From NCBI GenBank assembly GCA_022969815.1, contig GCA_022969815.1_4535.1: a stretch of 64,000 nt of DNA. One strand, written 5' to 3'. The stretch comes from Escherichia coli (lineage in GTDB: Bacteria; Pseudomonadota; Gammaproteobacteria; Enterobacterales; Enterobacteriaceae). Under the pieces are notes generated by a model. That model was not told the origin of the DNA. It did not search any database and saw only the letters and a list, made by a program, of their open reading frames with translations. Positions within the stretch are counted from its first letter, which is position 1. Every line of letters starts with the position of its first letter. The translations under genes were made by a program, and so were the position numbers. Shown here in pieces: positions 1 through 64,000 of this stretch.

Positions 1-297
1 TTGGTCACGATCGTAATAAGATTTGTAAGAATTGATTGTGTCTATATAAATGTTCTTGGCAATCTCTGCCAGGAAGATTCGGTCCACAATATCTTTCTTT
101 CGTGCTACACCGATAATCTCTTGCAGGTAAGGAACACCGAACGAGGTGTTAAGGAACCATTCTCCACGATATGTTTTGAGGGTGATCCCTAATGTCTGCG
201 CTGCAATCTCGGTACGAGTGGTTGTCAAAACAAGATCCCCATCATCCATGATGAGGTCGTTGTCTGATCCCAATTTTAAATCATATGGGATACCCAT
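1..297 (-). CDS. baseplate wedge protein, gpW/gp25-like (partial; C-terminus lies beyond window start)
   Basis: ATG at 297 preceded by AGGAG RBS; translation MGIPYDLKLGSDNDLIMDDGDLVLTTTRTEIAAQTLGITLKTYRGEW fits the gpW/gp25 family pattern; lies in a baseplate gene block. Confidence 0.45.
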   Translation of the reverse strand, partial: MGIPYDLKLGSDNDLIMDDGDLVLTTTRTEIAAQTLGITLKTYRGEWFLNTSFGVPYLQEIIGVARKKDIVDRIFLAEIAKNIYIDTINSYKSYYDRDQ

Positions 298-299
298 TA

Positions 300-1034
300 T
301 TATGCTCCTGAAGGTTTCAAGGATTCCGCACTTGAGCTTCCGCTCTGAATGTTGCGAACCGTATGGGTGTGGGTATGGAAGCCAATACCATTACCGTCTG
401 TCATCAATCCATTCTGATCAATCTGTAGTCCGTTAATGTTTGCAGACGTGCCTTTGAAAGTCATGACACCACCTGTCAAATCCAGGGTGCCGGAACCGTC
501 TGTCATTGTTATTCCAGAAGGAGTAATATCAATCTTCATTCCTTGGCTATTCCATATAGATATAGTGCCAGAAGGATCGAAAGATGCATACGTGTTTTTG
601 TTATTTGAAATAACTACCTTCTCGGAATCTACTGCTTCTGTTGAATCGGTGCCTGTGGAAATCTTAGGAATAAAGCAAATCGGATATAAACCGCAAGGCT
701 GCATCAATGTAGTCGTTGTGGCTGCTTCTCCAGAAGTTTGCATTGCATTCGAAGGATCTCGTTCAGAGAAAATAACAACACCAATATCACCGGATTTAAT
801 AGGGAAGGAGATACGCCCTGTACCTCCTCCGTTAACCATAAAAGGAACATCGTGGAAGGTTGGATAGTCGATAGAATCTTCTTCTGATCGCGTATTCTTC
901 ACAATGGATTCCAATGTCAGTGTTTTTGCACCGTAGTTAACACCTGTAACTCGCACTGGTAATGAGGTATGCACCTCTGCCAGTTGTTCTGTCATCATGC
1001 CACGCATTGCTGTGACAAAGTTCAAAGCATCCAT
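300..1034 (-). CDS. baseplate central spike protein (gpV-like), putative
   Basis: 244-aa ORF, AGGAAGG RBS, start overlaps stop of upstream gene; Gly/Thr/Ser-rich C-terminal half typical of spike proteins; position directly upstream of gp25-like gene. Confidence 0.35.
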   Translation of the reverse strand: MDALNFVTAMRGMMTEQLAEVHTSLPVRVTGVNYGAKTLTLESIVKNTRSEEDSIDYPTFHDVPFMVNGGGTGRISFPIKSGDIGVVIFSERDPSNAMQTSGEAATTTTLMQPCGLYPICFIPKISTGTDSTEAVDSEKVVISNNKNTYASFDPSGTISIWNSQGMKIDITPSGITMTDGSGTLDLTGGVMTFKGTSANINGLQIDQNGLMTDGNGIGFHTHTHTVRNIQSGSSSAESLKPSGA

Positions 1035-2047
1035 TATTTACCTTCCTTCGTCATAATTGCAGATACAGATACACACTCAACTTCTGTCACCCACTCGCTA
1101 CCTTCCTTGTCCCCGTGATGCGATACAGATACCACTTTAAATGGACCATCATAATCGCGGCTCTTGAGCCAAATGGTTTTTTCAGGTAAGATTGCACCAT
1201 TCATCTGGCATTTGAACTTCACACCGTCTGTAGGTTTCTTGGCTTTCTTAGAAGCTTTAGTCACCTTCTTGGCAGGTTTGATATCGTTGTGGAATGGTTC
1301 TGGGCTTCCTATCAACCCTGTTTCAGGACTGATGTAGGCGCTTCTTGCGTTGGACATTTGAGAACGAGGTGTAACATAAACAGACCCATCTTGAATGGAC
1401 ACGTTATGATCAATACTCTTACAAATGTGTTCCAGGTAGTGTGAAGTATTTCCACACATCGCTGTCGCAGAAGAAAGGGTCTGATCATTATCAATATGAA
1501 TGTTACCTTCTGTTGTCCCAAGATCCTTAACAAGATCTGCAACAACACGTTTTACTTTCGTTCCTTTAGGGTAGCTACGACTGGTACGGGCTTCAGAGAT
1601 GTTGATACCCCCGTCCAGACAATGGAGAACAGTTTTACGATCGACGCTATCAAACGTATCACTTACCCACTGAATTGTACCCTTGAAAATCATAACCAAT
1701 TCTTGCCCTTCGTATCCAACTGCTAAAGCTACTGCCAGGTTGTTACGAATGCCTCGGTTGATGTAGTTTACTGTGTCATCCGACAGGTTGTAAATAGTAA
1801 TCTCCGCCTGGTTAGGATCTTTGTTATTATCTTTCTTGATATTGAAAGTAATTTGATGATGTTCAAGTAGATACAAATTAGAAGAAGATTTTGTAGTGCT
1901 TCCCAATTTAGTATCCAAATCTACTGTTGATTTAAAGGATGAGTTGCTTGTCCTTTTCTGCACGGTATTCGTTGCCGTACCAATCAACAGTTTATATGCC
2001 CTGTTCAGATTGGGAACAGGGGCTTTTGTATATTCTCTTTCTGCCAT
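1034..2047 (-). CDS. baseplate hub-like protein (P2 gpD / Mu gp44-like), putative
   Basis: 337-aa ORF in tail/baseplate block between tape measure and spike; assignment by synteny only. Confidence 0.3.
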   Translation of the reverse strand: MAEREYTKAPVPNLNRAYKLLIGTATNTVQKRTSNSSFKSTVDLDTKLGSTTKSSSNLYLLEHHQITFNIKKDNNKDPNQAEITIYNLSDDTVNYINRGIRNNLAVALAVGYEGQELVMIFKGTIQWVSDTFDSVDRKTVLHCLDGGINISEARTSRSYPKGTKVKRVVADLVKDLGTTEGNIHIDNDQTLSSATAMCGNTSHYLEHICKSIDHNVSIQDGSVYVTPRSQMSNARSAYISPETGLIGSPEPFHNDIKPAKKVTKASKKAKKPTDGVKFKCQMNGAILPEKTIWLKSRDYDGPFKVVSVSHHGDKEGSEWVTEVECVSVSAIMTKEGK

Positions 2048-2065
2048 ACAATCTCCCCTTAACTA

Positions 2066-2479
2066 TTAAGCTTGGTTCGATAGATTATCTATGTAAACCA
2101 AAACAAAACGTTTTTCAATTCCTGTTGTTGTGTAACCAGGACGACCATTAATCTTCACCGTGTCAATCATATAAAGCTGTCCGTCTGGAACGCCTTCAAG
2201 ATATTTGTACGGTTTCAACAGATCGAGTCCGTTGGTTATCTTAAACGTTACACTTGGTTCATCTCCTGACAAACCTATAAGACACTGCCAGGCTTCATCA
2301 CGAGTATTCCAGCGTAAACGTATGTCATAATCCACACCATCCAATGTTACGGTGTAGGTTTGGTCTGGATACTCTTCAGTTTTTAAATACCAGGCGAAGT
2401 AATCAGAACGGTCTTCCAAGAAGACAGCCTTGTATCCAGAGTTTGTTGTGCTTCGTGTTGCTTTAGAGTAAGTTGCCAC
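2066..2479 (-). CDS. hypothetical tail-associated protein
   Basis: 137-aa ORF co-oriented and tightly packed in tail gene block. Confidence 0.4.
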   Translation of the reverse strand: MATYSKATRSTTNSGYKAVFLEDRSDYFAWYLKTEEYPDQTYTVTLDGVDYDIRLRWNTRDEAWQCLIGLSGDEPSVTFKITNGLDLLKPYKYLEGVPDGQLYMIDTVKINGRPGYTTTGIEKRFVLVYIDNLSNQA

Positions 2480-2481
2480 GA

Positions 2482-3189
2482 TTAACCTCCGTTATTCGAC
2501 GGTGTGTTGGTATCCCTTGCAGCATCCCTGTTGATCGGGTTGTCAACTTTAGCTCCGCCAGTTGGCGCTTTGCTCTTAACTTCACCACCAGTAGATTTGT
2601 TCGGAGCGGTCTTCACAGCTATCGCGTTAGTTGTTGCAGTGCTCACCAGACGAATCTGTTCCAGTTCCAGATTAAATTGCATAGCAAACTCTGAACGATA
2701 TTCGTAAGTGTAACCTTTCAGGATCACGTTCTCGAAAGTACGGTGTTCTGTCAATAGAACTATCGGTTGACGAGCATCAAAAATCTGATCCAAATACTCA
2801 ATTGCTTGAGAGATACGTGTTCCATTAACACCTGCACTGTAAAGCTGATCACGCATCAAACGTACAGGCGTTTCTGTAATAACACCTGTCAATTTAAAAG
2901 TGTTGTTGTTTATTTTGACGTTATCACTCACTGTACTACCTGATTCAACAGGGAAGCTTGTGATATCGGCTGAACGAGTTACTCCAACTTCCGGTGCGGA
3001 GTCGAAAGTAATCGCCATAAAGTTTTGTATGTATTGATCACTTGAGCTATTGTAAACACTGGCTAAGATACAAAAACCGTTATCACCTTTCACCGTGGAG
3101 GCGGAGTTATTCGTATTTTGTGTTGAGTTCACCTCTTGCTCGGATTTGTAGACGGCTCTTACCGACTGTTGTGGAGTCATTGCTGCCAT
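2482..3189 (-). CDS. hypothetical tail protein (first gene downstream of tape measure)
   Basis: ORF 2482..3216 begins with a TTG; ATG at 3189 (MAAMTPQQ...) preferred as start; synteny. Confidence 0.4.
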   Translation of the reverse strand: MAAMTPQQSVRAVYKSEQEVNSTQNTNNSASTVKGDNGFCILASVYNSSSDQYIQNFMAITFDSAPEVGVTRSADITSFPVESGSTVSDNVKINNNTFKLTGVITETPVRLMRDQLYSAGVNGTRISQAIEYLDQIFDARQPIVLLTEHRTFENVILKGYTYEYRSEFAMQFNLELEQIRLVSTATTNAIAVKTAPNKSTGGEVKSKAPTGGAKVDNPINRDAARDTNTPSNNGG

Positions 3190-3346
3190 GATAACCTCAT
3201 AGTAATGGTAATGCAAAGAGGAAGATGCAAGATCTTCCCATATTGATTATAATACCACAAATGTCGCCGTTATGTCAATGTAAAAATAATCCTTGACTAC
3301 CGTGATCCGCCTTGCTACACTGTATTTATTAACTAAGGAGGAAATT

Positions 3347-4360
3347 ATGGGCGTGATTAAAGGTTGGGACATTCAGAAGAAAGAATGTGAAGAAGTGGCA
3401 AGACCAGGTATTACTGTTCTTGGATTTGTTGAACCGTGGAATGGTGCACATACTAAACTGATGCTGAAATGTGAGAAGCATGGAGAATGGAATACAACCT
3501 CCATCAACAACTTCAAAAAGAATGGTTCTGGTTGTAATGGTTGTCGAGCAGATATATGTGGTGCGAGAGCAGAAGGGAATAGTTTTGCAAGTAAAAATGC
3601 TATCTCAGATGAGCAACACATTAAGGATTTCTTGGCTACCGGATTGTTTGCAGAGGGGACGACTTTCGTAAACACAGGGGTGAAAACAAAAGCTAAGAAC
3701 GATTGTTTCTGGAAAGTAACTTGTCCTGTTTGTGCGGTAGACGAATACTCCAAAGCAGGATTAGGAGATGGATCTTTTGAAGCCAGAACTTCGCATATGA
3801 AACGGGGTCAAATCCCTTGTCGTTGCTCTCCTCGGCATATCTACTCTAAAGATCAGTGGATGTTTAGATTTCAGTTAATGTGTGAAGAAAAAGGTTATAC
3901 TTTTGTCAAGGCCATTTATGAAGGGGAAGCATACTCTCACGGAGATGTTGAATACACCTGTCCAGAACACGGCTCGCAACGCATGACTGTGAAGAACCTC
4001 ATGTCAGGTAAAGGTTGTCCAGAGTGTGCCAATAAAACGCAACAGTTCTGTTATATTAATGAAGTGTACGATGAAGATAATAATCTCTGTGCTCTTAAAT
4101 TTGGAATTGCCAATGATGCTGAACGTAGGATCAAAGGTCAGAATTCGAAGAATGCTTTCATAATGAAACAGAAAGTTGTCTACTTCTTTGATGATATCAA
4201 GTCGTGCCGAGCAGCGGAGAGGGAGTGTTTGAAGCTGTTGGAGTGCGGTGTTGTGAATAAATTTCAGTTGAAGGATGGACACACAGAAACAACACACCTT
4301 TCAAACTACACCAAGATTGTCGATATCTTTGAAGAATTTGGAGGGATGTTACAGAAATGA
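3347..4360 (+). CDS. zinc-ribbon repeat protein with C-terminal T5orf172/GIY-YIG-like segment; possible free-standing homing-endonuclease-like gene
   Basis: AAGGAGG RBS before ATG at 3347; three repeats of C-x-x-H-G...G-x-G-C-x-x-C; C-terminal LCALKFGIANDAERRIKGQ resembles GIY-YIG-like core; only plus-strand gene inside the minus-strand virion module. Confidence 0.4.
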   Translation: MGVIKGWDIQKKECEEVARPGITVLGFVEPWNGAHTKLMLKCEKHGEWNTTSINNFKKNGSGCNGCRADICGARAEGNSFASKNAISDEQHIKDFLATGLFAEGTTFVNTGVKTKAKNDCFWKVTCPVCAVDEYSKAGLGDGSFEARTSHMKRGQIPCRCSPRHIYSKDQWMFRFQLMCEEKGYTFVKAIYEGEAYSHGDVEYTCPEHGSQRMTVKNLMSGKGCPECANKTQQFCYINEVYDEDNNLCALKFGIANDAERRIKGQNSKNAFIMKQKVVYFFDDIKSCRAAERECLKLLECGVVNKFQLKDGHTETTHLSNYTKIVDIFEEFGGMLQK

Positions 4361-4388
4361 AAAAAGGGGCCGAAGCCCCTTTCTTTTA
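4361..4388. terminator. bidirectional rho-independent terminator
   Basis: AGGGGCCGAAGCCCCT hairpin flanked by A-run upstream and T-run downstream, between convergent genes. Confidence 0.6.
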
Positions 4389-5174
4389 GTTGCTGTTTGA
4401 CTGTCCACTTAACGTCTGCAAAGTCAGGCTCTGCATGAACGATTCAGAAGAAGCTTTAGCATTGAAATCAATGTAATCGGAAAGACGAGAAACATCACTT
4501 TGTAATGTCAAGGCAACTTCCGGTGTCAACGTAATGTTGAAGGTCGGGTTTGTCTGGTACTGCATAGCTTTAGATTGGAAATTCTGTGCGTCTTGACGAA
4601 TAGATTCTCCGGTAAACGTATAATTGTTTGCCGCAGATCCTGATCCATCTTTCTCAAAATATCCCACAACCTTATCCCAAATAGAAACACCTTCATCATT
4701 TTTGGAAGTGAGTCCATCTGAAACCGCCGCAAAAGGGTTAAAGGTTCTGTTCGCCATATCCCACACACTGGCATCTTTTCCTGTAGCTGCATAAATGAAA
4801 CCGAAGTTCTCGCGCATGAAGCTATCCAACCCTGTAAAGATGTTCAGGAACATGGTTGCAGTTTTGGCTGTGTTGACAGTTAACTTACCCATCTCTTCAC
4901 CCAAATCTTTCGCTACCTTATCCAACATTTTTACGTTGTCCAACCAGGACTCGTCTTTAGGTATTGCGTTCATAAATCCTTCCAGGAAATAGTTCTGCAT
5001 ACCTTGCCCGACCAAGCCTACCGTGGCAGTCAAGCGTGTGTACTCTTTAGAAGCTTCCATTTGCTCATTGGTCAACGCAGCACCAGTACGTTGAAGCATA
5101 CGGAGGGTTTCTTGGAAGCCTTCTCCGTTCTTGCTAAACATACGTTGGTAATGCATGAGGTCGTCACCAAGGTT
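4386..5174 (-). CDS. tail tape measure protein, exon 2 (3' exon; 5' boundary modelled)
   Basis: Reading frame of ORF 4386..5156 stays open upstream to about 5182; helix-rich sequence continuous in character with exon 1; modelled exon start at 5174 (NLGDDLMHYQ...). Confidence 0.5.
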   Translation of the reverse strand, partial: NLGDDLMHYQRMFSKNGEGFQETLRMLQRTGAALTNEQMEASKEYTRLTATVGLVGQGMQNYFLEGFMNAIPKDESWLDNVKMLDKVAKDLGEEMGKLTVNTAKTATMFLNIFTGLDSFMRENFGFIYAATGKDASVWDMANRTFNPFAAVSDGLTSKNDEGVSIWDKVVGYFEKDGSGSAANNYTFTGESIRQDAQNFQSKAMQYQTNPTFNITLTPEVALTLQSDVSRLSDYIDFNAKASSESFMQSLTLQTLSGQSNSN

Positions 5175-5529
5175 CTCAAGGCTTTGATTTTAAAGGAGTT
5201 TTTGTTAGTAACTCCCCCAGTTCTAACTTCGAACTGCTGCAACTTTCATTGCAGGAAAGACTATATCTTCATCTACGTGAGATGCTTCGCACTTCGCCCC
5301 ACTTGGGGCTACTCTACTCGCTTCCGTATCACTACGTGCTTTCGATAGTCGTTGAACTTTACTCTCGGTGAGAGTCTTAGCTGCTGATTACCCATTGTAC
5401 CATCTTGACAATTTTCAAGCATTCACGCCTGGCGTTGCCGCCTACGTTGTAGCTTGTCAAGCTTTAGGGAGTTCCAGCAATTCACGAAGTTTTCATTACC
5501 TTATCGCTAAGGTACGGCCCCTGTTAAGA
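5175..5529 (-). mobile_element. group I intron (ORF-less, subgroup IA-like) interrupting tape measure gene; boundaries approximate (+/-15 nt)
   Basis: Minus-strand RNA carries the conserved core elements in canonical order: P AAUUGCUGGAA (plus 5472-5482), Q AAUCAGCAGC (5380-5389), R GUUCAACGACUAUCGA (5342-5357), S AAGAUAUAGUCU (5258-5269), then P9-like hairpins; no ORF in the 355 nt. Confidence 0.7.
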
Positions 5530-6690
5530 AAGGCGACCAATCTGTGCCGAGTTCATGCCACGACGCTCACCTTCATTCACAGTTGCCTGTATGAAAGCTA
5601 ATGGATCGTTCTGCATGTGTTTAATTTGTGAAGGGTTCCAACCGAACATGTTCATGATATCGTTGATACCGTTATCACCCCCACGCCATTTTCCTTTTTT
5701 CTCATCCCATTCAGCAGCCATCATCGAGTTACCCAAACGTTCACGAACGTCTTTAAGGTTATCGATTGACTTAATAATGTTTGCCGAGTCAACACCGTTC
5801 TGTTCACCCCAAGCAGTCATTGTCATAATGGCGTTAGCGTTTGCCTGAACGTTCTCTGCACCACGACCTATGAACTTGATACGATCGTTAGCAGTTTGTA
5901 ACGTATTACCTACAACAGAACCACCTGCAAACAGTCCTGCACCAATCATGGATGAAACCATCATGCGAGGATTAAGGCCCAAAGCGCCATCTCTCATTTG
6001 CGAGTATTGACGATCTTTATCTCGGCGTTGCTGTGCCAGTTCACGTTTATGGTTACGCTCAATATCACGTAGCTCTTTATCACGCATACGCTGACGTTGT
6101 TTGGCTTCTGCTTCCAATTCACGACGAACTCGACGACGACCACGTACTTCATCTTCGATATCTTTTACTTTCTCTCGGTGAGATCGACGAAGATTATCAA
6201 GCTGGTGGGCCAGTGTCTGGTTCATACGTTGAAGAGTGATATCTCCACGTTTGTACGATTCTACAGAAGCATCCATGATTTGTTTGGCTTGGCGTTGCGC
6301 ATCTAAGGAAGCTTTGGTATACTGCATACCACGCTTTTCAAAGTTCTCCATACGGAGATTGCCTAAATCATTACGACGAGCCTGTAGCTCGGCAGCGCGT
6401 TCTTCTGGAGTTTTCTTTCCTGGTTTAGCTGGACGACCAGGACCGGAGGTAGTTCCACCACCTTTTGGAGTAGGAGGGGGAGCAGGGCGAGCAGGGAAAG
6501 TCTGCGCTTTACGCATTTCTCTTTCGATCTCTTTCATCTGCTGCCTAAACTTACTCATGTTTAAGGTGGGCTGTATTCTTTCAGCGAACTTTTTAACACT
6601 CTCTACAGAATCTTTGGCTTCTTTGAGACTGTTCTTGTCCACCTTAAATGTGACTACGTTACTGATTTTAGCCGCGTTTATATCTAACAA
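5530..6690 (-). CDS. tail tape measure protein, exon 1 (5' exon; 3' boundary modelled)
   Basis: TTG start at 6690 with GAGGA RBS; charged coiled-coil-like sequence with Pro/Gly-rich linker; unspliced frame hits a stop at 5524-5526 just inside the intron. Confidence 0.5.
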
Positions 6691-6705
6691 AGTATTTTCC
6701 TCATG

Positions 6706-7044
6706 TTAGTGGATCATTTTCTTAAACATGTCTTGCATTTGAGTAGCGTTCTCTTGTTGCTTTCTCTTTATTGAAGTGTCTTTGGTGTACAGAGCTTCAA
6801 TATATTCCTCATAAGTGAGGTACTCGTACATCCCCAATAGATAATCCACCCCGTATTGATCCAGGGTGGAGCGTGTTTCCGAGGTATTCTTCACGACCTT
6901 GCAGAGAATGATCTCATACCACTTCAACGTAAGGGTCTTCTCTGCTGTTTCCATCGCATGACGAATGGCTGGGCTTAGTTCGTTGCCAGATCCTGAACTG
7001 CTTGGAACTGGGTCAACAGTTTTCCGAAACCTCGTTTGAAAAAA
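6706..7044 (-). CDS. tail assembly chaperone, -1 frameshift extension ORF (GT-like product when fused to upstream ORF)
   Basis: Frame of ORF 6706..6954 is the -1 frame of ORF 6975..7457 and stays open back to the slippery heptamer at 7038-7044. Confidence 0.45.
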   Translation of the reverse strand, partial: FFQTRFRKTVDPVPSSSGSGNELSPAIRHAMETAEKTLTLKWYEIILCKVVKNTSETRSTLDQYGVDYLLGMYEYLTYEEYIEALYTKDTSIKRKQQENATQMQDMFKKMIH

Positions 7045-7457
7045 GGGCCGTAGTTCACCTCAAGAACTTTTGCTGTCAAGTCGAGGACAAGTTCTGGGTG
7101 AGCAAAGAAGAGTTCGTCGAAGTTATCAGATACGTTGTGACCTGCTTCGGTATATACTTCATCTAAGATCTTACGGAGGAACACAGTAAGGTTCTTCTCT
7201 TCAAGACCAGAGAACAATTGAATAAGTGCCATTGCAATACGAGATTCCAGATCTTCTTCAGCCGACATAAGGGCAGTATTGTACATGGTCATAGGTACAG
7301 CTAAAACGCTACCGAGTTCTGGGATACGCTCGAAGACCTTTGAAGGACTCCATTTCAGAATACGGAAGGTTACAAAACGGGTTTCATCTAAGTAGATTTT
7401 TACGATTTCTTCTGGACGTGCATATTGTTTGATAGTATCATCTTGTTGTTCGGACAT
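6975..7457 (-). CDS. tail assembly chaperone (G-like), putative
   Basis: 160-aa acidic ORF between tail tube and tape measure genes; contains slippery site near its 3' end. Confidence 0.45.
   Translation of the reverse strand: MSEQQDDTIKQYARPEEIVKIYLDETRFVTFRILKWSPSKVFERIPELGSVLAVPMTMYNTALMSAEEDLESRIAMALIQLFSGLEEKNLTVFLRKILDEVYTEAGHNVSDNFDELFFAHPELVLDLTAKVLEVNYGPFFKRGFGKLLTQFQAVQDLATN
7038..7044 (-). promoter_or_regulatory. -1 programmed ribosomal frameshift slippery heptamer U_UUU_UUC
   Basis: Minus-strand sequence GGC CCU UUU UUC AAA in the 0 frame of the chaperone gene; -1 frame open for about 110 further codons. Confidence 0.45.
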
Positions 7458-7479
7458 AGTTTCCTCTCTTTTTAGTTAA

Positions 7480-7503
7480 ATAAAAAGGGCATTTCTGCCC
7501 TTT
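7480..7503 (-). terminator. rho-independent terminator after tail tube gene
   Basis: GGGCATTTCTGCCC hairpin followed on minus strand by T-run. Confidence 0.5.
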
Positions 7504-7508
7504 CGTTA

Positions 7509-7988
7509 TTATTGAATGGTCAGTGCGGAGATAGAGTTAAGAACACTCATACCTACACCAACTTCATTACGTAACAGGCTTGCATCTTTCAGACCGATAA
7601 CCCATTGGTTCTCTGTAATCATTTCGCCCATAGTGTCTTCAGGTTGAGATTGAATCCAACCAATGGTGCTAATGTAGTAACCACGAGGATCTTCCAGGTA
7701 AACACTGAATGCTACTTGACGAGTAGAATACATTGTTTGAGCATAAGTTGCCAAAACTTCGTTTGCCGGAGATGTACGTTGCAGAGAAATAGTCATGGTG
7801 CCGAGACGGTTGCGGCTAAGAGCCAGAGAAACATCGCCATCAGTACCAGCATATGGGTTAATAATATCGTTGGCTTTTGCAATTACAATTTTAGTGTCGG
7901 TTGCAAAACCCCACGGCTCCCATCCACCCAGGGACAGAACGATTTGGGAAGGATCATAGGCCATTACGCCAGTAAGCATTTTATCCAA
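7509..7988 (-). CDS. tail tube protein, putative
   Basis: 159-aa ORF immediately downstream of sheath-sized gene and followed by terminator; synteny. Confidence 0.45.
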   Translation of the reverse strand: MDKMLTGVMAYDPSQIVLSLGGWEPWGFATDTKIVIAKANDIINPYAGTDGDVSLALSRNRLGTMTISLQRTSPANEVLATYAQTMYSTRQVAFSVYLEDPRGYYISTIGWIQSQPEDTMGEMITENQWVIGLKDASLLRNEVGVGMSVLNSISALTIQ

Positions 7989-8034
7989 TTTGGATCTCCT
8001 TTAGGGATAAGGCGAGGTTGCCCCCGCCAAATTA

Positions 8035-9408
8035 TTAGTTTGCAGTACGGTTGGTCAGGACGTGAACCTGAACCTTAACGTAATGGAAGAATCCTGCGTA
8101 AACGTATTCAATCTTCATGCCGTCAACCAGACGCTGATTAATCTGCGAATCAGTCATGTCAGCACGAGAAGGAAGGTAAACGATAGGCTTCAGGTCAACA
8201 CGCAGTCCAGTTTCTTCTGAAACAACCACTTCGTTAGAAATAGAGCCATTCAGAATACCAACTTGGATCGGGTTAGCCAGAACCGCTTGTTTAATCAGAG
8301 CCAGACCATTGGAAGTAGCACGAACACCACCACCCAACATTGACTGCTGTTTGAACAGAGTGAACAGAGATTCTTCGGTACGAGCTTTGAACCACAGAGC
8401 GTGAACTACGTAGTCAGCAAAGAAACCGTTAACCATCAGACCATCGCGGTAGAACAGAGTTGCGTGTTCTTTACGGTAGATGTTACCATTCTGTTGAACA
8501 ATGTTATTTTCCGCAGTCTGACCGAGTTTCTCGATTTCAACTCCAACCAGAGTTTTACCATGCAGAGTCGTAGTACCAGGCTGTGCAGAGCAGATAGAAC
8601 CAACAACAGCAGCTTCTGGGAATACAGAGTCTGCGTCGCTCATCCACAGAGCAAAACAGGTATTGACATAGCCAAGGTCATTTAAACGCTCAAGAACGTT
8701 GTCTTCGGCTTTAGTAGTGATACCAACGTCTGAACTGGAGAAGAAGTATACTTTGTCATTCTCTTCTACCCAAGCAGCTACGTCAAGAATATCTTCAACA
8801 GCATGGGAGTCAGACAGAACCCAGAACCAGCTACTATCAATATCGTGCAGAGCGGAGATATCTTCGGTAATACCGTTAGCGTAGACGGTTTCTTTAGCGA
8901 AGCCGCTTGCATCCAGAGAAGCGTATTTGCCTACAACTGGAGAAACAGTGATCACAGCGCCATCGTTAGCAACGGTAAACAGACCACCGTAAACTACGTC
9001 TGCATTGATCATTTCTGTCAGACCAACAACGATTTCTTGTGCTGTTGCAGTGTCGTCAGCAATGAATTTGAAATCTTTCTTGTTCTTGCCTTCTTTGATA
9101 GTGATAACATATGTTGCACTATCTTCAACTGCTGGGGTCAGGGTAAAGTTTGTTACTTCACGCTTACCAACAATCACTTGACTTGGTGCGAATAATCCGT
9201 TAAACAGTTTAACTGCCATGATATAGGCTGGATCATTAACACCGTAACCCGCTTCCAGAAGTGCGTCAGAAGAGGTGTAATATTCAATCGCGTTACCAGT
9301 GACAGTCTGACCAGTAAGGATCAGGGGAATGTCAAACTGGGTTTCACGGATTGATGTAGCTCCGTACAGTAAAGTTACGGTTGCTACCTTTTCACGAAAA
9401 GTTGCCAT
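8035..9408 (-). CDS. tail sheath protein, putative
   Basis: 457-aa ORF upstream of tube gene; size and position typical of contractile-tail sheath. Confidence 0.5.
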   Translation of the reverse strand: MATFREKVATVTLLYGATSIRETQFDIPLILTGQTVTGNAIEYYTSSDALLEAGYGVNDPAYIMAVKLFNGLFAPSQVIVGKREVTNFTLTPAVEDSATYVITIKEGKNKKDFKFIADDTATAQEIVVGLTEMINADVVYGGLFTVANDGAVITVSPVVGKYASLDASGFAKETVYANGITEDISALHDIDSSWFWVLSDSHAVEDILDVAAWVEENDKVYFFSSSDVGITTKAEDNVLERLNDLGYVNTCFALWMSDADSVFPEAAVVGSICSAQPGTTTLHGKTLVGVEIEKLGQTAENNIVQQNGNIYRKEHATLFYRDGLMVNGFFADYVVHALWFKARTEESLFTLFKQQSMLGGGVRATSNGLALIKQAVLANPIQVGILNGSISNEVVVSEETGLRVDLKPIVYLPSRADMTDSQINQRLVDGMKIEYVYAGFFHYVKVQVHVLTNRTAN

Positions 9409-9441
9409 TTATGCTCCTGTTAGAAACTTATTCCAATGAAT

Positions 9442-10080
9442 TTATTCGTTGGGGTTGTTAAATAATGATCCATCATCAGTTACTGGTGAGTATTCGCCAT
9501 TAACCTCATGAACTACGTAAATTCTATCCAGAGTTAAATCCAGAGGTGTGGGATCATTGTAGCTATCTCTGAATGATCGAATATGCATGTTGACAGCCTC
9601 TATAGGGGTTGTCATAATATCCTCAATACTCATACGAGTGTTGAAGGTCATAATCATACGCGCTCTAACTTCAGTCTTATCTCCATCCAGAACTGTGTTT
9701 GCCTGTGTGATATTTGTTGCTGACAGGAAACCCATCCCTTTGGAATAGAGATGCTTGTATTTTAATTCCTCTGCACCACGTAGAGCAGCCAGAACATAGC
9801 TCAACAGAGTAGTGGGTCTTCCACGGAAAGCCATGAGTTCAATCTCATAGGTATTGTCCATCTCGTAGGAAAACATATCCTGCTCTATTTTGCCTCGGTA
9901 AGACCACCCGCCAGAATCACTGGAGGTGATAATACGTAGTGCCAGGTATGGATTGGTTGGTTGGACGAACGGTTTGTCCATCACGTAAATTGGCAATCCA
10001 GTTAATTCTTGAAGGAAACTACCTATGTTAAGATAGATAGCATTCTCATACGCTTCGATTTGTTCGTAGATATTAGCCAA
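9442..10080 (-). CDS. hypothetical virion protein (head-tail region)
   Basis: 212-aa ORF in co-directional late block. Confidence 0.45.
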   Translation of the reverse strand: MANIYEQIEAYENAIYLNIGSFLQELTGLPIYVMDKPFVQPTNPYLALRIITSSDSGGWSYRGKIEQDMFSYEMDNTYEIELMAFRGRPTTLLSYVLAALRGAEELKYKHLYSKGMGFLSATNITQANTVLDGDKTEVRARMIMTFNTRMSIEDIMTTPIEAVNMHIRSFRDSYNDPTPLDLTLDRIYVVHEVNGEYSPVTDDGSLFNNPNE

Positions 10081-10522
10081 AGTTTCCTCCCTCTTGATCG
10101 TAATCCCACGTATTGTTTTGATCGTCTAATATGGCGACACAATGATGATGGGTTAGGAAAGTAGTTCGAGTCCAATCTTTAAGGGAGTACACAGAATACC
10201 ACTGACCATCAATCAAGATTTGGTCGGATAGTTGAGAGGTTCCTTGTTGGATGCCTCGCATTTCTGTTTTAGTCCAGAAACTATATTGCGCCTTTGATCT
10301 GTACCCTTCGGGCAGTGCTTTTAGAGTTTTTCCAGAGATTGGTTGCAGACTTGCAGCCGCTATCTCAAACTCTTCATATTCTACGGTACTACCCATATTG
10401 GCGATAACAGAACCTACAGCTTCTTTGTAGACACGTCTACGCCCTTGATATGAGGTAAGATCAAGGAGAGTGAATTGATCAAGTAACACCTGTATCTCCT
10501 TTTTAGTATACATCAAAAACAA
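10073..10522 (-). CDS. hypothetical virion protein
   Basis: 149-aa ORF, overlapping stop/start with neighbour. Confidence 0.45.
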   Translation of the reverse strand: MFLMYTKKEIQVLLDQFTLLDLTSYQGRRRVYKEAVGSVIANMGSTVEYEEFEIAAASLQPISGKTLKALPEGYRSKAQYSFWTKTEMRGIQQGTSQLSDQILIDGQWYSVYSLKDWTRTTFLTHHHCVAILDDQNNTWDYDQEGGNFG

Positions 10523-10534
10523 AATTTATGCAAG

Positions 10535-11023
10535 TTATTTTTTAGACTTGCCTTTTGTGATCTTCGAGTCTATCTCGTTAATCATGTGCCCTGTGTCAAT
10601 CAAAGTATGCGTAGAGTAATTCCCTTTATCACGACGAATCTTAATTGTCACCGGAGAAAGTGCTCTATATCGTTGGGAAGCTATTGCTCTTGCTATTCCT
10701 TCACGAGAAGCTTTCGCTATCGGCTCAAAAACTCCGAGTCCTTTATTTCGCATAAGGTATTGAACAAAAACATTCGGTAATAGCTTGGCTATCTCTTTAC
10801 TGGAAATCACAGCACCGTCAGTCATAAACGGACGGGCTGGAATATTATTTGTTTCGTTACCATATTGCTGGATAGCAGCTATCGCTGGAATAGTGAGATC
10901 TGATTCAGGGTGTCTCTTGTTTTCAAGGAAACCAGCTTCAATTTCCACATTCTCTAATACCATCATCTTTTTAATGATTGTATCCCAGTCTGTGTCTGTA
11001 CCTGGTAAGATCTCACTTTTCAT
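10535..11023 (-). CDS. hypothetical virion morphogenesis protein
   Basis: 162-aa ORF in late block. Confidence 0.45.
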   Translation of the reverse strand: MKSEILPGTDTDWDTIIKKMMVLENVEIEAGFLENKRHPESDLTIPAIAAIQQYGNETNNIPARPFMTDGAVISSKEIAKLLPNVFVQYLMRNKGLGVFEPIAKASREGIARAIASQRYRALSPVTIKIRRDKGNYSTHTLIDTGHMINEIDSKITKGKSKK

Positions 11024-11571
11024 TATTTGTCCCTACGATAATATGATACAGGTCCGTAGTTTCGCAGATAGTTTACGTTACGTGTTTTACGATCTACACT
11101 GGCAACATTACCTAAACCATTCACAGAGTTAGGATCGCTGTTGACACGATCGATTTCACGAGCATCTACACCGCCAATCAGAACACGACTTGTTGCACCA
11201 CGTCCAGCGGTACACCCTGGAATAACCATTAAGCCGTTCAGGTAGTTGTTGTAGATATCTTCCCAAGGAGATTTGTATTCTACTTGACCGTTACTAAATT
11301 TAACTTCTACTTCCACTTCGCCCATCTTTTCACGGCGGGACATTGCACCACCACTTTGACTGTTGTTATTTAAAACATCAGTGTTCCACAGGTATTCAAG
11401 AACAGAAATTAAACTGTTCCATAGAACAGCACACTTATTAGAGTCGGCGTTACCAATAATATCGATCCATGTCTGGATAATCTGAATCAACACTGCGTCT
11501 GGCAAAGTTTCTTGAGACGGATTATAAACAAGGATTCGAACCATTGGTGCCAATTCAGTAGCAATCAGCAT
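11023..11571 (-). CDS. hypothetical virion protein
   Basis: 182-aa ORF in late block. Confidence 0.45.
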   Translation of the reverse strand: MLIATELAPMVRILVYNPSQETLPDAVLIQIIQTWIDIIGNADSNKCAVLWNSLISVLEYLWNTDVLNNNSQSGGAMSRREKMGEVEVEVKFSNGQVEYKSPWEDIYNNYLNGLMVIPGCTAGRGATSRVLIGGVDAREIDRVNSDPNSVNGLGNVASVDRKTRNVNYLRNYGPVSYYRRDK

Positions 11572-11580
11572 AACTTCTCC

Positions 11581-11925
11581 TTACTTTTTACGGAGTGATC
11601 GTTTCTTGGCTGGTGAATCTACTGCTTCAACTTTCAGAACTTCCTGTTCGACTTCGATCTCTTTGTAATCTTCGAAGCTGACAAGGAAATAGCCCATGTG
11701 CTCTTCGCTACTAAACGGATGAACCAACAGACCAGTTTCTTCACGCAGACGTTGTAAGAAATGAATAAAATTACCACCTAAAGCAACACGACCATCTTTC
11801 AGATAGAAAGACATTGGAGGCGCTTGAGTGAGAGTCTTCTCTGCATCCAGATTGCTCACGAGCTTAGAGAAGTCCTGAATCATTTCGTGGTAGCTGAAGT
11901 AACGTTTTAATTGTGGGTTTGACAT
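11581..11925 (-). CDS. hypothetical head-associated protein
   Basis: 114-aa ORF immediately downstream of capsid terminator. Confidence 0.45.
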   Translation of the reverse strand: MSNPQLKRYFSYHEMIQDFSKLVSNLDAEKTLTQAPPMSFYLKDGRVALGGNFIHFLQRLREETGLLVHPFSSEEHMGYFLVSFEDYKEIEVEQEVLKVEAVDSPAKKRSLRKK

Positions 11926-11957
11926 AACAATCTCCTCGGTATATAGTGTTCATATAA

Positions 11958-11990
11958 CAAAAAAGGCTCGCCCATCACGGACGAGCCTCT
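11958..11990 (-). terminator. rho-independent terminator after major capsid gene
   Basis: AGGCTCGCCCATCACGGACGAGCCT hairpin followed on minus strand by TTTTT. Confidence 0.55.
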
Positions 11991-12007
11991 TTTAGAACAG
12001 AGTTCTA

Positions 12008-13006
12008 TTAAGCAGTGGTCAGACGAACAATCAGTTCTGGGCGAACGTTAACTGCCAGAAGAGAGAATTCAGACTGAAGACTTACAGTACGGTGCTCACT
12101 GATCATGAACGTGTACAGTTCACGAGCAACAGTGTTAGCCAGTTCTGGAGTATCCGCAGGAGCGTAGTGCGCCTGGAACATATCCGCGATACCCATAGGC
12201 AGAACATATGCTTCACCAGCAGGGATGTTACCGTGAATATCTTCGATGTAGGTTACGCCGTTCCATTCGAACACCTGAACGTCCATGTTACCGTTCAGAC
12301 GGTCACGCAGGAGGTTAGGAGTGCCCTGGAAGTACTGGTAAGCCTGACGAACGAACGGAGAGTTAACCAGAGAAGCGAAGAACTCACGAGAGCACAGAGC
12401 AACGATACGAGTAGCGGTAGAACCGTCTTGTTTTTCGTCGATGATGTATGCACGAGCTTCTTGCTCAACGGTAGCCGCTGGAGAAACAGTGGTAGAAGCG
12501 AAATCTACAGGAACTGATTTCTGGGTAGCGCCCCACTCGGTGTACCAGTTGTACGCAGAGTTAGCAGCGCCGCCGCCAGTGTATGCACGACCCATTACTG
12601 CTTCAGCAAAGATCTTCTCTTTGGTTTTTGCAGCATCGCGCAGAATCTGCGTCATATAACGGTTAACTACTTCTGCTTCAGTACGCAGAGAGTCGTTGAT
12701 ACCAGCCATAGCGAAGCTACGGAAAGACTGGATATCTTGAGCTTTGATGTTCTTATCCAGTGGGAAGAATGGGATACGGAACACTTTGACTTCTGGAGTA
12801 TCCATAGTCAGGAAGTTACGCTCACCACCACGTTCACGGGCAGGAATCAGACCATCTTGAGTTTTTTGTTTGCCGATTTCAACAACGGTAGTTGCATGGT
12901 ACTGTACATCAAACAGACCCAGGCTGGCAATCAGTGTATCAGGAGTATCCTGAAGTTCGATCATTGGGCTGAAATCAACAACCTGATCTAAAATTACTGC
13001 TGGCAT
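12008..13006 (-). CDS. major capsid protein, putative
   Basis: 332-aa ORF followed by a strong terminator, downstream of portal/scaffold-like genes; Ala/Gly/Thr-rich composition. Confidence 0.55.
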   Translation of the reverse strand: MPAVILDQVVDFSPMIELQDTPDTLIASLGLFDVQYHATTVVEIGKQKTQDGLIPARERGGERNFLTMDTPEVKVFRIPFFPLDKNIKAQDIQSFRSFAMAGINDSLRTEAEVVNRYMTQILRDAAKTKEKIFAEAVMGRAYTGGGAANSAYNWYTEWGATQKSVPVDFASTTVSPAATVEQEARAYIIDEKQDGSTATRIVALCSREFFASLVNSPFVRQAYQYFQGTPNLLRDRLNGNMDVQVFEWNGVTYIEDIHGNIPAGEAYVLPMGIADMFQAHYAPADTPELANTVARELYTFMISEHRTVSLQSEFSLLAVNVRPELIVRLTTA

Positions 13007-13028
13007 TATATTAATCTCCTATCAAAAA

Positions 13029-13421
13029 TTAAGAAGTGAAAACGACTTTTTCAGTCAGTTTCAGATCACGAGTTTCCAGTGCTGCTACGCCAGCGTCGTC
13101 AATCAGATTACCGTTGCTATAGAATACAGCAAAGCGGTTCAGAGTCAGGTCGCGTACACCAACAACGGCGGTGAAAGTGTCACCAACTGCAACATCATCG
13201 ATACCGAACAGAGCATCAGTCCACAGCAGAACTTTAGCAGCATCAGCGGCAGCGGCAGCTTCGGTGTTGTCAGCTTTCAGTACGGAACCAATTTTCATGG
13301 TTGCGGTTTTAACCAGGTTTACTTCGCGTACACAGTGTCCGAGGTCAGAGCTAAAAACTCCACCCAGAACCAGGTGTCCGAATTCCTGGCGAGAGTTAGA
13401 TAAAGTAATTCCTTTAGCCAT
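13029..13421 (-). CDS. hypothetical head protein (decoration or assembly)
   Basis: 130-aa ORF between scaffold-like and capsid genes. Confidence 0.4.
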   Translation of the reverse strand: MAKGITLSNSRQEFGHLVLGGVFSSDLGHCVREVNLVKTATMKIGSVLKADNTEAAAAADAAKVLLWTDALFGIDDVAVGDTFTAVVGVRDLTLNRFAVFYSNGNLIDDAGVAALETRDLKLTEKVVFTS

Positions 13422-13440
13422 TTAATTTAATCTCCTAAGA

Positions 13441-14559
13441 TTATTGTTTCTGGGCTTTTTTGAGTTCGGCAGCTTTCTGACGAATCAGTTCAGATGCAGA
13501 TTTGGCAACAACTTCCACATTGGCAACATCAGCGCCTTGTTCTTTACCAAACTCTTTCTTAACTGCTTCAACTTCTGCACGGGCTTTTTCGAATGCGTTA
13601 ACAACAGTTTCAGCGATCTCTTTATTATCGATCAGGTATTTAACCAGTGCTTCAACTTTTTCTTCTTCTACGAAAGCGTAAGACTTAACAACAGTGGTGT
13701 ACTCTTCTTCGATACGAGCCAGTTCAGCTTTACGAAGTTCTTCTGCTGCGAGTTCTGCTTTAGCGATCTTTTCCTGTGCTGCCAGTTCTGCTTGTTCACG
13801 GGCTTCTGTCGCTGCTTTTTCTACAGCTTCAGCAATCTGTGCTTTCATCAGGTCTTGGAATTCGGCAGATTTCAGGAATTCTTCTTTGTTAATATTTTCC
13901 AAAGGTAATTCTCCTTTATTGATTCCAGTTGTGTTTGCAGATTTGTCACCTGCGGGGTTAGCCTCTGCATCCACAGAGTTCTTATTGGTTTGAGCATTAT
14001 GTGCTTTCACCAGATAATCTTTAACTTGATCGTGTTTCAGAGCACCTTTAATAAGATCGCCAAGAGCATCTTCGATCAGGTCTTCAAAGAAATCGACGGA
14101 AACCATAACGTCACCATCAACAACTTGATAATCGGTAGTACGTACAACAGGTTTAGCAACTTCTTCGAGTTCAACAACTAAACCGTTCAAAGTAAAGTTT
14201 ACGGCAAACATACCGTGATCAGAACAGAAGATTGCAACGTTAGCATCAAAGTCTACATCTGCCAGCCAAACCCAGTCCCAACATGTGGAGAACTTTTCGT
14301 TTACAGCGTTGGCGATGCGGTCCATTACTTGCTGAATGTAACCTTTACGTAATTCAGTAACGTCTTCACCCATTTTAGCCAGAGCTTCGATTTTCTCGAA
14401 GGTCACTTCAGGAGAGCCGTCAGATTTAAAAAGCAGTGGGGTATTGTAACCAGACGCTGCACCACCTTGAAAATCGAAAGTGTATGCGATATGTGCGCCC
14501 AGAGTTTCTTCCGTAGCTTTACCCGAAAAGTCTACGTTAGTAAGATATGTATTTGCCAC
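13441..14559 (-). CDS. scaffolding-like protein, putative
   Basis: 372-aa ORF with long C-terminal Ala/Glu/Lys-rich coiled-coil-like region. Confidence 0.4.
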   Translation of the reverse strand: MANTYLTNVDFSGKATEETLGAHIAYTFDFQGGAASGYNTPLLFKSDGSPEVTFEKIEALAKMGEDVTELRKGYIQQVMDRIANAVNEKFSTCWDWVWLADVDFDANVAIFCSDHGMFAVNFTLNGLVVELEEVAKPVVRTTDYQVVDGDVMVSVDFFEDLIEDALGDLIKGALKHDQVKDYLVKAHNAQTNKNSVDAEANPAGDKSANTTGINKGELPLENINKEEFLKSAEFQDLMKAQIAEAVEKAATEAREQAELAAQEKIAKAELAAEELRKAELARIEEEYTTVVKSYAFVEEEKVEALVKYLIDNKEIAETVVNAFEKARAEVEAVKKEFGKEQGADVANVEVVAKSASELIRQKAAELKKAQKQ

Positions 14560-14561
14560 AA

Positions 14562-15041
14562 TTAGTCCTTCTTGACTTTCACGCCCATCGCACCTATACT
14601 CAAACCTTTAAGAACGCCGTCCTTACGAGCTTGATATAGTTCAGGGTCGTTGAATTGGATTTTAACGAGGGGAGTTCCTTCCACAACGAGTTCGTCACCA
14701 ATGTAACAATCAACTTCGTTCACCCAAGCTTTAACTGGGGCAAATTTGTCTGTGTTCTTCATGTGACCAAGATTACCACTTACGTTAGTAATATTCTCAT
14801 TGAAGTTGTCTACCATCTTCCTGATTTCCATATCAGACATACGCTCACCGTGGAGGTCGTCTTTTTCAGGTGGACAATACAATACCTCAATAACCTGCAT
14901 TTGCTCTTCGTCAAACTTATTATGTTTGATTACTGTTTGAGGTTGTTGAGGGGGTGTAGAATCTTGTTGGGATGGGGTTGATTCTTTCATACCGCTGAAC
15001 GATTTGAAGAGTTCCCAGAGTGTATCTTTATTAAGTTCCAT
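14562..15041 (-). CDS. hypothetical head morphogenesis protein
   Basis: 159-aa ORF between portal and scaffold-like genes. Confidence 0.4.
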   Translation of the reverse strand: MELNKDTLWELFKSFSGMKESTPSQQDSTPPQQPQTVIKHNKFDEEQMQVIEVLYCPPEKDDLHGERMSDMEIRKMVDNFNENITNVSGNLGHMKNTDKFAPVKAWVNEVDCYIGDELVVEGTPLVKIQFNDPELYQARKDGVLKGLSIGAMGVKVKKD

Positions 15042-15132
15042 ATGAACCTCTTAAAAACAAATATCCCATAAATCTTAGTCTACAGGATATTCGTCATTTT
15101 GTCAATACCTAAAATCAAAAAAGTTTAATTTT

Positions 15133-16698
15133 TTAATTCGATAAGTTTGCTGCTGATGGATCAAGAGCCGAAACGCTGGTGGATGTACCTGTACCTGCGG
15201 TCGCCATACCGTCTCCAGAACGTGAAGTTTTATCTGGCATGAATGTCTCCATATATTCTACGAATTTATCCTTGTCAGAAACAATGTCGTCTGGTATACG
15301 ATAATCAAAGCCTAACTTCTCTAAGAACTCATTGATAATTTCCGCTGTAAGTGGAATAGCTCCTGCTGCAACAATCTGTTGGATCGCTTTAGCGTTTACT
15401 TCGATATCAGGATCACCCATTTCACCACTAACAAACTTCGGCATATCTTCATCAGAAAGGAAGATATTGTTTAAGCGAAGTGCTTGTGGAATGAGTTGAG
15501 AGTTAATAGCTTCAACAACAATATCTACATCGCGTTCAATGAAGTGTGAGAGCAGGGTCTGTTTATTATCGGACAATGCAAAACTGCCAGCGTCCCCGTC
15601 ACCCATTATCAATACACCCGCACCAAAACGGTTGTAAATATCCAGTTTACGTTGTTTGATCAGTTCTTGCGTATCAAACTGTTTACCAGCCCCTTCTACG
15701 CCCTGGAACACCAGATCGTACTGACGCATAACAGTTCCTTCATAAACGTCTGAAGGTAATACCATGTATGCTTGTTCACCAGAGTGCAGGTTGGCAATAT
15801 TTGCCTGGAGAACTCGTAAGGACTGTGCTTCATCTCCAGCAGGATCAAGAGATGCGCGGTTAAGAATATCGCTCGGTACTTTCAGAACAGGCATACCGCC
15901 CAAATCTTTAGAAACCCCGATAACTTCGAATTCTTGAATTAAAGATTTTTCACGCCAACTACGATAAACAGCCAACAGAGGTGACACACCCAAAGGATTG
16001 TTTTCTGTGATATTGCTACCCACAAAAATAACCTTGTTCATAGGGATTTGACGTACACCCAGTTGCAACTTACTGTTACCTGGAGCCAACATGGTATTAG
16101 TGATGTTCTGGTTTACCGAAATAACGGTGCGACCATCATCAGAATAGGTGAAAGGGTTTGCCATATCCAAAGTATCTTGCGGTCGGAAAGCAAGTTTAGT
16201 GAGGCGGTAATAGCCATAGTATGGACTCTTCGGATCTTCGTCAAGTTCAAACACCTTTTCAGCAAATGCAAAACCGAACTGTTTGTAAGTAAGAAGAGAT
16301 CTCACATACTGACGTAATGGTGCTTGCATGTTGCGTAACATATATTCAATAAACTTTGCAGCTTTTCTTGACTTGGCAGAGTTTACGTTGTATTTTATTT
16401 TAAAGTCGAAAAATGCTCTGTCTACGAAAATGTATGTTGCGTCAAGAGCGGTAGCAACATCTGGGTCTTCACCCATTTCCTTATAAGTACGGATGTTTTC
16501 AGGAAAGCGTGTTTCATACGGTTGCATGAAGTTAGTGAATGCTTTGATTGAGTTCAACCCAATCGTCCCGATTTCAGGAGAGAGAAGTAAACTCTTTTCT
16601 TTCTCTGCCTGTTTTGACGGAGAGAGAGCAGCTTTGTTCACTGCACTTTGTTTCCAGTAATCCGACTTCTTAGTGTACTGTCTTTTTTCTGTTGACAC
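15133..16698 (-). CDS. portal protein, putative
   Basis: 521-aa ORF immediately downstream of large terminase gene. Confidence 0.5.
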   Translation of the reverse strand: MSTEKRQYTKKSDYWKQSAVNKAALSPSKQAEKEKSLLLSPEIGTIGLNSIKAFTNFMQPYETRFPENIRTYKEMGEDPDVATALDATYIFVDRAFFDFKIKYNVNSAKSRKAAKFIEYMLRNMQAPLRQYVRSLLTYKQFGFAFAEKVFELDEDPKSPYYGYYRLTKLAFRPQDTLDMANPFTYSDDGRTVISVNQNITNTMLAPGNSKLQLGVRQIPMNKVIFVGSNITENNPLGVSPLLAVYRSWREKSLIQEFEVIGVSKDLGGMPVLKVPSDILNRASLDPAGDEAQSLRVLQANIANLHSGEQAYMVLPSDVYEGTVMRQYDLVFQGVEGAGKQFDTQELIKQRKLDIYNRFGAGVLIMGDGDAGSFALSDNKQTLLSHFIERDVDIVVEAINSQLIPQALRLNNIFLSDEDMPKFVSGEMGDPDIEVNAKAIQQIVAAGAIPLTAEIINEFLEKLGFDYRIPDDIVSDKDKFVEYMETFMPDKTSRSGDGMATAGTGTSTSVSALDPSAANLSN

Positions 16699-16801
16699 TT
16701 TCTTCCTCCGGCACTGTGCTTAAAGATCAATAGGGCAAGGGTTAAATAAATTAACCCGCCCATAAAGTCATTGTACACTTTAAAGTAACTTTTGTCAACA
16801 A

Positions 16802-18880
16802 TTATCTTCGACGAGGGGCACTTACCGTAGTGAAATGCCTTGAGTTCATGTTACTGTACCCAGTAGGTGCATTTGTTGTTGCAGGTATCGCTACAGCCTT
16901 GTGTGCCGTCTCTTTCGCCAGAGTGTTGAAGCAAGATGCTGCGGCATCTGGAAGGTCATCTTTAAGCATTGCTGTAGATCGTTCACCGTTAAAAGATTCC
17001 AATTCTTTATAAAAGTGATTCAAAGTTTCAATGTTAGGAAATGAATCTTCCACGATATAAACAAAGCCGTTCTGACAGGCACTACTGAATGGCATGAAAC
17101 GTTGGAGTTTCTTTTTGTTACCTGGCATTGCGTCCGGTTTAACAACGAAGCCTTCAACAATAAGTTTTTTAGCCGATTCCGTGTATTCGATGAGTCCAGC
17201 ACCAGACGGGTCTTTTGGAAGAACGATCTGAACATCTGGTCCATCAATCTTAGCTTGTTGGAGGATCAGGTTATCCCTGTCACCAGGTAAGCGTCGGAAT
17301 CTTCCGAAAACTTTACTCTTCTCGTCTATAGCATCGTAATCATAATCCCCGAAGATATAAATGTTCCCGTTTAGGTCTTTACCCATCTTAACAGATGCCG
17401 TATAGTCGGGATAACGATAACGTTCACTTGGAACGGATACAGCTTTATCCCATGCACGCATATACTTCATGTTGTTAGGAACATCTTTGTATTCTATCTT
17501 GTGAAGCCATTCACGTTGGAAGAATGATTCCTCTTGAATACGGGCAAACCAACAACCGTCCAGAAGCTGTGCTCGCTTGATCGCTGTCTGCGATTTAAGA
17601 GAAGCCAGGTATTTCGGGTTAAGGCGAATCAGTTCAGGGTTATCAAAGATCGTACCACCGATAAACACAAACGTTTGAGGCTCGATCGTAACAACCTCAC
17701 CAGTGTTTGGGTTCTCCATGAAACAGTTTTCAGGATACTTCTCTTTAAGTTCCTCTGCTGTGTCGGCAAATACAGGCTCATCATTTACAATAATGAAGTA
17801 GGTTTGTTTACCACACATATCTTCACGAGGATAACCACCTTCGTCAAGATAAGGTAACACCCAGTTCAGTACCCAGCTATCCGCATCGGGGTTACAGGTA
17901 CAGAGCATGAAAGATGTTTCTGACTCGGAACGCATACGACCGAGAAGATAAAGCATCTCATACTGGGTGAAATGGGTGAGTTCGTCAAAACCAACCATAC
18001 TGTACTGTGTACCCTGATGGTTAGTCTCGGCTGTAACGTTATCATTTTCCAGATGGTCAAACTTCAAAGTACCGCCGTTAGTGGCCTCGAAGATAATGTC
18101 CATCGTACTTTCTTTTACGTGCGGTTGTAAAGGCAGGTACAGACGTTTAGCTTCTGTAAACAAACCACCTGGCTTACGGTGTGCAGTGGTGTTCTTACGG
18201 AATAAGATACCACCGAACAAAGGATCTTTATAGGCAAACTTAAGAGCTTTTAGCAGTAGCAGACGAGACTTGCCGCTATTGCCAGTAACGAAGCAGTGAT
18301 TGCCCCGTCTAAGGACAATATAGCTACTTGGAGTTTCAAAGCAATATTTTTTATCATCGGATGTAATAACCTCGTGTATTTTTAAATAAGTGTTTTGTTT
18401 GCCTGGGATGTTAAACGGAACGCGCTTACCAAAAGGATCTTCAATGTATCCTTTCAGTGGTGCTCCTGCTTGTTGCAGAGCAATAAGATCTCCCACAGCA
18501 ATCTCAAAATGTTTTTTGGATTTCTTTTTCTTGTAAAAGACGAAACGATGTTCCATACTCAATTCTTGGAACACTCCTGCACCGTTAGTGATTCGGTACA
18601 AGTTATCATCTTTCATATCATATTCTACGAAGTAAGGCGTGACCAATTCTAAGCGTTTTCTCTTAGGATTATACTGATAGATATCTTCTCCGCTGTATTG
18701 GCTTATTTGTTTCCAGCCGTCGCGGGTAAGATACTCTGTTTCAGCAGATACACAACCTGCGGCACCACCATAAATCATAACTTCCGGCATTAGATCCATT
18801 GCCAGCGTCTGTTTACCTGGTTGAGCTTTTACTTCGATATCAGCGCCAGCTAAACTGCCAGCCGCTTTTTTCTTAGCCAC
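16802..18880 (-). CDS. terminase large subunit (intein-containing precursor)
   Basis: Walker B-like MVGFDELTHF plus downstream nuclease-like region; Walker A is reconstituted as YGGAAG|SGKS only after removal of residues 43-201. Confidence 0.8.
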   Translation of the reverse strand: MAKKKAAGSLAGADIEVKAQPGKQTLAMDLMPEVMIYGGAAGCVSAETEYLTRDGWKQISQYSGEDIYQYNPKRKRLELVTPYFVEYDMKDDNLYRITNGAGVFQELSMEHRFVFYKKKKSKKHFEIAVGDLIALQQAGAPLKGYIEDPFGKRVPFNIPGKQNTYLKIHEVITSDDKKYCFETPSSYIVLRRGNHCFVTGNSGKSRLLLLKALKFAYKDPLFGGILFRKNTTAHRKPGGLFTEAKRLYLPLQPHVKESTMDIIFEATNGGTLKFDHLENDNVTAETNHQGTQYSMVGFDELTHFTQYEMLYLLGRMRSESETSFMLCTCNPDADSWVLNWVLPYLDEGGYPREDMCGKQTYFIIVNDEPVFADTAEELKEKYPENCFMENPNTGEVVTIEPQTFVFIGGTIFDNPELIRLNPKYLASLKSQTAIKRAQLLDGCWFARIQEESFFQREWLHKIEYKDVPNNMKYMRAWDKAVSVPSERYRYPDYTASVKMGKDLNGNIYIFGDYDYDAIDEKSKVFGRFRRLPGDRDNLILQQAKIDGPDVQIVLPKDPSGAGLIEYTESAKKLIVEGFVVKPDAMPGNKKKLQRFMPFSSACQNGFVYIVEDSFPNIETLNHFYKELESFNGERSTAMLKDDLPDAAASCFNTLAKETAHKAVAIPATTNAPTGYSNMNSRHFTTVSAPRRR
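18278..18754 (-). mobile_element. mini-intein (159 aa, no endonuclease domain) in terminase P-loop
   Basis: Begins CVSAETEYLTRDG (canonical block A), internal SMEH (block B-like), ends ...HCFVTGN followed by Ser +1; excision yields perfect GxxxxGKS P-loop. Confidence 0.7.
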
Positions 18881-18889
18881 TTCTCCTCC

Positions 18890-19231
18890 TTACTTACTGA
18901 TAATCCCTTTCTCTTGCAGAGCCTTAATGTAGTTTTGTAAACCGATCACTTTGTTTCGGTCTTGACTCCAGAGAACATTATTTGTGGTCCCGTTATCAAC
19001 TACTTCAGAACGAGAAACACCTTTAGCAATTTGTTGATCTGTGTACGGTACAGGTTCACTTACACCTTCCATTAAAGAAGAGTCTGGTCCTCTGACTTCC
19101 TGCACTGCTACAGCTTTACATTCGTCAATTAGAATCGGGGAGGCTTTTGTTGAGGATGTGCAACCCGTCATCATTAGGGCCGAAGCAAGACATAGACCCA
19201 GTAGTAGTTTTTGCATAATTTGTTTTCTCAT
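18890..19231 (-). CDS. o-spanin (outer-membrane lipoprotein, Rz1-like), putative
   Basis: Signal peptide ending in lipobox-like ALMMTGC; gene overlaps 3' end of i-spanin gene in another frame. Confidence 0.45.
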   Translation of the reverse strand: MRKQIMQKLLLGLCLASALMMTGCTSSTKASPILIDECKAVAVQEVRGPDSSLMEGVSEPVPYTDQQIAKGVSRSEVVDNGTTNNVLWSQDRNKVIGLQNYIKALQEKGIISK

Positions 19232-19532
19232 CGTTTACCTTCTTCTCCTTGTTTGCTAAATCTTTTTTCAATTTAGCATTCTTTTCGGAGAGGGAAGCTA
19301 TTTGGTTGTTAAGTGCCAGACGTTCATCATCGGCTTTCTTTTGAAGAACATCGAAGTCTTGTTTAGCTTTTGCTTGTTGTTGCTGATAGATAGTTACTTG
19401 ATGTTGTTCTCCTGCTGCGTAACCATTATCATACAGAGCCTTTCCGCCGAAGTACAAACCAGCTAAAAGTGCAACTAACAGAAGAATAACGTAAAACCAC
19501 TTACTCTTCAGAATCATTGTTATCAGTGTCAT
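19125..19532 (-). CDS. i-spanin (Rz-like), putative
   Basis: N-terminal transmembrane helix WFYVILLLVALLAGLYF followed by coiled-coil-like periplasmic domain; overlapped by lipoprotein gene. Confidence 0.5.
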   Translation of the reverse strand: MTLITMILKSKWFYVILLLVALLAGLYFGGKALYDNGYAAGEQHQVTIYQQQQAKAKQDFDVLQKKADDERLALNNQIASLSEKNAKLKKDLANKEKKVNDEKTNYAKTTTGSMSCFGPNDDGLHILNKSLPDSN

Positions 19533-19799
19533 CTTTAAATCTCACTTTAGGTAAGGATGGAGAGTTATTCACTACCTTCTTCACTTCCATCGGTTTGGCT
19601 TCCGCAAGAATCTCTTCCCACGTCTTCTCGATCATCATCTAATTCGTCCTCAAGATCCCATTGACGGGAGTAATCATTTTTCCTGTCACGATGGACAGAA
19701 GCTTTGTTAAAATCATTCTTAACTACAAAGTTGCGCATATTTTATCCTCCTCAATATTGATCTTATCACAAAACATATACACAATGCAAGCCCTAAAAA

Positions 19800-19830
19800 G
19801 AAAAAAGCCCCTAACCTTTCGGAAAGGGGT
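19800..19830 (-). terminator. rho-independent terminator
   Basis: CCCCTAACCTTTCGGAAAGGGG hairpin followed on minus strand by T-run. Confidence 0.4.
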
Positions 19831-19879
19831 TGTTAAAATAACAAGGAGGAGAGGGCAAAGTGCCCCAAGAGAGGAGAGG

Positions 19880-20170
19880 TTAAATTACAATTTTCTTAGG
19901 CTGTTCTTCCACAACGGTAGGAGTTTCTTCCTCCATTGCTTCATAATGTTCTTCCAACCAGTCTTCTACTTGCTCTTTAATGGCTTTCGCTGCTTGGAAT
20001 CGGAGAGGTTTTGCTGCTTCGTTATCATACACAAGTTCAACGATGTATTTCATTGCTGCGAGATAGTTCTCGGCAAACAATTCCTTCACTGTTGCTTGTG
20101 CTGCATCCATAGCATAAATTTGTTGCATTTCTGCTGTAGGTCGTCCACGACCACGTTTGAGTTTAGGCAT
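19880..20170 (-). CDS. hypothetical DNA-binding protein (small terminase subunit candidate)
   Basis: 96-aa ORF with N-terminal KRGRGRP basic motif, upstream of packaging genes; weak assignment. Confidence 0.3.
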   Translation of the reverse strand: MPKLKRGRGRPTAEMQQIYAMDAAQATVKELFAENYLAAMKYIVELVYDNEAAKPLRFQAAKAIKEQVEDWLEEHYEAMEEETPTVVEEQPKKIVI

Positions 20171-20228
20171 ATACAGTCCTCCTACATTTTATCCTATCAT
20201 ATAAAAAGGATGGTGTCAAGGTTTATAA

Positions 20229-21065
20229 TTAAGACAGTACAGAAGTAGGGGCTTCTAACCAAGTAAGGGAGATAACCACCCTGTTTGCATTTCCAGATGT
20301 GTTTATCAGTTCCATCCTAAAAGATCCACCTGCTGGTATTATCCTGTAACCAGAAGATACTGAACTAACTCCTGTTGCCCTGTTGTTCGGATTTGCACCA
20401 GAGGCTGGGATAAATGCAGGTATGAAGTACACAGTACCCACCGTAGGGTTTCCAGTTAAGGATCGAAATTGCGCAGCGGAGTTTGTTCCATATTTTAAGT
20501 TAACGTTCCTGTTAGCGTAAGAAGTACCGACTACACCTCCCGTAGAACCTGTGATAATTTTAGCTTCAAAACCTGTATAGAAAGGAGCAAAACTCCAATC
20601 TATAAAAGCACATTCTTTATCTGTAGGAGCCATAAACTCAAACCACTGTGTCACTCCTGATGGTAAACTAACATCTACCGTAAGTTGAAAAAGTCTACCT
20701 TCTATACTTGCAGCTTCTACTTGTGTCAATGTTTGTGTGAGGACTCTTGGATCTGACAAACCTGCAATTTTACGCATCGCGGCTTTTATATCAGTGTTTT
20801 CTGCCCTACGTATCGAAATCTTACCTGGTGCTGTACCCTCTGCTATTACAGAAGCAACGCCCCAGTTAGGCTGGATGAAAAAATCTTCATTAGGTTGTAA
20901 TAAGATGCAGTTTTTAACTTCAGACAGTGTTTCATTGTTTAAAGCTAAACGTATACCGACAGAGGATACGTTCTCTATGACATGTGCATATTTAGGATCT
21001 ACTTGAACTATGTCGAAAATGTTAGTCCATGCATTCGTCCCTATACCAGGTGCAATTATTTTCAT
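20229..21065 (-). CDS. hypothetical protein
   Basis: ATG at 21065 (MKIIAPGIG...) with GGAGA RBS preferred over upstream start of ORF 20229..21125. Confidence 0.45.
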   Translation of the reverse strand: MKIIAPGIGTNAWTNIFDIVQVDPKYAHVIENVSSVGIRLALNNETLSEVKNCILLQPNEDFFIQPNWGVASVIAEGTAPGKISIRRAENTDIKAAMRKIAGLSDPRVLTQTLTQVEAASIEGRLFQLTVDVSLPSGVTQWFEFMAPTDKECAFIDWSFAPFYTGFEAKIITGSTGGVVGTSYANRNVNLKYGTNSAAQFRSLTGNPTVGTVYFIPAFIPASGANPNNRATGVSSVSSGYRIIPAGGSFRMELINTSGNANRVVISLTWLEAPTSVLS

Positions 21066-21074
21066 TGGTATCTC

Positions 21075-21104
21075 CAAAATAAAAAGCCTCCACGAGGGAG
21101 GCTT
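21075..21104 (-). terminator. rho-independent terminator
   Basis: AGCCTCCACGAGGGAGGCT hairpin followed on minus strand by T-rich run. Confidence 0.45.
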
Positions 21105-21185
21105 GGAATATGTTAGGGCTAACATGTGTCCCTAATGCTATTTTAACATTTTGGTATAAAAATGTCTTTAGGATAATTCTTAGAA

Positions 21186-21455
21186 TTAAGGTCGGTTAAT
21201 TACCTTAACAGTTTGTCCTTTGTCGTTCATCAGATAGGCTGATTCAGTTTTGTGAACAAAGATAACACGTTCACCTGCGATAACAGAGGCTACCACGCCA
21301 TCTGGTCGATCATAACCTTCCCAATGATACTGAATAATTACGTCATCCTCTAAGCAGTAAAAGAATTCTTCTTCATTTACATTGAAAGGGACGGTATTGT
21401 AAATCTTTACTTCATCTTCTTTAGAAAATTTACGGATTGTTTTTAACGTATACAT
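21186..21455 (-). CDS. hypothetical protein
   Basis: ORF 21186..21683 truncated to ATG at 21455 (MYTLKTIRKF...) because its N-terminal part overlaps tRNA genes. Confidence 0.4.
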   Translation of the reverse strand: MYTLKTIRKFSKEDEVKIYNTVPFNVNEEEFFYCLEDDVIIQYHWEGYDRPDGVVASVIAGERVIFVHKTESAYLMNDKGQTVKVINRP

Positions 21456-21568
21456 GATTTGTCCTATTAAGTATTTAGTGTTTAGTGGGTTGTGCGTTTT
21501 AGGAGTCGCACCCCTCCCTCTTAGAAGGAACCAGGCAAGGTCTTCAAAGATACCGCTGGCGCGATATT

Positions 21569-21647
21569 TGGAGGCGGGAATCGGATTCGAACCGATGATC
21601 TCCAGCATATGAAACTGGCGAGGACGACCAAACTCCTCTATCCCGCT
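21569..21647 (-). tRNA. tRNA-Met (anticodon CAU; Ile2 not excluded)
   Basis: T-arm ATCGG-TTCGAAT-CCGAT, anticodon loop UUCAUAU, encoded CCA; folded by eye. Confidence 0.55.
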
Positions 21648-21651
21648 ATTA

Positions 21652-21724
21652 GGTGTCCCGTGCTGGATTCGAACCAGCATCACAATAGTTGTGGATCTCT
21701 TATCCTGTAAGTCTAACGGGAAAC
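21652..21724 (-). tRNA. tRNA-like element, anticodon arm unresolved
   Basis: Canonical T-arm GCTGG-TTCGAAT-CCAGC and acceptor-like 3' end, but no canonical anticodon stem-loop found. Confidence 0.3.
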
Positions 21725-21798
21725 TGGTTGTTTCGACAAGAATCGAACTTGTATCTCACGATTATCAGTCGTGGGTTCTACCATTGAACTACGAAACA
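21725..21798 (-). tRNA. tRNA-Ile (anticodon GAU)
   Basis: Acceptor UGUUUCG/CGAAACA, D-arm GUUC-AAUGGUA-GAAC, anticodon loop CUGAUAA, T-arm, encoded CCA. Confidence 0.6.
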
Positions 21799-21821
21799 TT
21801 TAATTGGTAGGAATTGCAGGA

Positions 21822-22163
21822 TTACCAAGTAACATCATGCCCTGAATGGAAAGCGCAATGACAGTTCTTACAGAGTAAGACGCAATTCTCTATCTCTTTG
21901 TCTATTCTTGCAAGTGACCAGCCACGCATAGATCCGTAGTTCTTATCTTTTATTGCTGGGTCAAGATGGTGAATATCCAAAGATTCTTCATACTGATTAA
22001 ATCCGCAAGCGGCGCACTTACCTCCTAACTTATCACGAGCATATTTTTTCTTATGTTGTCCAAGTTCTGTCGTATACTTATTATGACAGGCTCCACAAAT
22101 AGATTTCTTATGTCCGTAGAATTTCGTAGGATCTTCTTCGCCACAATGACTGCATTTACACAT
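21822..22163 (-). CDS. HNH endonuclease
   Basis: 113 aa; Cys-rich MCKCSHCGEED...CGACHNKY...CKNCHCAFHSGH with zinc-finger/HNH spacing; embedded in tRNA cluster. Confidence 0.55.
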   Translation of the reverse strand: MCKCSHCGEEDPTKFYGHKKSICGACHNKYTTELGQHKKKYARDKLGGKCAACGFNQYEESLDIHHLDPAIKDKNYGSMRGWSLARIDKEIENCVLLCKNCHCAFHSGHDVTW

Positions 22164-22184
22164 ACAAAAAATCTCTTTACAAAT

Positions 22185-22260
22185 TGGTCAGCCTAAGAAG
22201 ACTTGAACTTCTAACCTCACCGCCCCAAACGGCGCACTCTTCCAATTGAGCTATAGGCTG
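22185..22260 (-). tRNA. tRNA-Pro (anticodon UGG)
   Basis: Acceptor CAGCCUA/UAGGCUG, anticodon stem CGCCG/CGGUG with loop UUUGGGG, T-loop UUCAAGU, encoded CCA. Confidence 0.6.
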
Positions 22261-22460
22261 TTAATAAAAAATCTCACGTCTTATACAAGCTAACCTTTTG
22301 CCTGATGCATGAAATTTAAATACATTCTAAAGGTACACCGTAAAAGATTGTCGGGGCGATACTTCAAAAACATACCGATCCGTAGATCGATAATCAGACA
22401 AACTTCGACGGCTCCTCGTTTTTAACTTCACACTTAAGGTAGTGACTCACCTTTGTTATA

Positions 22461-22536
22461 TGGCTGGTCTGTCTGGATTTGAACCAAACCTACGACAGTC
22501 AAAGTGTCGTGTGCTACCGGACTACAATACAAACCA
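22461..22536 (-). tRNA. tRNA-Gln (anticodon UUG)
   Basis: Starts with U1-A72 pair as in bacterial tRNA-Gln; anticodon stem CGACA/UGUCG, loop CUUUGAC; T-loop UUCAAAU; encoded CCA. Confidence 0.6.
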
Positions 22537-22626
22537 TTTAATGAAGGGCAACCAGAAGAGGTGTGAGAGAAGGAGAAAACCATGAGTAAAAGAGAAAGTT
22601 TTCTGGCAACCCTTTATTAAATAATT

Positions 22627-22700
22627 TGGAGCGTTCTACGAGTTTCGAACTCGTGCCGCCGACTTGGAAGGACGGAATGCTACCGCTACACCAAGAACGC
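22627..22700 (-). tRNA. tRNA-Gly (anticodon UCC)
   Basis: Acceptor GCGUUCU/AGAACGC, anticodon loop CUUCCAA, T-arm ACGAG-UUCGAAA-CUCGU, encoded CCA. Confidence 0.55.
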
Positions 22701-22929
22701 CCTACATCTTTACTATACTACATTTTACTATCAGTTGTCAATAGTTTTATTGGGCGGGACAGTGACGAGTATCCCATTGGGTGACTAACCCTACGTTCGG
22801 TTGTGATTAATCTCCTGGGTGTCGCTTGCAACACTGGAAAACTCTCACGTCGATGGGAGAATCCGCTTCTTCTTTACCCCATCCAACCCTACTCCGGTCA
22901 AGTTTCAGGTGACTCTTTTTGTGATCAAC

Positions 22930-23260
22930 ACAATACTAAGAACACTGTCTTTCGAGCAGACCTTGTGCACAGGATACGACGATCAATCACAGTGCTCTTA
23001 ATGTTGTGCCACAATAATAAGAACATTCAAACGATGACCACTTTTAGTGGAGAGATTTACAAAATGCTCTTAATGTTGTGTTGTGAATACTAACCTCGGA
23101 ACTCATTACCGCGCTTTGGCTCGACCTTATTACAGGTTAGTGAATGTCTTTCGTCCGATTACATTCAATAAATTTGCTTTCTTCACAACGATAAGAACAC
23201 TTAACAGAAGATAGGTCTGATTGCCTCGGATGATTTCTCAGTAGCCTAAATGTTCTTACC
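22930..23260. repeat. repeat-containing spacer within tRNA cluster (TAAGAACA motif x4, 15-bp direct repeat x2)
   Basis: TAAGAACA at 22937, 23018, 23192 and inverted at 23251; GCTCTTAATGTTGTG at 22994-23008 and 23066-23080. Confidence 0.45.
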
Positions 23261-23268
23261 TGTTATGT

Positions 23269-23344
23269 TGGTGCTCCAAGTAGGACTCGAACCTACGACC
23301 TCATGCTTACAAGGCAAGTGCTCTACCAACTGAGCTATTGAAGC
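23269..23344 (-). tRNA. tRNA-Thr (anticodon UGU)
   Basis: Acceptor GCUUCAA/UUGGAGC, D-arm AGCUCAGUUGGUAGAGC, anticodon loop CUUGUAA, T-arm GUAGG-UUCGAGU-CCUAC, encoded CCA. Confidence 0.6.
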
Positions 23345-23696
23345 GTATTGCGCCCCTTCAGCCATGCTTGATGTTGACCAGAACACAGTTAAACTGTGGG
23401 AGGAGGAACACCGCAGGGGGCTTCAGTTGGACGACTTACAGGGAGCGACCCTGTTTCTTTTCTGGGACTCGGCAGGATTCGATACCTGCAATTCCAGAAG
23501 CCTCTTGGCAACTGAGGGTTTACCTTAACCCTACAAGTCCATAATTCTTAAATACTTTGGAGCCTTACTGATAAACCGTTAGTTTGTAACATAGCGTATT
23601 TCCATTCTGGGGCACCGCCTGTGAATGTAATTCCAATACAAACTTTCTCAAGATCAAACCAATTATCAAATAACATTACAACCTCCAGTTTGAATT

Positions 23697-23780
23697 TGGT
23701 GTGAGATGATGGATTCGAACCACCGCGCCTTTCAGAAGGGATTTACAGTCCCCCGCAATCGACCACTCTGCCAATCTCAC
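23697..23780 (-). tRNA. tRNA-Tyr (anticodon GUA)
   Basis: Acceptor GUGAGAU/AUCUCAC, anticodon loop CUGUAAA, long variable arm, T-arm GGUGG-UUCGAAU-CCAUC, encoded CCA. Confidence 0.6.
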
Positions 23781-23904
23781 AAAATTGTTTTTAAAGTAGC
23801 CAGTATTCGCGGTACTGACTATGCGGTATCGGAGATGGTGAGAGCCATCTGCCGAAAGTTTACTCTGTTAAAGTAAGAAACAACAAGCTACATTAAAAAC
23901 AACT

Positions 23905-23990
23905 TGGCGGTAGATGTAGGACTCGAACCTACACGCCGTTTCCGACTACAGTTTAGCAAACTGTTGTGGCTACCATTTCACCAATCTACC
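23905..23990 (-). tRNA. tRNA-Ser (anticodon GCU)
   Basis: Acceptor GGUAGAU/AUCUACC, anticodon stem ACAGU/ACUGU with loop UUGCUAA, long variable arm, encoded CCA. Confidence 0.6.
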
Positions 23991-23996
23991 TAAATT

Positions 23997-24086
23997 TGGA
24001 GGAAGGTAATGGAGTCGAACCATCACCGTATCTCTACAATGGGCCAGGGTTCAAATCTGGTTGCGTACCACTACGCCCTACCTTCC
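23997..24086 (-). tRNA. tRNA-Ser (anticodon UGA; long variable arm, Leu not excluded)
   Basis: Acceptor GGAAGGU/ACCUUCC, anticodon loop UUUGAAC with one stem mismatch, long variable arm, T-loop UUCGACU, encoded CCA. Confidence 0.5.
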
Positions 24087-24321
24087 ATACATTTAATCTA
24101 ACATAAAACGATGTTGATTGTCAACACCTTTTAAAACATTTTATTATGAATGGTGACTCCACCAACCCCCGTTCTCCACGAACGGTACTCTTCGAGCAAT
24201 CTACCCTTGCAATCAAACGTTGTACACCGTTAGCTTACTCATGCATATTTGCCTCATTCTCTGCCAACCATGATCAGTGGTAGGGTTCAAATCACTTGAG
24301 CTAATTCATACTAAAATGTTC

Positions 24322-24396
24322 TGGTGTCTTTACAAGGAATCGAACCTTGACTAAGAGTTTAGAAGACTCCTGTGCTATCCATTACACCATAAAGAC
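24322..24396 (-). tRNA. tRNA-Arg (anticodon UCU)
   Basis: Acceptor GUCUUUA/UAAAGAC, anticodon stem GGAGU/ACUCU with loop CUUCUAA, T-loop UUCGAUU, encoded CCA. Confidence 0.6.
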
Positions 24397-24398
24397 GT

Positions 24399-24473
24399 TG
24401 GTGGCCCTGACTGGTTTCGATCCAGTTGCCTATCGGTTATGAGCCGACTGCTCTCCCATTGAGCTACAGGGCC
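24399..24473 (-). tRNA. tRNA-Met (anticodon CAU; elongator or Ile2-type)
   Basis: Acceptor GGCCCUG/CAGGGCC with G1-C72, D-arm AGCUCAAUGGGAGAGC, anticodon loop CUCAUAA, encoded CCA. Confidence 0.6.
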
Positions 24474-24684
24474 GTAAATGTGGTAACAGAGACGTTGAAA
24501 GTAGTAGGAAGTAGCTACCATTCCTCGGACGTAAGCCCAACATTCAGCGTAAATGTTCTTGAGCCGAAGCTTTTCCATATGTTCTTTGGTAGCTAACCTC
24601 CGAACAAGTAGCCTCTAACATCTCCCCGATGCAAATCCGTCTTAACAACAGTCAACGACCCTGTTACCACACTTGATAAAGCGT

Positions 24685-24713
24685 ATCTTAACAAAATAAG
24701 ACACGCTTGTCAA
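24685..24713 (-). promoter_or_regulatory. sigma70-like promoter upstream of tRNA cluster
   Basis: Minus strand TTGACA - 17 nt - TAAGAT, located between upstream minus-strand genes and the first tRNA. Confidence 0.45.
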
Positions 24714-24730
24714 TACTTATTTCAAATATT

Positions 24731-24979
24731 TTAGGCGTAATCTTGAACCTCTTCAGAGTCACGTTTTTCAAGTAGTGCTATAACAAGTGCTTCAGCATTT
24801 TGCCAAGAGTTCTCCAGGTCCATTTGACGCATAAGAGCCAGGAAATCGATAACTTTAACGTCCTCGTTGATGACGATCCTAACACCGTCTTCACTCTCGG
24901 TAACATACTTCTCTGGGTTGAACATGAAGATTGCTCCACCTTCACCGTCAGTCAACACATGTTTTTCTACTAAAGACAT
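24731..24979 (-). CDS. hypothetical protein
   Basis: 82-aa acidic ORF, co-directional with tRNA cluster. Confidence 0.4.
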   Translation of the reverse strand: MSLVEKHVLTDGEGGAIFMFNPEKYVTESEDGVRIVINEDVKVIDFLALMRQMDLENSWQNAEALVIALLEKRDSEEVQDYA

Positions 24980-24990
24980 ATTGATTCCTC

Positions 24991-25251
24991 CTAATCGATT
25001 GTTTGTTCGTCCTCCATTACATTAGAAATGAGAACGTCTGTTATACCTTGATGCTGATAGACCCTTTCGGGGCTGTCGTCAAATGCCAAGCCTGTACATA
25101 TCGAACAGAGATCTGACTCTTGAATAATTCCATTTTTATCACGTCTGGAATGGTTAGTCAAGTGTCTGTTACAAGCCCGACAACGAAAATAAAAATTGTT
25201 TTGCATAAATCCTTCGAACCCCAAAATGGGGAGTAATCGGCATCTCCTCAC
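24991..25251 (-). CDS. hypothetical Cys-rich protein
   Basis: 86-aa ORF with CRACN...CSIC cysteine pairs. Confidence 0.4.
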   Translation of the reverse strand: MRRCRLLPILGFEGFMQNNFYFRCRACNRHLTNHSRRDKNGIIQESDLCSICTGLAFDDSPERVYQHQGITDVLISNVMEDEQTID

Positions 25252-25280
25252 TTTTAGTGTAGCACGAAGGTTATGTTAAG

Positions 25281-25472
25281 TCAACTGGGAATAATCTTAT
25301 CGCGTTTTGTTTCGTAACCTGTCCACTCAAGATCTCCCCAACCCTCATCACCATCCATCAAGTTATCTTCATCATCGTAAGATGAAATGTTGTAAATTGA
25401 CTTCGGATTACAAGACATACAATCTTTGATTGGGATGTGGTGCCACTTGCACGGATTCTCGCTGGTACTCAT
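25281..25472 (-). CDS. hypothetical Cys-rich protein
   Basis: 63-aa ORF with CKWHH...CMSC motif; first gene of minus-strand unit. Confidence 0.4.
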   Translation of the reverse strand: MSTSENPCKWHHIPIKDCMSCNPKSIYNISSYDDEDNLMDGDEGWGDLEWTGYETKRDKIIPS

Positions 25473-25789
25473 GTTAATCTCCTCTGTTATCGTGTTCTTG
25501 GGATGAACTCTAACATATGTAAGATCTAAAAGTCAACTAATTCTTTTAACTACTAACTAATAATAATTATTTTCTTTTTTGTTAGTTAGTTTGTTGATCA
25601 GTATAGAGCAGATCTGTTACTATCTAACTGTCTTTAAGATCTTTAAAACCTAAGTCTTTTAGATCGAGCATATACTTAACCAATAAAAACAAGACCTTAA
25701 CTCGCTGCGCTCGTTAATAGGTTTTTAGGGTATCACATTTCGATAATCAAAGTCAAGACAATTTTCAAATTATTTTCATTGTGCAAAGC

Positions 25790-25817
25790 TTGTGTTCTTT
25801 GGTGTATGTGTTATAGT
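25790..25817 (+). promoter_or_regulatory. sigma70-like early promoter (extended -10)
   Basis: TTGTGT - 16 nt - TG-T-TATAGT about 30 nt upstream of the first plus-strand gene, inside a 375-bp AT-rich divergent region. Confidence 0.4.
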
Positions 25818-25847
25818 GAATAAACTTAAACAAGAGAGGAGATATAA

Positions 25848-26060
25848 ATGAGTATTGCTAAGACAGCCAAACAACGTATGAAAGAAGGTATCAACCTAAC
25901 ACCACGACCTAAGCCTGGAGGTCACTATGTAACACATGCAAAAACTTACTGGGTTGATCAGATAGTCGGTAGTCGTGAAGTGGACAGTCCAAAAGAGTTC
26001 GACCGCCTGTGTTATGGGTACAGCGATATGGAAGACTTCATAGATCGCATTGTGGATTGA
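25848..26060 (+). CDS. hypothetical protein
   Basis: GAGAGGAG RBS; first gene of plus-strand block. Confidence 0.5.
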   Translation: MSIAKTAKQRMKEGINLTPRPKPGGHYVTHAKTYWVDQIVGSREVDSPKEFDRLCYGYSDMEDFIDRIVD

Positions 26061-26132
26061 TTAAGGTGCGAGGTAAGGTGATTTATCATCTTCATTTAAA
26101 TAGTACGTTAGAGACGCATTTAGGAGGGTAGG

Positions 26133-26459
26133 ATGAGGTTTACAAGACAAGAGGTGGTTGTACTGGACGAGGTAATGACAATGATCGTCTTTTACTATGA
26201 AGATATCTTCTGTGCAGCGTATCATTTAAACGACATTCAAATTGAATGGCAGCAGATAGCATTCCTGTTGGACAAGAGTAATCATCTGGATGGATTTGAG
26301 TATTTGGAATGGGATGGTGCAAGACAAATCAAAATTGTTGGATTAAATCATGATCAGCTTGTTGACATTGATTGCAAGCTGTGTCATTATCAGTTCTCAA
26401 ACAAAGTTAAACTCGAAAGACAATTGGAGGTAGTTAAAGATGATAGCACTAATCAGTGA
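26133..26459 (+). CDS. hypothetical protein
   Basis: AGGAGGG RBS 6 nt before ATG. Confidence 0.5.
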   Translation: MRFTRQEVVVLDEVMTMIVFYYEDIFCAAYHLNDIQIEWQQIAFLLDKSNHLDGFEYLEWDGARQIKIVGLNHDQLVDIDCKLCHYQFSNKVKLERQLEVVKDDSTNQ

Positions 26460-26552
26460 TCACCCATACCTGGCAACATTTGTTCTGATTTTTGCCCTTG
26501 CTGTAATTCACGATGTTCTGATAAGTTATTTTGACAACAAAGGAGGTAAGAA

Positions 26553-26747
26553 ATGAAAGATGTTATTCAAATGATTTTCCGTGTCACCCTTGATGATAAT
26601 CATGTTGTTAAAGGCACCCAGAACTACACAGAAGCGAAAGAACATTTCCTGGAATGGATTGAGACGTTGAAGACACAAAACGTGTCCTACAGTCGCGTTA
26701 CGCTCTCTGGCGACCATATGCCGATCATGGAGTATACAAAGAAATGA
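26553..26747 (+). CDS. hypothetical protein
   Basis: AAGGAGGT RBS. Confidence 0.5.
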   Translation: MKDVIQMIFRVTLDDNHVVKGTQNYTEAKEHFLEWIETLKTQNVSYSRVTLSGDHMPIMEYTKK

Positions 26748-26983
26748 GTAAATATCCAATTACAGGTGTGACCTACTCGTGCGTAGGTAAAGGTGGTTTG
26801 TATTCGGTTGTGGAATTTCCAAAACCTGCTGGAGTATCTAAAGTCTTCGATCCAATCGTTATCTATGAAGACTTACGTACTGGACAACACTACTGGCGTT
26901 TCCAGGGTGATTTTTTAGATCGTATGGAGGTAGTTAATGGCGACAACACCGAAGAAGTCATCAAAAACAAAAACCGCTACTAA
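26744..26983 (+). CDS. hypothetical protein
   Basis: ATGA start/stop overlap with upstream gene. Confidence 0.45.
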   Translation: MSKYPITGVTYSCVGKGGLYSVVEFPKPAGVSKVFDPIVIYEDLRTGQHYWRFQGDFLDRMEVVNGDNTEEVIKNKNRY

Positions 26984-27293
26984 GAAACCCAAGAAGAACG
27001 AAGTTCTGAAGGTTGCTAAATCAGTCCCTAAGAAAGATAAATTTGATACGGAGGCATTCGTCTTTGACACAGCTATCGAGAAAATTGAAGAAGCGTTGCA
27101 GCGTCTTGAGGAGCAGGAGGCAGACCCAATGGCTGAACCACTCACCCAAGATCAACTCTACTGGTGGGGAGTATGGACCTTGCAAATGCCAGACGCAAAA
27201 AGACGAGGAATGACTTCAGTTCCTACTTGTGCAAAAGAGGCTGCTGTGTTAGGCTTGTACGAGAAATCCAAGAAAGGGGGTAAAAAGAAATGA
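26937..27293 (+). CDS. hypothetical lysine-rich protein (possible nucleic-acid binding)
   Basis: GGAGG RBS; N-terminus MATTPKKSSKTKTATKKPKKNEV and C-terminal KKGGKKK. Confidence 0.45.
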   Translation: MATTPKKSSKTKTATKKPKKNEVLKVAKSVPKKDKFDTEAFVFDTAIEKIEEALQRLEEQEADPMAEPLTQDQLYWWGVWTLQMPDAKRRGMTSVPTCAKEAAVLGLYEKSKKGGKKK

Positions 27294-27571
27294 CCAAGAC
27301 TTTCCTGAAGTGTGTAAAAGCAAAAGAGAACGAATGGTACTCTGGACTCTTTACTGTAGGCAAGAAGTACGAGATCCTCAACGGGACAGGTAAGAAGTTT
27401 TCTCTTGTTGTAAACGACGAAGGTGCGGAGCAAATGGTATTTGCTGAAAGCTCTGTCTACGGTATCTTTGAAGTAGTGCAAGAAGGTTCTCCATTAGTCC
27501 TGGAGTATCTCGGCACTAATCAACCATACACTGCCCTGGATGTTATCAACAACAAGAAGGATGCAAAATGA
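27290..27571 (+). CDS. hypothetical protein
   Basis: AAGGGGG RBS; overlapping stop/start. Confidence 0.5.
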   Translation: MTKTFLKCVKAKENEWYSGLFTVGKKYEILNGTGKKFSLVVNDEGAEQMVFAESSVYGIFEVVQEGSPLVLEYLGTNQPYTALDVINNKKDAK

Positions 27572-27750
27572 TTCTGCTTTATTCCGGTAAGGCAAAATAC
27601 ATGCAAGGTGTTAAGCGTGTAGAGGTTACTAAGACGGTTACAATTGGAAAGTCTTTCGTGGTATACTGCTTCCTTGTTAACGGAACAGAGTATGCTGTTG
27701 CAAAGACTTTGGTTGATAATGGTAAAACTTGGAAAGTGGAGGCACTATGA
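27568..27750 (+). CDS. hypothetical protein
   Basis: AAGGAT RBS; overlapping stop/start. Confidence 0.45.
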   Translation: MILLYSGKAKYMQGVKRVEVTKTVTIGKSFVVYCFLVNGTEYAVAKTLVDNGKTWKVEAL

Positions 27751-27944
27751 TCAGTGTGGCTGGATGGGTTGTACTGGCAACCCTCAATGGGAATGTCACC
27801 GTGGAGACTAAAACAATCTTCAAAGCACCAGAAGATTGTTATAACTCTCTGGTGGCATGGCCTCGTGATGAGGATGATAAGGCAGAGTATCAGTGTTTTT
27901 ACATTGAAGCTCAACCTGTTGAATTTGAGGTTAAAGTGAAATGA
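27747..27944 (+). CDS. hypothetical protein
   Basis: GGAGG RBS before ATG at 27747, preferred over upstream start of ORF 27729..27944. Confidence 0.45.
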   Translation: MISVAGWVVLATLNGNVTVETKTIFKAPEDCYNSLVAWPRDEDDKAEYQCFYIEAQPVEFEVKVK

Positions 27945-28426
27945 AAATAAAAATTACTAAAGCAGAGGTAGATAATCCACAATTCTTTTCTTTGAATAAA
28001 AGCTACGATATTAAAAACGGAGACGAGTTTGATGTTGTAGATATTGTAACAGAGGCTGATGGTGTAGACATTGGATATATGATTGTTCCGCCTTGTGGTG
28101 GTAGTCCTATTATCGTATTGCGTGACGAAGCTGTAGAGGTATGTTCCGATGAACCTCCATATGACAGCCCATACATGACAGAGTGGGTTGTTGCTGTGGA
28201 TGTTGGAGGTATGGTTTCTGTACTGAAAGCTCCTAATCTCCACCCTGGCTTCACAGAGAACGGTAAGACAGCTTTGGATTACGGGTTGCCGGAAGATGTT
28301 GACAATACACCGCCAGGTATGTATCGTTGGATCTGCTCTTTCCACGAAGAGAAGGATTGGGAATCAGGTCTTGTGGATGATTGGCATTTCGAAGTGGAGA
28401 GTTCCTTTTTAATCATGCCAGCTTAG
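27941..28426 (+). CDS. hypothetical protein
   Basis: GAGGT RBS; 161 aa. Confidence 0.5.
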   Translation: MKIKITKAEVDNPQFFSLNKSYDIKNGDEFDVVDIVTEADGVDIGYMIVPPCGGSPIIVLRDEAVEVCSDEPPYDSPYMTEWVVAVDVGGMVSVLKAPNLHPGFTENGKTALDYGLPEDVDNTPPGMYRWICSFHEEKDWESGLVDDWHFEVESSFLIMPA

Positions 28427-28436
28427 AGGAGGTTAT

Positions 28437-28793
28437 ATGGGTGCTATTATTTGGCTTGACGATTTACGTGATCCGAAAGATTACGGTTGTCCAGATGCAA
28501 TCTGGTTTAAAACATCACAGGAACTTCTTGCCTCTCGTTACATGAATGAGGTGCAGAAGGGTTATCGTTCTGTAGACGAGTGGCATTTTGACAATGATTT
28601 AGGAGAAGACTCTGATCAAGAGGGGTACGATGTTTTCTTGCGCTTGGAAGAACTTCTGTTTTTCGGTAAGCCTTGTTTTGGCAATCCTCTTATTTTTGTA
28701 CATACTTCTAACCCAGCAGCGGCAGAGAAGTTTATGCTTGCAGAGGAATCTATGTTGAGGTATGGTATTGAAATGATTCGTGTGAACTATTAA
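28437..28793 (+). CDS. hypothetical protein
   Basis: GAGGAGG RBS; 118 aa. Confidence 0.5.
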   Translation: MGAIIWLDDLRDPKDYGCPDAIWFKTSQELLASRYMNEVQKGYRSVDEWHFDNDLGEDSDQEGYDVFLRLEELLFFGKPCFGNPLIFVHTSNPAAAEKFMLAEESMLRYGIEMIRVNY

Positions 28794-28802
28794 GGAGGTG
28801 TT

Positions 28803-28937
28803 ATGCTTTATGTTATTTGGGTAGATGAAGGGGATGGGTTTTATGTATACAAACACACTAACCACTGGCCCGATGTAGAAAAAGCACTTGCAACTTTTGA
28901 AGATTGCTTTTACGATATACATACAGACGAAGAGTAA
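28803..28937 (+). CDS. hypothetical small protein (44 aa)
   Basis: AGGAGG RBS 5 nt upstream; fills gap between flanking genes; below the ORF-track size cutoff. Confidence 0.35.
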   Translation: MLYVIWVDEGDGFYVYKHTNHWPDVEKALATFEDCFYDIHTDEE

Positions 28938-28948
28938 GGAGAAACCTA

Positions 28949-29305
28949 ATGAGCAGTCTTGATCATAACATTTGTCACCAACCTCTCACCTGGATTGGTG
29001 AGGGTCATTATGCGCAACGTGTTATCGTCTGTGCTGCGAATAAGTATATTCTGAATAATGGTGAAGAGTTAATTATCCCTTGCGTTCGACATGCAAATCC
29101 TGTACTATATGCACAGTTAAGCGTGTTGAAAGAAGCAGGTGCGATCAGCAAAACTTTGTGCACGCCAGATAATCAAGGCTTTATCGATCAGTATTACAAT
29201 TGGTGGAGTCGTGAGGATGCTTACATCATCGCGGAAAATGCTGACCAGATTGACCATGAGCGTAATGGTCACGACCATGAACTATTTAGCGAGGGATTAT
29301 ACTAA
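28949..29305 (+). CDS. hypothetical protein
   Basis: GGAGAAA RBS before ATG at 28949 (MSSLDHN...). Confidence 0.45.
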   Translation: MSSLDHNICHQPLTWIGEGHYAQRVIVCAANKYILNNGEELIIPCVRHANPVLYAQLSVLKEAGAISKTLCTPDNQGFIDQYYNWWSREDAYIIAENADQIDHERNGHDHELFSEGLY

Positions 29306-29850
29306 TGTTTATTACAAGCGATTTGCATTTTATGCACAAACGTATTCGAGAGTTTGCTCCTGAATATCGTCCGTGGGAAGATATGGACCACATGACAGAA
29401 GCTCTGATTGAAGCATGGAACAAATGTGCTACTACTCCTGGTGTTAAGATGTGGCATTTGGGCGACTTCTGTTTCGGGACTGAAGAAGATACCCGTAAGA
29501 TTGCTTCCCGTCTCCAAGGAGATATCACTTATCTTGTTGGGAACCATGATTACAGCAAGCACCGAGAAGTGCTTGCAGAGTATGGCGAAGTGGTGTATTA
29601 TGACGAAGTGAAATACCAGAAGCTGTTCTTCGTCTTAAGTCATTACCCTATTGCCTCCTGGAACAAACAGGGTCGCGGTAGCATAATGCTCCACGGACAT
29701 TCTCACGGATCTTTCCCTGATGAAGCCTACGGTAAGATGCTTGACGTTGGTTGGGATGCACATGGCAAGATCCTGCACTTTGATGAAGTTATTGAAATGA
29801 TGGAAAAACGAGAAGTCATCACTGTAGACCATCATAAAATTATCCGATAG
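29305..29850 (+). CDS. metallophosphoesterase (calcineurin-like phosphoesterase)
   Basis: Motifs SDLHFMH, GDFCFG, GNHD, HGHSH in canonical order. Confidence 0.75.
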   Translation: MFITSDLHFMHKRIREFAPEYRPWEDMDHMTEALIEAWNKCATTPGVKMWHLGDFCFGTEEDTRKIASRLQGDITYLVGNHDYSKHREVLAEYGEVVYYDEVKYQKLFFVLSHYPIASWNKQGRGSIMLHGHSHGSFPDEAYGKMLDVGWDAHGKILHFDEVIEMMEKREVITVDHHKIIR

Positions 29851-29858
29851 GAGGAACA

Positions 29859-30185
29859 ATGCAAATTTATACAGATGATCGTAAGTACGAAACGATTCTT
29901 GACGAAGATACTGGACGAATCACAATCTTGCGCCACGGGGAAGAGTGGCGAGATGAAACTGGGGATAATTATATCTTATCTCTGATTCATCTTGTTGAAC
30001 AGATGCGTGACGACTACACCGAACTTCATTACGAAAATGAATTGAATAAGGTGAAGTTTGAAAACGAGATTGAAGAGAAAAACTTTGAAATCCTACAGCT
30101 TAAAGAAGAAAATCTTCGTCTTGAAGAAGAGATTGATGCTCTCCAGGAAGAGATTTACGAACTCAACAACGAACTGAATGCTTAA
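29859..30185 (+). CDS. hypothetical coiled-coil protein
   Basis: AGGAGG RBS; C-terminal heptad-like EE/LQ-rich segment. Confidence 0.5.
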   Translation: MQIYTDDRKYETILDEDTGRITILRHGEEWRDETGDNYILSLIHLVEQMRDDYTELHYENELNKVKFENEIEEKNFEILQLKEENLRLEEEIDALQEEIYELNNELNA

Positions 30186-30194
30186 GGAGGAAAA

Positions 30195-30347
30195 ATGGCA
30201 ACAATCTATATTTTGTTTGCTCTTTGGAGTCATGGTAGTAATGATTATACACAAGAATTCGGATCGCAAGGGGCTTGTGAGATGGCTTTAGCAGAAGGCA
30301 TCCGTAAGAATGTATTTGATCGTGGATTCTGCACACCTAAAGGTTAA
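30195..30347 (+). CDS. hypothetical small protein (50 aa)
   Basis: AAGGAGG RBS; below ORF-track cutoff. Confidence 0.35.
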   Translation: MATIYILFALWSHGSNDYTQEFGSQGACEMALAEGIRKNVFDRGFCTPKG

Positions 30348-30356
30348 GGAGAAAAC

Positions 30357-30548
30357 ATGAAGAAAGATATCGTTGTTGTTGGTTGGCTGACTTGCCCTTG
30401 TGGTAGTAATGACATAACTGTAAACACAGAGGGTGATAAAAATTATTTATTCTACGGTGATAAAATCACTTGCAATACCTGTGGACGTGTTGGTATTATA
30501 GAAACCGATGATTGTTGTGCTTTTGAATCTTGGGATGAAGAGGAATGA
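30357..30548 (+). CDS. hypothetical zinc-ribbon protein
   Basis: AAGGAG RBS; CPCG...CNTCG cysteine pairs. Confidence 0.5.
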   Translation: MKKDIVVVGWLTCPCGSNDITVNTEGDKNYLFYGDKITCNTCGRVGIIETDDCCAFESWDEEE

Positions 30549-30772
30549 GTACTGCATTTTATGTACGTAACGAGGATGAAGATTTCCTTGCTTCTTTCGA
30601 CGACGATTGCGATCTTGAAGAAATGTATGAAGACATGTTGGATTATGCCAAAGGTCAACGCTTTACGAGTGTTGATCATATGTTGGCAACTTCAACCATA
30701 ATCTTGGATCAAGATTTAGATGAGATCTGCAATCGATTAAAAATTGCATTATTTACTTGGGACGAAACATAA
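30545..30772 (+). CDS. hypothetical acidic protein
   Basis: overlapping stop/start; GAAGAGGA RBS. Confidence 0.45.
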   Translation: MSTAFYVRNEDEDFLASFDDDCDLEEMYEDMLDYAKGQRFTSVDHMLATSTIILDQDLDEICNRLKIALFTWDET

Positions 30773-30996
30773 TGGCAACAACATTCTATTTTGAAGGTAG
30801 TGAGAAAAAGACTTCCATTACCTTTCAAAGAAACACACCAGCAGAAGATTTCTTATGGATGATAATCGATCATCTGAGAAGCGAAGGTATTCACCATATA
30901 GACGAGTATTTCGCAGAGTCTACAGACTGGCAAAACGTTGTTATGGAAGATGTTATTTTCGAACTACACCATATTATTACGGAGGAAGGAATTTGA
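30772..30996 (+). CDS. hypothetical protein
   Basis: ATG at 30772 (MATTFYFEG...) preferred within ORF 30757..30996. Confidence 0.45.
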   Translation: MATTFYFEGSEKKTSITFQRNTPAEDFLWMIIDHLRSEGIHHIDEYFAESTDWQNVVMEDVIFELHHIITEEGI

Positions 30997-32108
30997 AACA
31001 GACGAATCAAACACTTTACGGTAAAGACTCAAATGGCAAACTGAAGCAATGGACTGTTTTCACAGACGGTGCAACAGTTACTGTAGCTCACGGTAAAGTT
31101 GGTGGAAAGATTACACAAAAATCATACGAAGCGGAAGCTAAAAATACTGGACGTGCAAATGCAACCACTCCAGAAGAACAAGCAGAAGCTGAAGCTTTTG
31201 CCAAGTGGACAAAACAACTGAAAAATGGTTATTATAAAACTATGGAAGAGGCGGAGAACCACGTCCCATCCACACCTATGAAATGCCAGGACTATAAAGA
31301 TTTTGCGCATAAGGTGGTCTTCCCTGGATATGCACAATACAAACTGAATGGCTTACGTTCAATGATCAACATGAAGGGCGAATGTTTGTCTAAAGCTGGA
31401 GAAGTTTACAAACTCCCTCCGCACTGGCAAGGTATTCCAAACTTCATCAGCGAAGTTGTTGGTCATCCTCTGGATGGGGAAGTGTTCGCTGGTCTTGGTG
31501 TTCTTAGTTTGCAACAGATTAATAGTGCATGGAAAAAGCACAATGAGAACACGCCGCTCCTGAACTATTATGTTTATGATGTTCCTGTGGCAGATATGCC
31601 ATTTGAGAAGCGTGTTGAAGTATTGGCGGCTCTTAAGGCTGTAGCTGAAGAGAGTGGTCTGGATGAACTGATCTGTGTAGTACATACAGAGTATATTGAA
31701 AATCAAGAACAGTTGGATGCATTTTATGCTAAAGCTTTGCTTGAAAAAGCTGAAGGTATTGTGTATCGTAATGCTCATGGTGTCTATGAGTTTGATAAAC
31801 GTTCCTATGACGTGATCAAACGAAAACCGCGCCAGACTTTGGAAGTTAAAGTTATTTCTATGCGTTCTGATAAAAATAACGATGGGGTGTTGACAGGTGA
31901 GATGGAGAATGGTAAACTTGTTGAGTTCTTGATGCGAAAAGATGCTCACGAAACTATCAACTACCGTAAAGCAGAAAATGCCGAAACTTTGATTGATCAG
32001 TTTGTTGAGATTGAGTATGAAGAATTTTCTGACGAAGGTATCCCAACTAAACCAGTCGGTGTACGTCTTCGTAAAATGATCCCAGGGACTTGGGAGCCAG
32101 CAGAATAA
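30993..32108 (+). CDS. WGR-domain protein with ligase-like nucleotidyltransferase core (putative ATP-dependent DNA/RNA ligase)
   Basis: TTG start at 30993 with GGAGGAAGG RBS; N-terminal W...HGKVGGK...KNGYY (WGR-like); KLNGLR resembles ligase motif I KxDGxR (D to N); HPLDGEVF resembles motif IV. Confidence 0.45.
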   Translation: MKQTNQTLYGKDSNGKLKQWTVFTDGATVTVAHGKVGGKITQKSYEAEAKNTGRANATTPEEQAEAEAFAKWTKQLKNGYYKTMEEAENHVPSTPMKCQDYKDFAHKVVFPGYAQYKLNGLRSMINMKGECLSKAGEVYKLPPHWQGIPNFISEVVGHPLDGEVFAGLGVLSLQQINSAWKKHNENTPLLNYYVYDVPVADMPFEKRVEVLAALKAVAEESGLDELICVVHTEYIENQEQLDAFYAKALLEKAEGIVYRNAHGVYEFDKRSYDVIKRKPRQTLEVKVISMRSDKNNDGVLTGEMENGKLVEFLMRKDAHETINYRKAENAETLIDQFVEIEYEEFSDEGIPTKPVGVRLRKMIPGTWEPAE

Positions 32109-32118
32109 AGGAGGTTGT

Positions 32119-32307
32119 ATGTTGATTTTAACAGTGTATATCTTGTTGTCAGTATTGGCTGTATGCTGTATGTTTCTTAGCTGTTGCAAAGATAAGACAC
32201 TTTTAGTCTCTGTAGCAAAAACTATAGATGCGATAATGGCGGGTGTTGGGTACGCAGCAGTGATCTACATTTTCTGTTTTTACTTTGTGGCTGAATGGGT
32301 TAATTAA
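32119..32307 (+). CDS. small membrane protein
   Basis: AAGGAGG RBS; two hydrophobic helices. Confidence 0.5.
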   Translation: MLILTVYILLSVLAVCCMFLSCCKDKTLLVSVAKTIDAIMAGVGYAAVIYIFCFYFVAEWVN

Positions 32308-32316
32308 GGGGGATTT

Positions 32317-32505
32317 ATGGGTGTTGAAGTTTTTCTGATTCTTTTGTTGCTTTCTATTGTGGCTTGTGGTATTATTATGGCTTCTACATTCCCATTAAAC
32401 ACTTGGTGGCGAAAATTAAGTCTGATGCTTATATACTGTGCAGCAGGTGCACAAATGGGTTCGGTTGTTGTCTACTTGACTGAACTCGCAAAAAACTATT
32501 TTTAA
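32317..32505 (+). CDS. small membrane protein
   Basis: AGGGGGA RBS; two hydrophobic helices. Confidence 0.5.
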   Translation: MGVEVFLILLLLSIVACGIIMASTFPLNTWWRKLSLMLIYCAAGAQMGSVVVYLTELAKNYF

Positions 32506-32518
32506 TAAGGAGAACAAG

Positions 32519-33247
32519 ATGATCGAGAACTTTTTTAAAGAGATTAAGGTAGATGTGGACTTCTATAAGAAAGCAGCTAAACATGTAATCGATTGGAATG
32601 CAAAAGCGCGTGGCGGAGAACAGCCGGAATTTGACCAGGCAATGTTTGTTTCCCAAATCGGGTTTGTTCGTGAAGAACTGAAAGAGTATGAAGAAGCCGC
32701 TAAAACTAATGATCACGTTGAACTCCTGGATGCAGCCGCCGATGTATTCGTTGTTTCCAGTTACCTGGTGTACATGTTCTTTGGTGAAGAAGCAACTCTG
32801 AAGTTCCTTGAGAATCAGGTTGGTACTGTCTTCACAGAAACAATCTACACCGATTTCGACAACATGGAAGCTACCTTTACTGATCCTGTTCAGATGGCAG
32901 TATTGAGTGCTGGTATTATGAACCTTGCGCGTGATACGCTGGTGCGTTCTGTCTATGCAGACAAAAAGATTATGAAAGAAGTTCTTGACAGTAATGATTC
33001 TAAGTACCCTACTAAGAAGCAACTGCTGGCTGTATGGAATACTTCCGATATTGATCTTGCAATTTCACAAGAATGCGCAGCGATTGAAGAGCGTAATGCC
33101 AATCGTCCTGAAGGTGCTTACACTGGCGTACATGCCACGTACAATGAAAAACAGAAAGTTTATGTGTTCTTTGATGATAAAGGTAAGATCATGAAACCTT
33201 CTACCTTTGTTAAACCTGATATTGCAAAAATCATTGCTAAGAAATAA
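32519..33247 (+). CDS. MazG-like nucleotide pyrophosphohydrolase, putative
   Basis: EELKEYEEAAKTNDHVELLDAAADV fits the E-x-x-E...E-x-x-D metal-binding pattern; weak. Confidence 0.3.
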   Translation: MIENFFKEIKVDVDFYKKAAKHVIDWNAKARGGEQPEFDQAMFVSQIGFVREELKEYEEAAKTNDHVELLDAAADVFVVSSYLVYMFFGEEATLKFLENQVGTVFTETIYTDFDNMEATFTDPVQMAVLSAGIMNLARDTLVRSVYADKKIMKEVLDSNDSKYPTKKQLLAVWNTSDIDLAISQECAAIEERNANRPEGAYTGVHATYNEKQKVYVFFDDKGKIMKPSTFVKPDIAKIIAKK

Positions 33248-33252
33248 TCTGT

Positions 33253-33278
33253 AAGCCGCCCTTCGGGGCGGTTATTGT
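33253..33278 (+). terminator. putative rho-independent terminator
   Basis: GCCGCCCTTCGGGGCGGT hairpin with weak T tract. Confidence 0.35.
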
Positions 33279-33304
33279 GAGAGTTAAATAATAGGAGGAA
33301 ATAT

Positions 33305-34183
33305 ATGTTCGTTAAATCTTTTAAATCTGCACTTCCGATGGTTGCTGGTGATAATGCTTCTGTAGCGTCTCTGAACGAGTTCAACGAATTTCCGATTGAC
33401 TTTGTACCTGCCGAAGGATCTCAAGCCCATACTATTGGTCTGGTTCGTTTTGAAGATGATGGGAAATACGTAAAAGAGTTCTCCGATCTGGAACTCCTCC
33501 AGGTTGGTCAATCTGTTAAGAAAGTTGACAAGAAGAAAGTTAAACGTCTTCTTAATGAACGCTTGGAAGAAATTCGAGTAGATATGGAAAGCCAAGGTCA
33601 AGAATTCTTTGTCGCTAAAGAAGACATGAAAGTCCTGAAAGCTGATATTGAATTTGGTCTGCTCCCAGAAACCGAACCGGAAGATTTCTTCAATTATGTG
33701 GTTCTGGATAAAACAACCAACCTGTTCTATGTGATCAATGGTAGTAAGAAAGTAGCGGAAGCTATTACTTGCTTCTTCCGTAATGTTTTGGGGACTTTCC
33801 CCTCTGTAGGTTTTAGTGTGCACGAAGAAGCAATTGTCAAAGGTTTTGGTACATTGCTGAAAGAACACGAAGCTGATCGCCTTACTCTTGGCAATTACAT
33901 TAAACTGGAAGATAGTGAAGGTGTTGTTGTCTGGACGAAAGAATCTCTTTACGATTCCAAAGCAATCGAACTTAAAGAAGATGGTAAAGATGTTGTCGCT
34001 ATTGGCTTGGAGTACGATGGTGTGCTGGAGTTTGTCGTAGATAAAGAGTTGAAGTTGAGCAAGCTTCGTTTCCCTAAATACTTCAACGATGACGAAGGCT
34101 CTATTGAAGCATCTACTCTACTTTGCTTCAACGAGATTCGTGGTTTGATGGCAGATCTGACGAAAGCAACTATTCTTAAATAA
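33305..34183 (+). CDS. hypothetical protein
   Basis: AGGAGG RBS; 292 aa acidic protein. Confidence 0.5.
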   Translation: MFVKSFKSALPMVAGDNASVASLNEFNEFPIDFVPAEGSQAHTIGLVRFEDDGKYVKEFSDLELLQVGQSVKKVDKKKVKRLLNERLEEIRVDMESQGQEFFVAKEDMKVLKADIEFGLLPETEPEDFFNYVVLDKTTNLFYVINGSKKVAEAITCFFRNVLGTFPSVGFSVHEEAIVKGFGTLLKEHEADRLTLGNYIKLEDSEGVVVWTKESLYDSKAIELKEDGKDVVAIGLEYDGVLEFVVDKELKLSKLRFPKYFNDDEGSIEASTLLCFNEIRGLMADLTKATILK

Positions 34184-34187
34184 GTGC

Positions 34188-34216
34188 TTGACTTGCAGAC
34201 TTCATTGTGATACTAT
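34188..34216 (+). promoter_or_regulatory. sigma70-like promoter
   Basis: TTGACT - 17 nt - TACTAT, followed by a GCCTACC...GGTAGGC hairpin in the leader. Confidence 0.5.
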
Positions 34217-34254
34217 GCCTACCTACTCAACGAGGTAGGCTTTTAGGAGGTGTT

Positions 34255-34464
34255 ATGAAAAAGACAATTGTGGCGTTACTGTTGGCAACAAGTTTCTCGG
34301 CAGCGGCTGGACAAACTACTCTCATTCTTTCGGATGAGGAAGTTAGCGGCAATACTAAATATTGTTTCTATTCCAACTCCATCTACGACAAAGTTATCCA
34401 GATCTCTGCGAGTCGGCAATGTCCTTACACAAAAACATTCAGTACGGATGATGACGATGAATAA
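34255..34464 (+). CDS. small secreted protein with signal peptide
   Basis: AGGAGG RBS; MKKTIVALLLATSFSAAAGQ signal-peptide-like N-terminus; ATG at 34255 preferred within ORF 34207..34464. Confidence 0.5.
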   Translation: MKKTIVALLLATSFSAAAGQTTLILSDEEVSGNTKYCFYSNSIYDKVIQISASRQCPYTKTFSTDDDDE

Positions 34465-34508
34465 TAGGGGGAATTATCAGCGGGTATATTTTAATAAAAC
34501 CAGAAGAT

Positions 34509-35600
34509 TTGCACAAGTATGTTGACCTAAACACTGTTGTGGTTATCGATTATGACCAAGTGGCTTTCCAAGCAGCTTCTGCTGTAGAGAAGCGTCGTAT
34601 CTTGGCTAAACATGCAGCCTCCGGTTCCGAAAAAGAATTTGACAATAAGACAGAGTTTTGGGGTAAGAGTAAAACTGAAATTGGTGGTTGGCTTGGAGCA
34701 TTGAATGCTAAACGAGAAGAGCAGGGTAAACGTCCTTTCACCAAAGAAGAGTTTGAAATTGTCGATGTGCAGTACGTACCAGACACTTTGTCACATGCTT
34801 TTCAAGCAGCTAAAACAAAAGTTCAAGCGATCTTAAAGCATTTAAGTTTAGAAAAATATTGCGGAGTTATCGGTGTAGGGAAAACCTTCCGACATGATTT
34901 TAAGATGCCTACCGAATATAAATCTGAACGATCTGACATTAAGCCTTTACAACTATCCGATACCAAAGACTACTTGGTAGAGCAACACAATGGGGATGTT
35001 GTTACGGTTATCGAAGCCGATGATGAATTAGAGAAGTACGGTTTCCAAGGCTACAAAGATTACAAACGCACAGGAAAATTCTCTTACATCCTGGCGTCAA
35101 TAGATAAAGACAGCCTATCCACTCCAAGCATCCTCTTTAACTTCTACAAAGAAGACGGTGTATTCAAGAATCCAGATATCATCTTGATAGACGAGTCCAT
35201 CGGAGACTTGTGGATTGTTGAAAAGGGCAAGAAAAAAGAGGTGAAGGGTTGGGGATCTTTCTGGTTGGCCTATCAGATGCTGATGGGAGATAAAACGGAT
35301 AGCATCCGTCCTTACCAGGATTTTGGTATTAAGTTTGGAGACGTTTCTTGCTTCAACTTGATATCTGAATGCAAGACCCAAGCTGAACTTTTCCAGAAAG
35401 TGAAAGATACATTTTATACCTGGTTCCCTGAAGGTGTTAAATTTACATCTTGGGATGGGGAAGCAGTAGAATTAACAACCGATCAATGGATCGAGACAAT
35501 ATTCCAACTTGTTTACATGAAGCGTTGGGATAACGATAACACAACTTTTGAGAGTATGCTTCAAGCGTACATTTCACAACAGGAGACAATTAATGAGTAA
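34509..35600 (+). CDS. 5'-3' exonuclease / flap endonuclease (T5 D15-like family)
   Basis: TTG start; motifs VVVIDYDQVAFQA, VIEADDELEKYG, ILASIDKD, GDKTDSIRPYQDFGIKFG match FEN-family blocks. Confidence 0.55.
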   Translation: MHKYVDLNTVVVIDYDQVAFQAASAVEKRRILAKHAASGSEKEFDNKTEFWGKSKTEIGGWLGALNAKREEQGKRPFTKEEFEIVDVQYVPDTLSHAFQAAKTKVQAILKHLSLEKYCGVIGVGKTFRHDFKMPTEYKSERSDIKPLQLSDTKDYLVEQHNGDVVTVIEADDELEKYGFQGYKDYKRTGKFSYILASIDKDSLSTPSILFNFYKEDGVFKNPDIILIDESIGDLWIVEKGKKKEVKGWGSFWLAYQMLMGDKTDSIRPYQDFGIKFGDVSCFNLISECKTQAELFQKVKDTFYTWFPEGVKFTSWDGEAVELTTDQWIETIFQLVYMKRWDNDNTTFESMLQAYISQQETINE

Positions 35601-36558
35601 ATTAACAACAGAGCAGAAAGTAGAAATCATTAGCCTTAAAACACAAGGTCTTTCTTCTCGCCAGATCGCTGCATTAGTTCTCGGTAGCGCGACAAAGAAA
35701 AGTACAGTGAACGATTTCTTGGTTCGTGAAAACTCTGCCAACGCTGGAACTCCTAAAGTTAAACCAGAAGGTCCAGTAGTTAAAATTATTGACGTTGAAA
35801 CAGCGCCAGAAATTGCGTATACTTTCCGTCGATTCAAAGCTTTTATCTCTCCTGATCAGGTGATTCGCCGTGGTTACTTGTTGTCCTACTCTTCCGCAGA
35901 TCTGCGTACTGCTGAAGTTGAAGGTAAGAACTTGGCAAGCTACCCTCTGTTCGATATTGATCACACAGACGATTGGGAACTGTGCCAAGACATTTGGAAG
36001 CTTTTGGATGAAGCTGATATCGTTGTAGCTCACAACGGTGTTAAATTTGACCGTGCTTATATTAACCAGCGTTTCGCATACCACGGAATGGTTCCTCCGT
36101 CGAACTATGTTGTGGTCGATACTCTGAAAGCGGCTAAGAAACAATTCTTCTTACCGTCTAATTCTCTGAAAGAGATGGGTGCTTACTTTGAAACAGAGAG
36201 CGAAAAACTTGATAACGAAGGGTTCCCGTTGTGGAAGGCTTGTTGTGAAGGTGATCGTGATGCGTTTGAACGTATGCAAACTTACAACGATGGTGATGTA
36301 GTTTCTCTGCGAGATCTGTACATTAAGATTCTGGCGTGGATTCCGCAACATCCTAACGTATCTGCTTACTACGAAGATACTAAAGTTCGTTGCTCTCGTT
36401 GTGGCAGTGCACATGTGAATGTACTGGCAGATAAGAAGTACCACACAGCAGTAAGTTCTTTTGATATTATTCGTTGTGAAGATTGTGGTGGACTTTCTCG
36501 TGGACGTGTTAACAGCCGTTCCAAAGATAAGATGAAAAATACCATTGTCGGGATTTAA
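35593..36558 (+). CDS. DnaQ-like 3'-5' exonuclease with N-terminal helix-turn-helix
   Basis: AGGAG RBS; Exo motifs IIDVETAP (I), VAHNGVKFDRAYINQRF (II), YNDGDVVSLRDLY (III); C-terminal CxxC pairs. Confidence 0.5.
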   Translation: MSKLTTEQKVEIISLKTQGLSSRQIAALVLGSATKKSTVNDFLVRENSANAGTPKVKPEGPVVKIIDVETAPEIAYTFRRFKAFISPDQVIRRGYLLSYSSADLRTAEVEGKNLASYPLFDIDHTDDWELCQDIWKLLDEADIVVAHNGVKFDRAYINQRFAYHGMVPPSNYVVVDTLKAAKKQFFLPSNSLKEMGAYFETESEKLDNEGFPLWKACCEGDRDAFERMQTYNDGDVVSLRDLYIKILAWIPQHPNVSAYYEDTKVRCSRCGSAHVNVLADKKYHTAVSSFDIIRCEDCGGLSRGRVNSRSKDKMKNTIVGI

Positions 36559-36562
36559 TAAG

Positions 36563-36585
36563 AAAGGGGCTTCGGCCCCTTTTTT
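36563..36585 (+). terminator. rho-independent terminator
   Basis: AGGGGCTTCGGCCCCT hairpin followed by TTTTTT. Confidence 0.6.
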
Positions 36586-36595
36586 CATTTAAGTG

Positions 36596-36624
36596 TTGAC
36601 ACAGAGAACTAATTGCGATACAAT
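36596..36624 (+). promoter_or_regulatory. sigma70-like promoter
   Basis: TTGACA - 17 nt - TACAAT. Confidence 0.6.
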
Positions 36625-36667
36625 CTTTATCAACAAGGCATACCGCCTTAAACAAGAGGAGACTATC

Positions 36668-37126
36668 ATGAGTAAGAATATTATTGTTTTTCGTAACGCT
36701 GCTGATTTCCGTAATTATGCCGCAGAATCTGGTCGTAACAATGCAGCCCGTGCTTTGTATCGTCAGTTCTTACGTTTAAATAATCTGGACCGTAACGAGC
36801 TAATCCAGGATTCCTCTGGTTTGACAGTAGGGAAAGATAACCGTCAACAGGTACTTATCGGAGGTTGCCTGTACGGTGTGTCTGTGAACGATAAAGGTGA
36901 TTGCCGTCAGTACGACAGTGACTATGTTGGTCTGATTAATATCTCCCCGACTACGGGCAGAGTTCTACTGGCATTCACTAACGATTTGTCTTTACACAAG
37001 AAACCAAACTTGATCCGCACAAAAGGAAACAATGCATCTTATAACGCTGCTCTTAGCGAAGATGCTTCTGTAGAGCTTGAAAACTTTAAAATCTGGGATA
37101 ACACCACTCCAGAACAGAATTACTAA
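36668..37126 (+). CDS. hypothetical protein
   Basis: GAGGAG RBS before ATG at 36668 (MSKNIIVF...). Confidence 0.5.
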   Translation: MSKNIIVFRNAADFRNYAAESGRNNAARALYRQFLRLNNLDRNELIQDSSGLTVGKDNRQQVLIGGCLYGVSVNDKGDCRQYDSDYVGLINISPTTGRVLLAFTNDLSLHKKPNLIRTKGNNASYNAALSEDASVELENFKIWDNTTPEQNY

Positions 37127-37135
37127 GGGGGTTGA

Positions 37136-37363
37136 ATGAGCATTACATTAACGGGTAATGAAATTTTTGAATTATTTGAAATGTTAGGGATGAGTTATTC
37201 TATTGACAAAGACCCTGATCTTCTAAATGTGGAGATCACCGTTTTAGAGAATGGTGAACTTCTTGATGATAACGGTAATGTTATGTACCGTGGTCGCGTT
37301 GCTTATTACACAGACTACCCTGAAGAAGGTGGAGTCGGAATCCAGGAGGAAAATTATGTCTAA
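37136..37363 (+). CDS. hypothetical protein
   Basis: AGGGGG RBS. Confidence 0.5.
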   Translation: MSITLTGNEIFELFEMLGMSYSIDKDPDLLNVEITVLENGELLDDNGNVMYRGRVAYYTDYPEEGGVGIQEENYV

Positions 37364-37754
37364 TGCATTTAATGATCAAGTTGACGGACACCATTACACA
37401 GATATGGTAATGCAACCTATAGAGTTGGCTTATCTTGTAGGTGGCACACCTTGTTTCTGCAAGCTTGCTAAATATTCTACTCGTGTCAAGGGTGATCGCA
37501 TGATCAACTTGGACAAAGCTATTCATTGCATCGCACTGGAAGCTACCATGATGGAGAACCATAGTTTCATGGTACAGGAAAACTACCCAGCAGCCACAAG
37601 TAAGGCCAAAACTGATCAAGCCATGTTGCTGATTGACTTTTTCACAAAAGATCCCTTAATCCGCGAAGCTTTGAAGTGTATGTATTGTTCTTACTACCAA
37701 GATGCAATGATAGCTATCAGAAAACTTAAGGAACAAATTAGTAATGGCGAATAA
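37356..37754 (+). CDS. hypothetical protein (DUF3310-like VDGHHY motif)
   Basis: AGGAGGA RBS; ATG at 37356 overlaps upstream stop. Confidence 0.4.
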   Translation: MSNAFNDQVDGHHYTDMVMQPIELAYLVGGTPCFCKLAKYSTRVKGDRMINLDKAIHCIALEATMMENHSFMVQENYPAATSKAKTDQAMLLIDFFTKDPLIREALKCMYCSYYQDAMIAIRKLKEQISNGE

Positions 37755-37935
37755 CACAAAACAGTACGGAGAAGGTGAGGTTTATAAAATTTATAACCGT
37801 AAAGGGGATAAGCTTTTAGTAACTATCACCATCCCAGAAAATATGTGCAAGGCAGGTTTGGATCGCCTGTTGTTCTTTAAACACAATATTCCACCTGGTG
37901 AATACACAATCAAGAAGGTGCCAATTGTCAAGTAA
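37744..37935 (+). CDS. hypothetical protein
   Basis: 63-aa ORF overlapping neighbours by a few nt. Confidence 0.4.
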   Translation: MANNTKQYGEGEVYKIYNRKGDKLLVTITIPENMCKAGLDRLLFFKHNIPPGEYTIKKVPIVK

Positions 37936-37948
37936 AGAACCTAAAGTA

Positions 37949-38503
37949 ATGTGGGGCGAAGGAACGCCCTGGAAAACCCAATCGGAGTTCTATACATATT
38001 TACGTGGATGTTTACGTCAAGCATGGATGCGACACCCAAACAAAATCAAAGTTCTTCAAGCTAAACGTTACAAAGTTGACCGCCTTGACAAAGACGGAAA
38101 TGTGATGTTAGATAAGAAGACGGGTAAACCAAAACAAGTTTGGAACTGCAAATGTGAACTTTGTGGACATACAGGAGGAATGAAAGACTTCCAGGTTGAC
38201 CACATTCATGCAGCTAAAGCCTTGCAATGTTTTCAGGATATTCCTGACTTTGTTTTGCGTTTGATTTATGTCAAAGAAGAAGATTTGCGTATGGTTTGTA
38301 AGCTTTGCAACTCTATCTTAGCCTATGCAGATAAGCAGGGCATCTCCTTCGAGGCAGCAGCCGTTGAGAAGGAAGCTATTGCGATCTGTCAAGCGAAGAA
38401 AGATAAGAAGTGGTTGGAGTCCAAAGGTGTGACACCTGAATCCACAGCAGCAAAACGACGCAAACAAATAGTCCAAATCTTATTGACCGAAAGAGGTCTT
38501 TGA
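37949..38503 (+). CDS. HNH endonuclease-domain protein, putative
   Basis: CKCELCGHTGGMKDFQVDHIH resembles the HNH core; ATG at 37949 preferred. Confidence 0.45.
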   Translation: MWGEGTPWKTQSEFYTYLRGCLRQAWMRHPNKIKVLQAKRYKVDRLDKDGNVMLDKKTGKPKQVWNCKCELCGHTGGMKDFQVDHIHAAKALQCFQDIPDFVLRLIYVKEEDLRMVCKLCNSILAYADKQGISFEAAAVEKEAIAICQAKKDKKWLESKGVTPESTAAKRRKQIVQILLTERGL

Positions 38504-38534
38504 GGTACTATGAAATAACTGGAGAGGAGGGATT

Positions 38535-39152
38535 ATGAAGATAGTTTGTGATTGGGATCTGGTGGTTGCTCCACTGGATGTTGCTTGGCTGGAATGGTTG
38601 GTTAAAGTTAGCGGAGATTGTGTAGGCTTCTGCGGAGCTGTCAAAAATGTTGACTACGATCTTACTAAATACTTCCCAGGTTTCCGTGAGAAGTTTAACA
38701 TCGATCCTTACGGCTTTCTGGATAATTCCCATCTCTACGATACAATGGGATGTATCAAACCCATGGCTAACTTCTTAGAAGGTGTTGTGAAAGAGGGAGA
38801 TAATGCACTTATTGCAAGTGTGACTAAAGGTGGACACCTTAGCTCAAAACACAAACATGTTTTAAGAACTTTGCCAACCATCGATTTTGGTAAAGGTTCT
38901 GGTAATGGTTTCTTTGCCACAAAAGAAAAATACCTATTGCCTTGTGATATTGCCATAGATGACAGGGCAGAAAACCTGTTGTATTTTCCAGATCATGTTG
39001 TTAAGATTTACTACAATACGATGTATAAAGATTTGTATTTGGAAGAATTAAAAAAGAAACCAAATGTAGTTGTCACAGGTTTGTACAATCAAGCAGAAAC
39101 CTGTTGGCAAGTTTATTCAATGTTAAAAGAACGAGGAGAAATTAATGTCTAA
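38535..39152 (+). CDS. HAD-like 5'-nucleotidase, putative
   Basis: GAGGAGGG RBS; N-terminal IVCDWDLVV fits HAD motif I DxDxV; later DD motif; weak. Confidence 0.3.
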   Translation: MKIVCDWDLVVAPLDVAWLEWLVKVSGDCVGFCGAVKNVDYDLTKYFPGFREKFNIDPYGFLDNSHLYDTMGCIKPMANFLEGVVKEGDNALIASVTKGGHLSSKHKHVLRTLPTIDFGKGSGNGFFATKEKYLLPCDIAIDDRAENLLYFPDHVVKIYYNTMYKDLYLEELKKKPNVVVTGLYNQAETCWQVYSMLKERGEINV

Positions 39153-40140
39153 TATCAGTGCACAAGTCATCGCCCAGTCTATGAACGCAGAAGGGCAAGT
39201 GATTACAACTTTCGAACTGGAATACCCACGTATCATCCATTCTGAGTTGATGACGCACCGCTTATTCTCCCGCAACGCGGCTTCAAGCCGTGCTATTCCG
39301 GTGAAGACCCTGATTGAAATGGTTCGCAAAGAACCTGCTGCACCTGTTCGTTTTGGTCAACACCAACCTGGAATGCAGGATCAAGGCGTAGAATATGATG
39401 CTCTTATTGGGGCAGGTTACTCAGGTCGTGAGTGGTGGAATTTAGCTGCGCTTAGTGCAGCAAACTTTGCAGAACAAATGGCGGAAGCTGGTTACGCGAA
39501 GCAGGTTTGTAATCGCCTTCTTGAACCATTCCAGAGAATGAAGACGGTTCTGACAGCAACCGAGTATGAAAACTTCTGGTGGCTACGTGATGACGCTGAT
39601 GCTGATCCGACTATTGAAGCTTTAGCTAAAGTTATGTTTGAAGCTTATGAAGCCTCTACTCCAGAACTGCTGGCTCCAGGACAATGGCATACGCCTTACG
39701 TAGATCACGTCTACGAGAACATCGGTCTGGAAGGTGATGATGTTTTGGTATTCGCTGGGTATAGCACTACAGATGAAAATGGCAATACTGTCATGCTGTC
39801 GCTGGAAGAAGCACTTGCAATCTCTTCTTCTTGTTGCGCACAAGTGAGCTATCGTCGTCTGAATGCAACTAAAGACAAAGCTTTGGATATCTACGGACGT
39901 TTGCTTACTGGTCGTAAAGTCCACGCTTCTCCGTTTGAACATCAAGCTACACCTATGCAAGCAACCTTTGAACTTCTTGGTGAGAATGCGTCTGAAGATA
40001 TTCTTATTAACGTTCCGTGGTATGCAGCTTCTTGGGAAGTAGGTATTACTCACAGTGATCGTAACGAAAAACTGTGGTCTGGAAATTTCAAAGGATTTAT
40101 CCAGCACCGTCAGCTTTTAAATAATCATACTAAATGGTGA
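39145..40140 (+). CDS. thyX: flavin-dependent thymidylate synthase-like protein (ThyX family)
   Basis: THRLFSRNAASSR matches ThyX signature RHRx7S with first Arg replaced; C-terminal HASPFEHQ; 331 aa, longer than typical ThyX. Confidence 0.55.
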   Translation: MSNISAQVIAQSMNAEGQVITTFELEYPRIIHSELMTHRLFSRNAASSRAIPVKTLIEMVRKEPAAPVRFGQHQPGMQDQGVEYDALIGAGYSGREWWNLAALSAANFAEQMAEAGYAKQVCNRLLEPFQRMKTVLTATEYENFWWLRDDADADPTIEALAKVMFEAYEASTPELLAPGQWHTPYVDHVYENIGLEGDDVLVFAGYSTTDENGNTVMLSLEEALAISSSCCAQVSYRRLNATKDKALDIYGRLLTGRKVHASPFEHQATPMQATFELLGENASEDILINVPWYAASWEVGITHSDRNEKLWSGNFKGFIQHRQLLNNHTKW

Positions 40141-40156
40141 TTCGAGTAAATTCTTA

Positions 40157-40186
40157 TTGACTTTAGTATGAGATTTAGTGTAGTAT
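40157..40186 (+). promoter_or_regulatory. sigma70-like promoter
   Basis: TTGACT - 18 nt - TAGTAT, followed by a GGGGGAGGTGAGATTCCCCC hairpin. Confidence 0.4.
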
Positions 40187-40236
40187 AGCAAAACGTTGGG
40201 GGAGGTGAGATTCCCCCTTTACAAAAGGAGAAAATT

Positions 40237-40647
40237 ATGTCATTAGTAAACACTACCACTTGGGCTACCGTGAGCATGTCTACCGTTAAGTCTACCCCAA
40301 TCTGGAAGCAAGAGTCAGAAAAATACCGTGGTCATATTCCTCACGATCGTCACGCAGATGTACTTCGTGCCGCTCTGGTGTTCCTTGGTATGAACGAAGA
40401 TGGCAACTTCTCTGTTGAGCGTAATGTTAACATTCGTAGTAACAACGACAACAGTCTGGTTTATATCAACACAACTCTTTATACTTTTGCTGTTAAAGAA
40501 AGCTGTCCTTTCAAACATATCTACCAAAAGAATGATATTTTTCATTATGGTGATGAAGAATTTGGCGGTTGGGGTGTGACTCACACAAAAATGGACGATT
40601 TCGGTAATTCCTACGATCCTGCAAGAGCAGAAGACAATTCACTTTAA
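40237..40647 (+). CDS. hypothetical protein
   Basis: AAGGAG RBS. Confidence 0.5.
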   Translation: MSLVNTTTWATVSMSTVKSTPIWKQESEKYRGHIPHDRHADVLRAALVFLGMNEDGNFSVERNVNIRSNNDNSLVYINTTLYTFAVKESCPFKHIYQKNDIFHYGDEEFGGWGVTHTKMDDFGNSYDPARAEDNSL

Positions 40648-40657
40648 GAGAGGGATA

Positions 40658-40903
40658 ATGACCGATAATAAATACGAAGGCTGTGAGATTGAAGTTTACT
40701 TTGATGAGACAGTAGGCTGTAATGTTACAGTGATTTTAGATACTTCCAAACGCTTATCACCAAAACGACAAGAAGCAGATCGCAAAGCTAAAGCGAAAGG
40801 TTTCCACGATATAAATCATTTTGAAGGGTTCCTTTATGCGAACGGACTGTTTAACGAAATGAAATTTGGATACGATGTAGACGTGCTTGGGATTCATAGT
40901 TAA
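40658..40903 (+). CDS. hypothetical protein
   Basis: GAGAGGG RBS. Confidence 0.5.
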   Translation: MTDNKYEGCEIEVYFDETVGCNVTVILDTSKRLSPKRQEADRKAKAKGFHDINHFEGFLYANGLFNEMKFGYDVDVLGIHS

Positions 40904-40917
40904 GATAGGGAGGAGAA

Positions 40918-43164
40918 GTGATTCGATACGTTACTAAATCAAATGGCAAGACAGAAGAGTTTAATCCTGAAAAACTGCGTAAATGGTCTGAATTTGCAGC
41001 AGGGAAACTGAACTGGTCGGAAATTGAATTAGAAGCTGTGAAACGTTGTTACGATGGGGTGTCTACTCGTGATTTACATAAAGCTATGATCGCCGCATGT
41101 ATTGACAAAAAGACCCAAGCGTATAGCGACATGGCAGGTCGATTGCTTCTCGGTATGATTTACAAACAGGCTCACGGGGGATACCACAGTATCCCTTCCC
41201 TGTACACCTTCTACCAGGATATGGTGAAGCGTGGACATTGGGCTAAGATGGATTATACCGAAGAAGAAATCAAAGAGATTGGTAAGATTGTCAAACACAA
41301 CAAGAATCTAACCTACGGTTATTCCGTTCTTCGTCAGATGGCAGATAAATACCTGGTTCGTGATGCTGTGAATGATGTTGTTCATGAGTCACCGCAATTC
41401 CTGTTTATTGGTGTGGCAATGCGTGTTATGGAGATCCAGCCTAAAGATCGTCGTATTGACGATATCAAAAAGCTGTACACATATGTAAGTGATCTTCAGA
41501 TTAACTTACCATCTCCATATCTGACAACGTTACGTACTCCGATCAAGGGTAGCGCGTCTTGTTGTTTATTCCGTGCAGACGATACAGCAGAGTCTTTGGC
41601 TATTGCAAACTATCTGGCACACGAATACACGTTAAATAATGCAGGGATTGGTGTTAACCTCCAGACCCGTGCAACGGGACAGGGTGTTAAGAACAACCGT
41701 ATCATTCATGGTGGTCTTCTCCCTTACCTGAAGTGGATGGAAGATAGTGTAGGAGCTTCTAAACAAGCGAGTCGTGGTGGTAGTGCAACGGTTACGTTCA
41801 CAATCTTGGAGCCAGATTTTGAAGATCTGATTCGACTGAAGAACCCAACCACTCCGATCGATAAGCGTGTTGATAAGCTGGATTATTCTGTTGTTGTAAA
41901 CCGCTCCTTCCTTCGCCGTGCTGCTAAAGGTGAAGAGTGGATGCTTGTGAGTTGTGACGAAGCACCGGAACTTTACGAAGCACTGTACAAAAGTGAAGAA
42001 GAGTTCGATGCTGTCTACGATAAAGTTAGTCGCCGTCGCATCAAAAAGAAAATTGTTAAGGCTCGTGACCTGTTGACTGAAATCATTGTTCAACGTGCAG
42101 AGACTGGACGTATTTATATGTTCTTCGCTGACAACGTAAACAATCACACTCCTTTCCTGGATACCGTGTATCAGTCGAACTTATGTCAGGAGATCTTTTT
42201 ACCTACTAAAGCGTTCCATAAAATGACGGATCTCTTTACTGGTGAAAACACAGAAGATCAAGAATTGGCTTTATGCTTCTTGTCCTCTATCGTTGCTGGG
42301 CGAGTTACGCCGGAGCAATACGAAGATGTTGCGTACTACACTGTATTGACGATTGATAACGTTATTGAGACGATGGAATACCCATTCAAACATAACGAGA
42401 TCACAGCTAAGGCTCGCCGCTCTATTGGCGTAGGTATTACAAACCTTGCACATTATCTGGCAAGCAACTTTGTAACCTATTCTGATCCTTATGCGAAGAA
42501 GCTGATGCATGAATTAGCAGAACGTCATTACTTCTGGTTGGCACAAGCCTCTCTGCGCTTGGCGAAAGAGAAAGGTAATGCCGAGTGGATGGATAAAACT
42601 AAGTGGCCTCAAGGTTGGCTCCCTATTGACACCTACGCTAAAGCAGTAGATACTATTGGGGACTTTGAACTGAAGCTGGATTGGGAAGGCTTACGTGCTG
42701 GTATCATTGAACAAGGCGGTATCCGTAACAGTGTGCTTGCAGCAGTGGCCCCGAACGAATCAAGTAGCTTGGTGAGTAACACTACCAACTCACTCTACCC
42801 TGTACGTGACACGATCATGTACAAACAGAGTCAGAAAGGTAACGTACTGTTTATCGTACCGGATTACGAAAAACTGAAAATGTTCTATCAGTCGGCGTGG
42901 GATACCCCGTCTAAAGATATTGCCGAGATGTACGGACTCTTCACTAAGTTTACGGATCAGGGTATCTCCTGTGATGCTTGGTTGGATTATTCCAAAATGG
43001 AAGGTGGACGTTTATCAGTGAAAGCCGAGATGCAGTTTATCTTGACATTTGCAAAACTTGGTGGTAAATCTCTTTACTACCTGAACAGCCGAACCAAATC
43101 AGCGGAATCTATGGCCCAAGAAGACAACCTGAAAGAGTCTGGATGTGAGGGTTGCAGCATGTGA
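40918..43164 (+). CDS. nrdA: ribonucleoside-diphosphate reductase alpha subunit (class Ia)
   Basis: GTG start with GGGAGGA RBS; ATP-cone-like N-terminus, active-site motif SNLCQEIFLP, C-terminal CEGCSM redox cysteines; 748 aa. Confidence 0.85.
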   Translation: MIRYVTKSNGKTEEFNPEKLRKWSEFAAGKLNWSEIELEAVKRCYDGVSTRDLHKAMIAACIDKKTQAYSDMAGRLLLGMIYKQAHGGYHSIPSLYTFYQDMVKRGHWAKMDYTEEEIKEIGKIVKHNKNLTYGYSVLRQMADKYLVRDAVNDVVHESPQFLFIGVAMRVMEIQPKDRRIDDIKKLYTYVSDLQINLPSPYLTTLRTPIKGSASCCLFRADDTAESLAIANYLAHEYTLNNAGIGVNLQTRATGQGVKNNRIIHGGLLPYLKWMEDSVGASKQASRGGSATVTFTILEPDFEDLIRLKNPTTPIDKRVDKLDYSVVVNRSFLRRAAKGEEWMLVSCDEAPELYEALYKSEEEFDAVYDKVSRRRIKKKIVKARDLLTEIIVQRAETGRIYMFFADNVNNHTPFLDTVYQSNLCQEIFLPTKAFHKMTDLFTGENTEDQELALCFLSSIVAGRVTPEQYEDVAYYTVLTIDNVIETMEYPFKHNEITAKARRSIGVGITNLAHYLASNFVTYSDPYAKKLMHELAERHYFWLAQASLRLAKEKGNAEWMDKTKWPQGWLPIDTYAKAVDTIGDFELKLDWEGLRAGIIEQGGIRNSVLAAVAPNESSSLVSNTTNSLYPVRDTIMYKQSQKGNVLFIVPDYEKLKMFYQSAWDTPSKDIAEMYGLFTKFTDQGISCDAWLDYSKMEGGRLSVKAEMQFILTFAKLGGKSLYYLNSRTKSAESMAQEDNLKESGCEGCSM

Positions 43165-43166
43165 TA

Positions 43167-43190
43167 ACAGGGGCTTCGGCCCCTTTTTAT
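43167..43190 (+). terminator. rho-independent terminator
   Basis: AGGGGCTTCGGCCCCT hairpin followed by TTTTT. Confidence 0.55.
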
Positions 43191-43202
43191 TGAGGAGAGA
43201 TT

Positions 43203-43541
43203 ATGAGCACACTTATAGTTTTACCTGGAGTAACCCCAATCTACCGACCTGGGTTTAAGCCTCTGTTGATTCGCCCTGAAGATTTTACCCCTACTTGGTG
43301 TCACCATTATCTTGGTGGGCTTGAAATAGCTAACATGCAGATTTGGGAATCTTTTTATCCAGAAGCCACGGCTTACGCAATAACAAGGGCAAGAAGTGAA
43401 GAAACAGTGACTGTTATACTTGGTAGAAGCGTATGGGAAGCACTGGAAGCTTTCTACCGGAGCAATGATTTTGAGGAAGAAGATATTTTAAGCTTAAGAG
43501 GTTTTTGTGAAATAGTGGAGGATTTAAATGGCAGCAATTAA
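43203..43541 (+). CDS. hypothetical protein
   Basis: GAGGAGAG RBS. Confidence 0.5.
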   Translation: MSTLIVLPGVTPIYRPGFKPLLIRPEDFTPTWCHHYLGGLEIANMQIWESFYPEATAYAITRARSEETVTVILGRSVWEALEAFYRSNDFEEEDILSLRGFCEIVEDLNGSN

Positions 43542-44613
43542 TTTACATAACGAGACTTACAAAACAGGTAAATATCCAGTTTTCATGGGGGAACAGTTGG
43601 GGATTTTTGATTCTATCAACGTGACTTACCCTGAAATGCACCGTCTGTATAAACTCCAGAAAGCCCAAGATTGGGATGAGAATGAAGTGGATCTTAGTCA
43701 GACCCGTAAAGACTTTGTAGCGTGTTCAAAAAACAACTACGATGTTATGATCAAGAACTTGTCGTTCCAGTGGGAGAATGATTCCCTGGCAAAATCAATC
43801 ATCACTTTGTTCTCTCCGTTTTTGAGCAACAATGAAGCTTGCGCTATGATGATGAAGCAGAGTGAAATGGAAGTGCTTCATGCTCTAACTTACTCGGAGA
43901 TCGTTCGCCAGTGTACTCCAAACCCTGTAGAAGTTATTGATCAGATTATGGAGAACGATAAGATCTTCAACCGTATGGGTATCATTGCAGAGATCATGGG
44001 AGATTTGGAAGAAGCAGGTCACAAATATGCACTTGGTCTGATTGAAGCTGATGATAAACTACGTTTGCTGGTCATGAAAGGTCTGGTAGCCCTGATTGGT
44101 CTGGAAGGTATCCAGTTTATCTCTTCTTTCTCGGCAACGTTCGCCTTGGCAGAACAGCAACTGTTTGTAGGTGCTTGTAAACTGATTCAGAAAATCATGT
44201 TGGATGAAATCCTGCATGTTAAAATGGACTATGCTGTCATTGATGCTCTGATGCAAGATCCTGTGTGGAAAAAGATCTACGAAGATAACATCGAAGAACT
44301 TACGACTATTCTGGATACAGTTATCGCTCAAGAAGAGCAGTGGTGTGATTATCTGTTTAGTGAAGGACGTTTTATCGTTGGACTGAATGCTGAACTATCC
44401 CGTCAATGGGTGTACTTCAATGCGGCTCCAATTTATCGTCGTCTGAAGATGAAGCACAGCTTTAAATCTCCTAAACAGAACCCACTACCTTGGATGGACA
44501 TTTGGTTAAACCCAGATCAGATTCAAGCAGCGGCGCAAGAGATCCAAGTTACAGCTTATAAACTGAACTCGGCTAACAAAGATGTTTCTGATGATATGGA
44601 GTTTGACTTCTAA
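43528..44613 (+). CDS. nrdB: ribonucleoside-diphosphate reductase beta subunit (class Ia)
   Basis: Di-iron ligand helices (EVLHALTYSE), acidic C-terminal tail ending DDMEFDF; 361 aa. Confidence 0.8.
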   Translation: MAAINLHNETYKTGKYPVFMGEQLGIFDSINVTYPEMHRLYKLQKAQDWDENEVDLSQTRKDFVACSKNNYDVMIKNLSFQWENDSLAKSIITLFSPFLSNNEACAMMMKQSEMEVLHALTYSEIVRQCTPNPVEVIDQIMENDKIFNRMGIIAEIMGDLEEAGHKYALGLIEADDKLRLLVMKGLVALIGLEGIQFISSFSATFALAEQQLFVGACKLIQKIMLDEILHVKMDYAVIDALMQDPVWKKIYEDNIEELTTILDTVIAQEEQWCDYLFSEGRFIVGLNAELSRQWVYFNAAPIYRRLKMKHSFKSPKQNPLPWMDIWLNPDQIQAAAQEIQVTAYKLNSANKDVSDDMEFDF

Positions 44614-44831
44614 TGAAACTTAAATGTGTAGGATTGATCGACACATTCAAAGACGTATTTGACAAAGGGGCTTCCTATGAAGCCTCGGAGTTAAAGAACG
44701 GTTTTTGTGATGTGCATGGTAAACGTCTTAAGAAAAACGGAGAACCCTGGCTTGGTGTTATGTCTTGTGGTCATATTGTGGTTAACGGTGTTGCAAAGTT
44801 TGAAATCGTAAAGGAGGAAGATAATGAGTGA
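44613..44831 (+). CDS. hypothetical protein
   Basis: 72-aa ORF overlapping nrdB stop. Confidence 0.4.
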   Translation: MKLKCVGLIDTFKDVFDKGASYEASELKNGFCDVHGKRLKKNGEPWLGVMSCGHIVVNGVAKFEIVKEEDNE

Positions 44832-44967
44832 GTTTCGTTTTTGCCCTATTTGTGGTGGTACAGGTAATGCCTTAATTAGTGCGGAGCAGTACAGCCCGTG
44901 TTGGCATTGTTCTGGTAGTGGTTTGGTAGTTGAAGAAAACAAAGAGGAGGAAAAAGATGGGGATTGA
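44824..44967 (+). CDS. hypothetical zinc-ribbon peptide (47 aa)
   Basis: CPICGG...CWHCSG motif; below ORF-track cutoff. Confidence 0.3.
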   Translation: MSEFRFCPICGGTGNALISAEQYSPCWHCSGSGLVVEENKEEEKDGD

Positions 44968-45283
44968 TATCGAGTGGAAGATGGTGCAAGGCGCACCATA
45001 TAAGAAATGGGAAGAAGTGTTTAAAGGCGATCCGCAGATTGAAGATCAATTCGATGGGGATTTCAACTGGTTTCTTTACGAAGGTATTGGACTGGTAAGC
45101 GTATCCCCGTGGTTTGATGCAGATCCTGAAGATTGTGTTTTTGGTATTGAACTTGCGTCAGGATGCAGCGCACGGGCAATAGACCTCACAAGTTTGGATA
45201 AAAAAGCCAATGAGATCTATTTTGAACTGCTTAATAAGTATAACATTGAAACTGAAACGTTAGTATCACAAAACGTCTGGTAA
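44957..45283 (+). CDS. hypothetical protein
   Basis: GAGGAGGA RBS before ATG at 44957. Confidence 0.45.
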   Translation: MGIDIEWKMVQGAPYKKWEEVFKGDPQIEDQFDGDFNWFLYEGIGLVSVSPWFDADPEDCVFGIELASGCSARAIDLTSLDKKANEIYFELLNKYNIETETLVSQNVW

Positions 45284-45292
45284 GGAGATTAA

Positions 45293-45490
45293 ATGAAAGA
45301 CCAAATGATTAATGGACCTCGTGTAACAGTCAGTCCTAAAACTTTTGCATCTCTTCTGGACGACACTGGTGAGGTTTATACTTACACAAGAGATTCACTG
45401 CCTCTGCCTGAAAGTGCACAGGGTTCACGTTCGCTTTTTTATAAAGGTGTTCTTTTTACGGAAGCAAAAGAAGACAAGGAGACTAAATGA
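45293..45490 (+). CDS. hypothetical protein
   Basis: AAGGAG RBS. Confidence 0.5.
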   Translation: MKDQMINGPRVTVSPKTFASLLDDTGEVYTYTRDSLPLPESAQGSRSLFYKGVLFTEAKEDKETK

Positions 45491-46479
45491 GATACCTGGT
45501 AACAGGTGGTCTTGGTTTCATTGGGAGCGCCGTAGTGCGCTCTCTTTGTCAAGATCCTAATAACGAAGTTTTTGTTATTGATAAAATGGGCTACGCAGCC
45601 GATATTGAAAATGTAGGGGATATCACTCACGCCAAACTAAGTATGACAGATTTGGCAAACGAAGCACAGGTCAAAAGTTTAGTGGTAGAATGCAACCCTG
45701 ATTTCATCATTCATTTAGCGGCAGAGAGTCATGTGGACAACTCTATCAAGAATCCACGAGCTTTCATCGACTCCAATATCATCGGTACATATAATCTGTT
45801 AGAAGCTGCAAGGCTTCTTCCTAAGAACAAGCTGAAGATGTTTGTACACGTCTCTACAGACGAAGTGTACGGTGATATGGAGGACTCTGGTGCTCCATTT
45901 ACCGAAGAGACAGCTTATGCTCCTTCAAGCCCATACAGCGCGTCTAAGGCGGCATCTGATCACCTTGTCAAAGCTTGGCACCGTACTTACGATTTGCCTG
46001 TAGTGATAACCAACTGTTCCAATAACTTTGGGCCTTACCAACACCCTGAAAAATTGATTCCGAAAGTGATCACGAACATCTTGACAAGCAAAGAAATTCC
46101 AGTGTACGGTAAAGGCGATCAAGTAAGAGATTGGCTTTTTGTTGAGGACCATGCGCGAGCTATTCTTCAAGTAGCTTCTGGCGGCGAACCTGGACAAACT
46201 TACAACGTAGGCACACGTAATCCTAAAACCAATATGGAGATCATCTATATGATTTGTGATTACATGGATGCCGTACACCCGCAAAGTGGAACCTACCCGT
46301 CTTCGAGTTTAATAACTTTTGTTGAAGATCGTAAAGGACATGACTTGCATTATGAAATCAACCCTGCTAAGATTGAATCTGAACTGGGTTGGAGTGCAAA
46401 CTCCACATTTGAACAAGACCTTTACTCTACGATAGAGTGGTATTTAAACAACCCTCAATGGTGGAGAGAAAAGATTTAA
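45487..46479 (+). CDS. rmlB: dTDP-glucose 4,6-dehydratase
   Basis: N-terminal [10 protein letters not shown] Rossmann motif, YSASK catalytic motif; 330 aa. Confidence 0.8.
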
Positions 46480-46487
46480 GGAGGGTT

Positions 46488-47366
46488 ATGAAAGGTATTA
46501 TTTTGGCGGGAGGAAGTGGAACCCGCCTACACCCTGTAACACGCAGTGTGAGCAAGCAATTGCTCCCTGTGTATGACAAACCTATGATTTATTATCCTTT
46601 ATCAGTCTTGATGTTGGCAGATATTAAGGATATCTTAATCATCACAACCCCAGGCGATCAGGAAGATTTTGAGTATCTTCTTGGAGATGGATCTATGTTT
46701 GGGATAAAAATCACTTACGCAATGCAGTCTGAACCACGAGGTCTTGCAGATGCTTTCATCATCGGTAAAGATTTTATTGAGGAAGATTCCGTTGCCCTTA
46801 TTTTAGGGGATAACTTGTTCTTCGGACAAAGTTTCGGAAAACTTCTTATCCAAGCCAGCGAAATGGTGGATGTTTGGGGTGGAGCTTGTATCTTCGGGTA
46901 TCTGGTGAAAGATCCTGAACGATTCGGTGTTGTTGAGTTCGGAAGTAATCGCCAAGCTATCTCTATTGAAGAGAAACCGGAACATCCTAAATCAGACTAT
47001 GCCGTCACGGGTTTGTATTTCTATGACAACTCTGTTGTTCAACGTGCATTGGAAGTAACTCCTTCTGATCGTGGAGAACTGGAGATCACAGATATCAATC
47101 GCAGCTACCTCGAAGACAGAAAGTTACAAGTTGAAGTTCTTGGAAGAGGATTCACTTGGCTGGATACAGGGACACACGCCAGTCTAATGGAAGCAGGTCA
47201 ATTCGTGCAGACTATTGAGAACTGCCAAGGATTGAAGATTGCGTGCCTGGAAGAGATTGCTTTCAAAAAAGGGTGGATTTCTTTAGAGACTTTGGTGTAT
47301 CATGGCAACTCATTGAAGAAAACAGAGTACGGGCAATATCTGTTAAAATTAGCGGAGGGTAAATGA
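46488..47366 (+). CDS. rmlA: glucose-1-phosphate thymidylyltransferase
   Basis: N-terminal [16 protein letters not shown] signature; AAGGAGGG RBS before ATG at 46488; 292 aa. Confidence 0.85.
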
Positions 47367-47923
47367 AAATAAAAGAATTAAGTATTCCTGGTCTGGTTGT
47401 CTTTAAACCTCAAGTTTACAAAGATGATCGTGGTTCCTTCACGGAGACGTTTAACGAGAAGATTTACGAAGAGGTTATTGGCAAACAAACGTTTGTTCAG
47501 GATAACCATTCATTCTCTACTTTAGGTGTTCTTCGCGGAATGCACTTTCAAGTAAATAACCCGCAAGGTAAGCTTGTACGTTGCACACGAGGTGAAGTTT
47601 TTGACGTGGCTGTAGATCTTCGTGAAGGTAGTCCAACCTTCGGACAATGGGAAGGTGTGATTCTTAGTGGGTGTAACAATAAACAGTTGTGGATTCCACC
47701 TGGCTTTGCACATGGTTTTGTTGTAACCTCTTATGAAGCCAACTTTGAATACAAGTGCACCAACTACTACGATCCGGCATCTGAACGTAGTTTGTTGTGG
47801 AACGATCCTACTGTGAATATTGATTGGGGTTTTGATATGATTTTCAATGATGAGAATTTTGTACCTATCATTTCGGAAAAGGATGCACAAGCTAAAACAC
47901 TGAAGGAGCTTATGGAATCATGA
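47363..47923 (+). CDS. rmlC: dTDP-4-dehydrorhamnose 3,5-epimerase
   Basis: 186 aa cupin-like with GMHFQ and IPPGFAHGF motifs. Confidence 0.75.
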
Positions 47924-48762
47924 AAACATATTTAGTATTGGGTGGTAATGGTCAATTAGGTCAGGCACTGCGTAAAGTGGTGCCGGAGAATGTGACTTTG
48001 GTGTATCCAGAAAAGCGTGTAGATATCACCAGTTTTGAAGCTGTAAGAAAAGCGATCATGGACACCCCAAATATTAACGGTGTTATCAACTGTGCGGCAT
48101 ACACTGCGGTGGACAAAGCAGAGACAGATGTTGATGCAGCTATGGCTGTAAATTTACACGGGGCAGCTAATATTGCTGCCTTCTGTAAGGCTTGGGATAT
48201 TGACATGGTGCATATTTCTACTGACTATGTGTTCAACAGCGATAAACCGTTGTTCCATCAGGATGAACCCAACCCTATCAATGTTTACGGGTTATCTAAA
48301 AGTTTGGGTGAAGCTGCTGTTCGTGGTATCTACCATAAAGCTTTTATTATCCGCACGGCTTCTGTGTATAGCGAGTTTGGTAACAACTTCCTGAAGACTA
48401 TGGTATCTCGTTACAACGATGGTCAAAGAGACTTCTCGGTAGTTGCAGATCAAACATCTCGACCAACTTATGCCCCAGATTTGGCTAAGATGATTTTCCA
48501 AGTGTTGGAAACAGGATATAACACCCGTACTTTGCATTACGCTGGGAACATCACTGTTTCGTGGCACCAGTTCGCAAAAATGATATTGACACGTATGCCT
48601 GAATCTGTTATTATACACCCGACCTCTGCTGCAACCTATAATTCGGCAGCGATGCGACCAGCAAAGTCTATACTAATTACGTCTGGTTGGAACGAACCTT
48701 CAAGCGTCAGACAAGGTATTGAAGAATCTTTAGCAGTATTACTTAATAAGGAGAGAGCATGA
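47920..48762 (+). CDS. rmlD: dTDP-4-dehydrorhamnose reductase
   Basis: N-terminal LVLGGNGQLGQAL Rossmann motif; 280 aa; last gene of the four-gene rml block. Confidence 0.75.
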   Translation: MKTYLVLGGNGQLGQALRKVVPENVTLVYPEKRVDITSFEAVRKAIMDTPNINGVINCAAYTAVDKAETDVDAAMAVNLHGAANIAAFCKAWDIDMVHISTDYVFNSDKPLFHQDEPNPINVYGLSKSLGEAAVRGIYHKAFIIRTASVYSEFGNNFLKTMVSRYNDGQRDFSVVADQTSRPTYAPDLAKMIFQVLETGYNTRTLHYAGNITVSWHQFAKMILTRMPESVIIHPTSAATYNSAAMRPAKSILITSGWNEPSSVRQGIEESLAVLLNKERA

Positions 48763-49019
48763 ATTTTGTAATTTACGGCAAACCAAATTGCCAGTTCTGT
48801 GAAATGTCCAAACAACTCTTAACTATGCGTGAAAAAGAGTTTGAATATCTGACATTAGATCAGGATTATGATTTTGAAGTGATGACTCAAGCAGTGATCG
48901 CAGCAACAGGAATTGCACCTCGCACCTTCCCGCAGATTTTTGTGGAAGAGCTTGGAGCAGTAACCCACGTAGGCGGTTTTACCGAACTGCGTGATTTCAT
49001 GGCTCAAATTGCGGAGTAA
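48759..49019 (+). CDS. glutaredoxin-like protein (NrdH-like)
   Basis: 86 aa with CQFC redox motif near N-terminus. Confidence 0.65.
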   Translation: MNFVIYGKPNCQFCEMSKQLLTMREKEFEYLTLDQDYDFEVMTQAVIAATGIAPRTFPQIFVEELGAVTHVGGFTELRDFMAQIAE

Positions 49020-49024
49020 TATAA

Positions 49025-49174
49025 ATGAAAAGTAAACAGAAACGTAAGATCTTTTCTCGTGCTTTAGCAAACGAGCTTAAGTCCAACACAAAGAAGACGA
49101 AACCGAAACGTGAGACTTCTCCTGAACATTTACTGTTTGACGAACTGGATCACGGAGTAGAGGACGACGAATAA
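49025..49174 (+). CDS. hypothetical small basic protein (49 aa)
   Basis: Fills gap before lysozyme gene; below ORF-track cutoff. Confidence 0.3.
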   Translation: MKSKQKRKIFSRALANELKSNTKKTKPKRETSPEHLLFDELDHGVEDDE

Positions 49175-49182
49175 AGGAAAAC

Positions 49183-49686
49183 ATGGCTAAAAAAGTAGTA
49201 GATGAGTTTGACATGTTGGCTGTTGATGAAGGACTGAAGCTGACTGTTTACCCAGACACCTTGGGATATTGGACAGTCGGCATTGGACACCTCTTAACTA
49301 AAAAGAAAGATAAGGCGGAAGCTATTCGTATTCTGGATGCTCTTGTTGGTCGCAAGACTAACGGAGTTATCACAGAGAAAGAAGCCCGTGCTATCTTTGC
49401 TGACGATGTTGAAAAGGCGAAAAAACAGATTAAAAACAGTTCCATTCTTGCCCCAATTTATGATAAGGTGAGTGAAACCCGTAAACTGGCAATCATCAAT
49501 ATGGTGTTCCAGTTGGGGTTAACCGGAACGGAAGGCTTTAAAAATAGCTTGACTTTAATCAGTAATTCGTACTATACTCAAGCTGGTAAAAACATGAGAG
49601 CCAGTAAATGGTACTCTCAAACGCCAAACCGTGCAGAACGAGTAATCAAGGTTCTAACATCTGGGACTCTTGATTCTTACAACTAA
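49183..49686 (+). CDS. endolysin, T4 lysozyme family (GH24)
   Basis: DEGLKLTVYPDTLGYWTVGIGHLL and later blocks closely parallel T4 gene e lysozyme along the full 167 aa. Confidence 0.9.
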   Translation: MAKKVVDEFDMLAVDEGLKLTVYPDTLGYWTVGIGHLLTKKKDKAEAIRILDALVGRKTNGVITEKEARAIFADDVEKAKKQIKNSSILAPIYDKVSETRKLAIINMVFQLGLTGTEGFKNSLTLISNSYYTQAGKNMRASKWYSQTPNRAERVIKVLTSGTLDSYN

Positions 49687-49687
49687 C

Positions 49688-49710
49688 AAAGGGGCGCAAG
49701 CCCCTTCTAT
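49688..49710 (+). terminator. putative rho-independent terminator
   Basis: GGGGCGCAAGCCCC hairpin with short T tract. Confidence 0.4.
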
Positions 49711-49723
49711 AAGGAGTGCTACT

Positions 49724-50479
49724 ATGGGAAAAACAGCTACCGCTAAATCACCGCGCCAGAAGTTAGCTTCTAATGCGAAAGTAGAAAGTCGTTATGCTGC
49801 AAAAGCAGTTGGAAATGATGACTATCGTTTAGATGGGTTTTCACCAGAAGGAGATCAGCAACAAATCGTTCAAAGTATGATCTGGAATGATCTTACAGTC
49901 GTAAATGCTCCAGCAGGGACAGGCAAGACTTCCGTGACTTTATGGAAAGCTTTGCAGATGCTTCGAGCAGGAGATTTCCGTAAGCTTCTTTTTATTAAAA
50001 ACCCGACTGAAGTTGGTGATGATCAGATTGGTTTCCTTTCAGGAGATAAAACTGATAAACTGGCGGCGCACTACGAATCAACCAAACGAATCTTCCAGCA
50101 GTTTATGACTGCAAACAAATTAGAGAATGATATTGGTTCCGGTAAGATTGAACTTAATATCCCGAACTACCTACTGGGTGCTACCCTGGACAACACTATC
50201 GTGATCATTGATGAAGCACAGCTTATGTCTCCAGAAACATTAAAACTTCTGGTAGAGCGTGCAGGGATCAACACTCATGTTGTTGTTCTTGGAGATGTTC
50301 GTCAAACCTACGCTATCAAAAAGCGTGCAAACGGTTTGAAAGATCTTCTTGACAAAGTTGCCCCTGAAGGTGAAGATGGTGTTCGTGTCCCTCTGGTAGA
50401 CTTTATCGGTTATGTGCAGTTAACCACAGATGACAACAAACGATCTCGTTTGTCTAAGTTCATCACGGAAATTTATTAA
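49724..50479 (+). CDS. phoH: PhoH-like ATPase
   Basis: Walker A NAPAGTGKT and Walker B-like IVIIDEAQ; AAGGAG RBS before ATG at 49724. Confidence 0.75.
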   Translation: MGKTATAKSPRQKLASNAKVESRYAAKAVGNDDYRLDGFSPEGDQQQIVQSMIWNDLTVVNAPAGTGKTSVTLWKALQMLRAGDFRKLLFIKNPTEVGDDQIGFLSGDKTDKLAAHYESTKRIFQQFMTANKLENDIGSGKIELNIPNYLLGATLDNTIVIIDEAQLMSPETLKLLVERAGINTHVVVLGDVRQTYAIKKRANGLKDLLDKVAPEGEDGVRVPLVDFIGYVQLTTDDNKRSRLSKFITEIY

Positions 50480-50517
50480 TAACAAAAAGCAAGGATGCTT
50501 TATTAAAGGGAGGGTCG

Positions 50518-51015
50518 ATGGTACAGACAATTATAGATCGGACTGGTATTGATGAATGTTACCAAACTGGGCTTGTGAAGCCTAACGAGTTCCGACAGAT
50601 TTGCGTGAATCATATTGAGAAAGAAATTGCACTAACTTTGGAGAACCTTACCCTCCGAGACAAGCTGTCAATGTTTGTGGCTTGGTGTAAAGGTGAAGAT
50701 TGGTTATTGGCCCATTTTCAAGAACTTTCTGATAGTCAAGAAGGCTTATATGAATGTATAATAGGAATAGCTGGCTCCAATCCTGAACTTCTCCATTTGG
50801 AAGAAGAAGAGGCGAAGTTACTGTTCTTAAGCAACATGTTCAATCGTAAAGCATTGCTTGTTCGTGAGTGTAGTGATCTTTTAAATCATCCACTGGCGAT
50901 CACAAACGAAATACTGGTTGACAAAGAGACATTACGTGCGATAGACTATCTGCGCAAGTATGTCAACGGCGGGAAAGCAGTTCTTAAAACATTAACAGAG
51001 GAGGAAGCAGAATGA
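50518..51015 (+). CDS. hypothetical protein
   Basis: GGAGGG RBS. Confidence 0.5.
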   Translation: MVQTIIDRTGIDECYQTGLVKPNEFRQICVNHIEKEIALTLENLTLRDKLSMFVAWCKGEDWLLAHFQELSDSQEGLYECIIGIAGSNPELLHLEEEEAKLLFLSNMFNRKALLVRECSDLLNHPLAITNEILVDKETLRAIDYLRKYVNGGKAVLKTLTEEEAE

Positions 51016-51698
51016 CTACAATTATCGCAACCAAAAACAAGATCCTTAGCGACGGTAAAGTAACTTTCGGTGGTCGTGTAGATTCGACCAATTTCAAGAA
51101 AGTACGTAAAATTGGGGATTATCTCGTAGGTGGTGCAGGGCGTTTAACTTCGGTTTTAGCTTTCTTCCAGTGGTTCGAACAGAACCTGCAATGTGAAGCG
51201 GCGCGTGAGGCAGTGCCTGGATTGATGATCAGTTCTAACCCTGATCGTGAAGATGAAGAGTTTATTGCTCTCGTTGTTCACCCAGACGGACGTATTTTCC
51301 TACATGAAGGTAATGATCCTACCCGTGCATACCCAATCGACGAAGAATATTACGCAGTAGGTAGTGGTTCCGATTTCGCGCTCGCAGCCCTGGACGGCGG
51401 TGCTTCGCCAGAAGCTGCTATGGAAGTTGCCAAGAAGCGTGACGCATACTCTGGTGGCGAAACCTTCGTTGAAGAATTAGACGAGATCATCGAACTGACT
51501 GATGAAGATCTCGAAAACTTCACCAAACAAGAACTGATCAACCTGCTTAAGTTTGGTAATCCTGCTGGTGAAGAAACTCCTCGTGACGTGGCAGGTGACG
51601 AGACGGTAGAAGAAGTTGTAGTAGAAAAAGACTTGACTTCAAAACCGGAAAATATTAATCTCGTAAATGTAGCGGATTTCGAGAATCCCGCTTCTTAA
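51012..51698 (+). CDS. HslV/proteasome beta-like Ntn-hydrolase with acidic C-terminal extension, putative
   Basis: Thr at position 2 (MTTIIATKN...), GGAGR and YYAVGSGSDFALAALDGG blocks parallel HslV; about 60-aa acidic tail. Confidence 0.45.
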   Translation: MTTIIATKNKILSDGKVTFGGRVDSTNFKKVRKIGDYLVGGAGRLTSVLAFFQWFEQNLQCEAAREAVPGLMISSNPDREDEEFIALVVHPDGRIFLHEGNDPTRAYPIDEEYYAVGSGSDFALAALDGGASPEAAMEVAKKRDAYSGGETFVEELDEIIELTDEDLENFTKQELINLLKFGNPAGEETPRDVAGDETVEEVVVEKDLTSKPENINLVNVADFENPAS

Positions 51699-51704
51699 TA
51701 AAAC

Positions 51705-51730
51705 TGCCCCTTCGGGGGCATTTCTTACGC
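51705..51730 (+). terminator. putative rho-independent terminator
   Basis: GCCCCTTCGGGGGC hairpin followed by T-containing tract. Confidence 0.4.
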
Positions 51731-51743
51731 AGAGGAGATTATT

Positions 51744-52181
51744 ATGTTGAACGTTCCTGTTAAATTCGTCGATAGCTGTGTTAATGCTTACCAACAAACT
51801 TGTAAACGTGCCTCAAACTGTTTGCAGTCTTTGATTCAAACGCGGTACGTGATCCAAAAGAAAAGAAAGTGGTTTGGTAAGGATTCTTATAGTGTTAATG
51901 CGTTCGGGGAGTATCAACTCCAGTATGACGATAACATGCAACACATCTTAGAGTTTTTACTGATAAAAGATAAAATCTCCCCTGCGGATTACCAGTTACT
52001 TAAATTCTACGATCAGAGTTTGTCTATTGAGGAAGTTATTCAAGATATCCTTTCTCGTAAGACAGATAAGAACACTGTTGGTATTACAAACTTAGAGATG
52101 CAATTGCTCAATGAGATCTTTTTGTTTGTGGAAGATGAGTCTGTAACTAAGGAGGAGCTTTTAAATGGCTTTAAGCTATGA
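51744..52181 (+). CDS. hypothetical protein
   Basis: AGAGGAG RBS. Confidence 0.5.
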   Translation: MLNVPVKFVDSCVNAYQQTCKRASNCLQSLIQTRYVIQKKRKWFGKDSYSVNAFGEYQLQYDDNMQHILEFLLIKDKISPADYQLLKFYDQSLSIEEVIQDILSRKTDKNTVGITNLEMQLLNEIFLFVEDESVTKEELLNGFKL

Positions 52182-52674
52182 TCGTCCAGAGTCCGATTAC
52201 TATCCGACTCCGCAAAAAGCGATTAACTCGTTATTTAGCATTATTGATTTTAAAAATTTGAAAGAGGAAGGATTTACATTTGCAGAACCGTGTAAAGGAC
52301 AAGCAGCGGCTATTTACCGTCACTTTCCTGAAGGTTCTCAGTATTGTGAGCTTGAAGAAGGTAAAGATTATTTTAGTCACGTATGGGAAAATCGTCCCGA
52401 CATTATAATCACGAACCCTCCATTCAAGCTGGCATTAGAGTTCTTGGAAAAGAGCTTGAAAGAAGCAGACGTGTCAGTCTACCTGCTTCGCCTGGGATTC
52501 CTTGAGTCAAAGAAACGTCGAGCGTTTCATCAAGAAAACCCACCTACGAATTTGATTGTACTCTCCGAACGTCCTTCGTTCGTAGCAGGTGGAACAGATA
52601 AGACAGCGTATGCTTGGTACGTATACGATCCAAAACAAATTTTGGGTCTAACTCAACCATTTTATTTCGTTTAA
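52165..52674 (+). CDS. DNA N6-adenine methyltransferase (small phage Dam-like), putative
   Basis: DYYPTP near N-terminus and catalytic IIITNPPF (NPPF/Y motif IV). Confidence 0.55.
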   Translation: MALSYDRPESDYYPTPQKAINSLFSIIDFKNLKEEGFTFAEPCKGQAAAIYRHFPEGSQYCELEEGKDYFSHVWENRPDIIITNPPFKLALEFLEKSLKEADVSVYLLRLGFLESKKRRAFHQENPPTNLIVLSERPSFVAGGTDKTAYAWYVYDPKQILGLTQPFYFV

Positions 52675-52684
52675 GGAGCACACT

Positions 52685-52921
52685 ATGGCTAAATTTACTA
52701 TGACCGTTTCTATTGATTTTGATGATGAGGACGGAGGCATTAACTTAGGTATTGCTCAGAGCCTGGAAGGTGATTTGAACCCGACACAAGCAGCTATGGC
52801 GGTATTCTTTAAAGATGCCATAACAGTTACAGCAACACATTCTGCAAATCAAACTGTAGATTACGGTAGCATGGTTCAAGCCTTGGTTGATGCTCAAAAC
52901 GGTGAAGATTGGGATGATTAA
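52685..52921 (+). CDS. hypothetical protein
   Basis: AAGGAG RBS. Confidence 0.5.
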   Translation: MAKFTMTVSIDFDDEDGGINLGIAQSLEGDLNPTQAAMAVFFKDAITVTATHSANQTVDYGSMVQALVDAQNGEDWDD

Positions 52922-53124
52922 TGGCTTATAATTATTATTGCGTTTACGCAAATGAAGCAAAGAAAGGCGACACTGGCACTAACGTCTATGCAGAATCAGA
53001 AACACATGCAAAAGAAATTGGTGCGATCCTTCTGTCACGTTGGACAGGTGGTAACTATTCTGCTGTGGATTTGTTCGCAGAAATGGATGATACCATCCAA
53101 GAAGATACTATCACCACAACCTGA
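52921..53124 (+). CDS. hypothetical protein
   Basis: 67-aa ORF with overlapping stop/start. Confidence 0.4.
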   Translation: MAYNYYCVYANEAKKGDTGTNVYAESETHAKEIGAILLSRWTGGNYSAVDLFAEMDDTIQEDTITTT

Positions 53125-53188
53125 TATTGCTTGAAGTAGTTGGTACTCTCCTTGTTTCGGCAAGGAGGGTATTTTTAAGGAGGAAGTT

Positions 53189-53380
53189 ATGCAAGAGAAT
53201 GAAGAGGTAGTTGTTAAAAAGTTCCCGACACGTACACAGGCAGTCAACTTTGCTTCTGATTTGCTTGTAGATGTGGAAGGAGTTCTCATTAGACATGAAG
53301 GGGATTCCTGGAATGTCTCTTATAACGTAAACAGATCAATTATCTATTTAGGAGAAGAGAACTTCTCTCGTATAGATTGA
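53189..53380 (+). CDS. hypothetical protein
   Basis: AAGGAGG RBS. Confidence 0.5.
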   Translation: MQENEEVVVKKFPTRTQAVNFASDLLVDVEGVLIRHEGDSWNVSYNVNRSIIYLGEENFSRID

Positions 53381-53394
53381 TCGAAGGAGTAGTT

Positions 53395-53967
53395 ATGCGT
53401 TCTACTTACACAGGTAAGATTAATTCTGGTATCATTTTAGCAGCAGCAGGAATCATCAGCAAAACTTTCAAAGTGGCAAACCTACCAGAGTGTGTAGATT
53501 TTGACCACGTATTCAATCCGTTAAATCCTTCTCGTTGTGTTGTTCGTAGCAATGTTGAGAATCCAAACGAGAACTTGTTTTATGTAACAGCACCTTCACA
53601 AAGTATTCTGAACCAAGTGGAGGCTAAAATTATTACCGAAGGTAGTTATTTCTCATTACTACCTTGTAAATCGGTGGAGATTGAAGATAGTATCACCTTC
53701 GCAAATAACTTGGTCTTGACCATGTTCATGGTTTCTGATAAAGACTGTGGAGACGATATGGTTTTAGCTGTAAGGAATGTTTACGACACATTGGGTATTG
53801 CTTATAGCTGTAAGTTGTGCGATGATTATAAATCTTGTTCAGACTTTTACATAAATGGTGTTCGGGTATGCCGTGTTGAATCCTACTGGGTGCAAGACAC
53901 ATACGTAACAGTAGCGAACGTGATCAATGAACCTATGTTCAGCCACGCTTTAGCGTTAATCATTTGA
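53395..53967 (+). CDS. hypothetical Cys-rich protein
   Basis: GAAGGAG RBS before ATG at 53395. Confidence 0.45.
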   Translation: MRSTYTGKINSGIILAAAGIISKTFKVANLPECVDFDHVFNPLNPSRCVVRSNVENPNENLFYVTAPSQSILNQVEAKIITEGSYFSLLPCKSVEIEDSITFANNLVLTMFMVSDKDCGDDMVLAVRNVYDTLGIAYSCKLCDDYKSCSDFYINGVRVCRVESYWVQDTYVTVANVINEPMFSHALALII

Positions 53968-53977
53968 GGAGGAAGGA

Positions 53978-54307
53978 ATGGAAATTACTACAGAACAGGC
54001 TCTTATCGACGAAGGGCGTAAAATCTTAGAGAAGCATTTGGGAGATATACATCAAACCCCTGGCTACTTAGGGTGGCGCATGGTTGAAGCTGTAGATTTC
54101 CTTCCTCGTACAAAACAAGACGTTGAAATGCGTTCTCTGTTCTTGCTTGTCAAAGTAGACGGGGATACGCCTTTCAAACTCGCAGCTTCACACATTGAGA
54201 AGGTGGAGGAGAAAGCTTATTCAGAGTTTGCTGAACTCGTATTACAGGAGGATCTCGAAGGGAAGGTAAACATTTTTATTTTTCTGGATTTTGAGGAGGA
54301 GATATGA
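53978..54307 (+). CDS. hypothetical protein
   Basis: GAGGAGG RBS. Confidence 0.5.
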   Translation: MEITTEQALIDEGRKILEKHLGDIHQTPGYLGWRMVEAVDFLPRTKQDVEMRSLFLLVKVDGDTPFKLAASHIEKVEEKAYSEFAELVLQEDLEGKVNIFIFLDFEEEI

Positions 54308-55041
54308 TTTTATATAAAGAGATTACCGTGGAGCAGGATCAAGACCTCTTCATTATCGGGGACTTGCATGGTTGCTACGATCTTTACTTGAAAGGTAAGA
54401 ATTATCTTGGTATCCGAGATACAGATGTGGTTGTGTCTCTCGGAGATTTGACAGATCGTGGTAAACAAAACTTCAAATGTGTTGTGGAATTTACACGCAA
54501 AGAGAATCGTTATGCGCTTTGTGGTAATCACGAAGATATGATGATTAAAGGCTTACTGGAAGGGGATCGTCGTTACTACGAATGTTGGTATCAGAACGGT
54601 GGTCATACGGTATTGGAAGAATGTGATGAAGAAGGATCTACTCTGCTCGCTACGATGGTTGAGGACAACCCTGTGATTTTGGTTGTGAACTATCGAGGTA
54701 TGAAGTTAGGGTTTATTCATGGTGGATATCCTTCCTCTTTTGAATATCTCCCCCTGACAGACATACCACACCTACGTATGAGCAAAGCAAAAGAAGCTAC
54801 TTTCGCTGAAGCTTTGATGTGGGATCGTGATATGGTGGAGTGTGCCAAAGAAGGCATGAAACTTCCGGTTGTTATGGGTGTTGATTATGTGTTTCACGGG
54901 CACTCTTATGTGAAAGAACCTTTGATCAATGCTAATCGTGTTTATATGGACACTGGGTCTGTTTTCAATAACAACTTAACGTTTGCCTATTTTGATGCAG
55001 ACGGTGGACTTCAGTTTTATTCAACTTTACAGGAGGATTAA
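54304..55041 (+). CDS. Ser/Thr protein phosphatase (lambda PPase-like metallophosphatase)
   Basis: GDLHGCYD, GDLTDRG, GNHE motifs in canonical order. Confidence 0.8.
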   Translation: MILYKEITVEQDQDLFIIGDLHGCYDLYLKGKNYLGIRDTDVVVSLGDLTDRGKQNFKCVVEFTRKENRYALCGNHEDMMIKGLLEGDRRYYECWYQNGGHTVLEECDEEGSTLLATMVEDNPVILVVNYRGMKLGFIHGGYPSSFEYLPLTDIPHLRMSKAKEATFAEALMWDRDMVECAKEGMKLPVVMGVDYVFHGHSYVKEPLINANRVYMDTGSVFNNNLTFAYFDADGGLQFYSTLQED

Positions 55042-55334
55042 TGTATAAAATTACAATCGTAGAATCTGTGGGCGAGATTCGTAAAGAAATTATTCTGGAG
55101 ACGGAAGATCTGGAACTGGTACGTGAAATCATAATTGGGAAGGATGTAGATAAGGTTGAGTCGGACGCTCCGAATCTGATGATCGATGATCAATATGCAG
55201 AATTTCGTCGTATTTTTGAGGAGGAAAGGAAGAAGTGGGGCAAAGAACCACACGTTTTTCGTCCTTATAATCCATATCCTTCTGGTGATCCGTGGATCAT
55301 GACTAACAGAAACCCGTTTGAAATAACCTGTTGA
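55041..55334 (+). CDS. hypothetical protein
   Basis: AGGAGG RBS. Confidence 0.5.
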   Translation: MYKITIVESVGEIRKEIILETEDLELVREIIIGKDVDKVESDAPNLMIDDQYAEFRRIFEEERKKWGKEPHVFRPYNPYPSGDPWIMTNRNPFEITC

Positions 55335-55342
55335 GGTGGCCT

Positions 55343-55921
55343 ATGAGCAACCTATTTTACACAGGTGTGGGAAGTCGAGAGATAACCCACGAAGAATGGG
55401 ATTTAATGGTCGCTGTAGCAAAGTGGTTGGCTAACTGTGGTTTTACTTTACGTTCAGGTAATGCAAACGGTAGTGACTCTGCTTTCGAAACTGGTGTAGA
55501 AGAATCTAAAAACAAAACTCTCAAGGAGATTTATATCCCTTGGGAGAAGTTTGAAGGCAATGATATCCCAGGTGAGAAGATAGTGCTTGCTAATCCTGAC
55601 AGTATGAACTATGCTATCAGTCTCCAGTGGATAAAGGAAATCCATCCAGCATTTGATAAACTTAAACAAGGTGCACGTAAATTGCATCAACGCAACGTTC
55701 ATCAGGTGTTGGGACAAGATCTGGAGCATCCCGTGCCTTCCTTATTCTTATTGGCATGTTCCAAAGAGGATAAGAAGGGAGATGTTATGGGCGGAACAAG
55801 GACGGCGTGGCTCATCGCTAAAGCTAATAACGTTCCATGTTTTAACTTACGTGGTAAAACAAAGGAAGAACTTTATGCTTTTCTTAAACCGTTGGTCAAG
55901 GGGGCAATCAGTGGCAATTAA
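55343..55921 (+). CDS. DprA/SLOG-family Rossmann-fold protein, putative
   Basis: YTGVGSRE and LRSGNANGSDSAFETG resemble DprA/Smf blocks; ATG at 55343. Confidence 0.35.
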   Translation: MSNLFYTGVGSREITHEEWDLMVAVAKWLANCGFTLRSGNANGSDSAFETGVEESKNKTLKEIYIPWEKFEGNDIPGEKIVLANPDSMNYAISLQWIKEIHPAFDKLKQGARKLHQRNVHQVLGQDLEHPVPSLFLLACSKEDKKGDVMGGTRTAWLIAKANNVPCFNLRGKTKEELYAFLKPLVKGAISGN

Positions 55922-56435
55922 GTTAAATCGTGCAAACGTAGGTAATCGTTTTAACCTTAGCCGTATAAACGAGGATACAGATGTTACAGCAGATATTGAA
56001 AAAATCATGCAGGGTATTGTCCATCACGGTTTGCGTTTTGCCAGGGATTTGGTAATCTTCCGTTATGACGGAGAAGATGATCGTTCAAAGAATGATGGGA
56101 TTATCTTCGTAGATAAAGATTTAACCCAAGCAGATATTGAACAGATCAACCGTTATTTTATTGGTGTAGGGGATCTTCAAGACACGCAGCTTGCACGTAT
56201 GGCAGAAATTCTGGCGAATAAATTGTTGCAAGATATCGGAAAAGTTCTTGACAAAAATCCAAAACATGTTATAGTGACTATCCACAAAATGAGTTTTATT
56301 AAGTATCTTAACAAACCTGGTAAACTGGGTTATGGATGGATACGCACAAGTGGACCACAAACCACTCTCGAAACCGAGATGTGCTATACAATTGAAGAAG
56401 TAAAACGTGAGGAGGAAGAAAATGGCGGAATTTAA
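55911..56435 (+). CDS. hypothetical protein
   Basis: GTG start at 55911 with AAGGGGG RBS; upstream part of ORF 55653..56435 lies inside the preceding gene. Confidence 0.35.
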   Translation: MAIKLNRANVGNRFNLSRINEDTDVTADIEKIMQGIVHHGLRFARDLVIFRYDGEDDRSKNDGIIFVDKDLTQADIEQINRYFIGVGDLQDTQLARMAEILANKLLQDIGKVLDKNPKHVIVTIHKMSFIKYLNKPGKLGYGWIRTSGPQTTLETEMCYTIEEVKREEEENGGI

Positions 56436-56712
56436 TGAAGTGAAAAGTTACGAAAGCAACTTCGTAAGCAATTGGGAAGCATGGGATGAGATGGGTGTTG
56501 GTGAACTCTATTTCTACAATGTAACCCTTCGTCCAGAATATCAACATCTCATTCCAGAAGGCACTGTGCAGATCGGTATGTTCATGTCTTCTCAAGACGG
56601 TGTTGTGCAGTTTGAGTTTTACTCTGACACAGAACTGAACGAATTCACTTATCGTGCATTCAATATCGTATTAGCTTTAGGAGAGGAGAAATTTTATGAC
56701 GACGAAGTATAA
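56422..56712 (+). CDS. hypothetical protein
   Basis: GAGGAGGAAG RBS before ATG at 56422. Confidence 0.45.
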   Translation: MAEFNEVKSYESNFVSNWEAWDEMGVGELYFYNVTLRPEYQHLIPEGTVQIGMFMSSQDGVVQFEFYSDTELNEFTYRAFNIVLALGEEKFYDDEV

Positions 56713-56893
56713 AACAGTAGCAGAAGCACTGAAAGCAGCACACGAAGCCATTGCAGAAGCTGAACAATTGGCTGATGAAACTGGCACAAGTTTTCACTTC
56801 TCAGTTGAATATGGGATGGGTGGTACTTATGACCCAGAAGATGAGAACGAATACACTGGGACCAACTGGCACCCATCTTCCCTCGGTTGTTAA
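56696..56893 (+). CDS. small protein, paralog family member 1 (C-terminal W-x-SS-x-C)
   Basis: GGAGAGGAG RBS; C-terminus GTNWHPSSLGC. Confidence 0.5.
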   Translation: MTTKYKTVAEALKAAHEAIAEAEQLADETGTSFHFSVEYGMGGTYDPEDENEYTGTNWHPSSLGC

Positions 56894-56907
56894 TAAGGAG
56901 AAATAAA

Positions 56908-57126
56908 ATGAGTGATCGTAATGCACAAGCATTAGCAGACAAAGCAAAAGAAATCATGAAGCTTGTGGATGCACTGGCAGCAGAAGCTGAACAGTTTGGT
57001 TTCGGAGTAAGCTTAGAAAATGATGCAATTTCTTTTGAAGATTGGCAGTCTTCCGCTTGCTATGGCGAAGGTGATGATGGTTTCACCGTGGATTCGGATG
57101 GTGTTTGGTACAGCAGTAATTGTTAA
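56908..57126 (+). CDS. small protein, paralog family member 2
   Basis: AAGGAG RBS; C-terminus DGVWYSSNC. Confidence 0.5.
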   Translation: MSDRNAQALADKAKEIMKLVDALAAEAEQFGFGVSLENDAISFEDWQSSACYGEGDDGFTVDSDGVWYSSNC

Positions 57127-57135
57127 GGAGGGATC

Positions 57136-57405
57136 ATGTCAGAAGGTATCGCCTTAATCAAGGCAAAAGTTAAAGAGATGGAAGCATCACAACAGAAGTT
57201 CCGCAACGAGATTGAAGAACTTTGTGAGCAGTTCCAAGAACAAGCGTGGATCGGTGATTACGGGAATGGGGAAACTTATTACCCAACAGGAACAAACGCA
57301 GAAGAACATTACCTCACCTATATCTGCGGAGACTATGATGTTGAGATTGACGAAAACGGTCTGATGACCCAAGGTCTTTGGGTGTCTTCCTCGGAAATGT
57401 GCTAA
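57136..57405 (+). CDS. small protein, paralog family member 3
   Basis: AAGGAGGG RBS; C-terminus QGLWVSSSEMC. Confidence 0.5.
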   Translation: MSEGIALIKAKVKEMEASQQKFRNEIEELCEQFQEQAWIGDYGNGETYYPTGTNAEEHYLTYICGDYDVEIDENGLMTQGLWVSSSEMC

Positions 57406-57413
57406 TAAATAAT

Positions 57414-57436
57414 AACCCGCTTCGGCGGGTTTTTTA
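57414..57436 (+). terminator. rho-independent terminator
   Basis: CCCGCTTCGGCGGG hairpin followed by TTTTTT. Confidence 0.55.
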
Positions 57437-57447
57437 TTGTGTGAGTG

Positions 57448-57476
57448 TTGACAAGACACGAAGAACCTGGTAGACT
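57448..57476 (+). promoter_or_regulatory. sigma70-like promoter
   Basis: TTGACA - 17 nt - TAGACT. Confidence 0.5.
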
Positions 57477-57504
57477 TGTCTCATCAACTAAGAGAGGAGG
57501 ATAT

Positions 57505-58449
57505 ATGAAAGTATTAATCGGTAGTCGTGCGTTGGAAATGATTTGTCGTTCTCGTGGTGTAGAACTGTATCGTGCTTGCGTAGATCTGGATTACCTCTGC
57601 ACTGAAGAAGAGTGGCAAGCAGAAGCCCAGAAATTCTCGAAAGATCGTTTCGTGGAAATTGTTGAACGTAAAGGTAACAAAGGGCATATCAAAATGATCG
57701 CGGGTGCTCATCTGGAATACGATATTGCTCAACCAGGGGATTCTACAGAAGCATTGATCGAATACATTAAAGAGAATGCAGATCATCTGCCACATATTGG
57801 TTACGATGTGGTTGCACCTTTGGATGTTTTGTATCTCCTGAAAATGAGTCACCGTTTTAAGAAGGACAGTCCTCACTTCCTGAAAACAATGAAGGATATC
57901 CACTTCATGCGTAACCTTGGAGCGAAGATCCCTGAAGAGTTGGAAGATACATACAAACTGCGTCAGAAGGAGTCCTATAATTACGGGCACCCTAATCTGA
58001 ACGTGAAAAGTAAAGATTTCTTCAAGGGTGATGAAGTGCCTTATGTGTATGATCACGATACCATCCATGAAGCTGTTGCCGTGTTGGGTGATCCCGCTTA
58101 TAAATCATACATGAAAGACGATAGCGAAGTGATGACCAGTAAAGAGAAGTTCTTTGCACAACCTAAACATATCCGTTTGCTGGGTGTTTACGAAGAAGCT
58201 TGTGTCCTGGCATTAGAGCGTTCACAGATCCCGTTTGGGGAAGATGTAGATGGTCCAACTCCTAAACAAAGTTTTATGATGGCTTTATCCAAAGTTTGTA
58301 CCTCGATCACCAGTGGATGGTTTCGTGAATATGCCTGGGAAAACTTCCAAGTTGTGGTAAAACTGTATGAGCAAATGGGCCAAGATGATTACGTGGCACG
58401 TTTTAAAGCAAATCTTCACATGGTGAAACCTTACGAAGGAGGTTATTGA
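57505..58449 (+). CDS. hypothetical protein
   Basis: GAGAGGAGG RBS before ATG at 57505; 314 aa. Confidence 0.5.
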   Translation: MKVLIGSRALEMICRSRGVELYRACVDLDYLCTEEEWQAEAQKFSKDRFVEIVERKGNKGHIKMIAGAHLEYDIAQPGDSTEALIEYIKENADHLPHIGYDVVAPLDVLYLLKMSHRFKKDSPHFLKTMKDIHFMRNLGAKIPEELEDTYKLRQKESYNYGHPNLNVKSKDFFKGDEVPYVYDHDTIHEAVAVLGDPAYKSYMKDDSEVMTSKEKFFAQPKHIRLLGVYEEACVLALERSQIPFGEDVDGPTPKQSFMMALSKVCTSITSGWFREYAWENFQVVVKLYEQMGQDDYVARFKANLHMVKPYEGGY

Positions 58450-58450
58450 T

Positions 58451-58849
58451 ATGGGTTGGTGTGATCAGTCACAAAGTTACTTCAAAGTAACACATGTGGA
58501 TCTCAATAAAGCAAGAGTGAAGTTGTTGAGTATTGAAAAAGAAACAGCAGCTATTGACAAACGCCTCCGAGAGAGTAAAGTGGTAATCACTTCTTGGTTC
58601 GGACTGAAACGTAAAATCCTTACGCAGCGAGAGCATGTAATTAAAAATATGCATGGTTGGGCTTGGTTCCACGACATGGCAAAACACTTGGGGTACATTT
58701 CTACTGAAGAACACGACCTCTTGGAGCTACGTTATCGCCTTCCAGATGTAGAAGATTTAGACTTGTGGATCAGTTCCGAACAAATCTTCTTAACCGAGAG
58801 CGATTGGAAGAAAGTCAATATTTGTCTTAAATGGAGGGAGAATGAGTAA
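58451..58849 (+). CDS. hypothetical protein
   Basis: GAAGGAGG RBS. Confidence 0.5.
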   Translation: MGWCDQSQSYFKVTHVDLNKARVKLLSIEKETAAIDKRLRESKVVITSWFGLKRKILTQREHVIKNMHGWAWFHDMAKHLGYISTEEHDLLELRYRLPDVEDLDLWISSEQIFLTESDWKKVNICLKWRENE

Positions 58850-59525
58850 AGTAGTTTTATCAACATTTGATGGATCTGGAATCATGGTACTTCGTTACGC
58901 AGAAGCAGGGCATAAATGCTACTGTGTAAATGCTGACGAAGGTGATCACGGGGCTTATGAAGTTCGCATGGAACATCCTAACATCACTTACGTGAACGCA
59001 TGGATTGATTCCAACTTCAACCCTGAAGATTACGGTATTCCTAAGCCAGATATTATCTTTGGCTTCCCTCCGTGTACCATGCTTGCTGGTTGCGGTAGTA
59101 AGCACGAACGTAGCGCAGAAGAATTGGAAGAAGCTTTGGCTAACATTCGTATCGTGGAAGCTTTAGGAAATAAATACAACGTTCCGTGGATGATTGAGAA
59201 TCCAGTGGGTAAACTGTCAACATTGTGGCGTAAACCGGATTTCTATTTCGATCCTTACGAATATGGCGGATATCTGTTTGATGAAGAAGGCAGCTTCCAC
59301 CCTAAAATGCCTACCCGCGACGGTTACACAAAGAAAACCTGTATTTGGCATGGCAATGGTTTTGTTAAGCCTGTGAAGAAGCCTGTGGAACATATTGGTT
59401 GCTTCTGGGGCTGGAAAAGTTTAGGCGGAGCAAGTGCGAAAACAAAACAACTCCGATCGTTAACTGCTCGCGGTTTTGCTCGTGCTGTGTTTTTATCTAA
59501 CAACCTTTTAGATAAGGAGGAATGA
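58842..59525 (+). CDS. DNA cytosine-5 methyltransferase-like protein (minimal), putative
   Basis: LSTFDGSG (motif I-like FxGxG), GFPPCTML (motif IV PC), ENPVG (motif VI ENV-like); only 227 aa. Confidence 0.4.
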   Translation: MSKVVLSTFDGSGIMVLRYAEAGHKCYCVNADEGDHGAYEVRMEHPNITYVNAWIDSNFNPEDYGIPKPDIIFGFPPCTMLAGCGSKHERSAEELEEALANIRIVEALGNKYNVPWMIENPVGKLSTLWRKPDFYFDPYEYGGYLFDEEGSFHPKMPTRDGYTKKTCIWHGNGFVKPVKKPVEHIGCFWGWKSLGGASAKTKQLRSLTARGFARAVFLSNNLLDKEE

Positions 59526-60190
59526 TGACCCATTTAAAACCTTTTGGTGGAAAACCTATTGTGGCGTATCAAGTAGATCGTGATGATTGGGAAGGCAGTG
59601 TAGTTGTCTTTGGTAATCATTTCTTTGCTGTGCGTCGTAAAGGCGCAAGTATGTTGGATTGTGAGGAGGAGTATTGTCATGTCTCCCGCGCCAAAGAATT
59701 CGACCAGTATGCAGAAAAAGGTTTTGTGCCTGTCAAAGCTTTACTGGAGGCAGGATGGTGGATACACTCTGCTCATGATGGTGTTAGACTTGACGAGTCT
59801 GTAGATAATCTTGAGGCAGATTTTGACGAATGGGAAGATGGCATGTATGTTGAGGAGGATCTTGTATTTTCCCTTGACGAGAAAAGTGTGTGGAAGAACT
59901 GGGAAGAAATGGAACGTCACGCGCATTTTATCAACAACGCTTTGATTCGTAAAGCCTGGTTCACGGAGGCGGTGAAGATAGCGTATCCGCAATTCACCTT
60001 TACAGAGGTTTGGGGCGGTCCCCACCACATCACCCATACAGCATTTTTCGACTTCCCTGGTTCACGTTACAAAGGTAATGTAATGTGGGACTGGGATGAG
60101 AATGAAGTACCATCTGTTCAAGACTTTCGTTGTTATGTTTGCCAAGGCGATCAAGAAGCCCTTGACAAATACCTGCAAAGTCTGGTATAG
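59522..60190 (+). CDS. hypothetical protein
   Basis: AAGGAGGA RBS. Confidence 0.5.
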   Translation: MMTHLKPFGGKPIVAYQVDRDDWEGSVVVFGNHFFAVRRKGASMLDCEEEYCHVSRAKEFDQYAEKGFVPVKALLEAGWWIHSAHDGVRLDESVDNLEADFDEWEDGMYVEEDLVFSLDEKSVWKNWEEMERHAHFINNALIRKAWFTEAVKIAYPQFTFTEVWGGPHHITHTAFFDFPGSRYKGNVMWDWDENEVPSVQDFRCYVCQGDQEALDKYLQSLV

Positions 60191-60204
60191 TGCAAGCAAC
60201 TGAA

Positions 60205-60236
60205 CAAAGCCTCCTTTTCAGGGGGCTTTTCTTTTA
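60205..60236 (+). terminator. rho-independent terminator
   Basis: AGCCTCC...GGGGGCT hairpin followed by TTTTCTTTT. Confidence 0.45.
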
Positions 60237-60247
60237 TGGGAGGAAAT

Positions 60248-60742
60248 ATGTTTCAAGTAGAAATTCATGTGCACGACAGTTGTTCAAATTGCGAAACTTG
60301 TGGTTACAATAGTTCAACCATGATCACTATTAGCGGAGACTTAGGACATGCTAAGTTTGGCGAAGTCGCAAGCTGCTTCGGCGGAGAGGATGCAGATTGG
60401 CATGATATTGCTTTGTGGCTATGCGGAAGACTGAATGTAAATTGTAAAGACTTCCCTGAACTGTTGAGCCGAAATCTTGTCGATAGTCGGGAACAAGCCT
60501 ACAATATTTATGCCGCTTCTGTTTATGTTGATCATAAATGGGTAGAAGATGAAGAAGCTGAACGTTTGCTACGCCTCTACTATGAAGCAGAGGAAGCTTA
60601 TGATAACTATTACAGCATGTCCAACATCCTGCGTTTGTTTGCAGAGTTTGATATTTACTTTGAAGTGAGTTATTCTGAAGATGAAGTGTATGATTTTGAT
60701 GACGATGATTACGAGGAGGATGAAGAATGCCAAGACGATTAA
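60248..60742 (+). CDS. hypothetical acidic protein
   Basis: GGGAGGA RBS before ATG at 60248; very acidic C-terminus. Confidence 0.45.
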   Translation: MFQVEIHVHDSCSNCETCGYNSSTMITISGDLGHAKFGEVASCFGGEDADWHDIALWLCGRLNVNCKDFPELLSRNLVDSREQAYNIYAASVYVDHKWVEDEEAERLLRLYYEAEEAYDNYYSMSNILRLFAEFDIYFEVSYSEDEVYDFDDDDYEEDEECQDD

Positions 60743-61530
60743 TAGTGATCAGCGGCGCTGGTCTAAGCGCCGATAGCGGTGTACAAACATTCCGTACAGA
60801 AACAGAGAGTGGAAAAGCCTTATGGGACGAGTACGATTTAGAGGAGGTTTGTAATATTGGGGCATTCCAGGCAGGTTATCGTAGACGTACATGTCCCGAT
60901 TTACCTGTTATCGGAGGTGAGGATGAGGAAGGATACAACCTCTACAACAAGACCCATGATTTCTATAACAAGCGTCGTATAGAGTTGGATAATATAGATC
61001 CAAACGCTGCACATCGTCTGATTGCTCGTTTATACTCAGAGTATGGCGCTGATCGTATTTTAAACATCACCACTAACGTGGACGATCTTTTGGAACGTGC
61101 TGGTGTTGTTCACGAAGATGTTCTGCATGTGCATGGCTACCTACCAGAAATTGTAGTGGATCGGAAGTTTATTAAAGAAATCGGTTATGCAAGTGTGGAT
61201 GTGGATAAGTACGATTACGTGAAACCTAACGTTGTCTTCTTCGGGGAATCTGCTCCGCTGTACACAGAGATGTACCATATGCTCGATAATCTCACATCTC
61301 AGGATATGGTGATTGTTGTAGGTTGCTCTAATCAAGTGATCAACTTCAACTGGGAGTTGTTCCCAGCCCTCAATACAGGAACAAAGATGGTCGTAGTTAA
61401 TCCTGGGGTTAATTACGAAGAAACACTTCTCTATGAAGATCGTGGAGTTTTTGTTTACCGAGAAAAAGCTGCAACAGCCTTCAGTAATGAAGGTTTCATT
61501 AAAATGATCGAAGACCACTTAAACAAATAA
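60727..61530 (+). CDS. Sir2-family (sirtuin-like) NAD-binding protein lacking the zinc ribbon
   Basis: VISGAGLSADSGVQTFR, ITTNVDDLLERAG, HVHG, KPNVVFFGES, VVGCS parallel sirtuin catalytic blocks; no CxxC...CxxC Zn module. Confidence 0.55.
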   Translation: MPRRLIVISGAGLSADSGVQTFRTETESGKALWDEYDLEEVCNIGAFQAGYRRRTCPDLPVIGGEDEEGYNLYNKTHDFYNKRRIELDNIDPNAAHRLIARLYSEYGADRILNITTNVDDLLERAGVVHEDVLHVHGYLPEIVVDRKFIKEIGYASVDVDKYDYVKPNVVFFGESAPLYTEMYHMLDNLTSQDMVIVVGCSNQVINFNWELFPALNTGTKMVVVNPGVNYEETLLYEDRGVFVYREKAATAFSNEGFIKMIEDHLNK

Positions 61531-61536
61531 ACCAAC

Positions 61537-61562
61537 CAAGGGGCTACGGCCCCTTTCTTATT
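61537..61562 (+). terminator. rho-independent terminator
   Basis: AGGGGCTACGGCCCCT hairpin followed by TTCTTATT. Confidence 0.5.
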
Positions 61563-61573
61563 AGGAGATTACT

Positions 61574-61846
61574 ATGCAACAAGAAACTTTCGATTTTTAT
61601 CTCGCCAATTATGTCTACTACTTCTCTAATGGTACACAGAAAGGGGAAGGCAACCTTTATCTGGCTACCAACACTGGAGCAGGTGTTCGTAAAGCCAATA
61701 TTGATTTAGCAAGAGAAACAGTTCGTTCTGGACTGGAAGAGACGCTTGAAACTCCGGTTGTTGTGGTTATACAAACTATCAGTTACCTTGCAACCTGTAC
61801 TAAAGAGGATTTTGAGGCTCCTCAAACACAATCTAACGAAGCATAA
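61574..61846 (+). CDS. hypothetical protein
   Basis: AGGAG RBS; last plus-strand gene before convergent terminator. Confidence 0.5.
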   Translation: MQQETFDFYLANYVYYFSNGTQKGEGNLYLATNTGAGVRKANIDLARETVRSGLEETLETPVVVVIQTISYLATCTKEDFEAPQTQSNEA

Positions 61847-61882
61847 AAGAAAGGCACCCAAGTGGGTGCCTTTTCTATTTTA
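61845..61882. terminator. bidirectional rho-independent terminator
   Basis: AGGCACCCAAGTGGGTGCCT hairpin flanked by A-rich and T-rich runs between convergent genes. Confidence 0.55.
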
Positions 61883-61915
61883 GAGCGTCTCTGTGTGATT
61901 TAAGGGGGTTCTCGG

Positions 61916-62146
61916 CTATTTGTGAAGTGCTCTCTCGTACAACTCAATAATCAACTCGTCTTCGGCAGTAATACGGGCCATTTGATCTGTCTTCAGGATT
62001 GCTGGTTGGTAATGATGCATTTCACTGCTCAAGATACACTCCCACTCATCTTCCCCTACTCTCTCACCTACGTGAATCTTCACAGGATACCAGAAAGGAT
62101 TGTCCACCAGGAATGCCATACAACCTTCTTCGATTTTGCTCAACAT
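61916..62146 (-). CDS. hypothetical protein
   Basis: AAGGAG RBS upstream of ATG at 62146. Confidence 0.45.
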   Translation of the reverse strand: MLSKIEEGCMAFLVDNPFWYPVKIHVGERVGEDEWECILSSEMHHYQPAILKTDQMARITAEDELIIELYERALHK

Positions 62147-62169
62147 AGTAATCTCCTTTGTTCAGATAT

Positions 62170-62192
62170 GAAAAAACCCGCCGAAGCGGGTT
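62170..62192 (-). terminator. rho-independent terminator or attenuator
   Basis: ACCCGCTTCGGCGGGT hairpin followed on minus strand by TTTTTT. Confidence 0.45.
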
Positions 62193-62236
62193 CATGTGCT
62201 GCGGTAGGATCAGTATCCTACAACAAGAATTGTTTG

Positions 62237-62521
62237 TCAACGTTTAGAGTAGAAAAACTCCTCGTATTCTGATCGTGTGACTATTGCTGGGCGACCTTTA
62301 GTGCCGAAGAAGTTTGCGCTTGGGCCTTGTGCCATACCTTTATTGAACAAGCAGTAATCCCCACGCATATAAATCCCAGAGAATGTTTCAACAACATCGT
62401 ATTTGCCAACGCTGGAGAACTTAATTTCTCCATCTGCATCTCGAACTGCGATCACAGCTTGTTCAGGCCATTCTTCGTTGAGAGCTTTAAGACCGTTGTA
62501 AACTTCTTGTACGAGTTCCAT
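62237..62521 (-). CDS. hypothetical protein
   Basis: AAGGAGG RBS upstream of ATG at 62521. Confidence 0.5.
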   Translation of the reverse strand: MELVQEVYNGLKALNEEWPEQAVIAVRDADGEIKFSSVGKYDVVETFSGIYMRGDYCLFNKGMAQGPSANFFGTKGRPAIVTRSEYEEFFYSKR

Positions 62522-62530
62522 ATTACCTCC

Positions 62531-62704
62531 TTAAAGTACGATTTTTTCTTCGTCTGGTTTGTCATAATTTGGAGAGTAGACATGTGAAGGGTTGAAACCC
62601 TTGAAGCTACCACGTCCTTTACGAGGACAGTTGAAAGTACGAGCCTGATGATCACCGAAAGACTTACCACAATGCACACATTTGAAGTTGGTAACTTTAT
62701 TCAT
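62531..62704 (-). CDS. hypothetical zinc-finger protein
   Basis: AAAGGAGAAG RBS before ATG at 62704 (MNKVTNFKCVHCGK...); CxxC...C motif. Confidence 0.45.
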   Translation of the reverse strand: MNKVTNFKCVHCGKSFGDHQARTFNCPRKGRGSFKGFNPSHVYSPNYDKPDEEKIVL

Positions 62705-62759
62705 GTTCTTCTCCTTTAGGTTAATAGGCTGCACCTATTAAGATGCAGCTTTTGATAGA

Positions 62760-62861
62760 TTATTTAGATGAGTCCAGAATATCTTTTACTTTGGCGATGA
62801 TAACATCTTGATACTTATGGATGTGATATCCTACTACTAAACCTACGATAAATGCAATCAT
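62760..62861 (-). CDS. hypothetical small membrane peptide (33 aa)
   Basis: GGAGAAAATA RBS; hydrophobic MIAFIVGLVVGY; below ORF-track cutoff. Confidence 0.25.
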   Translation of the reverse strand: MIAFIVGLVVGYHIHKYQDVIIAKVKDILDSSK

Positions 62862-62877
62862 TATTTTCTCCTATTAT

Positions 62878-63459
62878 TTAAAATGAAGCTTGCACTGGCA
62901 TATCGAACCAGTAGAAAGATTGCGCCTGTTGCGGCGTAACTTTGCTATTGGTTGCTACAGCCAACACTCCAACATTGATACCTATCTGATCGTCGTCGAT
63001 CTTATAATCTGAAGACCAGAGCTTAAGAGTCAACGGTGTTTTTCCAACGAGAAGATCAAGTCCTGCGTTTCCCCAGAGATTCACTTCAATCGCCTCGTCT
63101 TGAGATACATCTTGCTCTACTTCCTGTAGTTTGTCAAACACTTTCTGCACATCTTTTGGGTTAAGACGGATACTGTGCAGATAGTCAAACATGTTCACAA
63201 AATCTTGTGCTCGTTTTGTGTTTTTAGATACAGGATGAAGACAGTGTGGCACTAACGGCGACACACGAATATACCCGCCCTCATCATACCAACGCACAAT
63301 AAACACGTCTCGACTTGGCTGACGGTCTTTCGCTAAGATCGTAACTTCTTGACCCTCTTCAATGGATGGGTAGTCTGGATCATACGCTGATGCACCATAG
63401 ACCAAAGCTATGTGTCCAACATCCAAAGGTGTTTTTCCGTCCCAATAAGTTGTTTCCAT
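62878..63459 (-). CDS. hypothetical protein
   Basis: AGGAGGG RBS upstream of ATG at 63459. Confidence 0.5.
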   Translation of the reverse strand: METTYWDGKTPLDVGHIALVYGASAYDPDYPSIEEGQEVTILAKDRQPSRDVFIVRWYDEGGYIRVSPLVPHCLHPVSKNTKRAQDFVNMFDYLHSIRLNPKDVQKVFDKLQEVEQDVSQDEAIEVNLWGNAGLDLLVGKTPLTLKLWSSDYKIDDDQIGINVGVLAVATNSKVTPQQAQSFYWFDMPVQASF

Positions 63460-63467
63460 TTTCCCTC

Positions 63468-63731
63468 CTAAATAAGATCTGTGAAGTAGTGAATAACTTC
63501 AATATTATGGAAAAGCGTTTTACGCTCTTTTGTGTATTCTGTTGTCGTGACAGTCACCTTAGCCACCCCAAAATCTTTCATAGGGAACGTGGGTGCCTCT
63601 TTCAGAATATTCTGTACTGTTTGAATGGCTTCAAATTCTGTCTCCCAATAACTGAAGTAACCTTCGTCGTCCGTGACGAGATTCCTGCCTTCCAAGTTCA
63701 CGAAACAATAAAACTCTCGCGGTGTTGTCAT
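63468..63731 (-). CDS. hypothetical protein
   Basis: 87-aa ORF with start overlapping upstream stop. Confidence 0.45.
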   Translation of the reverse strand: MTTPREFYCFVNLEGRNLVTDDEGYFSYWETEFEAIQTVQNILKEAPTFPMKDFGVAKVTVTTTEYTKERKTLFHNIEVIHYFTDLI

Positions 63732-63886
63732 TCCACCTTCTCCAGAGCTTTCTTGAAGAATGTGGCATGTAATAGATGACCCTCTGCATCAAACCATGTC
63801 ACTTTACAGGAGTCCCCGTAGTCCTCTGTGACGGTCATGATAACGGCTTCCCCACGTAAGGTTACAACATCACCTACTGTAATCAT
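63728..63886 (-). CDS. hypothetical small protein (52 aa)
   Basis: GGAGGA RBS; ATGA overlap with upstream gene. Confidence 0.35.
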   Translation of the reverse strand: MITVGDVVTLRGEAVIMTVTEDYGDSCKVTWFDAEGHLLHATFFKKALEKVE

Positions 63887-64000
63887 AAATCCTCCGGTGT
63901 GCCAGCACGTAAAGCAGCTAAAGGTTCAGCCACAGCTTCCAGGGCAGCTTCAATCTGATCTTCAATCACATCACGAACCATTGCAATACGCTCATCGATA
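63883..64000 (-). CDS. hypothetical protein (partial, N-terminus beyond window end)
   Basis: Open minus-strand frame running off the window end, terminating at TGA overlapping the next ATG. Confidence 0.35.
   Translation of the reverse strand, partial: IDERIAMVRDVIEDQIEAALEAVAEPLAALRAGTPEDL

Follow-up and report, generated by a model that had tools for sequence, protein, structure and literature searches.

A probable mini-intein interrupting the P-loop of the large terminase of a Phapecoctavirus-like Escherichia coli phage

How can the large subunit of a phage terminase be functional when its ATPase domain, as translated, has no Walker A motif? This question is raised by the terL gene in the 64,000-nucleotide stretch of Escherichia coli DNA that was analysed here (the window). 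The first-pass annotation of this DNA placed an intein in the terminase P-loop, an interpretation that is supported by the insertion point, the predicted HINT fold of the insert and its homology to a proven intein: residues 43-201 of the terminase very probably comprise a functional mini-intein that descends from a LAGLIDADG homing intein and is vertically inherited. By itself, the finding is not unusual, as inteins in terminase P-loops are textbook material; a modest added interest lies in a very large clade of inteins that has escaped annotation, in its two-cysteine, histidine-less chemistry and in its occurrence in a tractable phage.

The window belongs to an E. coli myophage resembling Phapecoctavirus; in megablast, the nucleotide identity of its terL region is 98.9% to phiWec188 and phiWec190, and about 81% to phages of the phAPEC8 type. 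The open reading frame of the terL precursor (16802..18880, minus strand) encodes 692 amino acids with a calculated mass of 78.7 kDa and starts with GTG, 4 nt downstream of a GGAGG sequence (18885-18889, minus strand). The unspliced product matches the Pfam family Terminase_6N (E 3.9e-17) and the PHROGs family phrog_979, 'terminase large subunit' (E 1e-213); when the insert is removed in silico, the Terminase_6N match begins at profile position 1 and has an E value of 3.1e-19, above the cut-off. The spliced TerL matches Terminase_6C weakly (E 0.009, short of the cut-off), and its homologues do so clearly. TerL is a large terminase of the Terminase_6 (T4-like) type that consists of an N-terminal P-loop ATPase and a C-terminal RNase H-like nuclease. 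Upstream of terL, there is an overlapping spanin pair, named by likeness to the BASEL annotation, and directly downstream, a Mu-type portal gene.

The insertion point in the terminase

On the minus strand, the precursor is divided into three parts. The N-extein (residues 1-42, 18755..18880) ends in VMIYGGAAG, the last four residues of which (18755-18766) form the first half of the Walker A motif. Then comes the mini-intein of 159 amino acids and 18.6 kDa (Cys1 to Asn159, 18278..18754). The C-extein (residues 202-692 and the stop codon, 16802..18277) begins with SGKSRLLLLKALKF, opens with the second half of Walker A (18266-18277) and contains the rest of the ATPase together with the nuclease domain. 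The edges of the insert are those originally claimed: it starts at residue 43 (18752-18754) with the cysteine of CVSAETEYLTRDG and ends in FVTGN at residue 201 (18278-18280), immediately before Ser202. The precursor contains no [AG]x4GK[ST] motif, and one arises on removal of residues 43-201, as the first-pass annotation had stated; the 533-residue product has this single motif, GAAGSGKS, at residue 39. The predicted junction peptide of the spliced TerL is QTLAMDLMPEVMIYGGAAGSGK.

Within the insert, sequence blocks characteristic of inteins can be delineated, all on the minus strand. Block A, C1-VSAETEYLTRDG-W14 (18716..18754), includes Cys1, Thr6, Gly13 and Trp14, which are invariant in the terminase set. 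Block B, GVFQEL-S66-ME-H69-R70-F71-VF (18536..18577), encompasses the SMEH sequence (intein residues 66-69) that had already been likened to this block and provides Ser at B:7, His at B:10, Arg at B:11 and Phe at B:12. Block F, KK-Y137-C138-FET-P142-SSYIVL (18311..18352), has a cysteine at F:4, and block G with the +1 residue, HCFV-T157-G158-N159 followed by S(+1) (18275..18298), is delineated by conservation in the family and by likeness to the AceL NrdHF intein. The residues associated with splicing in inteins, namely, S66-x-x-H69, N159 and S+1, are all present.

A search with the whole terL protein retrieved 1,287 relatives; by comparison, a word-indexed search with the intein alone as the query returned five fragments only. 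The relatives fall into several length classes: those of about 690-700 amino acids contain the same insert as the window, those of about 505-530 amino acids contain none, and the proteins of about 656-672 and 800-850 amino acids harbor inserts of 146-152 and 301-328 amino acids, respectively. Over the junction, more than 60 insert-free homologous terminases read IYGGAAG|SGKSRL, with GAAG running straight into SGKS, and 40 homologues have inserts of 146-328 amino acids at exactly the same point, all of which start with Cys and end in (T/S)GN before Ser. The nearest insert-free TerL, a protein of 514 amino acids with 62% identity, is encoded on a 141 kb contig that shares with the window the gene order terL, then portal; around the insertion site, 42 of 60 nucleotides in its gene are identical. 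The proposed check by alignment with intein-free terminases thus confirmed the insertion point to the residue. The insert is in frame, occupies a conserved position in the host protein and is absent, to the residue, from orthologues, and the coincidence of the insert edges, read from the sequence, with restoration of the Walker A motif is confirmed to lie far beyond what chance would be expected to produce. Conservation of the insert among terminases had been named in advance as a pattern that would speak against an intein; the insert is indeed conserved in all close relatives but is missing from the distant orthologues.

Fold, family and inheritance of the insert

The search of curated intein profiles, which the first-pass annotation had recommended, came out negative: neither the 159-residue insert nor its longer relatives matched the intein families of Pfam up to E 1 or those of NCBIfam up to E 10. 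Scanning the 159 residues against PHROGs yielded only the terminase family, whose profile already includes the insert, and a PhoH-like family. A single-sequence phmmer search of the insert against the PDB returned only noise, and searching the PDB with a profile built from its last 42 residues gave nothing but spurious similarity to repeats of clostridial toxins. An AlphaFold2 model built from a 30-sequence alignment is all-beta and confident, with a pLDDT of 90.4 and a pTM of 0.84, and in a Foldseek search of the PDB each of its 50 best matches is an intein or a HINT domain, so the insert is predicted to adopt the HINT fold. The 159 residues are wholly accounted for by the predicted HINT model, which bears out the claim that there is no room for a homing endonuclease.

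The homology to a proven intein is seen at the sequence level as well. The family profile detects the sequence of the AceL NrdHF intein in hmmsearch (E 4e-12) and in hhalign (probability 96.9%, E 1.7e-10). In a global alignment with the AceL NrdHF sequence taken from the supplement of PMC7891396, the C-terminal 40 residues give a z-score of about 4.9, a score reached by 1 of 1000 shuffles. In these alignments, C138 and P142 correspond to C124 and P128 of AceL NrdHF, the VTGN|S ending is the same, and S66/H69/R70/F71 of block B correspond to S65/H68/R69/M70. Because the family profile matches a solved intein at E 4e-12, the silence of Pfam and NCBIfam reflects a gap in these libraries and is not counter-evidence.

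The family extends far beyond terminases. The same C1...KYCF...TGN element is found in the RtcB ligase (VDIG|CGM) of Corynebacterium and Bacillus phages, in a helicase-like P-loop of an Enterocloster phage, in the P-loop of the primase/helicase of Pseudomonas phage KIL1, and in other TerLs; we read this occurrence at catalytic motifs of unrelated host genes as a signature of mobility. A profile scan of 1.84 billion cluster representatives identified at least 12,788 proteins with this family, 3,729 of them at E 1e-10, and many hold several copies of the element.

Conservation was assessed in 181 copies from the best 150 of the 12,788 proteins; 150 of these copies are at least 280 amino acids long and 13 are shorter than 200. 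Cys1 (A:1) is present in 177 of the 181 copies, and the block A residues Thr6 and Trp14 in 167 and 171, respectively. In block B, the position of Ser66 (B:7) is Ser or Thr in 174 copies and that of His69 (B:10) is His in 180, with Arg at the position of Arg70 (B:11) in only 95; the position of Phe71 (B:12) is occupied by a plain hydrophobic residue, and Trp is found there only twice. The block F cysteine (Cys138, F:4) is conserved in 178 copies, the tyrosine (137) in 158 and the proline (142) in 123, and block G shows Thr or Ser at the position of Thr157 (G:5) in 169, Gly at that of Gly158 (G:6) in 178, and Asn at that of Asn159 (G:7) in all 181. The +1 residue is always S, C or T (Ser 102, Cys 59 and Thr 24 among 185 copies). 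The glycine in the penultimate position, where histidine is usual, had been remarked upon as potentially atypical; it is indeed present, and its distribution in the census marks it as a character of the clade rather than a peculiarity of the window copy.

In the relatives with inserts of 301-328 amino acids, about 165 extra residues lie between blocks B and F and contain two LAGLIDADG-like motifs, with weak matches to LAGLIDADG_3. The window copy is a mini-intein that has only the splicing domain between these blocks; lacking the whole stretch of approximately 165 residues, it cannot home. All 66 near-full-length megablast relatives contain the insert as one continuous piece, and across 16 relatives, the identity of the intein tracks the identity of the exteins. 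In the comparison with phage JohannJBalmer, in which synonymous sites are saturated, pN/pS is 0.115 for the intein and 0.159 for the C-extein. Together, these observations point to vertical inheritance with the function kept. The GC content of the intein, 39.0%, lies just below the range of 41.1-45.3% in equal-sized windows of the C-extein, which is suggestive of a foreign origin, a weak sign and not a decisive one. A six-frame hmmsearch of the window found no other copies of the family; the window has no second terL, and there are no inserts in its large replication genes nrdA, nrdB, thyX and ligase. Taken together, the data are best explained by a scenario in which the ancestor was a homing intein with a LAGLIDADG endonuclease aimed at P-loops and a few other conserved phage sites, some 165 endonuclease residues were lost, and the intein is now passed vertically with terL throughout the Phapecoctavirus/Justusliebigvirus group.

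This element has gone unnamed in the annotations that we inspected. Among the GenBank relatives listed, the gene is always designated 'terminase' or hypothetical, in one case 'large terminase with endonuclease', and the two records examined in full contain no intein feature. The BASEL table gives 0 inteins for phage EmilieFrey, although the TerL of this phage carries the insert, and according to a 2024 paper, none had yet been reported from coliphages (PMC11162368). The name intein is absent from the GenBank rows and records examined, including those of widely used coliphages (phAPEC8-like, phi92-like and BASEL Bas60-62), and the intein models of Pfam and NCBIfam fail to detect a clade that comprises at least 12,788 cluster representatives.

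Candidate splicing routes and rival explanations

Under the scenario that we favor, terL would be translated as a 78.7 kDa precursor with the HINT domain located between GAAG and SGKS. Since this domain splits the P-loop physically, the ATPase of the precursor would be unable to bind nucleotide, and TerL could work only after excision and ligation. The intein would remove itself and join Gly42 to Ser202 by a peptide bond, yielding a 60.2 kDa TerL with the Walker A motif GAAGSGKS and a free intein of 18.6 kDa. Excision with ligation of the exteins is strongly suggested to occur in E. coli because the host-labelled relatives are isolated lytic, plaque-forming phages that need an intact TerL P-loop.

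With regard to chemistry, Ser66 and His69 would strain the N-terminal scissile bond, a thioester would form on Cys1 and/or Cys138, the N-extein would be transferred to Ser+1, and Asn159 would cyclise in the absence of a penultimate His, perhaps assisted by Arg70 as in AceL NrdHF. The arginine at B:11 is not a general substitute for the missing histidine because it is found in barely more than half of the family copies. Splicing without a penultimate His is documented (PMC7891396), with further references in PMC4031507, and a His in this position (G:6) is common in inteins but does not define them. The chemistry of this branch, with two conserved cysteines and no penultimate His, is only partly understood.

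The assignment to a splicing class hinges on the two cysteines. The near-universal cysteine at position 1 would be a class 1 feature if it forms the linear thioester that initiates the reaction. Of the triplet of residues (WCT) that typifies class 3, Cys138 (F:4) and Thr157 (G:5) are present, with Phe71 instead of Trp at B:12. The operational definition of class 3 given by Hoffmann et al. combines the lack of Cys at the N-end with Cys at C2:4 (PMC7891396); position 1 is Cys in the window intein, which is therefore not class 3 by this definition.

Given that the insert is an intein, one alternative is pure class 1 splicing, whereby Cys1 alone would start the reaction by an N-S acyl shift, Ser+1 would attack the linear thioester and Cys138 would be a helper, a reading to which we give a little less than an even chance. 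Persistence of Cys1 across hosts and down to about 25% identity would be hard to explain were it dispensable; furthermore, block B contains a class 1-like S/T-x-x-H motif and a plain hydrophobic residue, not Trp, at B:12, and class 1-like behaviour of B:7 and B:12 has been noted by Hoffmann et al. in AceL NrdHF itself (PMC7891396). Nevertheless, the cysteine at F:4 is as invariant as Cys1, and its equivalent in AceL NrdHF serves as the class 3 nucleophile that splicing requires, with a modelled distance of about 3.0 A to the scissile carbonyl (PMC7891396). The rare natural copies without Cys1, namely, those with Pro1 in P0172 and Ala1 in P0263, also speak against this reading in that they retain Cys F:4 and TGN, as does conservation of the threonine at G:5, a class 3 hallmark. 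The helper role at position 4 of block F is usually filled by Asp in class 1 inteins. Tori and Perler reportedly found in 2011 that inteins with Ser1 or Cys1 and the WCT motif still splice by the class 3 route, and Brace et al. are said to have also tested, in 2010, WCT inteins that start with Ser or Cys. On balance, and by analogy with AceL NrdHF, we lean slightly towards Cys138 being an obligatory thiol, either in a class 3-like reaction or in a Cys1->Cys138->Ser+1 relay, rather than a mere helper.

A more specific and, in our judgment, unlikely possibility is that the entire clade, with its combination of Cys1, Cys F:4, Thr G:5 and Gly G:6, runs a thioester relay from Cys1 to Cys138 to Ser+1 and represents the ancestral form of class 3. 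If so, these elements would be living forms of the postulated ancestor, with class 3 arising by the loss of Cys1, which would favor divergence from a standard phage intein (Tori and Perler) over convergent evolution from a cysteine protease (Beyer et al. 2020); the relay would also bring the number of splicing routes to four and could be tested in an E. coli phage amenable to genetics. In any case, the combination of two near-invariant cysteines with the Thr-Gly-Asn end bears on the origin of class 3, for which only one relative, with Ala1, has been studied.

The intein might also be conditional, a regulatory switch in which a Cys1-Cys138 disulfide or another redox or metal gate restricts the activation of TerL to certain conditions or to late infection; we consider this improbable. 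The two invariant cysteines are predicted, from the AceL geometry, to lie at one active site, the insert is fixed throughout the phage group, with selection on it matching that on TerL in strength, and redox-sensitive splicing has been described for a class 3 DnaB intein (PMC6195587). However, fixation and purifying selection are no less expected of every intein without an endonuclease that occupies an essential site, since losing it imprecisely is lethal; the cytoplasm of E. coli is a reducing environment, and AceL NrdHF splices within minutes with no trigger (PMC7891396).

Far less probable still is a HINT domain that has decayed or only cleaves (a pseudo-intein or BIL-like domain) and performs no ligation, with the TerL function supplied otherwise. 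The loss of the endonuclease, the lack of the penultimate His and the failure of intein HMMs to detect the insert could be construed in this way, but all catalytic positions are intact and under purifying selection, the window contains no second terL, the sole Walker A motif depends on ligation and the relatives are viable lytic phages; that Ser+1 is present, at a site that is always S, C or T, indicates that this is not a BIL domain. That the insert stays in the ATPase as a permanent domain, or is an in-frame intron at the RNA level, is hardly credible despite its conservation in all close relatives: a permanent domain would leave the motor with no P-loop, distant orthologues lack it to the residue, and the predicted HINT fold with intein catalytic residues recurs at catalytic motifs of unrelated proteins, whereas an RNA intron conflicts with purifying selection at the amino-acid level which, with synonymous sites saturated, shows that the insert is translated.

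Comparison with known inteins

Terminases are a common target of inteins, and P-loops are a favoured site (PMC4760082; PMC5050341; PMC2807308). What the self-splicing intein favored here would add is a predicted native intein in an essential gene of a lytic E. coli phage, so that splicing, its timing and its effect on fitness are open to ordinary genetics. A compact, fast, His-independent and Ser+1-compatible intein may also interest protein engineers.

The closest characterised relative is the AceL NrdHF-1-1 intein (PDB 6ZGQ; Hoffmann et al. 2020, PMC7891396), with S65, H68, R69, M70, C124, T144, G145, N146 and S+1, although the identity is only about 21-24%. In that intein, G145H abolishes the activity, T144A slows splicing about 10-fold, and R69 contacts the C-terminal scissile carbonyl, such that R69A slows splicing as well (PMC7891396); the equivalents of C124, G145, R69 and T144, namely, C138, G158, R70 and T157, are all present in the window intein. 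Neither intein has Trp at B:12, where AceL NrdHF contains Met and the window intein Phe71. The two differ at position 1: AceL NrdHF, class 3 by experiment, has Ala1, whereas the window intein has Cys1. In addition, AceL NrdHF is naturally split, is associated with a free-standing GIY-YIG endonuclease gene and resides in a ribonucleotide reductase, in contrast to the window intein, which is contiguous, is located in the TerL P-loop and has LAGLIDADG-bearing relatives.

By location, the nearest counterparts are the TerL inteins of mycobacteriophages (Kelley et al. 2016, PMC5050341), which likewise occur in the TerL ATPase domain, in or beside the P-loop, include those in Terminase_6-type proteins, belong to class 1 and class 3, and splice in a reporter (PMC5050341). 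Unlike the window intein, they come from actinophage hosts, have the usual His-Asn ending and mostly active endonucleases, and belong to other lineages, with WCT (class 3) or Asp at F:4 (class 1). The canonical class 3 inteins (MP-Be DnaB and Msm/Mch DnaB-1; PMC2807308, PMC7664689) share with the window intein Cys F:4, Thr G:5 and Ser or Thr at +1; like it, they are associated with phages and favor the P-loops of helicase-like ATPases, terminases among them.

Within the clade itself, the inteins of gp59 of Corynebacterium phage Lederberg, RtcB of Bacillus phage BCP8-2 and the primase/helicase of Pseudomonas phage KIL1 share CVDxDTEYLTPxGW...S-x-x-H...KYCF...TGN with the window intein, show 37-43% identity in the aligned parts and are also inserted at P-loops or catalytic motifs; unlike the window copy, they are full-length (311-322 amino acids), with a LAGLIDADG-like endonuclease region, and the RtcB copies have Cys at +1. 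Actinophage RtcB inteins, including members of this clade, have already been catalogued (10.1101/2025.01.02.630785).

The intein clade and its members lacking Cys1

The clade to which the intein of the window belongs, with Cys1, a Cys at position F:4 of block F and a TGN ending, is very large, with the profile scan recovering 12,788 cluster representatives at a threshold of E 1e-3, and it is missed by the intein models of Pfam and NCBIfam. Among the 181 sampled copies, which come from the best 150 proteins of the scan, about half are located in a P-loop and 9 in RtcB. Single proteins can harbor at least three copies, for example, P0127 (2602 aa), P0144 and P0158. In rare members of the family, namely, the proteins P0172 (at residue 39) and P0263 (at residue 523), the intein starts with Pro or Ala rather than Cys1 but still has the F:4 cysteine and ends in TGN; these inteins may be natural class 3-type derivatives that arose within the Cys1 clade.

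Inteins in the terL genes of other phages

The same insert, of 158 aa, is present in TerL of Escherichia phage EmilieFrey (Bas61; MZ501063, 676-2760), despite an intein count of 0 for Bas61 in supplementary table S5 of the BASEL study, which gives counts of 1 for Bas62 and 2 for Bas60 with the host genes unspecified. At the identical P-loop site, TerL of phage Av-05 contains a 241-aa member of the family, in which the endonuclease region apparently is partly deleted; the annotated CDS of this TerL (NC_025830, 2411-3541) is 377 aa long and ends shortly past the intein. Near-identical counterparts of the E. coli phage terL genes are labeled as coming from Pseudomonas phage PsgM04F (98.5% nucleotide identity), Acinetobacter phage ABPW7, Campylobacter phages A150 and A110a, and Serratia phage KKP_3264; for the lineage of these genes, such host labels look doubtful.

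The terL intein and its surroundings in the window

The GC content of the intein (18278-18754, minus strand) is 39.0% (GC3, 36.5%), below that of all equal-sized windows of the C-extein (16802-18277, minus strand; 41.1-45.3%) and below the window mean of 42.0%, which hints faintly at a foreign origin, even though the intein has long co-diverged with terL. Favored intein targets in other phages include the genes for DNA ligase, ThyX, NrdA and NrdB. The window counterparts, all on the plus strand (30855-32108, 39145-40140, 40918-43164 and 43528-44613, respectively), show uninterrupted Pfam matches and contain no match to the family of the window intein.

Directly upstream of terL (16802-18880, minus strand) lie two overlapping ORFs on the same strand (18890-19231 and 19125-19532), the stop codon of the former adjoining the terL ribosome-binding site. 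One of the two carries a lipoprotein-type signal (…LMMTGC) and its overlapping partner encodes a membrane-anchored coiled-coil protein; the two match the o-spanin/i-spanin pair annotated in the same position in BASEL phages.

Follow-up and report, generated by a model that had tools for sequence, protein, structure and literature searches.

Why a phage should keep several hundred nucleotides between two genes of its tRNA cluster is the question raised by the Gly-Thr spacer of the window, the whole 64-kb stretch of DNA analysed here; the spacer's host genome is a Phapecoctavirus-type coliphage. Phage tRNA clusters are usually annotated as tRNAs and "spacer", and here part of the spacer is conserved as strongly as the tRNAs themselves. 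On balance, we favour reading the spacer as an array of structured, non-coding RNA modules, which would form part of the minus-strand tRNA precursor, end in an internal promoter, and act as processing or stability modules or persist as stable by-product RNAs.

The spacer is empty of known RNA families

The tRNA genes that border the gap, both minus-strand, were located by ARAGORN at 22627-22700 (tRNA-Gly) and 23269-23344 (tRNA-Thr), so that the gap spans 22701-23268 (568 nt). A sequence-only reading of this DNA had described 22704-23268 (565 bp) as lacking a tRNA or a credible ORF, which was borne out once the limits were corrected. No tRNA or tmRNA was called in the gap by ARAGORN, and cmscan of the gap alone detected no Rfam family, tRNA (RF00005) included, even at E <= 10. 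When the 5-kb region and the spacer alone were searched at permissive thresholds, the tRNAs were the sole Rfam matches. The covariance-model scan proposed with the sequence-only reading, run here with Rfam and ARAGORN, thus left the gap empty of known RNA families.

Repeats in the spacer are arms of three long hairpins

Four copies of TAAGAACA and a 15-bp repeat spaced 72 bp apart had been reported for the spacer, and all were found in their places: three plus-strand copies of TAAGAACA lie at 22937, 23018, and 23192 and one minus-strand copy at 23251-23258, and its variant TAAGAGCA occurs on the minus strand at 22993 and 23065. The copies of the 15-bp repeat GCTCTTAATGTTGTG lie 72 bp apart, and the repeat extends to 21 nt at 90% identity (repeat family D7). 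TAAGARCA sites number 19 in the 64-kb window, compared to 6.2 +/- 2.4 expected (0/100 shuffles reach 19), and 6 of the 19 are packed into 322 bp of the spacer. Folding identified TAAGAACA/TAAGAGCA and TGTTCTTA as the two arms of paralogous long hairpins, A, B, and C, in the minus-strand orientation in which they would be transcribed:

23184-23268, minus strand: hairpin A (folding), stem CAUAAC.AGGUAAGAACA / UGUUCUUAUCGUUGUG, A-type tip of about 50 nt
23009-23082, minus strand: hairpin B (folding and alignment), arms paralogous to those of hairpin C, tip unique
22923-23010, minus strand: hairpin C (folding and covariation), stem CACAACA.UUAAGAGCACUGU / ACAGUGUUCUUAG.UAUUGUG of about 21-22 bp
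22994-23008, plus strand: copy 1 of the direct repeat GCTCTTAATGTTGTG, on the minus strand the 5' arm of hairpin C
23066-23080: copy 2 of GCTCTTAATGTTGTG, the 5' arm of hairpin B

The suggestion that the repeats might be regulator sites or separate signals has to be given up, as they are instead complementary or paralogous arms of three hairpins and the arms covary; a regulator site at TAAGAACA was ruled out because its copies pair with each other and covary. No series of at least three regularly spaced direct repeats, as in a CRISPR-like or tandem array, was present, the 15-21-nt repeat having two copies, and the multiple copies per genome with target-site duplication that define a MITE were not found.

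Hairpin A begins 1 nt past the CCA of tRNA-Thr, and in most Phapecoctavirus genomes it is hairpin C that lies directly 3' of tRNA-Thr. The tips of the three hairpins differ completely from one another: that of hairpin C carries the conserved C-type sequence GAUUGAUCGUCGU...GUCUGCUCGAA, while that of hairpin B had zero matches among 50,697 phage records or in IMG/VR. A/C-rich sequence comes after each of the three. All four modules fold better as minus-strand RNA, hairpin A reaching -24.5 kcal/mol as minus-strand versus -15.4 kcal/mol as plus-strand RNA, and the other three -21.7 versus -17.4, -21.1 versus -17.8, and -31.8 versus -21.8 kcal/mol. Within the genus, all stem substitutions are G-U compatible on the minus strand. 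An intrinsic terminator scan of the minus strand of 22701-23268 returned no site.

Pairing is maintained and part of the spacer is constrained

Covariation of the C-type hairpin was tested on nine related sequences from phage families, representing three stem classes. In this set, 96.5% of the cells were paired, and 6 pairs and 18 cells were changed on both sides. The covariation score was 0.358 versus 0.181 for shuffled sequences (0/500 as high), and slid controls reached at most 0.107. The stems of PJ16 and Bas79 are almost wholly different from the other C-type stems, yet complementary, and the tip is kept; as the tip sits there on a different complementary stem, it is the pairing that is selected, not the arm sequence. 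Hairpin A, which is 88-94% identical to segments of N4-like, Ackermannviridae, and other phages, shows compensatory A-U to G-C changes in its stem in nithesis and UPM2146. Covariation at the level of the genus was not obtainable, because within-genus variation is too low (a double change in 1 of 55 pairs).

Compared with Schickermooser and Ro121c4, hairpin C and the adjoining block show 97.7-99.2% identity, the tRNA genes 95-100%, and flanking CDSs and other spacers 74-82% (about 81% for the flanking genes). The block is thus conserved at the level of the tRNAs amid neighbours at about 81%, which argues for selection and not decay. The comparative alignment that had been suggested for this stretch therefore found a part of the spacer that is both structured and conserved at tRNA-gene level.

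Module M has a loosely tRNA-like topology

Between hairpins A and B, folding revealed a further element with a conserved motif inside it:

23081-23186, minus strand: module M (folding), closed by GUUGUGAA / UUCACAAC
23101-23138, minus strand: 38-nt motif inside module M, 95-97% identical to loci in T4 and FV3 (rV5-like)

Module M holds a small hairpin (23142-23166) and a hairpin with an 8-bp stem, ACUAACCU...AGGUUAGU (23089-23141). Its closing stem may be acceptor-like, with a hairpin placed 1 nt away from the 3' strand; a T-loop, a D-arm, and an anticodon loop are absent. Over 142 nt, the module M region shares 84.5% identity with a syntenic hairpin-M-hairpin array of the Klebsiella N4-like phage KpCHEMY26, where the small hairpin has changed from GAAUGU/ACAUUC to GAGUG/CACUC, both strands being altered with the pairing kept. 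Decayed tRNA genes had been offered as one account of the spacer, and this holds loosely, in that the CACAAC/GTTGTG closing stems are acceptor-like and the topology of module M is tRNA-like; the strong constraint, however, is not that of decay.

The T4 copy of the 38-nt motif, just past denV, overlaps the first 18 codons annotated for vs.8, and the FV3 copy lies between genes, upstream of the tRNA cluster. Also among the matches listed are other Tequatrovirus, Vequintavirus, and Gelderlandvirus records. Two interpretations of the motif were rejected. A tblastn search of T4 vs.8 against the window matched the motif alone, and a stop codon lies just upstream, so no vs.8 fragment of appreciable length is present. 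A link to an HNH endonuclease was dismissed as well, the 113-aa ORF adjacent to the motif in FV3 being unrelated to the HNH ORF of the window.

Small hairpins lead to a predicted promoter for tRNA-Gly

The part of the spacer nearest to tRNA-Gly contains the following features:

22852-22910, minus strand: small conserved hairpins P2 (22886-22910) and P3 (22852-22883) (RNAalifold consensus)
22801-22851, minus strand: variable segment with three unrelated versions among relatives (alignment A3, columns about 165-222)
22756-22791, minus strand: small conserved hairpins P5/P6, GGGUUAGUCACCC (22779-22791) and GGGAUA...UGUCCC (22756-22775)
22712-22741, minus strand: predicted sigma-70-type promoter, TTGACA-N18-TATAGT, 11/12 consensus matches (promoter scan)

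P2 alternates between U-G and C-G in five sequences, and P3, which has a purine-rich loop, shows a G-C to A-U double change in two. The hairpins at 22756-22791 are also present in Tr1, a more distant Stephanstirmvirinae phage, in which the first of them differs in sequence on both strands; since no U run comes after them, they do not form an intrinsic terminator.

The last 40 nt of the spacer are predicted to be a conserved sigma-70 promoter for tRNA-Gly. The site ends 11 nt upstream of the mature tRNA-Gly 5' end, and its hexamers are identical in 12 of 13 relatives, ZCKP1 diverging. Promoter-like sites are not more frequent in the region than in shuffles (9 versus 8.1 +/- 2.9), and the site at 22712-22741 is a consensus match. 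Co-transcription of the spacer with the tRNAs from a promoter at 24685-24713 had been proposed. This promoter was recovered by the scan on the minus strand at 24713-24685 (TTGACA-17-TAAGAT with an upstream TG); the proposal was nevertheless incomplete, as two more predicted minus-strand promoters, at 22741-22712 and 24124-24095, score at least as high.

The adjacent spacer contains a homologue of T4 rnaD

Two elements were identified on the other side of tRNA-Thr:

23347-23462, minus strand: homologue of T4 rnaD (species II RNA) in the Thr-Tyr spacer, immediately 5' of tRNA-Thr and on the tRNA strand
23463-23540, minus strand: tRNA-like cloverleaf (fold) with a 7-bp acceptor stem, a D-like arm, an aberrant anticodon arm, and an 8-nt T-like loop

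The first matches T4 rnaD with 26/29 identities (E = 3.5e-4) and compensatory changes, aligns with it locally over the full length, and has a similar fold. It also matches Tequatrovirus records at about 81% identity over 82-89 nt (E as low as about 1e-14), among them the T2L entry "rnaD: species II RNA". The cloverleaf was not called by ARAGORN and is 93-97% conserved in all Phapecoctavirus genomes examined; the same spacer (23345-23696) also carries a 42-aa ORF. Every other long spacer of the tRNA cluster is closed by a long terminal stem. These spacers had been listed as unaccounted for, perhaps encoding stable RNAs, and for 23345-23696 this now has an answer, as it holds the homologue of a known stable RNA. 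A degenerate tRNA-like piece at 21654-21722 scored 21.3 bits against Rfam tRNA.

T4 rnaC and rnaD are presumably freed by tRNA processing and still lack a known function (PMC3014915); a literature search on this function found nothing beyond "roles unknown". The Gly-Thr spacer showed no similarity to rnaC or rnaD, the rnaD match falling in the next spacer. Like them, its modules are predicted to be non-coding structured RNAs of about 100-140 nt between or beside phage tRNA genes on the tRNA strand, and an rnaD homologue lies in the adjacent spacer of the same operon. Unlike them, the Gly-Thr modules are long simple hairpins with exchangeable tips and not the rnaD fold. The 50-year-old puzzle of the T4 species I/II RNAs is thereby widened to other phage groups.

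A model for processing of the tRNA precursor

Structure, covariation, strand bias, constraint, mosaic homology, and promoter consensus were observed in the spacer, whereas a transcript running through the array, its cleavage, stable RNA products, and any role in trans are inferred. The transcript would read, from 5' to 3', tRNA-Thr, hairpin A, module M with its tRNA-like topology, hairpin B, hairpin C, P2, and P3, followed by the variable hairpin, P5, P6, the TTGACA-N18-TATAGT promoter, and tRNA-Gly. RNase P and 3'-end processing of the flanking tRNAs would free the stem-closed RNAs. A processing and insulating role may fall to the long, irregular stem (about 21 bp) that starts 1-2 nt past the CCA, serving as an endonuclease entry site and as a barrier to 3' exonucleases, and the released products could survive as stable small RNAs comparable to T4 species I/II.

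The stems have the length of RNase III substrates (about two helical turns), with 21-22 bp and one 1x1 internal loop in hairpin C and about 18 bp in hairpin A. They resemble the RNase III stems of rRNA operon spacers, the R sites of the T7 early region, and the DicF precursor in being irregular, double-stranded, roughly 20 bp long, and placed beside stable RNAs of a polycistronic precursor; however, they have no sequence similarity to characterised sites, and three tandem stems are unusual for a simple site. Neither experimentally defined RNase sites nor Rfam families matched the spacer, and a literature search for any Phapecoctavirus transcriptome found none. The coordinates, structures, and covarying pairs given here provide concrete candidates for phage small RNAs or processing elements. 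If the modules are processing scaffolds only, they are useful for annotation and of modest wider interest.

Homologous hairpins adjoin tmRNA-like genes in other phages

Homologues of hairpins A and C and of module M were detected in E. coli prophages and in the genomes of N4-like phages, Ackermannviridae, and siphoviruses, and in unrelated phages the shared modules have the same orientation as the adjoining tRNA or tRNA-like genes. In the phage genomes examined, the homologues sit within an unannotated tmRNA-like RNA, which was not so in the two prophage regions read. The modules of the window are 82-91% identical to elements adjoining a tag frame in N4-like, Ackermannviridae, Nonanavirus, and siphovirus genomes, and seven loci, in phages of several families, have the same constant stem with A-type, C-type, or other tips beside such a frame. 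The tags at these tmRNA-like loci are ANDDVILMAA, ANEDRFLMAA, ANDDVVLMAA, and ANDNTFLAVA. All seven loci gave sub-threshold Rfam tmRNA matches (22-34 bits versus 47) and were not called by ARAGORN at defaults. The tag module of the element matches 543 phage records; the literature on phage tmRNA-like RNAs yielded only a 2014 list of phage tmRNAs that covers mycobacteriophages and Bacillus phage G alone. Hundreds of enterobacterial phage genomes contain this tmRNA-like element, apparently without annotation; if functional, it bears on phage ribosome rescue.

In the standard tmRNA gene order, the pseudoknot-rich arm PK2-PK4 lies beside the tag reading frame, and the homologues of A, C, and M appear to occupy this place. 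The window, in contrast, has no resume codon, tag, tRNA-like domain, or Rfam tmRNA signal. Neither a regex scan nor BLAST searches with four tmRNA-like RNAs of phages as queries detected a tag module in its tRNA cluster, the hairpins alone matching; nor did the window contain the conserved tmRNA-like 5'/3' motifs. ARAGORN called no tmRNA in the window at defaults, and the region had no Rfam tmRNA match (RF00023 clan or the permuted RF04321); calls at a lowered threshold (-ps80) were discarded as implausible "permuted" ones overlapping tRNAs or the 42-aa ORF.

A further reading, which we put forward as a tentative possibility, is that the hairpins belong to an undescribed, horizontally exchanged modular family of phage RNAs, in which a constant stem carries interchangeable tips and the modules serve in two settings. 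If so, they would be in one setting the structural arm of a widespread, unannotated tmRNA-like RNA with an ANDxxxLxAA-type tag, and in the other would stand alone within tRNA operons such as this one. As functional ligand or decoy modules, the tips would target host factors of translation rescue, RNases, or defence, and would not be mere processing signals.

The tmRNA-like loci also bear on the possibility, which we judge unlikely, that the spacer is the remnant of a tmRNA- or tRNA-like gene, a functionless structural arm left over after loss of the tag and the tRNA-like domain. Hairpins with the same stem beside tag frames at the seven loci with sub-threshold Rfam tmRNA matches would fit such a descent, as would the GTTGTGG arm, which can pair with a downstream, acceptor-stem-like CCACAAC(CCA) (in one E. 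coli prophage a "pseudogenic tRNA-Gly" is annotated exactly there), and the degenerate tRNA-like pieces nearby at 21654-21722 and 23463-23540. A tag-like frame and the conserved tmRNA-like end motifs are missing from the window, however, and a functionless remnant does not agree with a hairpin C block that is as conserved as the tRNAs among neighbours at about 81%.

The array is a mosaic among related phages

In most Phapecoctavirus genomes, the spacer has 313 nt and consists of hairpin C after tRNA-Thr, smaller hairpins, and the TTGACA-N18-TATAGT promoter before tRNA-Gly; an IMG/VR search for further Phapecoctavirus copies of the conserved block retrieved one contig. The block of hairpin A and module M is present in some relatives only. 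The 72 nt of hairpin B at 23009-23080 are missing from the closest relatives, and alignment showed that in phiWec188 and PsgM04F both copies of the surrounding 16-nt repeat are joined directly, without hairpin B; these repeats correspond to the arms that hairpins B and C share as paralogues. Ancestrally, the unit common to the genus would be tRNA-Thr followed directly by hairpin C, P2-P6, and the promoter. The lineage of this phage may have gained hairpin A and module M by recombination with the hairpin array of another phage, and hairpin B, acquired in this phage alone, would be explained most simply by recombination within the shared arms. Because they are missing from relatives, hairpin B and the A+M insert are dispensable, and at least part of the array may be passenger sequence.

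Such mosaicism is what selfish or recombinogenic DNA cassettes would produce if they were MITE-like, shuffled between co-infecting phages via their inverted arms, and devoid of RNA function. Near-identical C-type hairpins occur in at least three flanking contexts across 17 IMG/VR contigs and 11 E. coli prophages, the constant stem carries exchangeable tips (A and C types and those of PJ16, Bas79, and KpCHEMY26), and both the 72-nt hairpin B between 16-nt direct repeats and the A+M block are missing from some sister phages or relatives. We nevertheless consider this origin improbable. The C-type element occupies a single place per genome in 11 of 11 E. coli genomes having it, and there is thus no sign of proliferation; an associated transposase was not found. 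The apparent 16-nt duplication is a paralogous hairpin arm, both the G-U pairs and the difference in folding energy point to the transcript strand, unlike in a DNA cruciform, and in PJ16 and Bas79 the tip is kept on a different but complementary stem.

REP/BIME, ERIC, and PeSL elements are short inverted-repeat modules implicated in modular shuffling. Compared from general descriptions, the spacer element shares with REP/BIME, ERIC, MITEs, and the T4-type PeSL cassettes the short inverted-repeat-bounded modules, the many contexts, and the modular shuffling. Unlike these families, it is single-copy per genome, has no promoter-plus-stem-loop cassette architecture, and has arms that covary so that pairing is kept on one strand only.

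Conserved tips and the antisense frame

Conservation of the tip across families even where the stem is replaced, at a level equal to that of the tRNAs, is also what trans-acting regulatory or decoy RNAs would show, with tips that bind a host or phage factor (RNase, defence protein, or ribosome) or pair with target RNAs. In other genomes the hairpins do accompany tmRNA-like and DicF-like RNAs. However, an Rfam match is absent and the tips of A, B, and C are wholly different, and such a function seems to us distinctly unlikely.

The longest ORF in the gap is a plus-strand frame of 96 aa with a GTG start (22803-23093). That it is a small protein gene antisense to the tRNAs is highly improbable: although the frame is open in the window, stays open past the in-frame 72-nt difference in PsgM04F, and lies in a region annotated there as two hypothetical CDSs, its GTG has no Shine-Dalgarno sequence, a Pfam search gave no match, its start sits in the segment swapped for unrelated sequence in other relatives, and a 1-nt deletion in KKP3954 and a 2-nt insertion in ABPW7 and tuntematon cross it within the conserved block. 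The initial description of the stretch as non-coding is therefore upheld by the Pfam result, the frame-breaking indels, and the folds at RNA level. Antisense frames of 63-77 codons are open in 13 of 13 relatives because the sequence is near-invariant.

The spacer between tRNA-Thr and tRNA-Gly

The window belongs to a Phapecoctavirus phage (subfamily Stephanstirmvirinae), and its tRNA region was 98.6% identical to that of Escherichia phages phiWec188 and phiWec190, 97.4% to that of 'Pseudomonas' phage PsgM04F and 85–91% to those of phAPEC8-type phages. Near-identical Phapecoctavirus and T4-like sequences stand in GenBank as OR584014 (Pseudomonas phage PsgM04F), OP562383 (Acinetobacter phage ABPW7) and 'Campylobacter' phage records; these non-enterobacterial host labels look doubtful. 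The minus strand carries 11 tRNA genes at 21569–24473, and the gap between tRNA-Thr and tRNA-Gly measures 568 nt (22701–23268). The evidence shows that this spacer is non-coding and conserved, an array of RNA structures on the transcript strand that ends in a promoter.

Modules of the spacer and its flanks, in transcript order
23269–23344, minus strand: tRNA-Thr, spacer flank
23268–23184, minus strand: hairpin A, beginning one base past the CCA of tRNA-Thr
23186–23081, minus strand: module M, between hairpins A and B, closed by GUUGUGAA/UUCACAAC, with two further hairpins inside
23082–23009, minus strand: hairpin B, folded from paired octamers
23010–22923, minus strand: hairpin C, folded from paired octamers
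End of the spacer, minus strand: sigma-70 promoter TTGACA-N18-TATAGT, stopping 11 nt before tRNA-Gly
22627–22700, minus strand: tRNA-Gly, spacer flank

All features that the sequence-only reading had described in the gap were found there. The covariance-model scan it had proposed was performed with Rfam, together with ARAGORN; searched alone, the gap yielded no tRNA, tmRNA or other family even at E ≤ 10. That the spacer encodes a protein is highly improbable: the sole sizeable ORF (96 aa, plus strand) had no family match, its start falls in a segment wholly different between relatives, and indels of 1 nt (KKP3954) and 2 nt (ABPW7/tuntematon) break it.

Repeats as arms of successive hairpins

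The four octamers reported earlier, three direct and one inverted, were confirmed: TAAGAACA occurs on the plus strand at 22937, 23018 and 23192 and on the minus strand at 23251, and a one-base variant, TAAGAGCA, occurs at 22993 and 23065 on the minus strand. About 6 TAAGARCA sites are expected by chance in the whole 64 kb, compared to 19 observed in the window, six of which are packed into 322 bp of the spacer. Read as the transcribed minus strand, the octamers base-pair among themselves: in each of the three successive long hairpins, TAAGA(A/G)CA supplies the 5' arm and the 3' arm is TGTTCTTA. The 15-bp direct repeat, likewise present (22994–23008 and 23066–23080), is the common 5' arm (CACAACAUUAAGAGC) of hairpins B and C. 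Since only the window has the additional 72 nt that make up hairpin B, the 72-bp spacing of the repeat is the length of a lineage-specific indel flanked by paralogous arms. Neither 50,697 phage records nor IMG/VR gave a match to the tip of hairpin B.

Most Phapecoctavirus genomes have a shorter spacer, of about 313 nt. There, hairpin C directly follows a differently sequenced tRNA-Thr and is succeeded by the small hairpins P2 (22886–22910 in the window) and P3 (22852–22883 in the window), a variable segment with three unrelated versions among the genomes, two more small hairpins and the promoter. Hairpin A and module M are inserted between tRNA-Thr and hairpin C in the lineage of the window, phiWec188/190, PsgM04F, SF1-1 and DE16.

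Conservation and covariation

Sequence identities point to selection: hairpin C with P2/P3 (133 nt) was 97.7–99.2% identical to Schickermooser and Ro121c4, within the range of the tRNA genes (95–100%), while flanking protein genes and other spacers were only 74–82% identical. Each within-genus substitution in the stem of hairpin C leaves a G-U pair when read as minus-strand RNA. P3 has, also within the genus, a double change from G-C to A-U, and double changes from A-U to G-C occur in the hairpin A of nithesis and UPM2146. The C-type tip is carried on three stem sequences (Phapecoctavirus, prophage/SCNJ1-C and PJ16/Bas79 types), the last being almost completely different. In the stem alignment of nine related sequences, 96.5% of cells pair, and both sides changed in six pairs (18 cells); the covariation score was 0.358, compared to 0.181 in shuffled alignments, none of 500 reaching the observed value, and no more than 0.107 in slid registers. 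With nine related sequences, this cross-family covariation points to an RNA structure in a manner suggestive rather than definitive. All four modules were predicted to fold 3–10 kcal/mol better as minus- than as plus-strand RNA, a bias that RNA structures containing G-U pairs should show but DNA cruciforms should not. We therefore consider it very likely that the spacer is structured RNA.

Relatives in other phages and prophages

Hairpin A was 88–94% identical to sequences in Gamaleyavirus (N4-like) phages, Klebsiella Taipeivirus (Ackermannviridae) and several siphoviruses of roughly 47 kb. Hairpin C was 82–86% identical to segments in the siphoviruses SCNJ1-C, PJ16 and Bas79; elements near-identical to it, stem class aside, were present in 17 IMG/VR contigs and in 11 E. 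coli prophages. Together with its flanking arms, module M matched a syntenic hairpin-M-hairpin array in the Klebsiella N4-like phage KpCHEMY26 (84.5% over 142 nt). In every examined case with annotated adjacent tRNA or tRNA-like genes, the elements share their strand. As an account of the spacer, a selfish recombination cassette is unlikely.

A 38-nt core of module M (ACYCATTACCGCGCTTNGGCTCGACCTTATTACAGGTT, 23101–23138) was 95–97% identical to loci compared directly in T4 (NC_000866, about 64859–64896) and rV5-like FV3 (JQ031132, 62586–62623), and also matched further Tequatrovirus, Vequintavirus and Gelderlandvirus records. The FV3 copy is intergenic; the T4 copy forms codons 6–18 at the annotated start of vs.8. 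Because an in-frame ATG sits just downstream, this start may be mis-annotated and the motif non-coding.

Several E. coli prophages (L032, 2025–2935; L033, 2142–2990; L020, L022 and L024) contain roughly 800–900-nt non-coding stretches between portal and terminase genes, on the opposite strand, with their own TTGACA promoter, a C-type hairpin and a strong terminator. They hold tRNA-like pieces, one labeled 'pseudogenic tRNA-Gly' by PGAP, and a 3' hairpin resembling DicF (27.9 bits with the Rfam DicF model in L024); no Rfam family covers these stretches.

A tmRNA-like context outside the window

In nithesis, SCNJ1-C, PJ16, Bas79, UPM2146, KpCHEMY26 and one IMG/VR contig, the hairpin homologues adjoin a conserved promoter-proximal segment whose tmRNA-style tag frame (GCA AAC GAx ... 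GCx GCx TAA) encodes ANDDVILMAA, ANEDRFLMAA, ANDDVVLMAA or ANDNTFLAVA, followed by stop codons. At the tag, all seven loci gave sub-threshold Rfam tmRNA-family matches (22–34 bits; gathering score 47), and ARAGORN at default settings did not call the element.

tmRNA-like elements in loci outside the window (own coordinates)
L004, about 1380–1760, minus strand
L011, about 1000–1408, plus strand
L012, about 1020–1700
L013
L034, about 1400–2290
L035, about 1230–1690
L036

The element comprises its own promoter, the tag frame, exchangeable-tip hairpins and, closing it in the manner of an acceptor stem, GUUGUGGUG...CACCACAAC(CCA). KpCHEMY26 seems to have these parts in circularly permuted order, a UUCAACU loop like that of a T arm lying upstream of its tag. 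Its hosts are enterobacterial phages (N4-like, Ackermannviridae, Nonanavirus and roughly 46-kb siphoviruses). The tag module alone matched 543 phage records, and among the matches listed all were unannotated or beneath a 'hypothetical protein' feature.

These RNAs have a structural arm to which the spacer hairpins are homologous. Neither such a tag nor a tRNA-like domain was found in the window, and the spacer is therefore not itself a tmRNA; that it is the remnant of a tmRNA-like gene is improbable.

Putative role of the spacer RNA

Upstream promoters would drive transcription of the spacer together with the tRNAs; between 24095 and 22701, no terminator was predicted on the minus strand. Processing of the tRNA ends would then release stem-closed RNAs acting chiefly in cis, their stems giving endonucleases a defined point of entry and blocking exonucleases beside the 3' end of tRNA-Thr, and insulating neighboring tRNAs against misfolding. 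Processing or stability in cis is our tentative choice for the primary role; a trans-acting or decoy role seems doubtful. The released products might persist as small stable RNAs in the style of T4 species I and II, for which no role has been established either (PMC3014915), and the chances that discrete stable products form are evenly balanced.

Phage tRNA clusters are already known, from T4, to harbor stable RNAs other than tRNAs. Neither Rfam nor the annotation of any record inspected includes the hairpin family, and no description was found in the searchable literature. What sets it apart is the combination of exchangeable tips on a constant stem, occurrence across phage families and the link to tmRNA-like RNAs.

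Other spacers of the cluster

The sequence-only reading had listed further long spacers as unaccounted for; the one between tRNA-Thr and tRNA-Tyr (23345–23696) is now largely explained.

Features of other spacers
23548–23676, minus strand: 42-aa ORF inside the tRNA cluster, with a strong GGAGG ribosome-binding site
23463–23540, minus strand: tRNA-like cloverleaf with a 7-bp acceptor stem, D-like arm, aberrant anticodon arm and 8-nt T-like loop
23347–23462, minus strand: homologue of T4 rnaD (species II RNA), immediately upstream of tRNA-Thr
24124–24095, minus strand: second internal promoter, from a promoter scan

The 42-aa ORF had no Pfam match and is annotated in relatives; phiWec188 and PsgM04F list it as a hypothetical protein. 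Tested tRNA finders did not call the cloverleaf, which is 93–97% conserved in all Phapecoctavirus genomes examined. The rnaD homologue was present in only some (the window, phiWec188, PsgM04F, MirsaeidiM_Esher1 and ABPW7), and this patchiness suggests that a small-RNA gene may have been transferred horizontally between T4-like and phAPEC8-like phages.

An HNH endonuclease ORF (113 aa, Pfam HNH and HNH_2; 21822–22163, minus strand) is inserted between tRNA-Ile and tRNA-Pro; because these are only 6 nt apart in phiWec188, it probably invaded the cluster as a free-standing homing endonuclease. Between tRNA-Met and tRNA-Ile, a weak tRNA-like match (21654–21722, minus strand; Rfam tRNA 21.3 bits, below threshold), 93–100% conserved in relatives, is probably a degenerate or non-canonical tRNA.

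Long closing stems (17–30 nt) were found in the leader (24474–24684) and in the Arg-Ser (24087–24321), Ser-Tyr (23781–23904) and Gly-Gln (22537–22626) spacers. The last (90 nt, minus strand) folds as one long hairpin, 98–100% conserved across the genus, with a pyrimidine-rich loop (CUCCUUCUCUCACACCUCUUC). This spacer is a candidate small RNA; its loop resembles the anti-Shine-Dalgarno end of 16S rRNA.

Follow-up and report, generated by a model that had tools for sequence, protein, structure and literature searches.

The locus at 30993-32108 (plus strand) raises the question of whether a reading frame that joins a WGR-like N-terminus to a ligase-like nucleotidyltransferase, and that carries Asn where motif I usually has Asp, encodes a working ATP-dependent DNA ligase. 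It lies in a 64,000-nucleotide stretch from an Escherichia coli assembly, referred to here in its full length as the window. Our reading, held with high confidence, is that this open reading frame is the three-domain ATP-dependent DNA ligase of a phage and that Asn119 is compatible with activity. Across positions 30000-33500, nucleotide identity amounts to 96.4% with Escherichia phages phiWec188 and phiWec190 and to 79-95% with other phages of the genus Phapecoctavirus (Stephanstirmvirinae; E. coli myoviruses of about 150 kb), and judged by this similarity the window belongs to an E. coli phage that resembles Phapecoctavirus. The enzyme is an ordinary phage ligase, already known and annotated in close relatives, and the gene itself is of small import, being the replication or repair ligase expected in well-sampled E. 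coli phages.

The assignment to the ligase family was examined with profile and homology searches. All of the sequence features from which the original prediction had read a fusion of a WGR-like domain with a ligase-like nucleotidyltransferase (W20, H33-G-K-V-G-G-K39, K77-N-G-Y-Y81, K117-L-N-G-L-R122, and D161-G-E-V164) are present in the one frame, and the HMM search that it had proposed for the ligase family came back positive. Chance does not account for these features: Pfam DNA_ligase_A_M (PF01068) scored 41.1 bits over aa 96-278, where 26.2 is the cut-off (E = 2.1e-10), covering profile positions 2-204 of 204, and PHROG 114, "ATP-dependent DNA ligase," matched aa 2-361 with E = 2.9e-74. 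In NCBIfam, the ligase matches were all below threshold, with none for the N-terminal domain. The PHROG 114 ligases of phAPEC8, ukendt, rV5, Felix O1-like phages, and Nankokuvirus belong to the same family; those of ukendt and further phapecoctaviruses, with identities of 84-89%, carry the annotation ATP-dependent DNA ligase, as does the gene in PsgM04F and other phages. Using tblastn, a homologue was found in 746 phage records (in 573 of them over 80% or more of the protein length) from hosts that include Escherichia, Pseudomonas, Klebsiella, Vibrio, Erwinia, Salmonella, and Campylobacter, the usual annotation being DNA ligase.

This assignment is further strengthened by structural comparison. 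[quoted passage not shown] An AlphaFold2 model built from 69 sequences reached a mean pLDDT of 94, and a Foldseek search of this model against the PDB returned the closed, DNA-bound AsfvLIG complexes first (E about 3e-24), with a TM score of 0.76-0.77 over about 410 columns spanning all three domains, as against only 0.49 for the open AsfvLIG complex. Of the solved structures, AsfvLIG (NP419L; PDB 6IMJ/6IMK/6IML/6IMN) is therewith the one nearest to the phage protein across the three domains (TM 0.77), although it is only about 20% identical and 48 residues longer. The nucleotidyltransferase (adenylation) domain occupies approximately aa 96-280 (31278-31832), as delimited by the PF01068 match and the structural matches, and the C-terminal OB-fold domain approximately aa 281-371 (31833-32105), where the AlphaFold model is all-beta and superposes on AsfvLIG and other ligases. 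Pfam OB_2 is weak and below threshold in the phage ligase itself (E = 0.07), whereas the homologue P0065 has an OB_2 entry; the OB domains of complete ligases superpose on the predicted structure, and motif VI lines up with its AsfvLIG counterpart, R360 being conserved. The Chlorella virus ligase and bacterial Lig E have the same adenylation and OB_2 core and the same motifs as the phage ligase but are without the N-terminal DNA-binding domain and keep the canonical motif I Asp; the former has a latch, whereas Lig E has neither latch nor binding domain. No assayed member of the phage ligase subfamily with the WGR-like domain was found in the literature, and we therefore infer activity, cofactor, and substrate from the family. 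The Rhizobium phage P10VF ligase (9FZX), reported to resemble the T4 and P. marinus ligases in structure, is of a different class.

The N-terminal domain (aa 1-95, 30993-31277), homologous to that of AsfvLIG, is predicted to be a divergent WGR-like DNA-binding domain. Here the original prediction of a WGR-like N-terminus holds up: it is borne out by profile-profile alignment, by a profile search of PDB sequences, and by fold, whereas the Pfam WGR model PF05406 found no match in the phage ligase, either in the whole protein or in the domain alone, even at E ≤ 10. Weak PF05406 matches occurred in 6 of 36 relatives, the best at E = 0.012 and below the gathering threshold. Since the Pfam model is silent on the phage ligase, recognizing the homology needed profile-profile and fold comparison. 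Searched against PDB sequences, the domain profile matched Bacteroides fragilis Q64V53 (2RA8) first (E = 0.0025) and AsfvLIG next (E = 0.0028), and the part of 2RA8 so matched is a genuine WGR domain, itself found by PF05406 at E = 1.9e-18. Using hhalign, the ligase domain alignment matched a 2RA8-seeded WGR alignment, made of the seed and 23 members that all have a precomputed PF05406 match, with a probability of 95.4% and E = 1.7e-8 over 61 columns. The predicted domain shows the antiparallel sheet packed on a long helix that defines the WGR fold, and both this fold and the core signature positions correspond to those of WGR domains (PF05406; PARP1/2/3, MolR-like proteins, and 2RA8), which supports a divergent WGR fold. 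W20 aligns with the Trp of the WGR "KFW," H33-G34-K35 with Trp-Gly-Arg (Tyr-Gly-Lys in 2RA8), and K77-x-G-Y80 with KKGY. Conservation was read from a close set of 121 aligned homologues with at least 45% identity and from a wider set of 217 ligases with the same N-terminal domain. The Gly of the triplet is invariant in the 121 sequences, while position 33 is His in 107 of them and Trp in 3, and position 35 is Lys, Arg, or Gln. Within aa 1-95, W20, G34, N51, N56, Q63, A64, E67, G79, Y80, and P95 are invariant. Relative to canonical WGR domains there is an 11-residue insertion, K50-N-x-G-R-x-N-x-T-T, between the last strand and the helix. In the phage protein the WGR-like domain is fused to a ligase, in PARPs the WGR domain goes with the PARP catalytic domain, and bacterial ligases with a nucleotidyltransferase and OB_2 core have been reviewed as carrying an annotated WGR domain (PMC7470946).

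The comparison with AsfvLIG suggests what this domain does. The phage protein contains a homologue of the AsfvLIG N-terminal domain together with the DNA-contact loop that marks ligases of this type, although the phage model has four main strands plus helices where AsfvLIG has seven strands and three helices. Deleting the N-terminal domain of AsfvLIG abolished both DNA binding and ligation; its K85-A92 loop fits into the DNA major groove, with Gly-Gly replacement lowering binding and ligation, and its Gln98, to which the invariant phage Q63 aligns, hydrogen-bonds a DNA phosphate (PMC6344480). The corresponding phage segment, the loop K50-N-T-G-R-A-N-A-T-T59 and the helix start Q63-A64 (31140-31184), aligns with AsfvLIG K85-A92 and Gln98 and is the predicted DNA contact. 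By analogy with AsfvLIG, the domain would thus most likely serve in DNA binding and clamp closing, although these DNA contacts are predicted from a modelled structure and from AsfvLIG at only about 20% identity.

Taken as family members act, the enzyme would follow the standard three steps, in which Lys117 would attack ATP to form a covalent ligase-AMP, the AMP would be passed to the 5'-phosphate of the nick, and attack by the 3'-OH would seal it. The WGR-like, nucleotidyltransferase, and OB domains would together encircle the nicked duplex, as in DNA-bound AsfvLIG, with contacts to the DNA made by the K50-N-x-G-R-x-N-x-T-T loop and by the helix after it (Q63). A likely role would be the sealing of Okazaki-fragment, repair, or recombination nicks in phage DNA, and the enzyme would act independently of the NAD-dependent LigA of the host.

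The genes around the ligase are tightly packed on the plus strand, and the ligase sits in a same-strand block for replication, recombination, and nucleotide metabolism. Upstream lie a gene for a 118-aa cREC_REC protein (28437-28793; Pfam "cyclic-phosphate processing receiver domain," E = 2.6e-13) and, just after it, a metallophosphoesterase gene (29305-29850), the Pfam name of the former pointing to cyclic-phosphate processing. In phage ukendt, genes annotated as "putative RNA ligase" and "ATPase" (909-2246 of the compared stretch) stand between the phosphoesterase and the next gene; in the window the phosphoesterase frame, ending at 29850, is followed directly by a frame at 29859, the RNA ligase and ATPase genes being absent there. 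A 63-aa frame at 30357-30548 (plus strand) has C-P-C and C-N-T-C pairs and a C-C pair, with a zinc-ribbon-like look and no Pfam match. Directly after the ligase, two 62-aa frames (32119-32307 and 32317-32505, both plus strand) are strongly hydrophobic and hypothetical in relatives; they probably encode small membrane proteins. Further downstream on the same strand follow a MazG-like pyrophosphohydrolase (32519-33247), an RdgC-like protein (33305-34183), and a 363-aa "putative exonuclease" (34509-35600), which is so annotated in relatives and has no Pfam match at E ≤ 0.01. A promoter and terminator scan of 29000-33500 showed nothing convincing around the ligase, an outcome that would suit a dense operon on one strand but is in itself uninformative.

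This neighborhood bears on a different reading of the protein, namely that it acts mainly on RNA, as an RNA or RNA-splinted ligase or a capping-type enzyme whose WGR-like domain binds RNA as part of an RNA-repair module. WGR domains have been described as RNA-binding in other proteins (review, PMC7470946), the cREC_REC protein and metallophosphoesterase lie some 1.2-2.5 kb upstream, and relatives have in this vicinity an RNA ligase gene that is missing here. However, the top sequence and structure matches are all DNA ligases, the first capping enzyme appearing at Foldseek rank 50 with E = 8e-10 against 3e-24, and the homologous N-terminal domain of AsfvLIG binds duplex DNA (PMC6344480). Relatives with the RNA ligase also keep the ligase gene, and because they carry both, the ligase gene is no replacement of the RNA ligase. 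An RNA-acting enzyme is therefore most unlikely, and the reading as a DNA ligase is retained.

A DNA ligase of this family should show the nucleotidyltransferase motifs, and these were located by comparison with known ligases. Alignments of 69-121 homologues, reaching down to 45% identity, show no variation at K117, G120, R122, D161, E163, Y195, E254, G255, K276, or K278. Motif I is K117-L-N119-G-L-R122 (31341-31358), in which K117, G120, and R122 are invariant in the 121 sequences and Asn replaces the usual Asp; it aligns with K151-R-N153-G-V-R of AsfvLIG and with KLDGIR of 4D05, the Lig E-type Psychromonas ligase, and K117 is the predicted AMP-accepting lysine. The block D161-G-E-V164, which had been taken for motif IV, is instead motif III: D161-G-E163-V-F (31473-31487) aligns with LDGEL of AsfvLIG and 4D05, with D161 and E163 invariant, and motif IV proper is E254-G-I-V-Y-R259 (31752-31769), in which E254 and G255 are invariant and R259 nearly so. 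Motif IIIa, Y193-V-Y-D196 (31569-31580), aligns with AsfvLIG FYVFD; in the close set Y195 never varies and over 98% of sequences keep D196, and in the wider set position 195 is Tyr or Phe. Motif V is V274-I-K276-R-K278 (31812-31826), with K276 and K278 invariant. The motif VI region, P351-T352-K353-P-V-G-V-R-L-R360 (32043-32072), was missed by a regular-expression search and was placed by sequence alignment and HMM alignment to AsfvLIG; K353 is invariant in the close family, and in the profile alignment T352 and K353 sit at the positions of AsfvLIG Leu402/Gln403 and human LIG1 Arg871/Phe872.

The Asn in motif I, from which the original prediction had questioned normal adenylylation, is thus real: the third residue is Asn119 (AAT, 31347-31349), in a KLNGLR that otherwise keeps the Lys, Gly, and Arg of the motif. 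It is shared by most close homologues (Asn in 109 of 121, Asp in the other 12), and in the wider set of 217 the two residues are mixed (130 Asn, 87 Asp). The ligases of rV5, Nankokuvirus LSL4, Felix O1-like SB18, and Vibrio phage qdvp001, which have the same N-terminal domain, all read KxDGxR and have Phe at position 353, in contrast to Asn119, Thr352, and Lys353 in the phapecoctavirus clade. Because Asn is the majority in close homologues, Asp and Asn are mixed in the wider set, and Asp prevails in distant phages, Asn119 is a clade-level variant that interchanges with Asp and no one-off lesion. When the motif I Asp/Asn state was compared with the columns of the wider alignment, position 352 ranked first, with about 30 columns scoring almost as high; since so many other columns differ almost as much, the signal is confounded by clade structure and no coupling of motif I with OB positions 352/353 is claimed.

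What such a substitution does to catalysis has been addressed in other ligases. Wild-type AsfvLIG, which has the same Asn, binds ATP and ligates; the conformation of its Asn153 resembles that of human LIG1 Asp570, which forms a salt bridge to Arg871 of the OB domain, and AsfvLIG multiple mutants that include N153D have activity below the wild type (PMC6344480). The Chlorella virus ligase mutant D29A had at most trace activity when given a pre-adenylated nick, although the corresponding mutant of LigIV was proficient and in T4 Rnl2 this position is occupied by His (PMC6035275). A kinetic effect of Asn119 is accordingly possible, given how nearly inactive Chlorella virus D29A is on adenylated nicks, while a loss of function through Asn119 is unlikely. 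The more severe reading, that the change from Asp to Asn cripples catalysis and leaves a degenerate ligase or a nick-binding pseudo-enzyme, could draw on the high conservation of the motif I Asp among ligases and on the same nearly dead D29A mutant (PMC6035275). It is nonetheless very improbable, considering that all other catalytic residues are invariant across the family, that the Asn is itself conserved in the close homologues, that Asp and Asn swap within one clade, that AsfvLIG is active with the same Asn (PMC6344480), that T4 Rnl2 has a His there (PMC6035275), and that no other DNA ligase was seen near the gene in the window. Since AsfvLIG is active with this residue, the replacement of Asp by Asn is best seen as a lineage variant and is no sign of inactivity, and Asn119 lets the membership in the ligase family stand.

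At the nick site the likeness to AsfvLIG is mixed. Among the four nick-site residues regarded as unique to AsfvLIG, two are identical in the phage ligase (N119 for Asn153 and L173 for Leu211) and the two of the OB domain differ (T352 for Leu402 and K353 for Gln403). The structure paper termed the N-terminal domain of AsfvLIG a completely novel fold (PMC6344480), and Williamson and Leiros treated the DNA-binding domain as unique (PMC7470946), while Yutin and Koonin grouped the ligase of ASFV with ATP-dependent ligases of bacteria and phages (PMC2806865). In the literature found, nothing linked the AsfvLIG domain to WGR or to the phage ligase family; domain databases may hold such a link. AsfvLIG is notably error-prone, and the phage enzyme comes from a bacterial virus. 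The clade shares the Asn and Leu of AsfvLIG and has Thr-Lys in place of the canonical OB Arg-Phe, so a relaxed fidelity or substrate range is conceivable; the combined proposal, that the phage clade is of relaxed fidelity or broadened substrate range like AsfvLIG and that the N-terminal domain of AsfvLIG is a WGR-derived module for binding nicks or duplex, inherited from the large phage ligase family, is rather doubtful and is offered tentatively. If true, a WGR origin would link nick recognition by ligases to the WGR domains of PARP type. Although presented as peculiar to AsfvLIG and put forward as drug targets, this N-terminal domain and the nick-site Asn and Leu are here common to a large phage family as well. 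Once characterized, the phage enzyme would be a tractable model for the role of the motif I Asn and for whether such an architecture accompanies low fidelity, and it might serve as a ligase reagent.

The 5' end of the gene was settled by comparison with relatives. As read from the sequence, the coding sequence runs from the TTG at 30993-30995 to the TAA at 32106-32108, giving 371 aa, within an open frame that spans 30855-32108. A Shine-Dalgarno-like GGAGG (30981-30985, plus strand) lies 7 nt before the TTG, and the TGA (30994-30996) of the upstream frame at 30772-30996 overlaps the ligase start as TTTGA. The same TTG is annotated as the start in phage phiWec188, whose protein is 99.5% identical; in phage ukendt, at 89% identity, exactly the equivalent codon is an ATG, preceded by GGGAGG. 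Metagenome homologues begin at the same point, with conservation from T7-L8-Y9 onward. The TTG start with its ribosome-binding site, as originally proposed, is confirmed by two independent annotations and by the homologue N-termini, and translation is probably coupled to that of the upstream frame. There is next to no chance that the gene instead starts at the ATG at 30855 and yields a 417-aa protein with an N-terminal extension, for although this is the first start codon of the open frame and so heads a mechanical list of frames, the 46 extra residues run, out of frame, over nearly the whole upstream gene (30772-30996), an overlap already remarked in the original prediction, are absent from every homologue, and follow no good ribosome-binding site that was noted, while both independent annotations take the codon equivalent to 30993, which is ATG in ukendt.

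A few further observations concern the breadth of the family. At E ≤ 1e-3 the domain profile matched 4,157 representatives of clusters made at 50% identity, and 2,362 still matched at E ≤ 1e-10; among the best 150 listed most are of ligase size (355-400 aa) or shorter, and hits of about 700 aa are the same ligase with an intein in it. Some family ligases reach about 590-785 aa through an intein with a LAGLIDADG homing endonuclease inside motif I (KLDG / C...HN / CR), and the seven intein-bearing metagenome relatives with a readable junction (P0147, P0152, P0160, P0167, P0182, P0248, and P0251) have Asp in the motif. One record, OR584014.1 ("Pseudomonas phage PsgM04F," host Pseudomonas coronafaciens), shows 94.8% nucleotide identity to E. 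coli phapecoctaviruses over the 3.5 kb at 30000-33500, a host label that is unexpected for a Phapecoctavirus.

Follow-up and report, generated by a model that had tools for sequence, protein, structure and literature searches.

Non-collinear segment order and loss of R78 and Y91 in a phage subfamily of ThyX-like proteins

Much work has been done on ThyX, both as a drug target and as a model of methylene transfer mediated by flavin. The canonical enzymes of about 220 aa, represented by T. maritima TM0449 (PDB 1kq4 and 1o26), M. tuberculosis (2af6) and H. pylori (3ah5), place the helices that carry H53 before the core. Solved ThyX chains measure 216-270 aa, tags included, and the family models cover 191 (Pfam Thy1) and 211 (TIGR02170) positions. 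In the active site, the anionic hydroquinone FADH- is stabilised by R78, which is directed at its N1/C2=O; H53 makes stacking contacts with the isoalloxazine or with the pterin of folate, both S88 and S30 form hydrogen bonds to C4=O of the flavin, and Y91 bonds H53 and may be a general acid, its mutation slowing flavin oxidation about 1000-fold (PMC11940539). The chlorovirus PBCV-1 ThyX, A674R (PDB 2cfa and 4fzb), is short (217 aa) and collinear with cellular ThyX, unlike the phage family treated here. PolB (PDB 4p5a), a UMP/dUMP C5-methylase of polyoxin biosynthesis encoded in an antibiotic gene cluster, is likewise collinear with ThyX.

Proteins of the same family as ours are called thymidylate synthases in several phages. 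The rV5 gp106 orthologue was so named in its genome paper (PMC3606486), and the Pakpunavirus FDTS lies in a module with ribonucleotide reductase, dCMP deaminase and thymidylate synthase (PMC12846349). Along with ICP1 ORF193, a match in N4 gp29/gp30 and the PHROG_85 group, they share one architecture and one THR motif with the protein described here; identities are 39-77% over 98-100% of the query, and there is no essential difference between them and it. We found no biochemical or genetic assay of any member of this subfamily in a search of the openly available literature.

The gene lies in a window of 64,000 nucleotides, the whole stretch of DNA that was analysed. The window DNA shows 99.5% identity with the Escherichia phages phiWec188 and phiWec190, where the gene is labelled 'hypothetical', and 98.3% with 'Pseudomonas' phage PsgM04F, where its counterpart, 99.4% identical as a protein, is labelled 'thymidylate synthase'. 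Among classified phages, the phAPEC8- and phi92-like myoviruses come closest, with 67-77% amino-acid identity. Within the window the gene is ordinary, one further copy of a common phage gene. It begins as follows:

38535..39152, + strand: upstream ORF of 205 aa, its last 8 nt shared with the start of thyX
39135..39139, + strand: Shine-Dalgarno sequence GGAGA, the ATG beginning 5 nt downstream (direct sequence reading)
39145..40140, + strand: complete ORF (331 aa and a stop codon) for the rearranged ThyX-family protein

The upstream ORF may be translationally coupled to thyX. It matches phrog_420 (unknown function) and, at 22.9 bits and so under the 24.8 cutoff, NT5C, the 5'(3')-deoxyribonucleotidase; it would be odd to find a dNMP phosphatase coupled with a thymidylate synthase.

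Residues 37-49 (39253..39291, + strand) read T-H-R-LFSRNAA-S-S-R, the family version of the RHR-x7-S-x-R signature; in place of the canonical R-H-R-x7-S(-x-R-Y), the protein has T-H-R-x7-S-S-R-A. The motif had been pointed out in an earlier note on this DNA, and it is not a chance resemblance: in an alignment of 87 diverse members, whose identity to the query ranges from 37 to 88%, every sequence has H38, S47, R49 and A50, 82 have T37 and only 68 have R39. The same note put the protein at about 100 aa over the usual ThyX length, which the sizes of the solved chains and of the Pfam and TIGRFAM models bear out. Both traits are true of the gene, yet they do not single it out. The protein matches PHROG_85 (phage 'thymidylate synthase') over residues 3-331 (E 2.4e-104, 351.6 bits), and the length and the THR motif are common to this whole subfamily, which numbers thousands.

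The 331 residues can be divided into five stretches, one of which contains an insertion, all on the + strand:

39145..39198, + strand: residues 1-18, N-terminal beta-strand (strand at 5-13) into the core sheet, from the secondary structure of the model
39199..39675, + strand: residues 19-177, ThyX core corresponding to about 61-200 of T. maritima ThyX, with R124, N143 and R148
39328..39423, + strand: residues 62-93, within the core, approximate site of a family-specific insertion of about 20 aa, from reading of the sequences
39676..39798, + strand: residues 178-218, insert joining the core to the relocated helices
39799..39942, + strand: residues 219-266, relocated segment homologous to the N-terminal helices 19-59 of T. 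maritima ThyX
39943..40137, + strand: residues 267-331, family-specific C-terminal extension

Most of the excess length thus lies at residues 178-331, in the beta-hairpin insert, the relocated helices and the tail, and the placement of extra material around residues 70-200 in the earlier note was largely wrong. Only about 20 aa of excess fall in the core, and their location at about 62-93, read from the sequences and not from an alignment, is approximate. This insertion has the motif P-x-P-x-x-[WF]-G-x-x-Q-x-G-M-Q, with G76 and M77 invariant. The insert at 178-218 combines an invariant W-H182-x-P184-Y with a variable beta-hairpin (strands 187-192, 201-209 and 215-218). The relocated segment holds S227 (S22), S235 (S30) and VHASPFEH with H260 (H53). 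The tail carries a conserved G-x-T-H-x-D...W-S-G-N-x-x-G-[WF]-I-Q-x-R-Q, in which R322 is invariant, and residues 267-331 have no detectable counterpart in canonical ThyX. Compared with the canonical enzymes, then, the phage protein has 331 aa rather than about 220: the GMQ-motif insert contributes about 20 aa, the beta-hairpin insert about 40 and the conserved tail about 65.

Pfam Thy1 (PF02511) recognises the protein at 37.3 bits (gathering cutoff 24.8), with residues 19-173 aligned to profile positions 57-190 of 191. The thyX equivalog TIGR02170 gives 30.2 bits in native order, short of its cutoff of 87.9. No Thymidylat_synt (ThyA) domain was found in the 331 aa, and the C-terminal 119 or 154 residues alone matched nothing in Pfam even at E<=10. 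A single-protein phmmer search of PDB sequences returned no ThyX at E<=10, so a family profile was needed; the NusB matches in that search (E ~1.4) were spurious. The protein conforms to the ThyX three-dimensional fold, and the PDB holds no solved structure of any PHROG_85 subfamily member. In BFVD, a structure search recovered only phage proteins of the same family, with distant ThyX-like models at TM ~0.3.

The order of the segments is where the family departs most visibly from canonical ThyX. Searched against PDB sequences with HMMER, the family profile matches T. maritima ThyX in three out-of-order pieces. Profile positions 216-261 (...iSasccAqvSYr...vHaSPfeH) fall on chain positions 31-74, native 19-62, which include HETPFEH with His53; positions 26-55 fall on chain positions 73-102, the strand and RHR...S88...R90; and positions 132-177 fall on chain positions 167-212, including NxxxLR174...AQxEI. 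Helices that precede the RHR strand in all solved ThyX structures thus follow the core here, and the canonical order, with the HxxPFEH helices ahead of the RHR strand, is not found.

We un-permuted the sequence in silico by putting residues 213-266 ahead of residues 19-177. The rearranged sequence scored 55-56 bits on Pfam Thy1 in a single stretch (profile 16-190), compared with 36.0 bits for the same residues in native order and 34.2 bits for the core alone. On TIGR02170 the score rose from 26-30 to 48.5-49.3 bits, still below 87.9. Collinearity and the higher scores returned only when residues 213-266 preceded residue 19. Similarly, an un-permuted profile of 34 diverse members matched T. maritima ThyX at 5.7e-11; the native-order family profile had matched it at 3.6e-6, in non-collinear pieces. 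One stretch of the un-permuted profile (12-84 against T. maritima 32-102) crosses the artificial junction, and single stretches were also obtained for 6j61 (17-205 against 29-209) and PBCV-1 2cfa (19-200 against 27-202). By these comparisons of sequence and profile, the non-collinear order holds across the family.

Either a true circular permutation, through duplication followed by truncation, or a transposition of the segment could lie behind the rearrangement. We looked for internal copies with hhalign: the tail 267-331 as a decayed second copy of the strand/THR/FSRN region and the beta-hairpin as a copy of the N-terminal strand both gave E 0.1-0.4 with a probability below 1%, and a pairing of GITH...WSGN with MTHR.FSRN was suggestive but not significant. 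An origin by duplication and truncation thus stays speculative. The search of the openly available literature yielded no description of a ThyX rearrangement, and the non-collinear order and the loss of R78 and Y91 both appear to be undescribed there.

Active-site residues were mapped through the profile alignment to T. maritima ThyX rather than by superposed coordinates, with conservation counted in the 87-sequence alignment. Besides the two serines and the histidine of the relocated segment (S22, S30 and H53, now S227, S235 and H260, each in 87/87), these positions are retained: H79 as H38, S88 as S47, R90 as R49, R147 as R124, N169 as N143 and R174 as R148, all in 87/87, N85 as N44 in 85/87 and S83 as S42 in 78/87. 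R80 corresponds to R39, which is variable (R in 68/87). The dUMP and catalytic residues S88, R90, R147 and R174 and the flavin and folate contacts H53, S30 and N169 are therefore all present. Other positions are replaced: R78, the stabiliser of FADH-, by T37 (T in 82/87), Y91, the acid or H53 partner, by A50 (A in 87/87), R74 by S33 (Ala or Ser in the family), E86 by A45 (Ala or Ser) and, by alignment, R165 by T139 and H178 by D152. We take R165 and H178 of T. maritima ThyX to be FAD contacts and R174 to be the arginine that contacts uracil. By these counts the nucleotide site is strictly conserved, as is part of the flavin site, while R78 and Y91 are systematically absent.

The family is very large. 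A tblastn search found homologues in 1,036 phage records, 986 of them covering at least 80% of the query, among rV5-like, phi92-like, ICP1, PAK_P3- and KPP10-like, N4-like, phiCbK-like and Flavobacterium phages. Scanned exhaustively with HMMER, 1.84 billion cluster representatives (50%-identity clusters) yielded 4,936 matching clusters at E<=1e-3, a number that falls to 1,534 at E<=1e-30; most are of 290-350 aa. The strict motif is present in 231 of 270 retrieved homologues, with T at its first position in 227 of the 231. Judging from the phage BLAST results and the contig contexts, the subfamily would seem to be essentially phage-borne. In N4, Achromobacter phages, ZC03 and Poludnitsa, the match found by tblastn extends over two annotated features or ends close to residue 270, which suggests that the C-terminal tail may there be a separate ORF, highly divergent or mis-annotated. 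Two divergent members, P0188 (L005 2407-3462) and P0151 (L006 6001-7026), have N or G for the R of the THR motif, and their neighbourhoods contain only small unannotated phage ORFs. Their Pfam Thy1 match is on record as 'faint' or none, so a sizeable part of the family is probably unannotated in public data.

Some members of about 520-680 aa contain inteins, with an Intein_splicing domain and an HNH or LAGLIDADG endonuclease. Intein-bearing sequences are P0123, P0131, P0140, P0152, P0156, P0177, P0183, P0203, P0211, P0213, P0218, P0223, P0233, P0235, P0244, P0248 and P0257; Pfam confirmation was run on P0123, P0140, P0152, P0211 and P0233 only. There are five or more insertion sites (after H32, R39/40, S47, ~151/152 and H260 in the numbering of the window protein), all inside catalytic motifs; the gene at 39145-40140 itself has no intein. 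Inteins typically home into essential catalytic sites, and their position here may be read as an independent sign of the functional importance of the family.

It seems probable to us that the gene encodes a functional flavin-dependent dTMP synthase, belonging to a phage subfamily in which the segment order is rearranged and the flavin site partly rewired, and we infer dTMP to be its product. Such a ThyX/FDTS-type enzyme would convert dUMP to dTMP for phage DNA replication, with methylene-tetrahydrofolate as the carbon donor and reduced flavin as both carrier and reductant. The two or three N-terminal helices bearing S22, S30 and HxxPFEH with His53 have moved to residues 219-266, after the core; a new beta-hairpin ties them to it, a new conserved C-terminal tail comes last, and the relocated segment would reach the active site as in the canonical tetramer. 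The role of R78 in stabilising anionic FADH- may have passed to family-specific basic residues, of which R29 (84/87), R/K43 (84/87), K119 (87/87), R237 (84/87) and R322 (87/87) are conserved and may be candidate substitutes, though these are guesses. Against a dTMP synthase speak the family-wide absence of R78 and Y91, the variability of R80, the replacement of R165 and H178, the failure to identify a dCMP deaminase or dUTPase in the phage, and a TIGR02170 score of 30 bits (49 un-permuted) against the 87.9 required.

Other genes of the window include these:

21569-24473, - strand: 11 tRNA genes (Met x2, Ile, Pro, Gln, Gly, Thr, Tyr, Ser x2, Arg)
32519-33247, + strand: MazG/PRA-PH-like nucleotide pyrophosphohydrolase, 242 aa (Pfam PRA-PH 26.4 bits; phrog_671)
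45487-46479, + strand: rmlB, strong Pfam match
46437-47366, + strand: rmlA, strong Pfam match
47363-47923, + strand: rmlC, strong Pfam match
47920-48762, + strand: rmlD, strong Pfam match

Downstream of the thyX-like gene, after two small ORFs, come nrdA (40918-43164) and then nrdB; upstream are a ligase, exonucleases and the MazG-like pyrophosphohydrolase. The phage yielded no recognisable dCMP deaminase or dUTPase as a source of dUMP, and the MazG/PRA-PH-like protein could supply it as a dUTPase/dCTPase-type enzyme. The near-identical and fully annotated PsgM04F has a single thymidylate synthase, the counterpart of this gene, and its annotation lists no thyA, DHFR, dCMP deaminase, 5-hmdU kinase or aGPT-Pplase. 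A DUF3310 nucleotide-kinase domain considered for the ORF at 37353-37751 had no such match in Pfam (tried with the longer 37251-37751 ORF) or in PHROGs (37353-37751). The sign of the GC skew changes at about 26000, and all 11 tRNA genes are on the minus-strand side.

The earlier note had left it open whether the protein was a genuine thymidylate synthase or a ThyX fold put to another use, and the first of these is the one we favour. A repurposed fold would make a different C5-substituted deoxyuridylate, for example 5-hydroxymethyl-dUMP from a water-trapped methylene, and its product would possibly feed the sugar-nucleotide and glycosyltransferase genes of the phage. ThyX passes through an exocyclic methylene intermediate (PMC8989533), and a change in C5 chemistry is conceivable in principle, as R78 and the proposed general acid Y91 are replaced family-wide. 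The window also contains rmlB-rmlA-rmlC-rmlD (45487-48762, + strand), a complete dTDP-L-rhamnose pathway, and PsgM04F (L002 13530-16670) has four glycosyltransferase genes immediately next to those for primase/helicase and DNA polymerase I. However, the same substitutions occur in about 1,000 very different phages (N4-, ICP1-, PAK_P3- and phiCbK-like), known 5-hmdU pathways run on ThyA-family hydroxymethylases, and PsgM04F has no annotated 5-hmdU DNA kinase or aGPT-Pplase. The BASEL paper credits phi92-like phages with a 'putative dTDP glycosylation machinery', yet reports that they and Vequintavirinae are exceptionally sensitive to type I-III restriction-modification systems; this sensitivity of close relatives with the same enzyme argues against a protective thymine modification. 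We therefore regard a different C5 product as unlikely. In its fuller form, in which a rewired site (without R78 and Y91, with invariant K119, H182 and R322) would release a compound such as 5-hydroxymethyl-dUMP to be decorated through the phage's own dTDP-rhamnose and glycosyltransferase genes, the proposal is very doubtful; were it true, a hypermodified pyrimidine would for the first time be reached by way of a ThyX-family enzyme.

A ThyX-like methylase with a substrate other than dUMP, be it UMP, as for PolB in polyoxin biosynthesis, or dCMP, is just as hard to credit as that fuller form. Canonical dUMP-specific ThyX structures outscore PolB in structure matches to the protein, and the match of PolB to the un-permuted profile is weaker (E 6.5e-6, as against 5.7e-11 for T. 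maritima ThyX). R148, the equivalent of R174, is invariant, and an arginine is unexpected opposite the amino group of cytosine. The setting is a lytic-phage DNA-precursor module adjoining ribonucleotide reductase, with no nucleoside-antibiotic genes present. Slighter still is the chance of a relic, catalytically dead or regulatory, that would bind nucleotide or flavin and make no thymidylate: it would account for the score under the equivalog cutoff, the missing R78 and Y91 and the variable R80, but members with no more than 37-50% identity keep 16 invariant and about 35 nearly invariant columns, concentrated on ThyX active-site positions, inteins have homed repeatedly into these motifs, and the gene is kept in more than 1,000 phage genomes.

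Returning to the probable dTMP synthase, the family has consequences both for annotation and for the study of ThyX. Many members fall short of the Pfam and TIGRFAM models or only just pass them, and the genes most closely related to this one are labelled 'hypothetical'; a model built in the un-permuted order would improve phage annotation. Current ThyX mechanisms lean on R78, Y91 and H53. Here is a phage lineage, one that includes ICP1, N4, rV5 and Pakpunavirus therapy candidates, which keeps the fold and the dUMP site, lacks R78 and Y91, and brings H53 from elsewhere in the chain. If its members are active, they would offer a case of permuted segments in an oligomeric enzyme with active sites shared between subunits, and a natural experiment on which residues are truly needed for flavin-dependent thymidylate synthesis.
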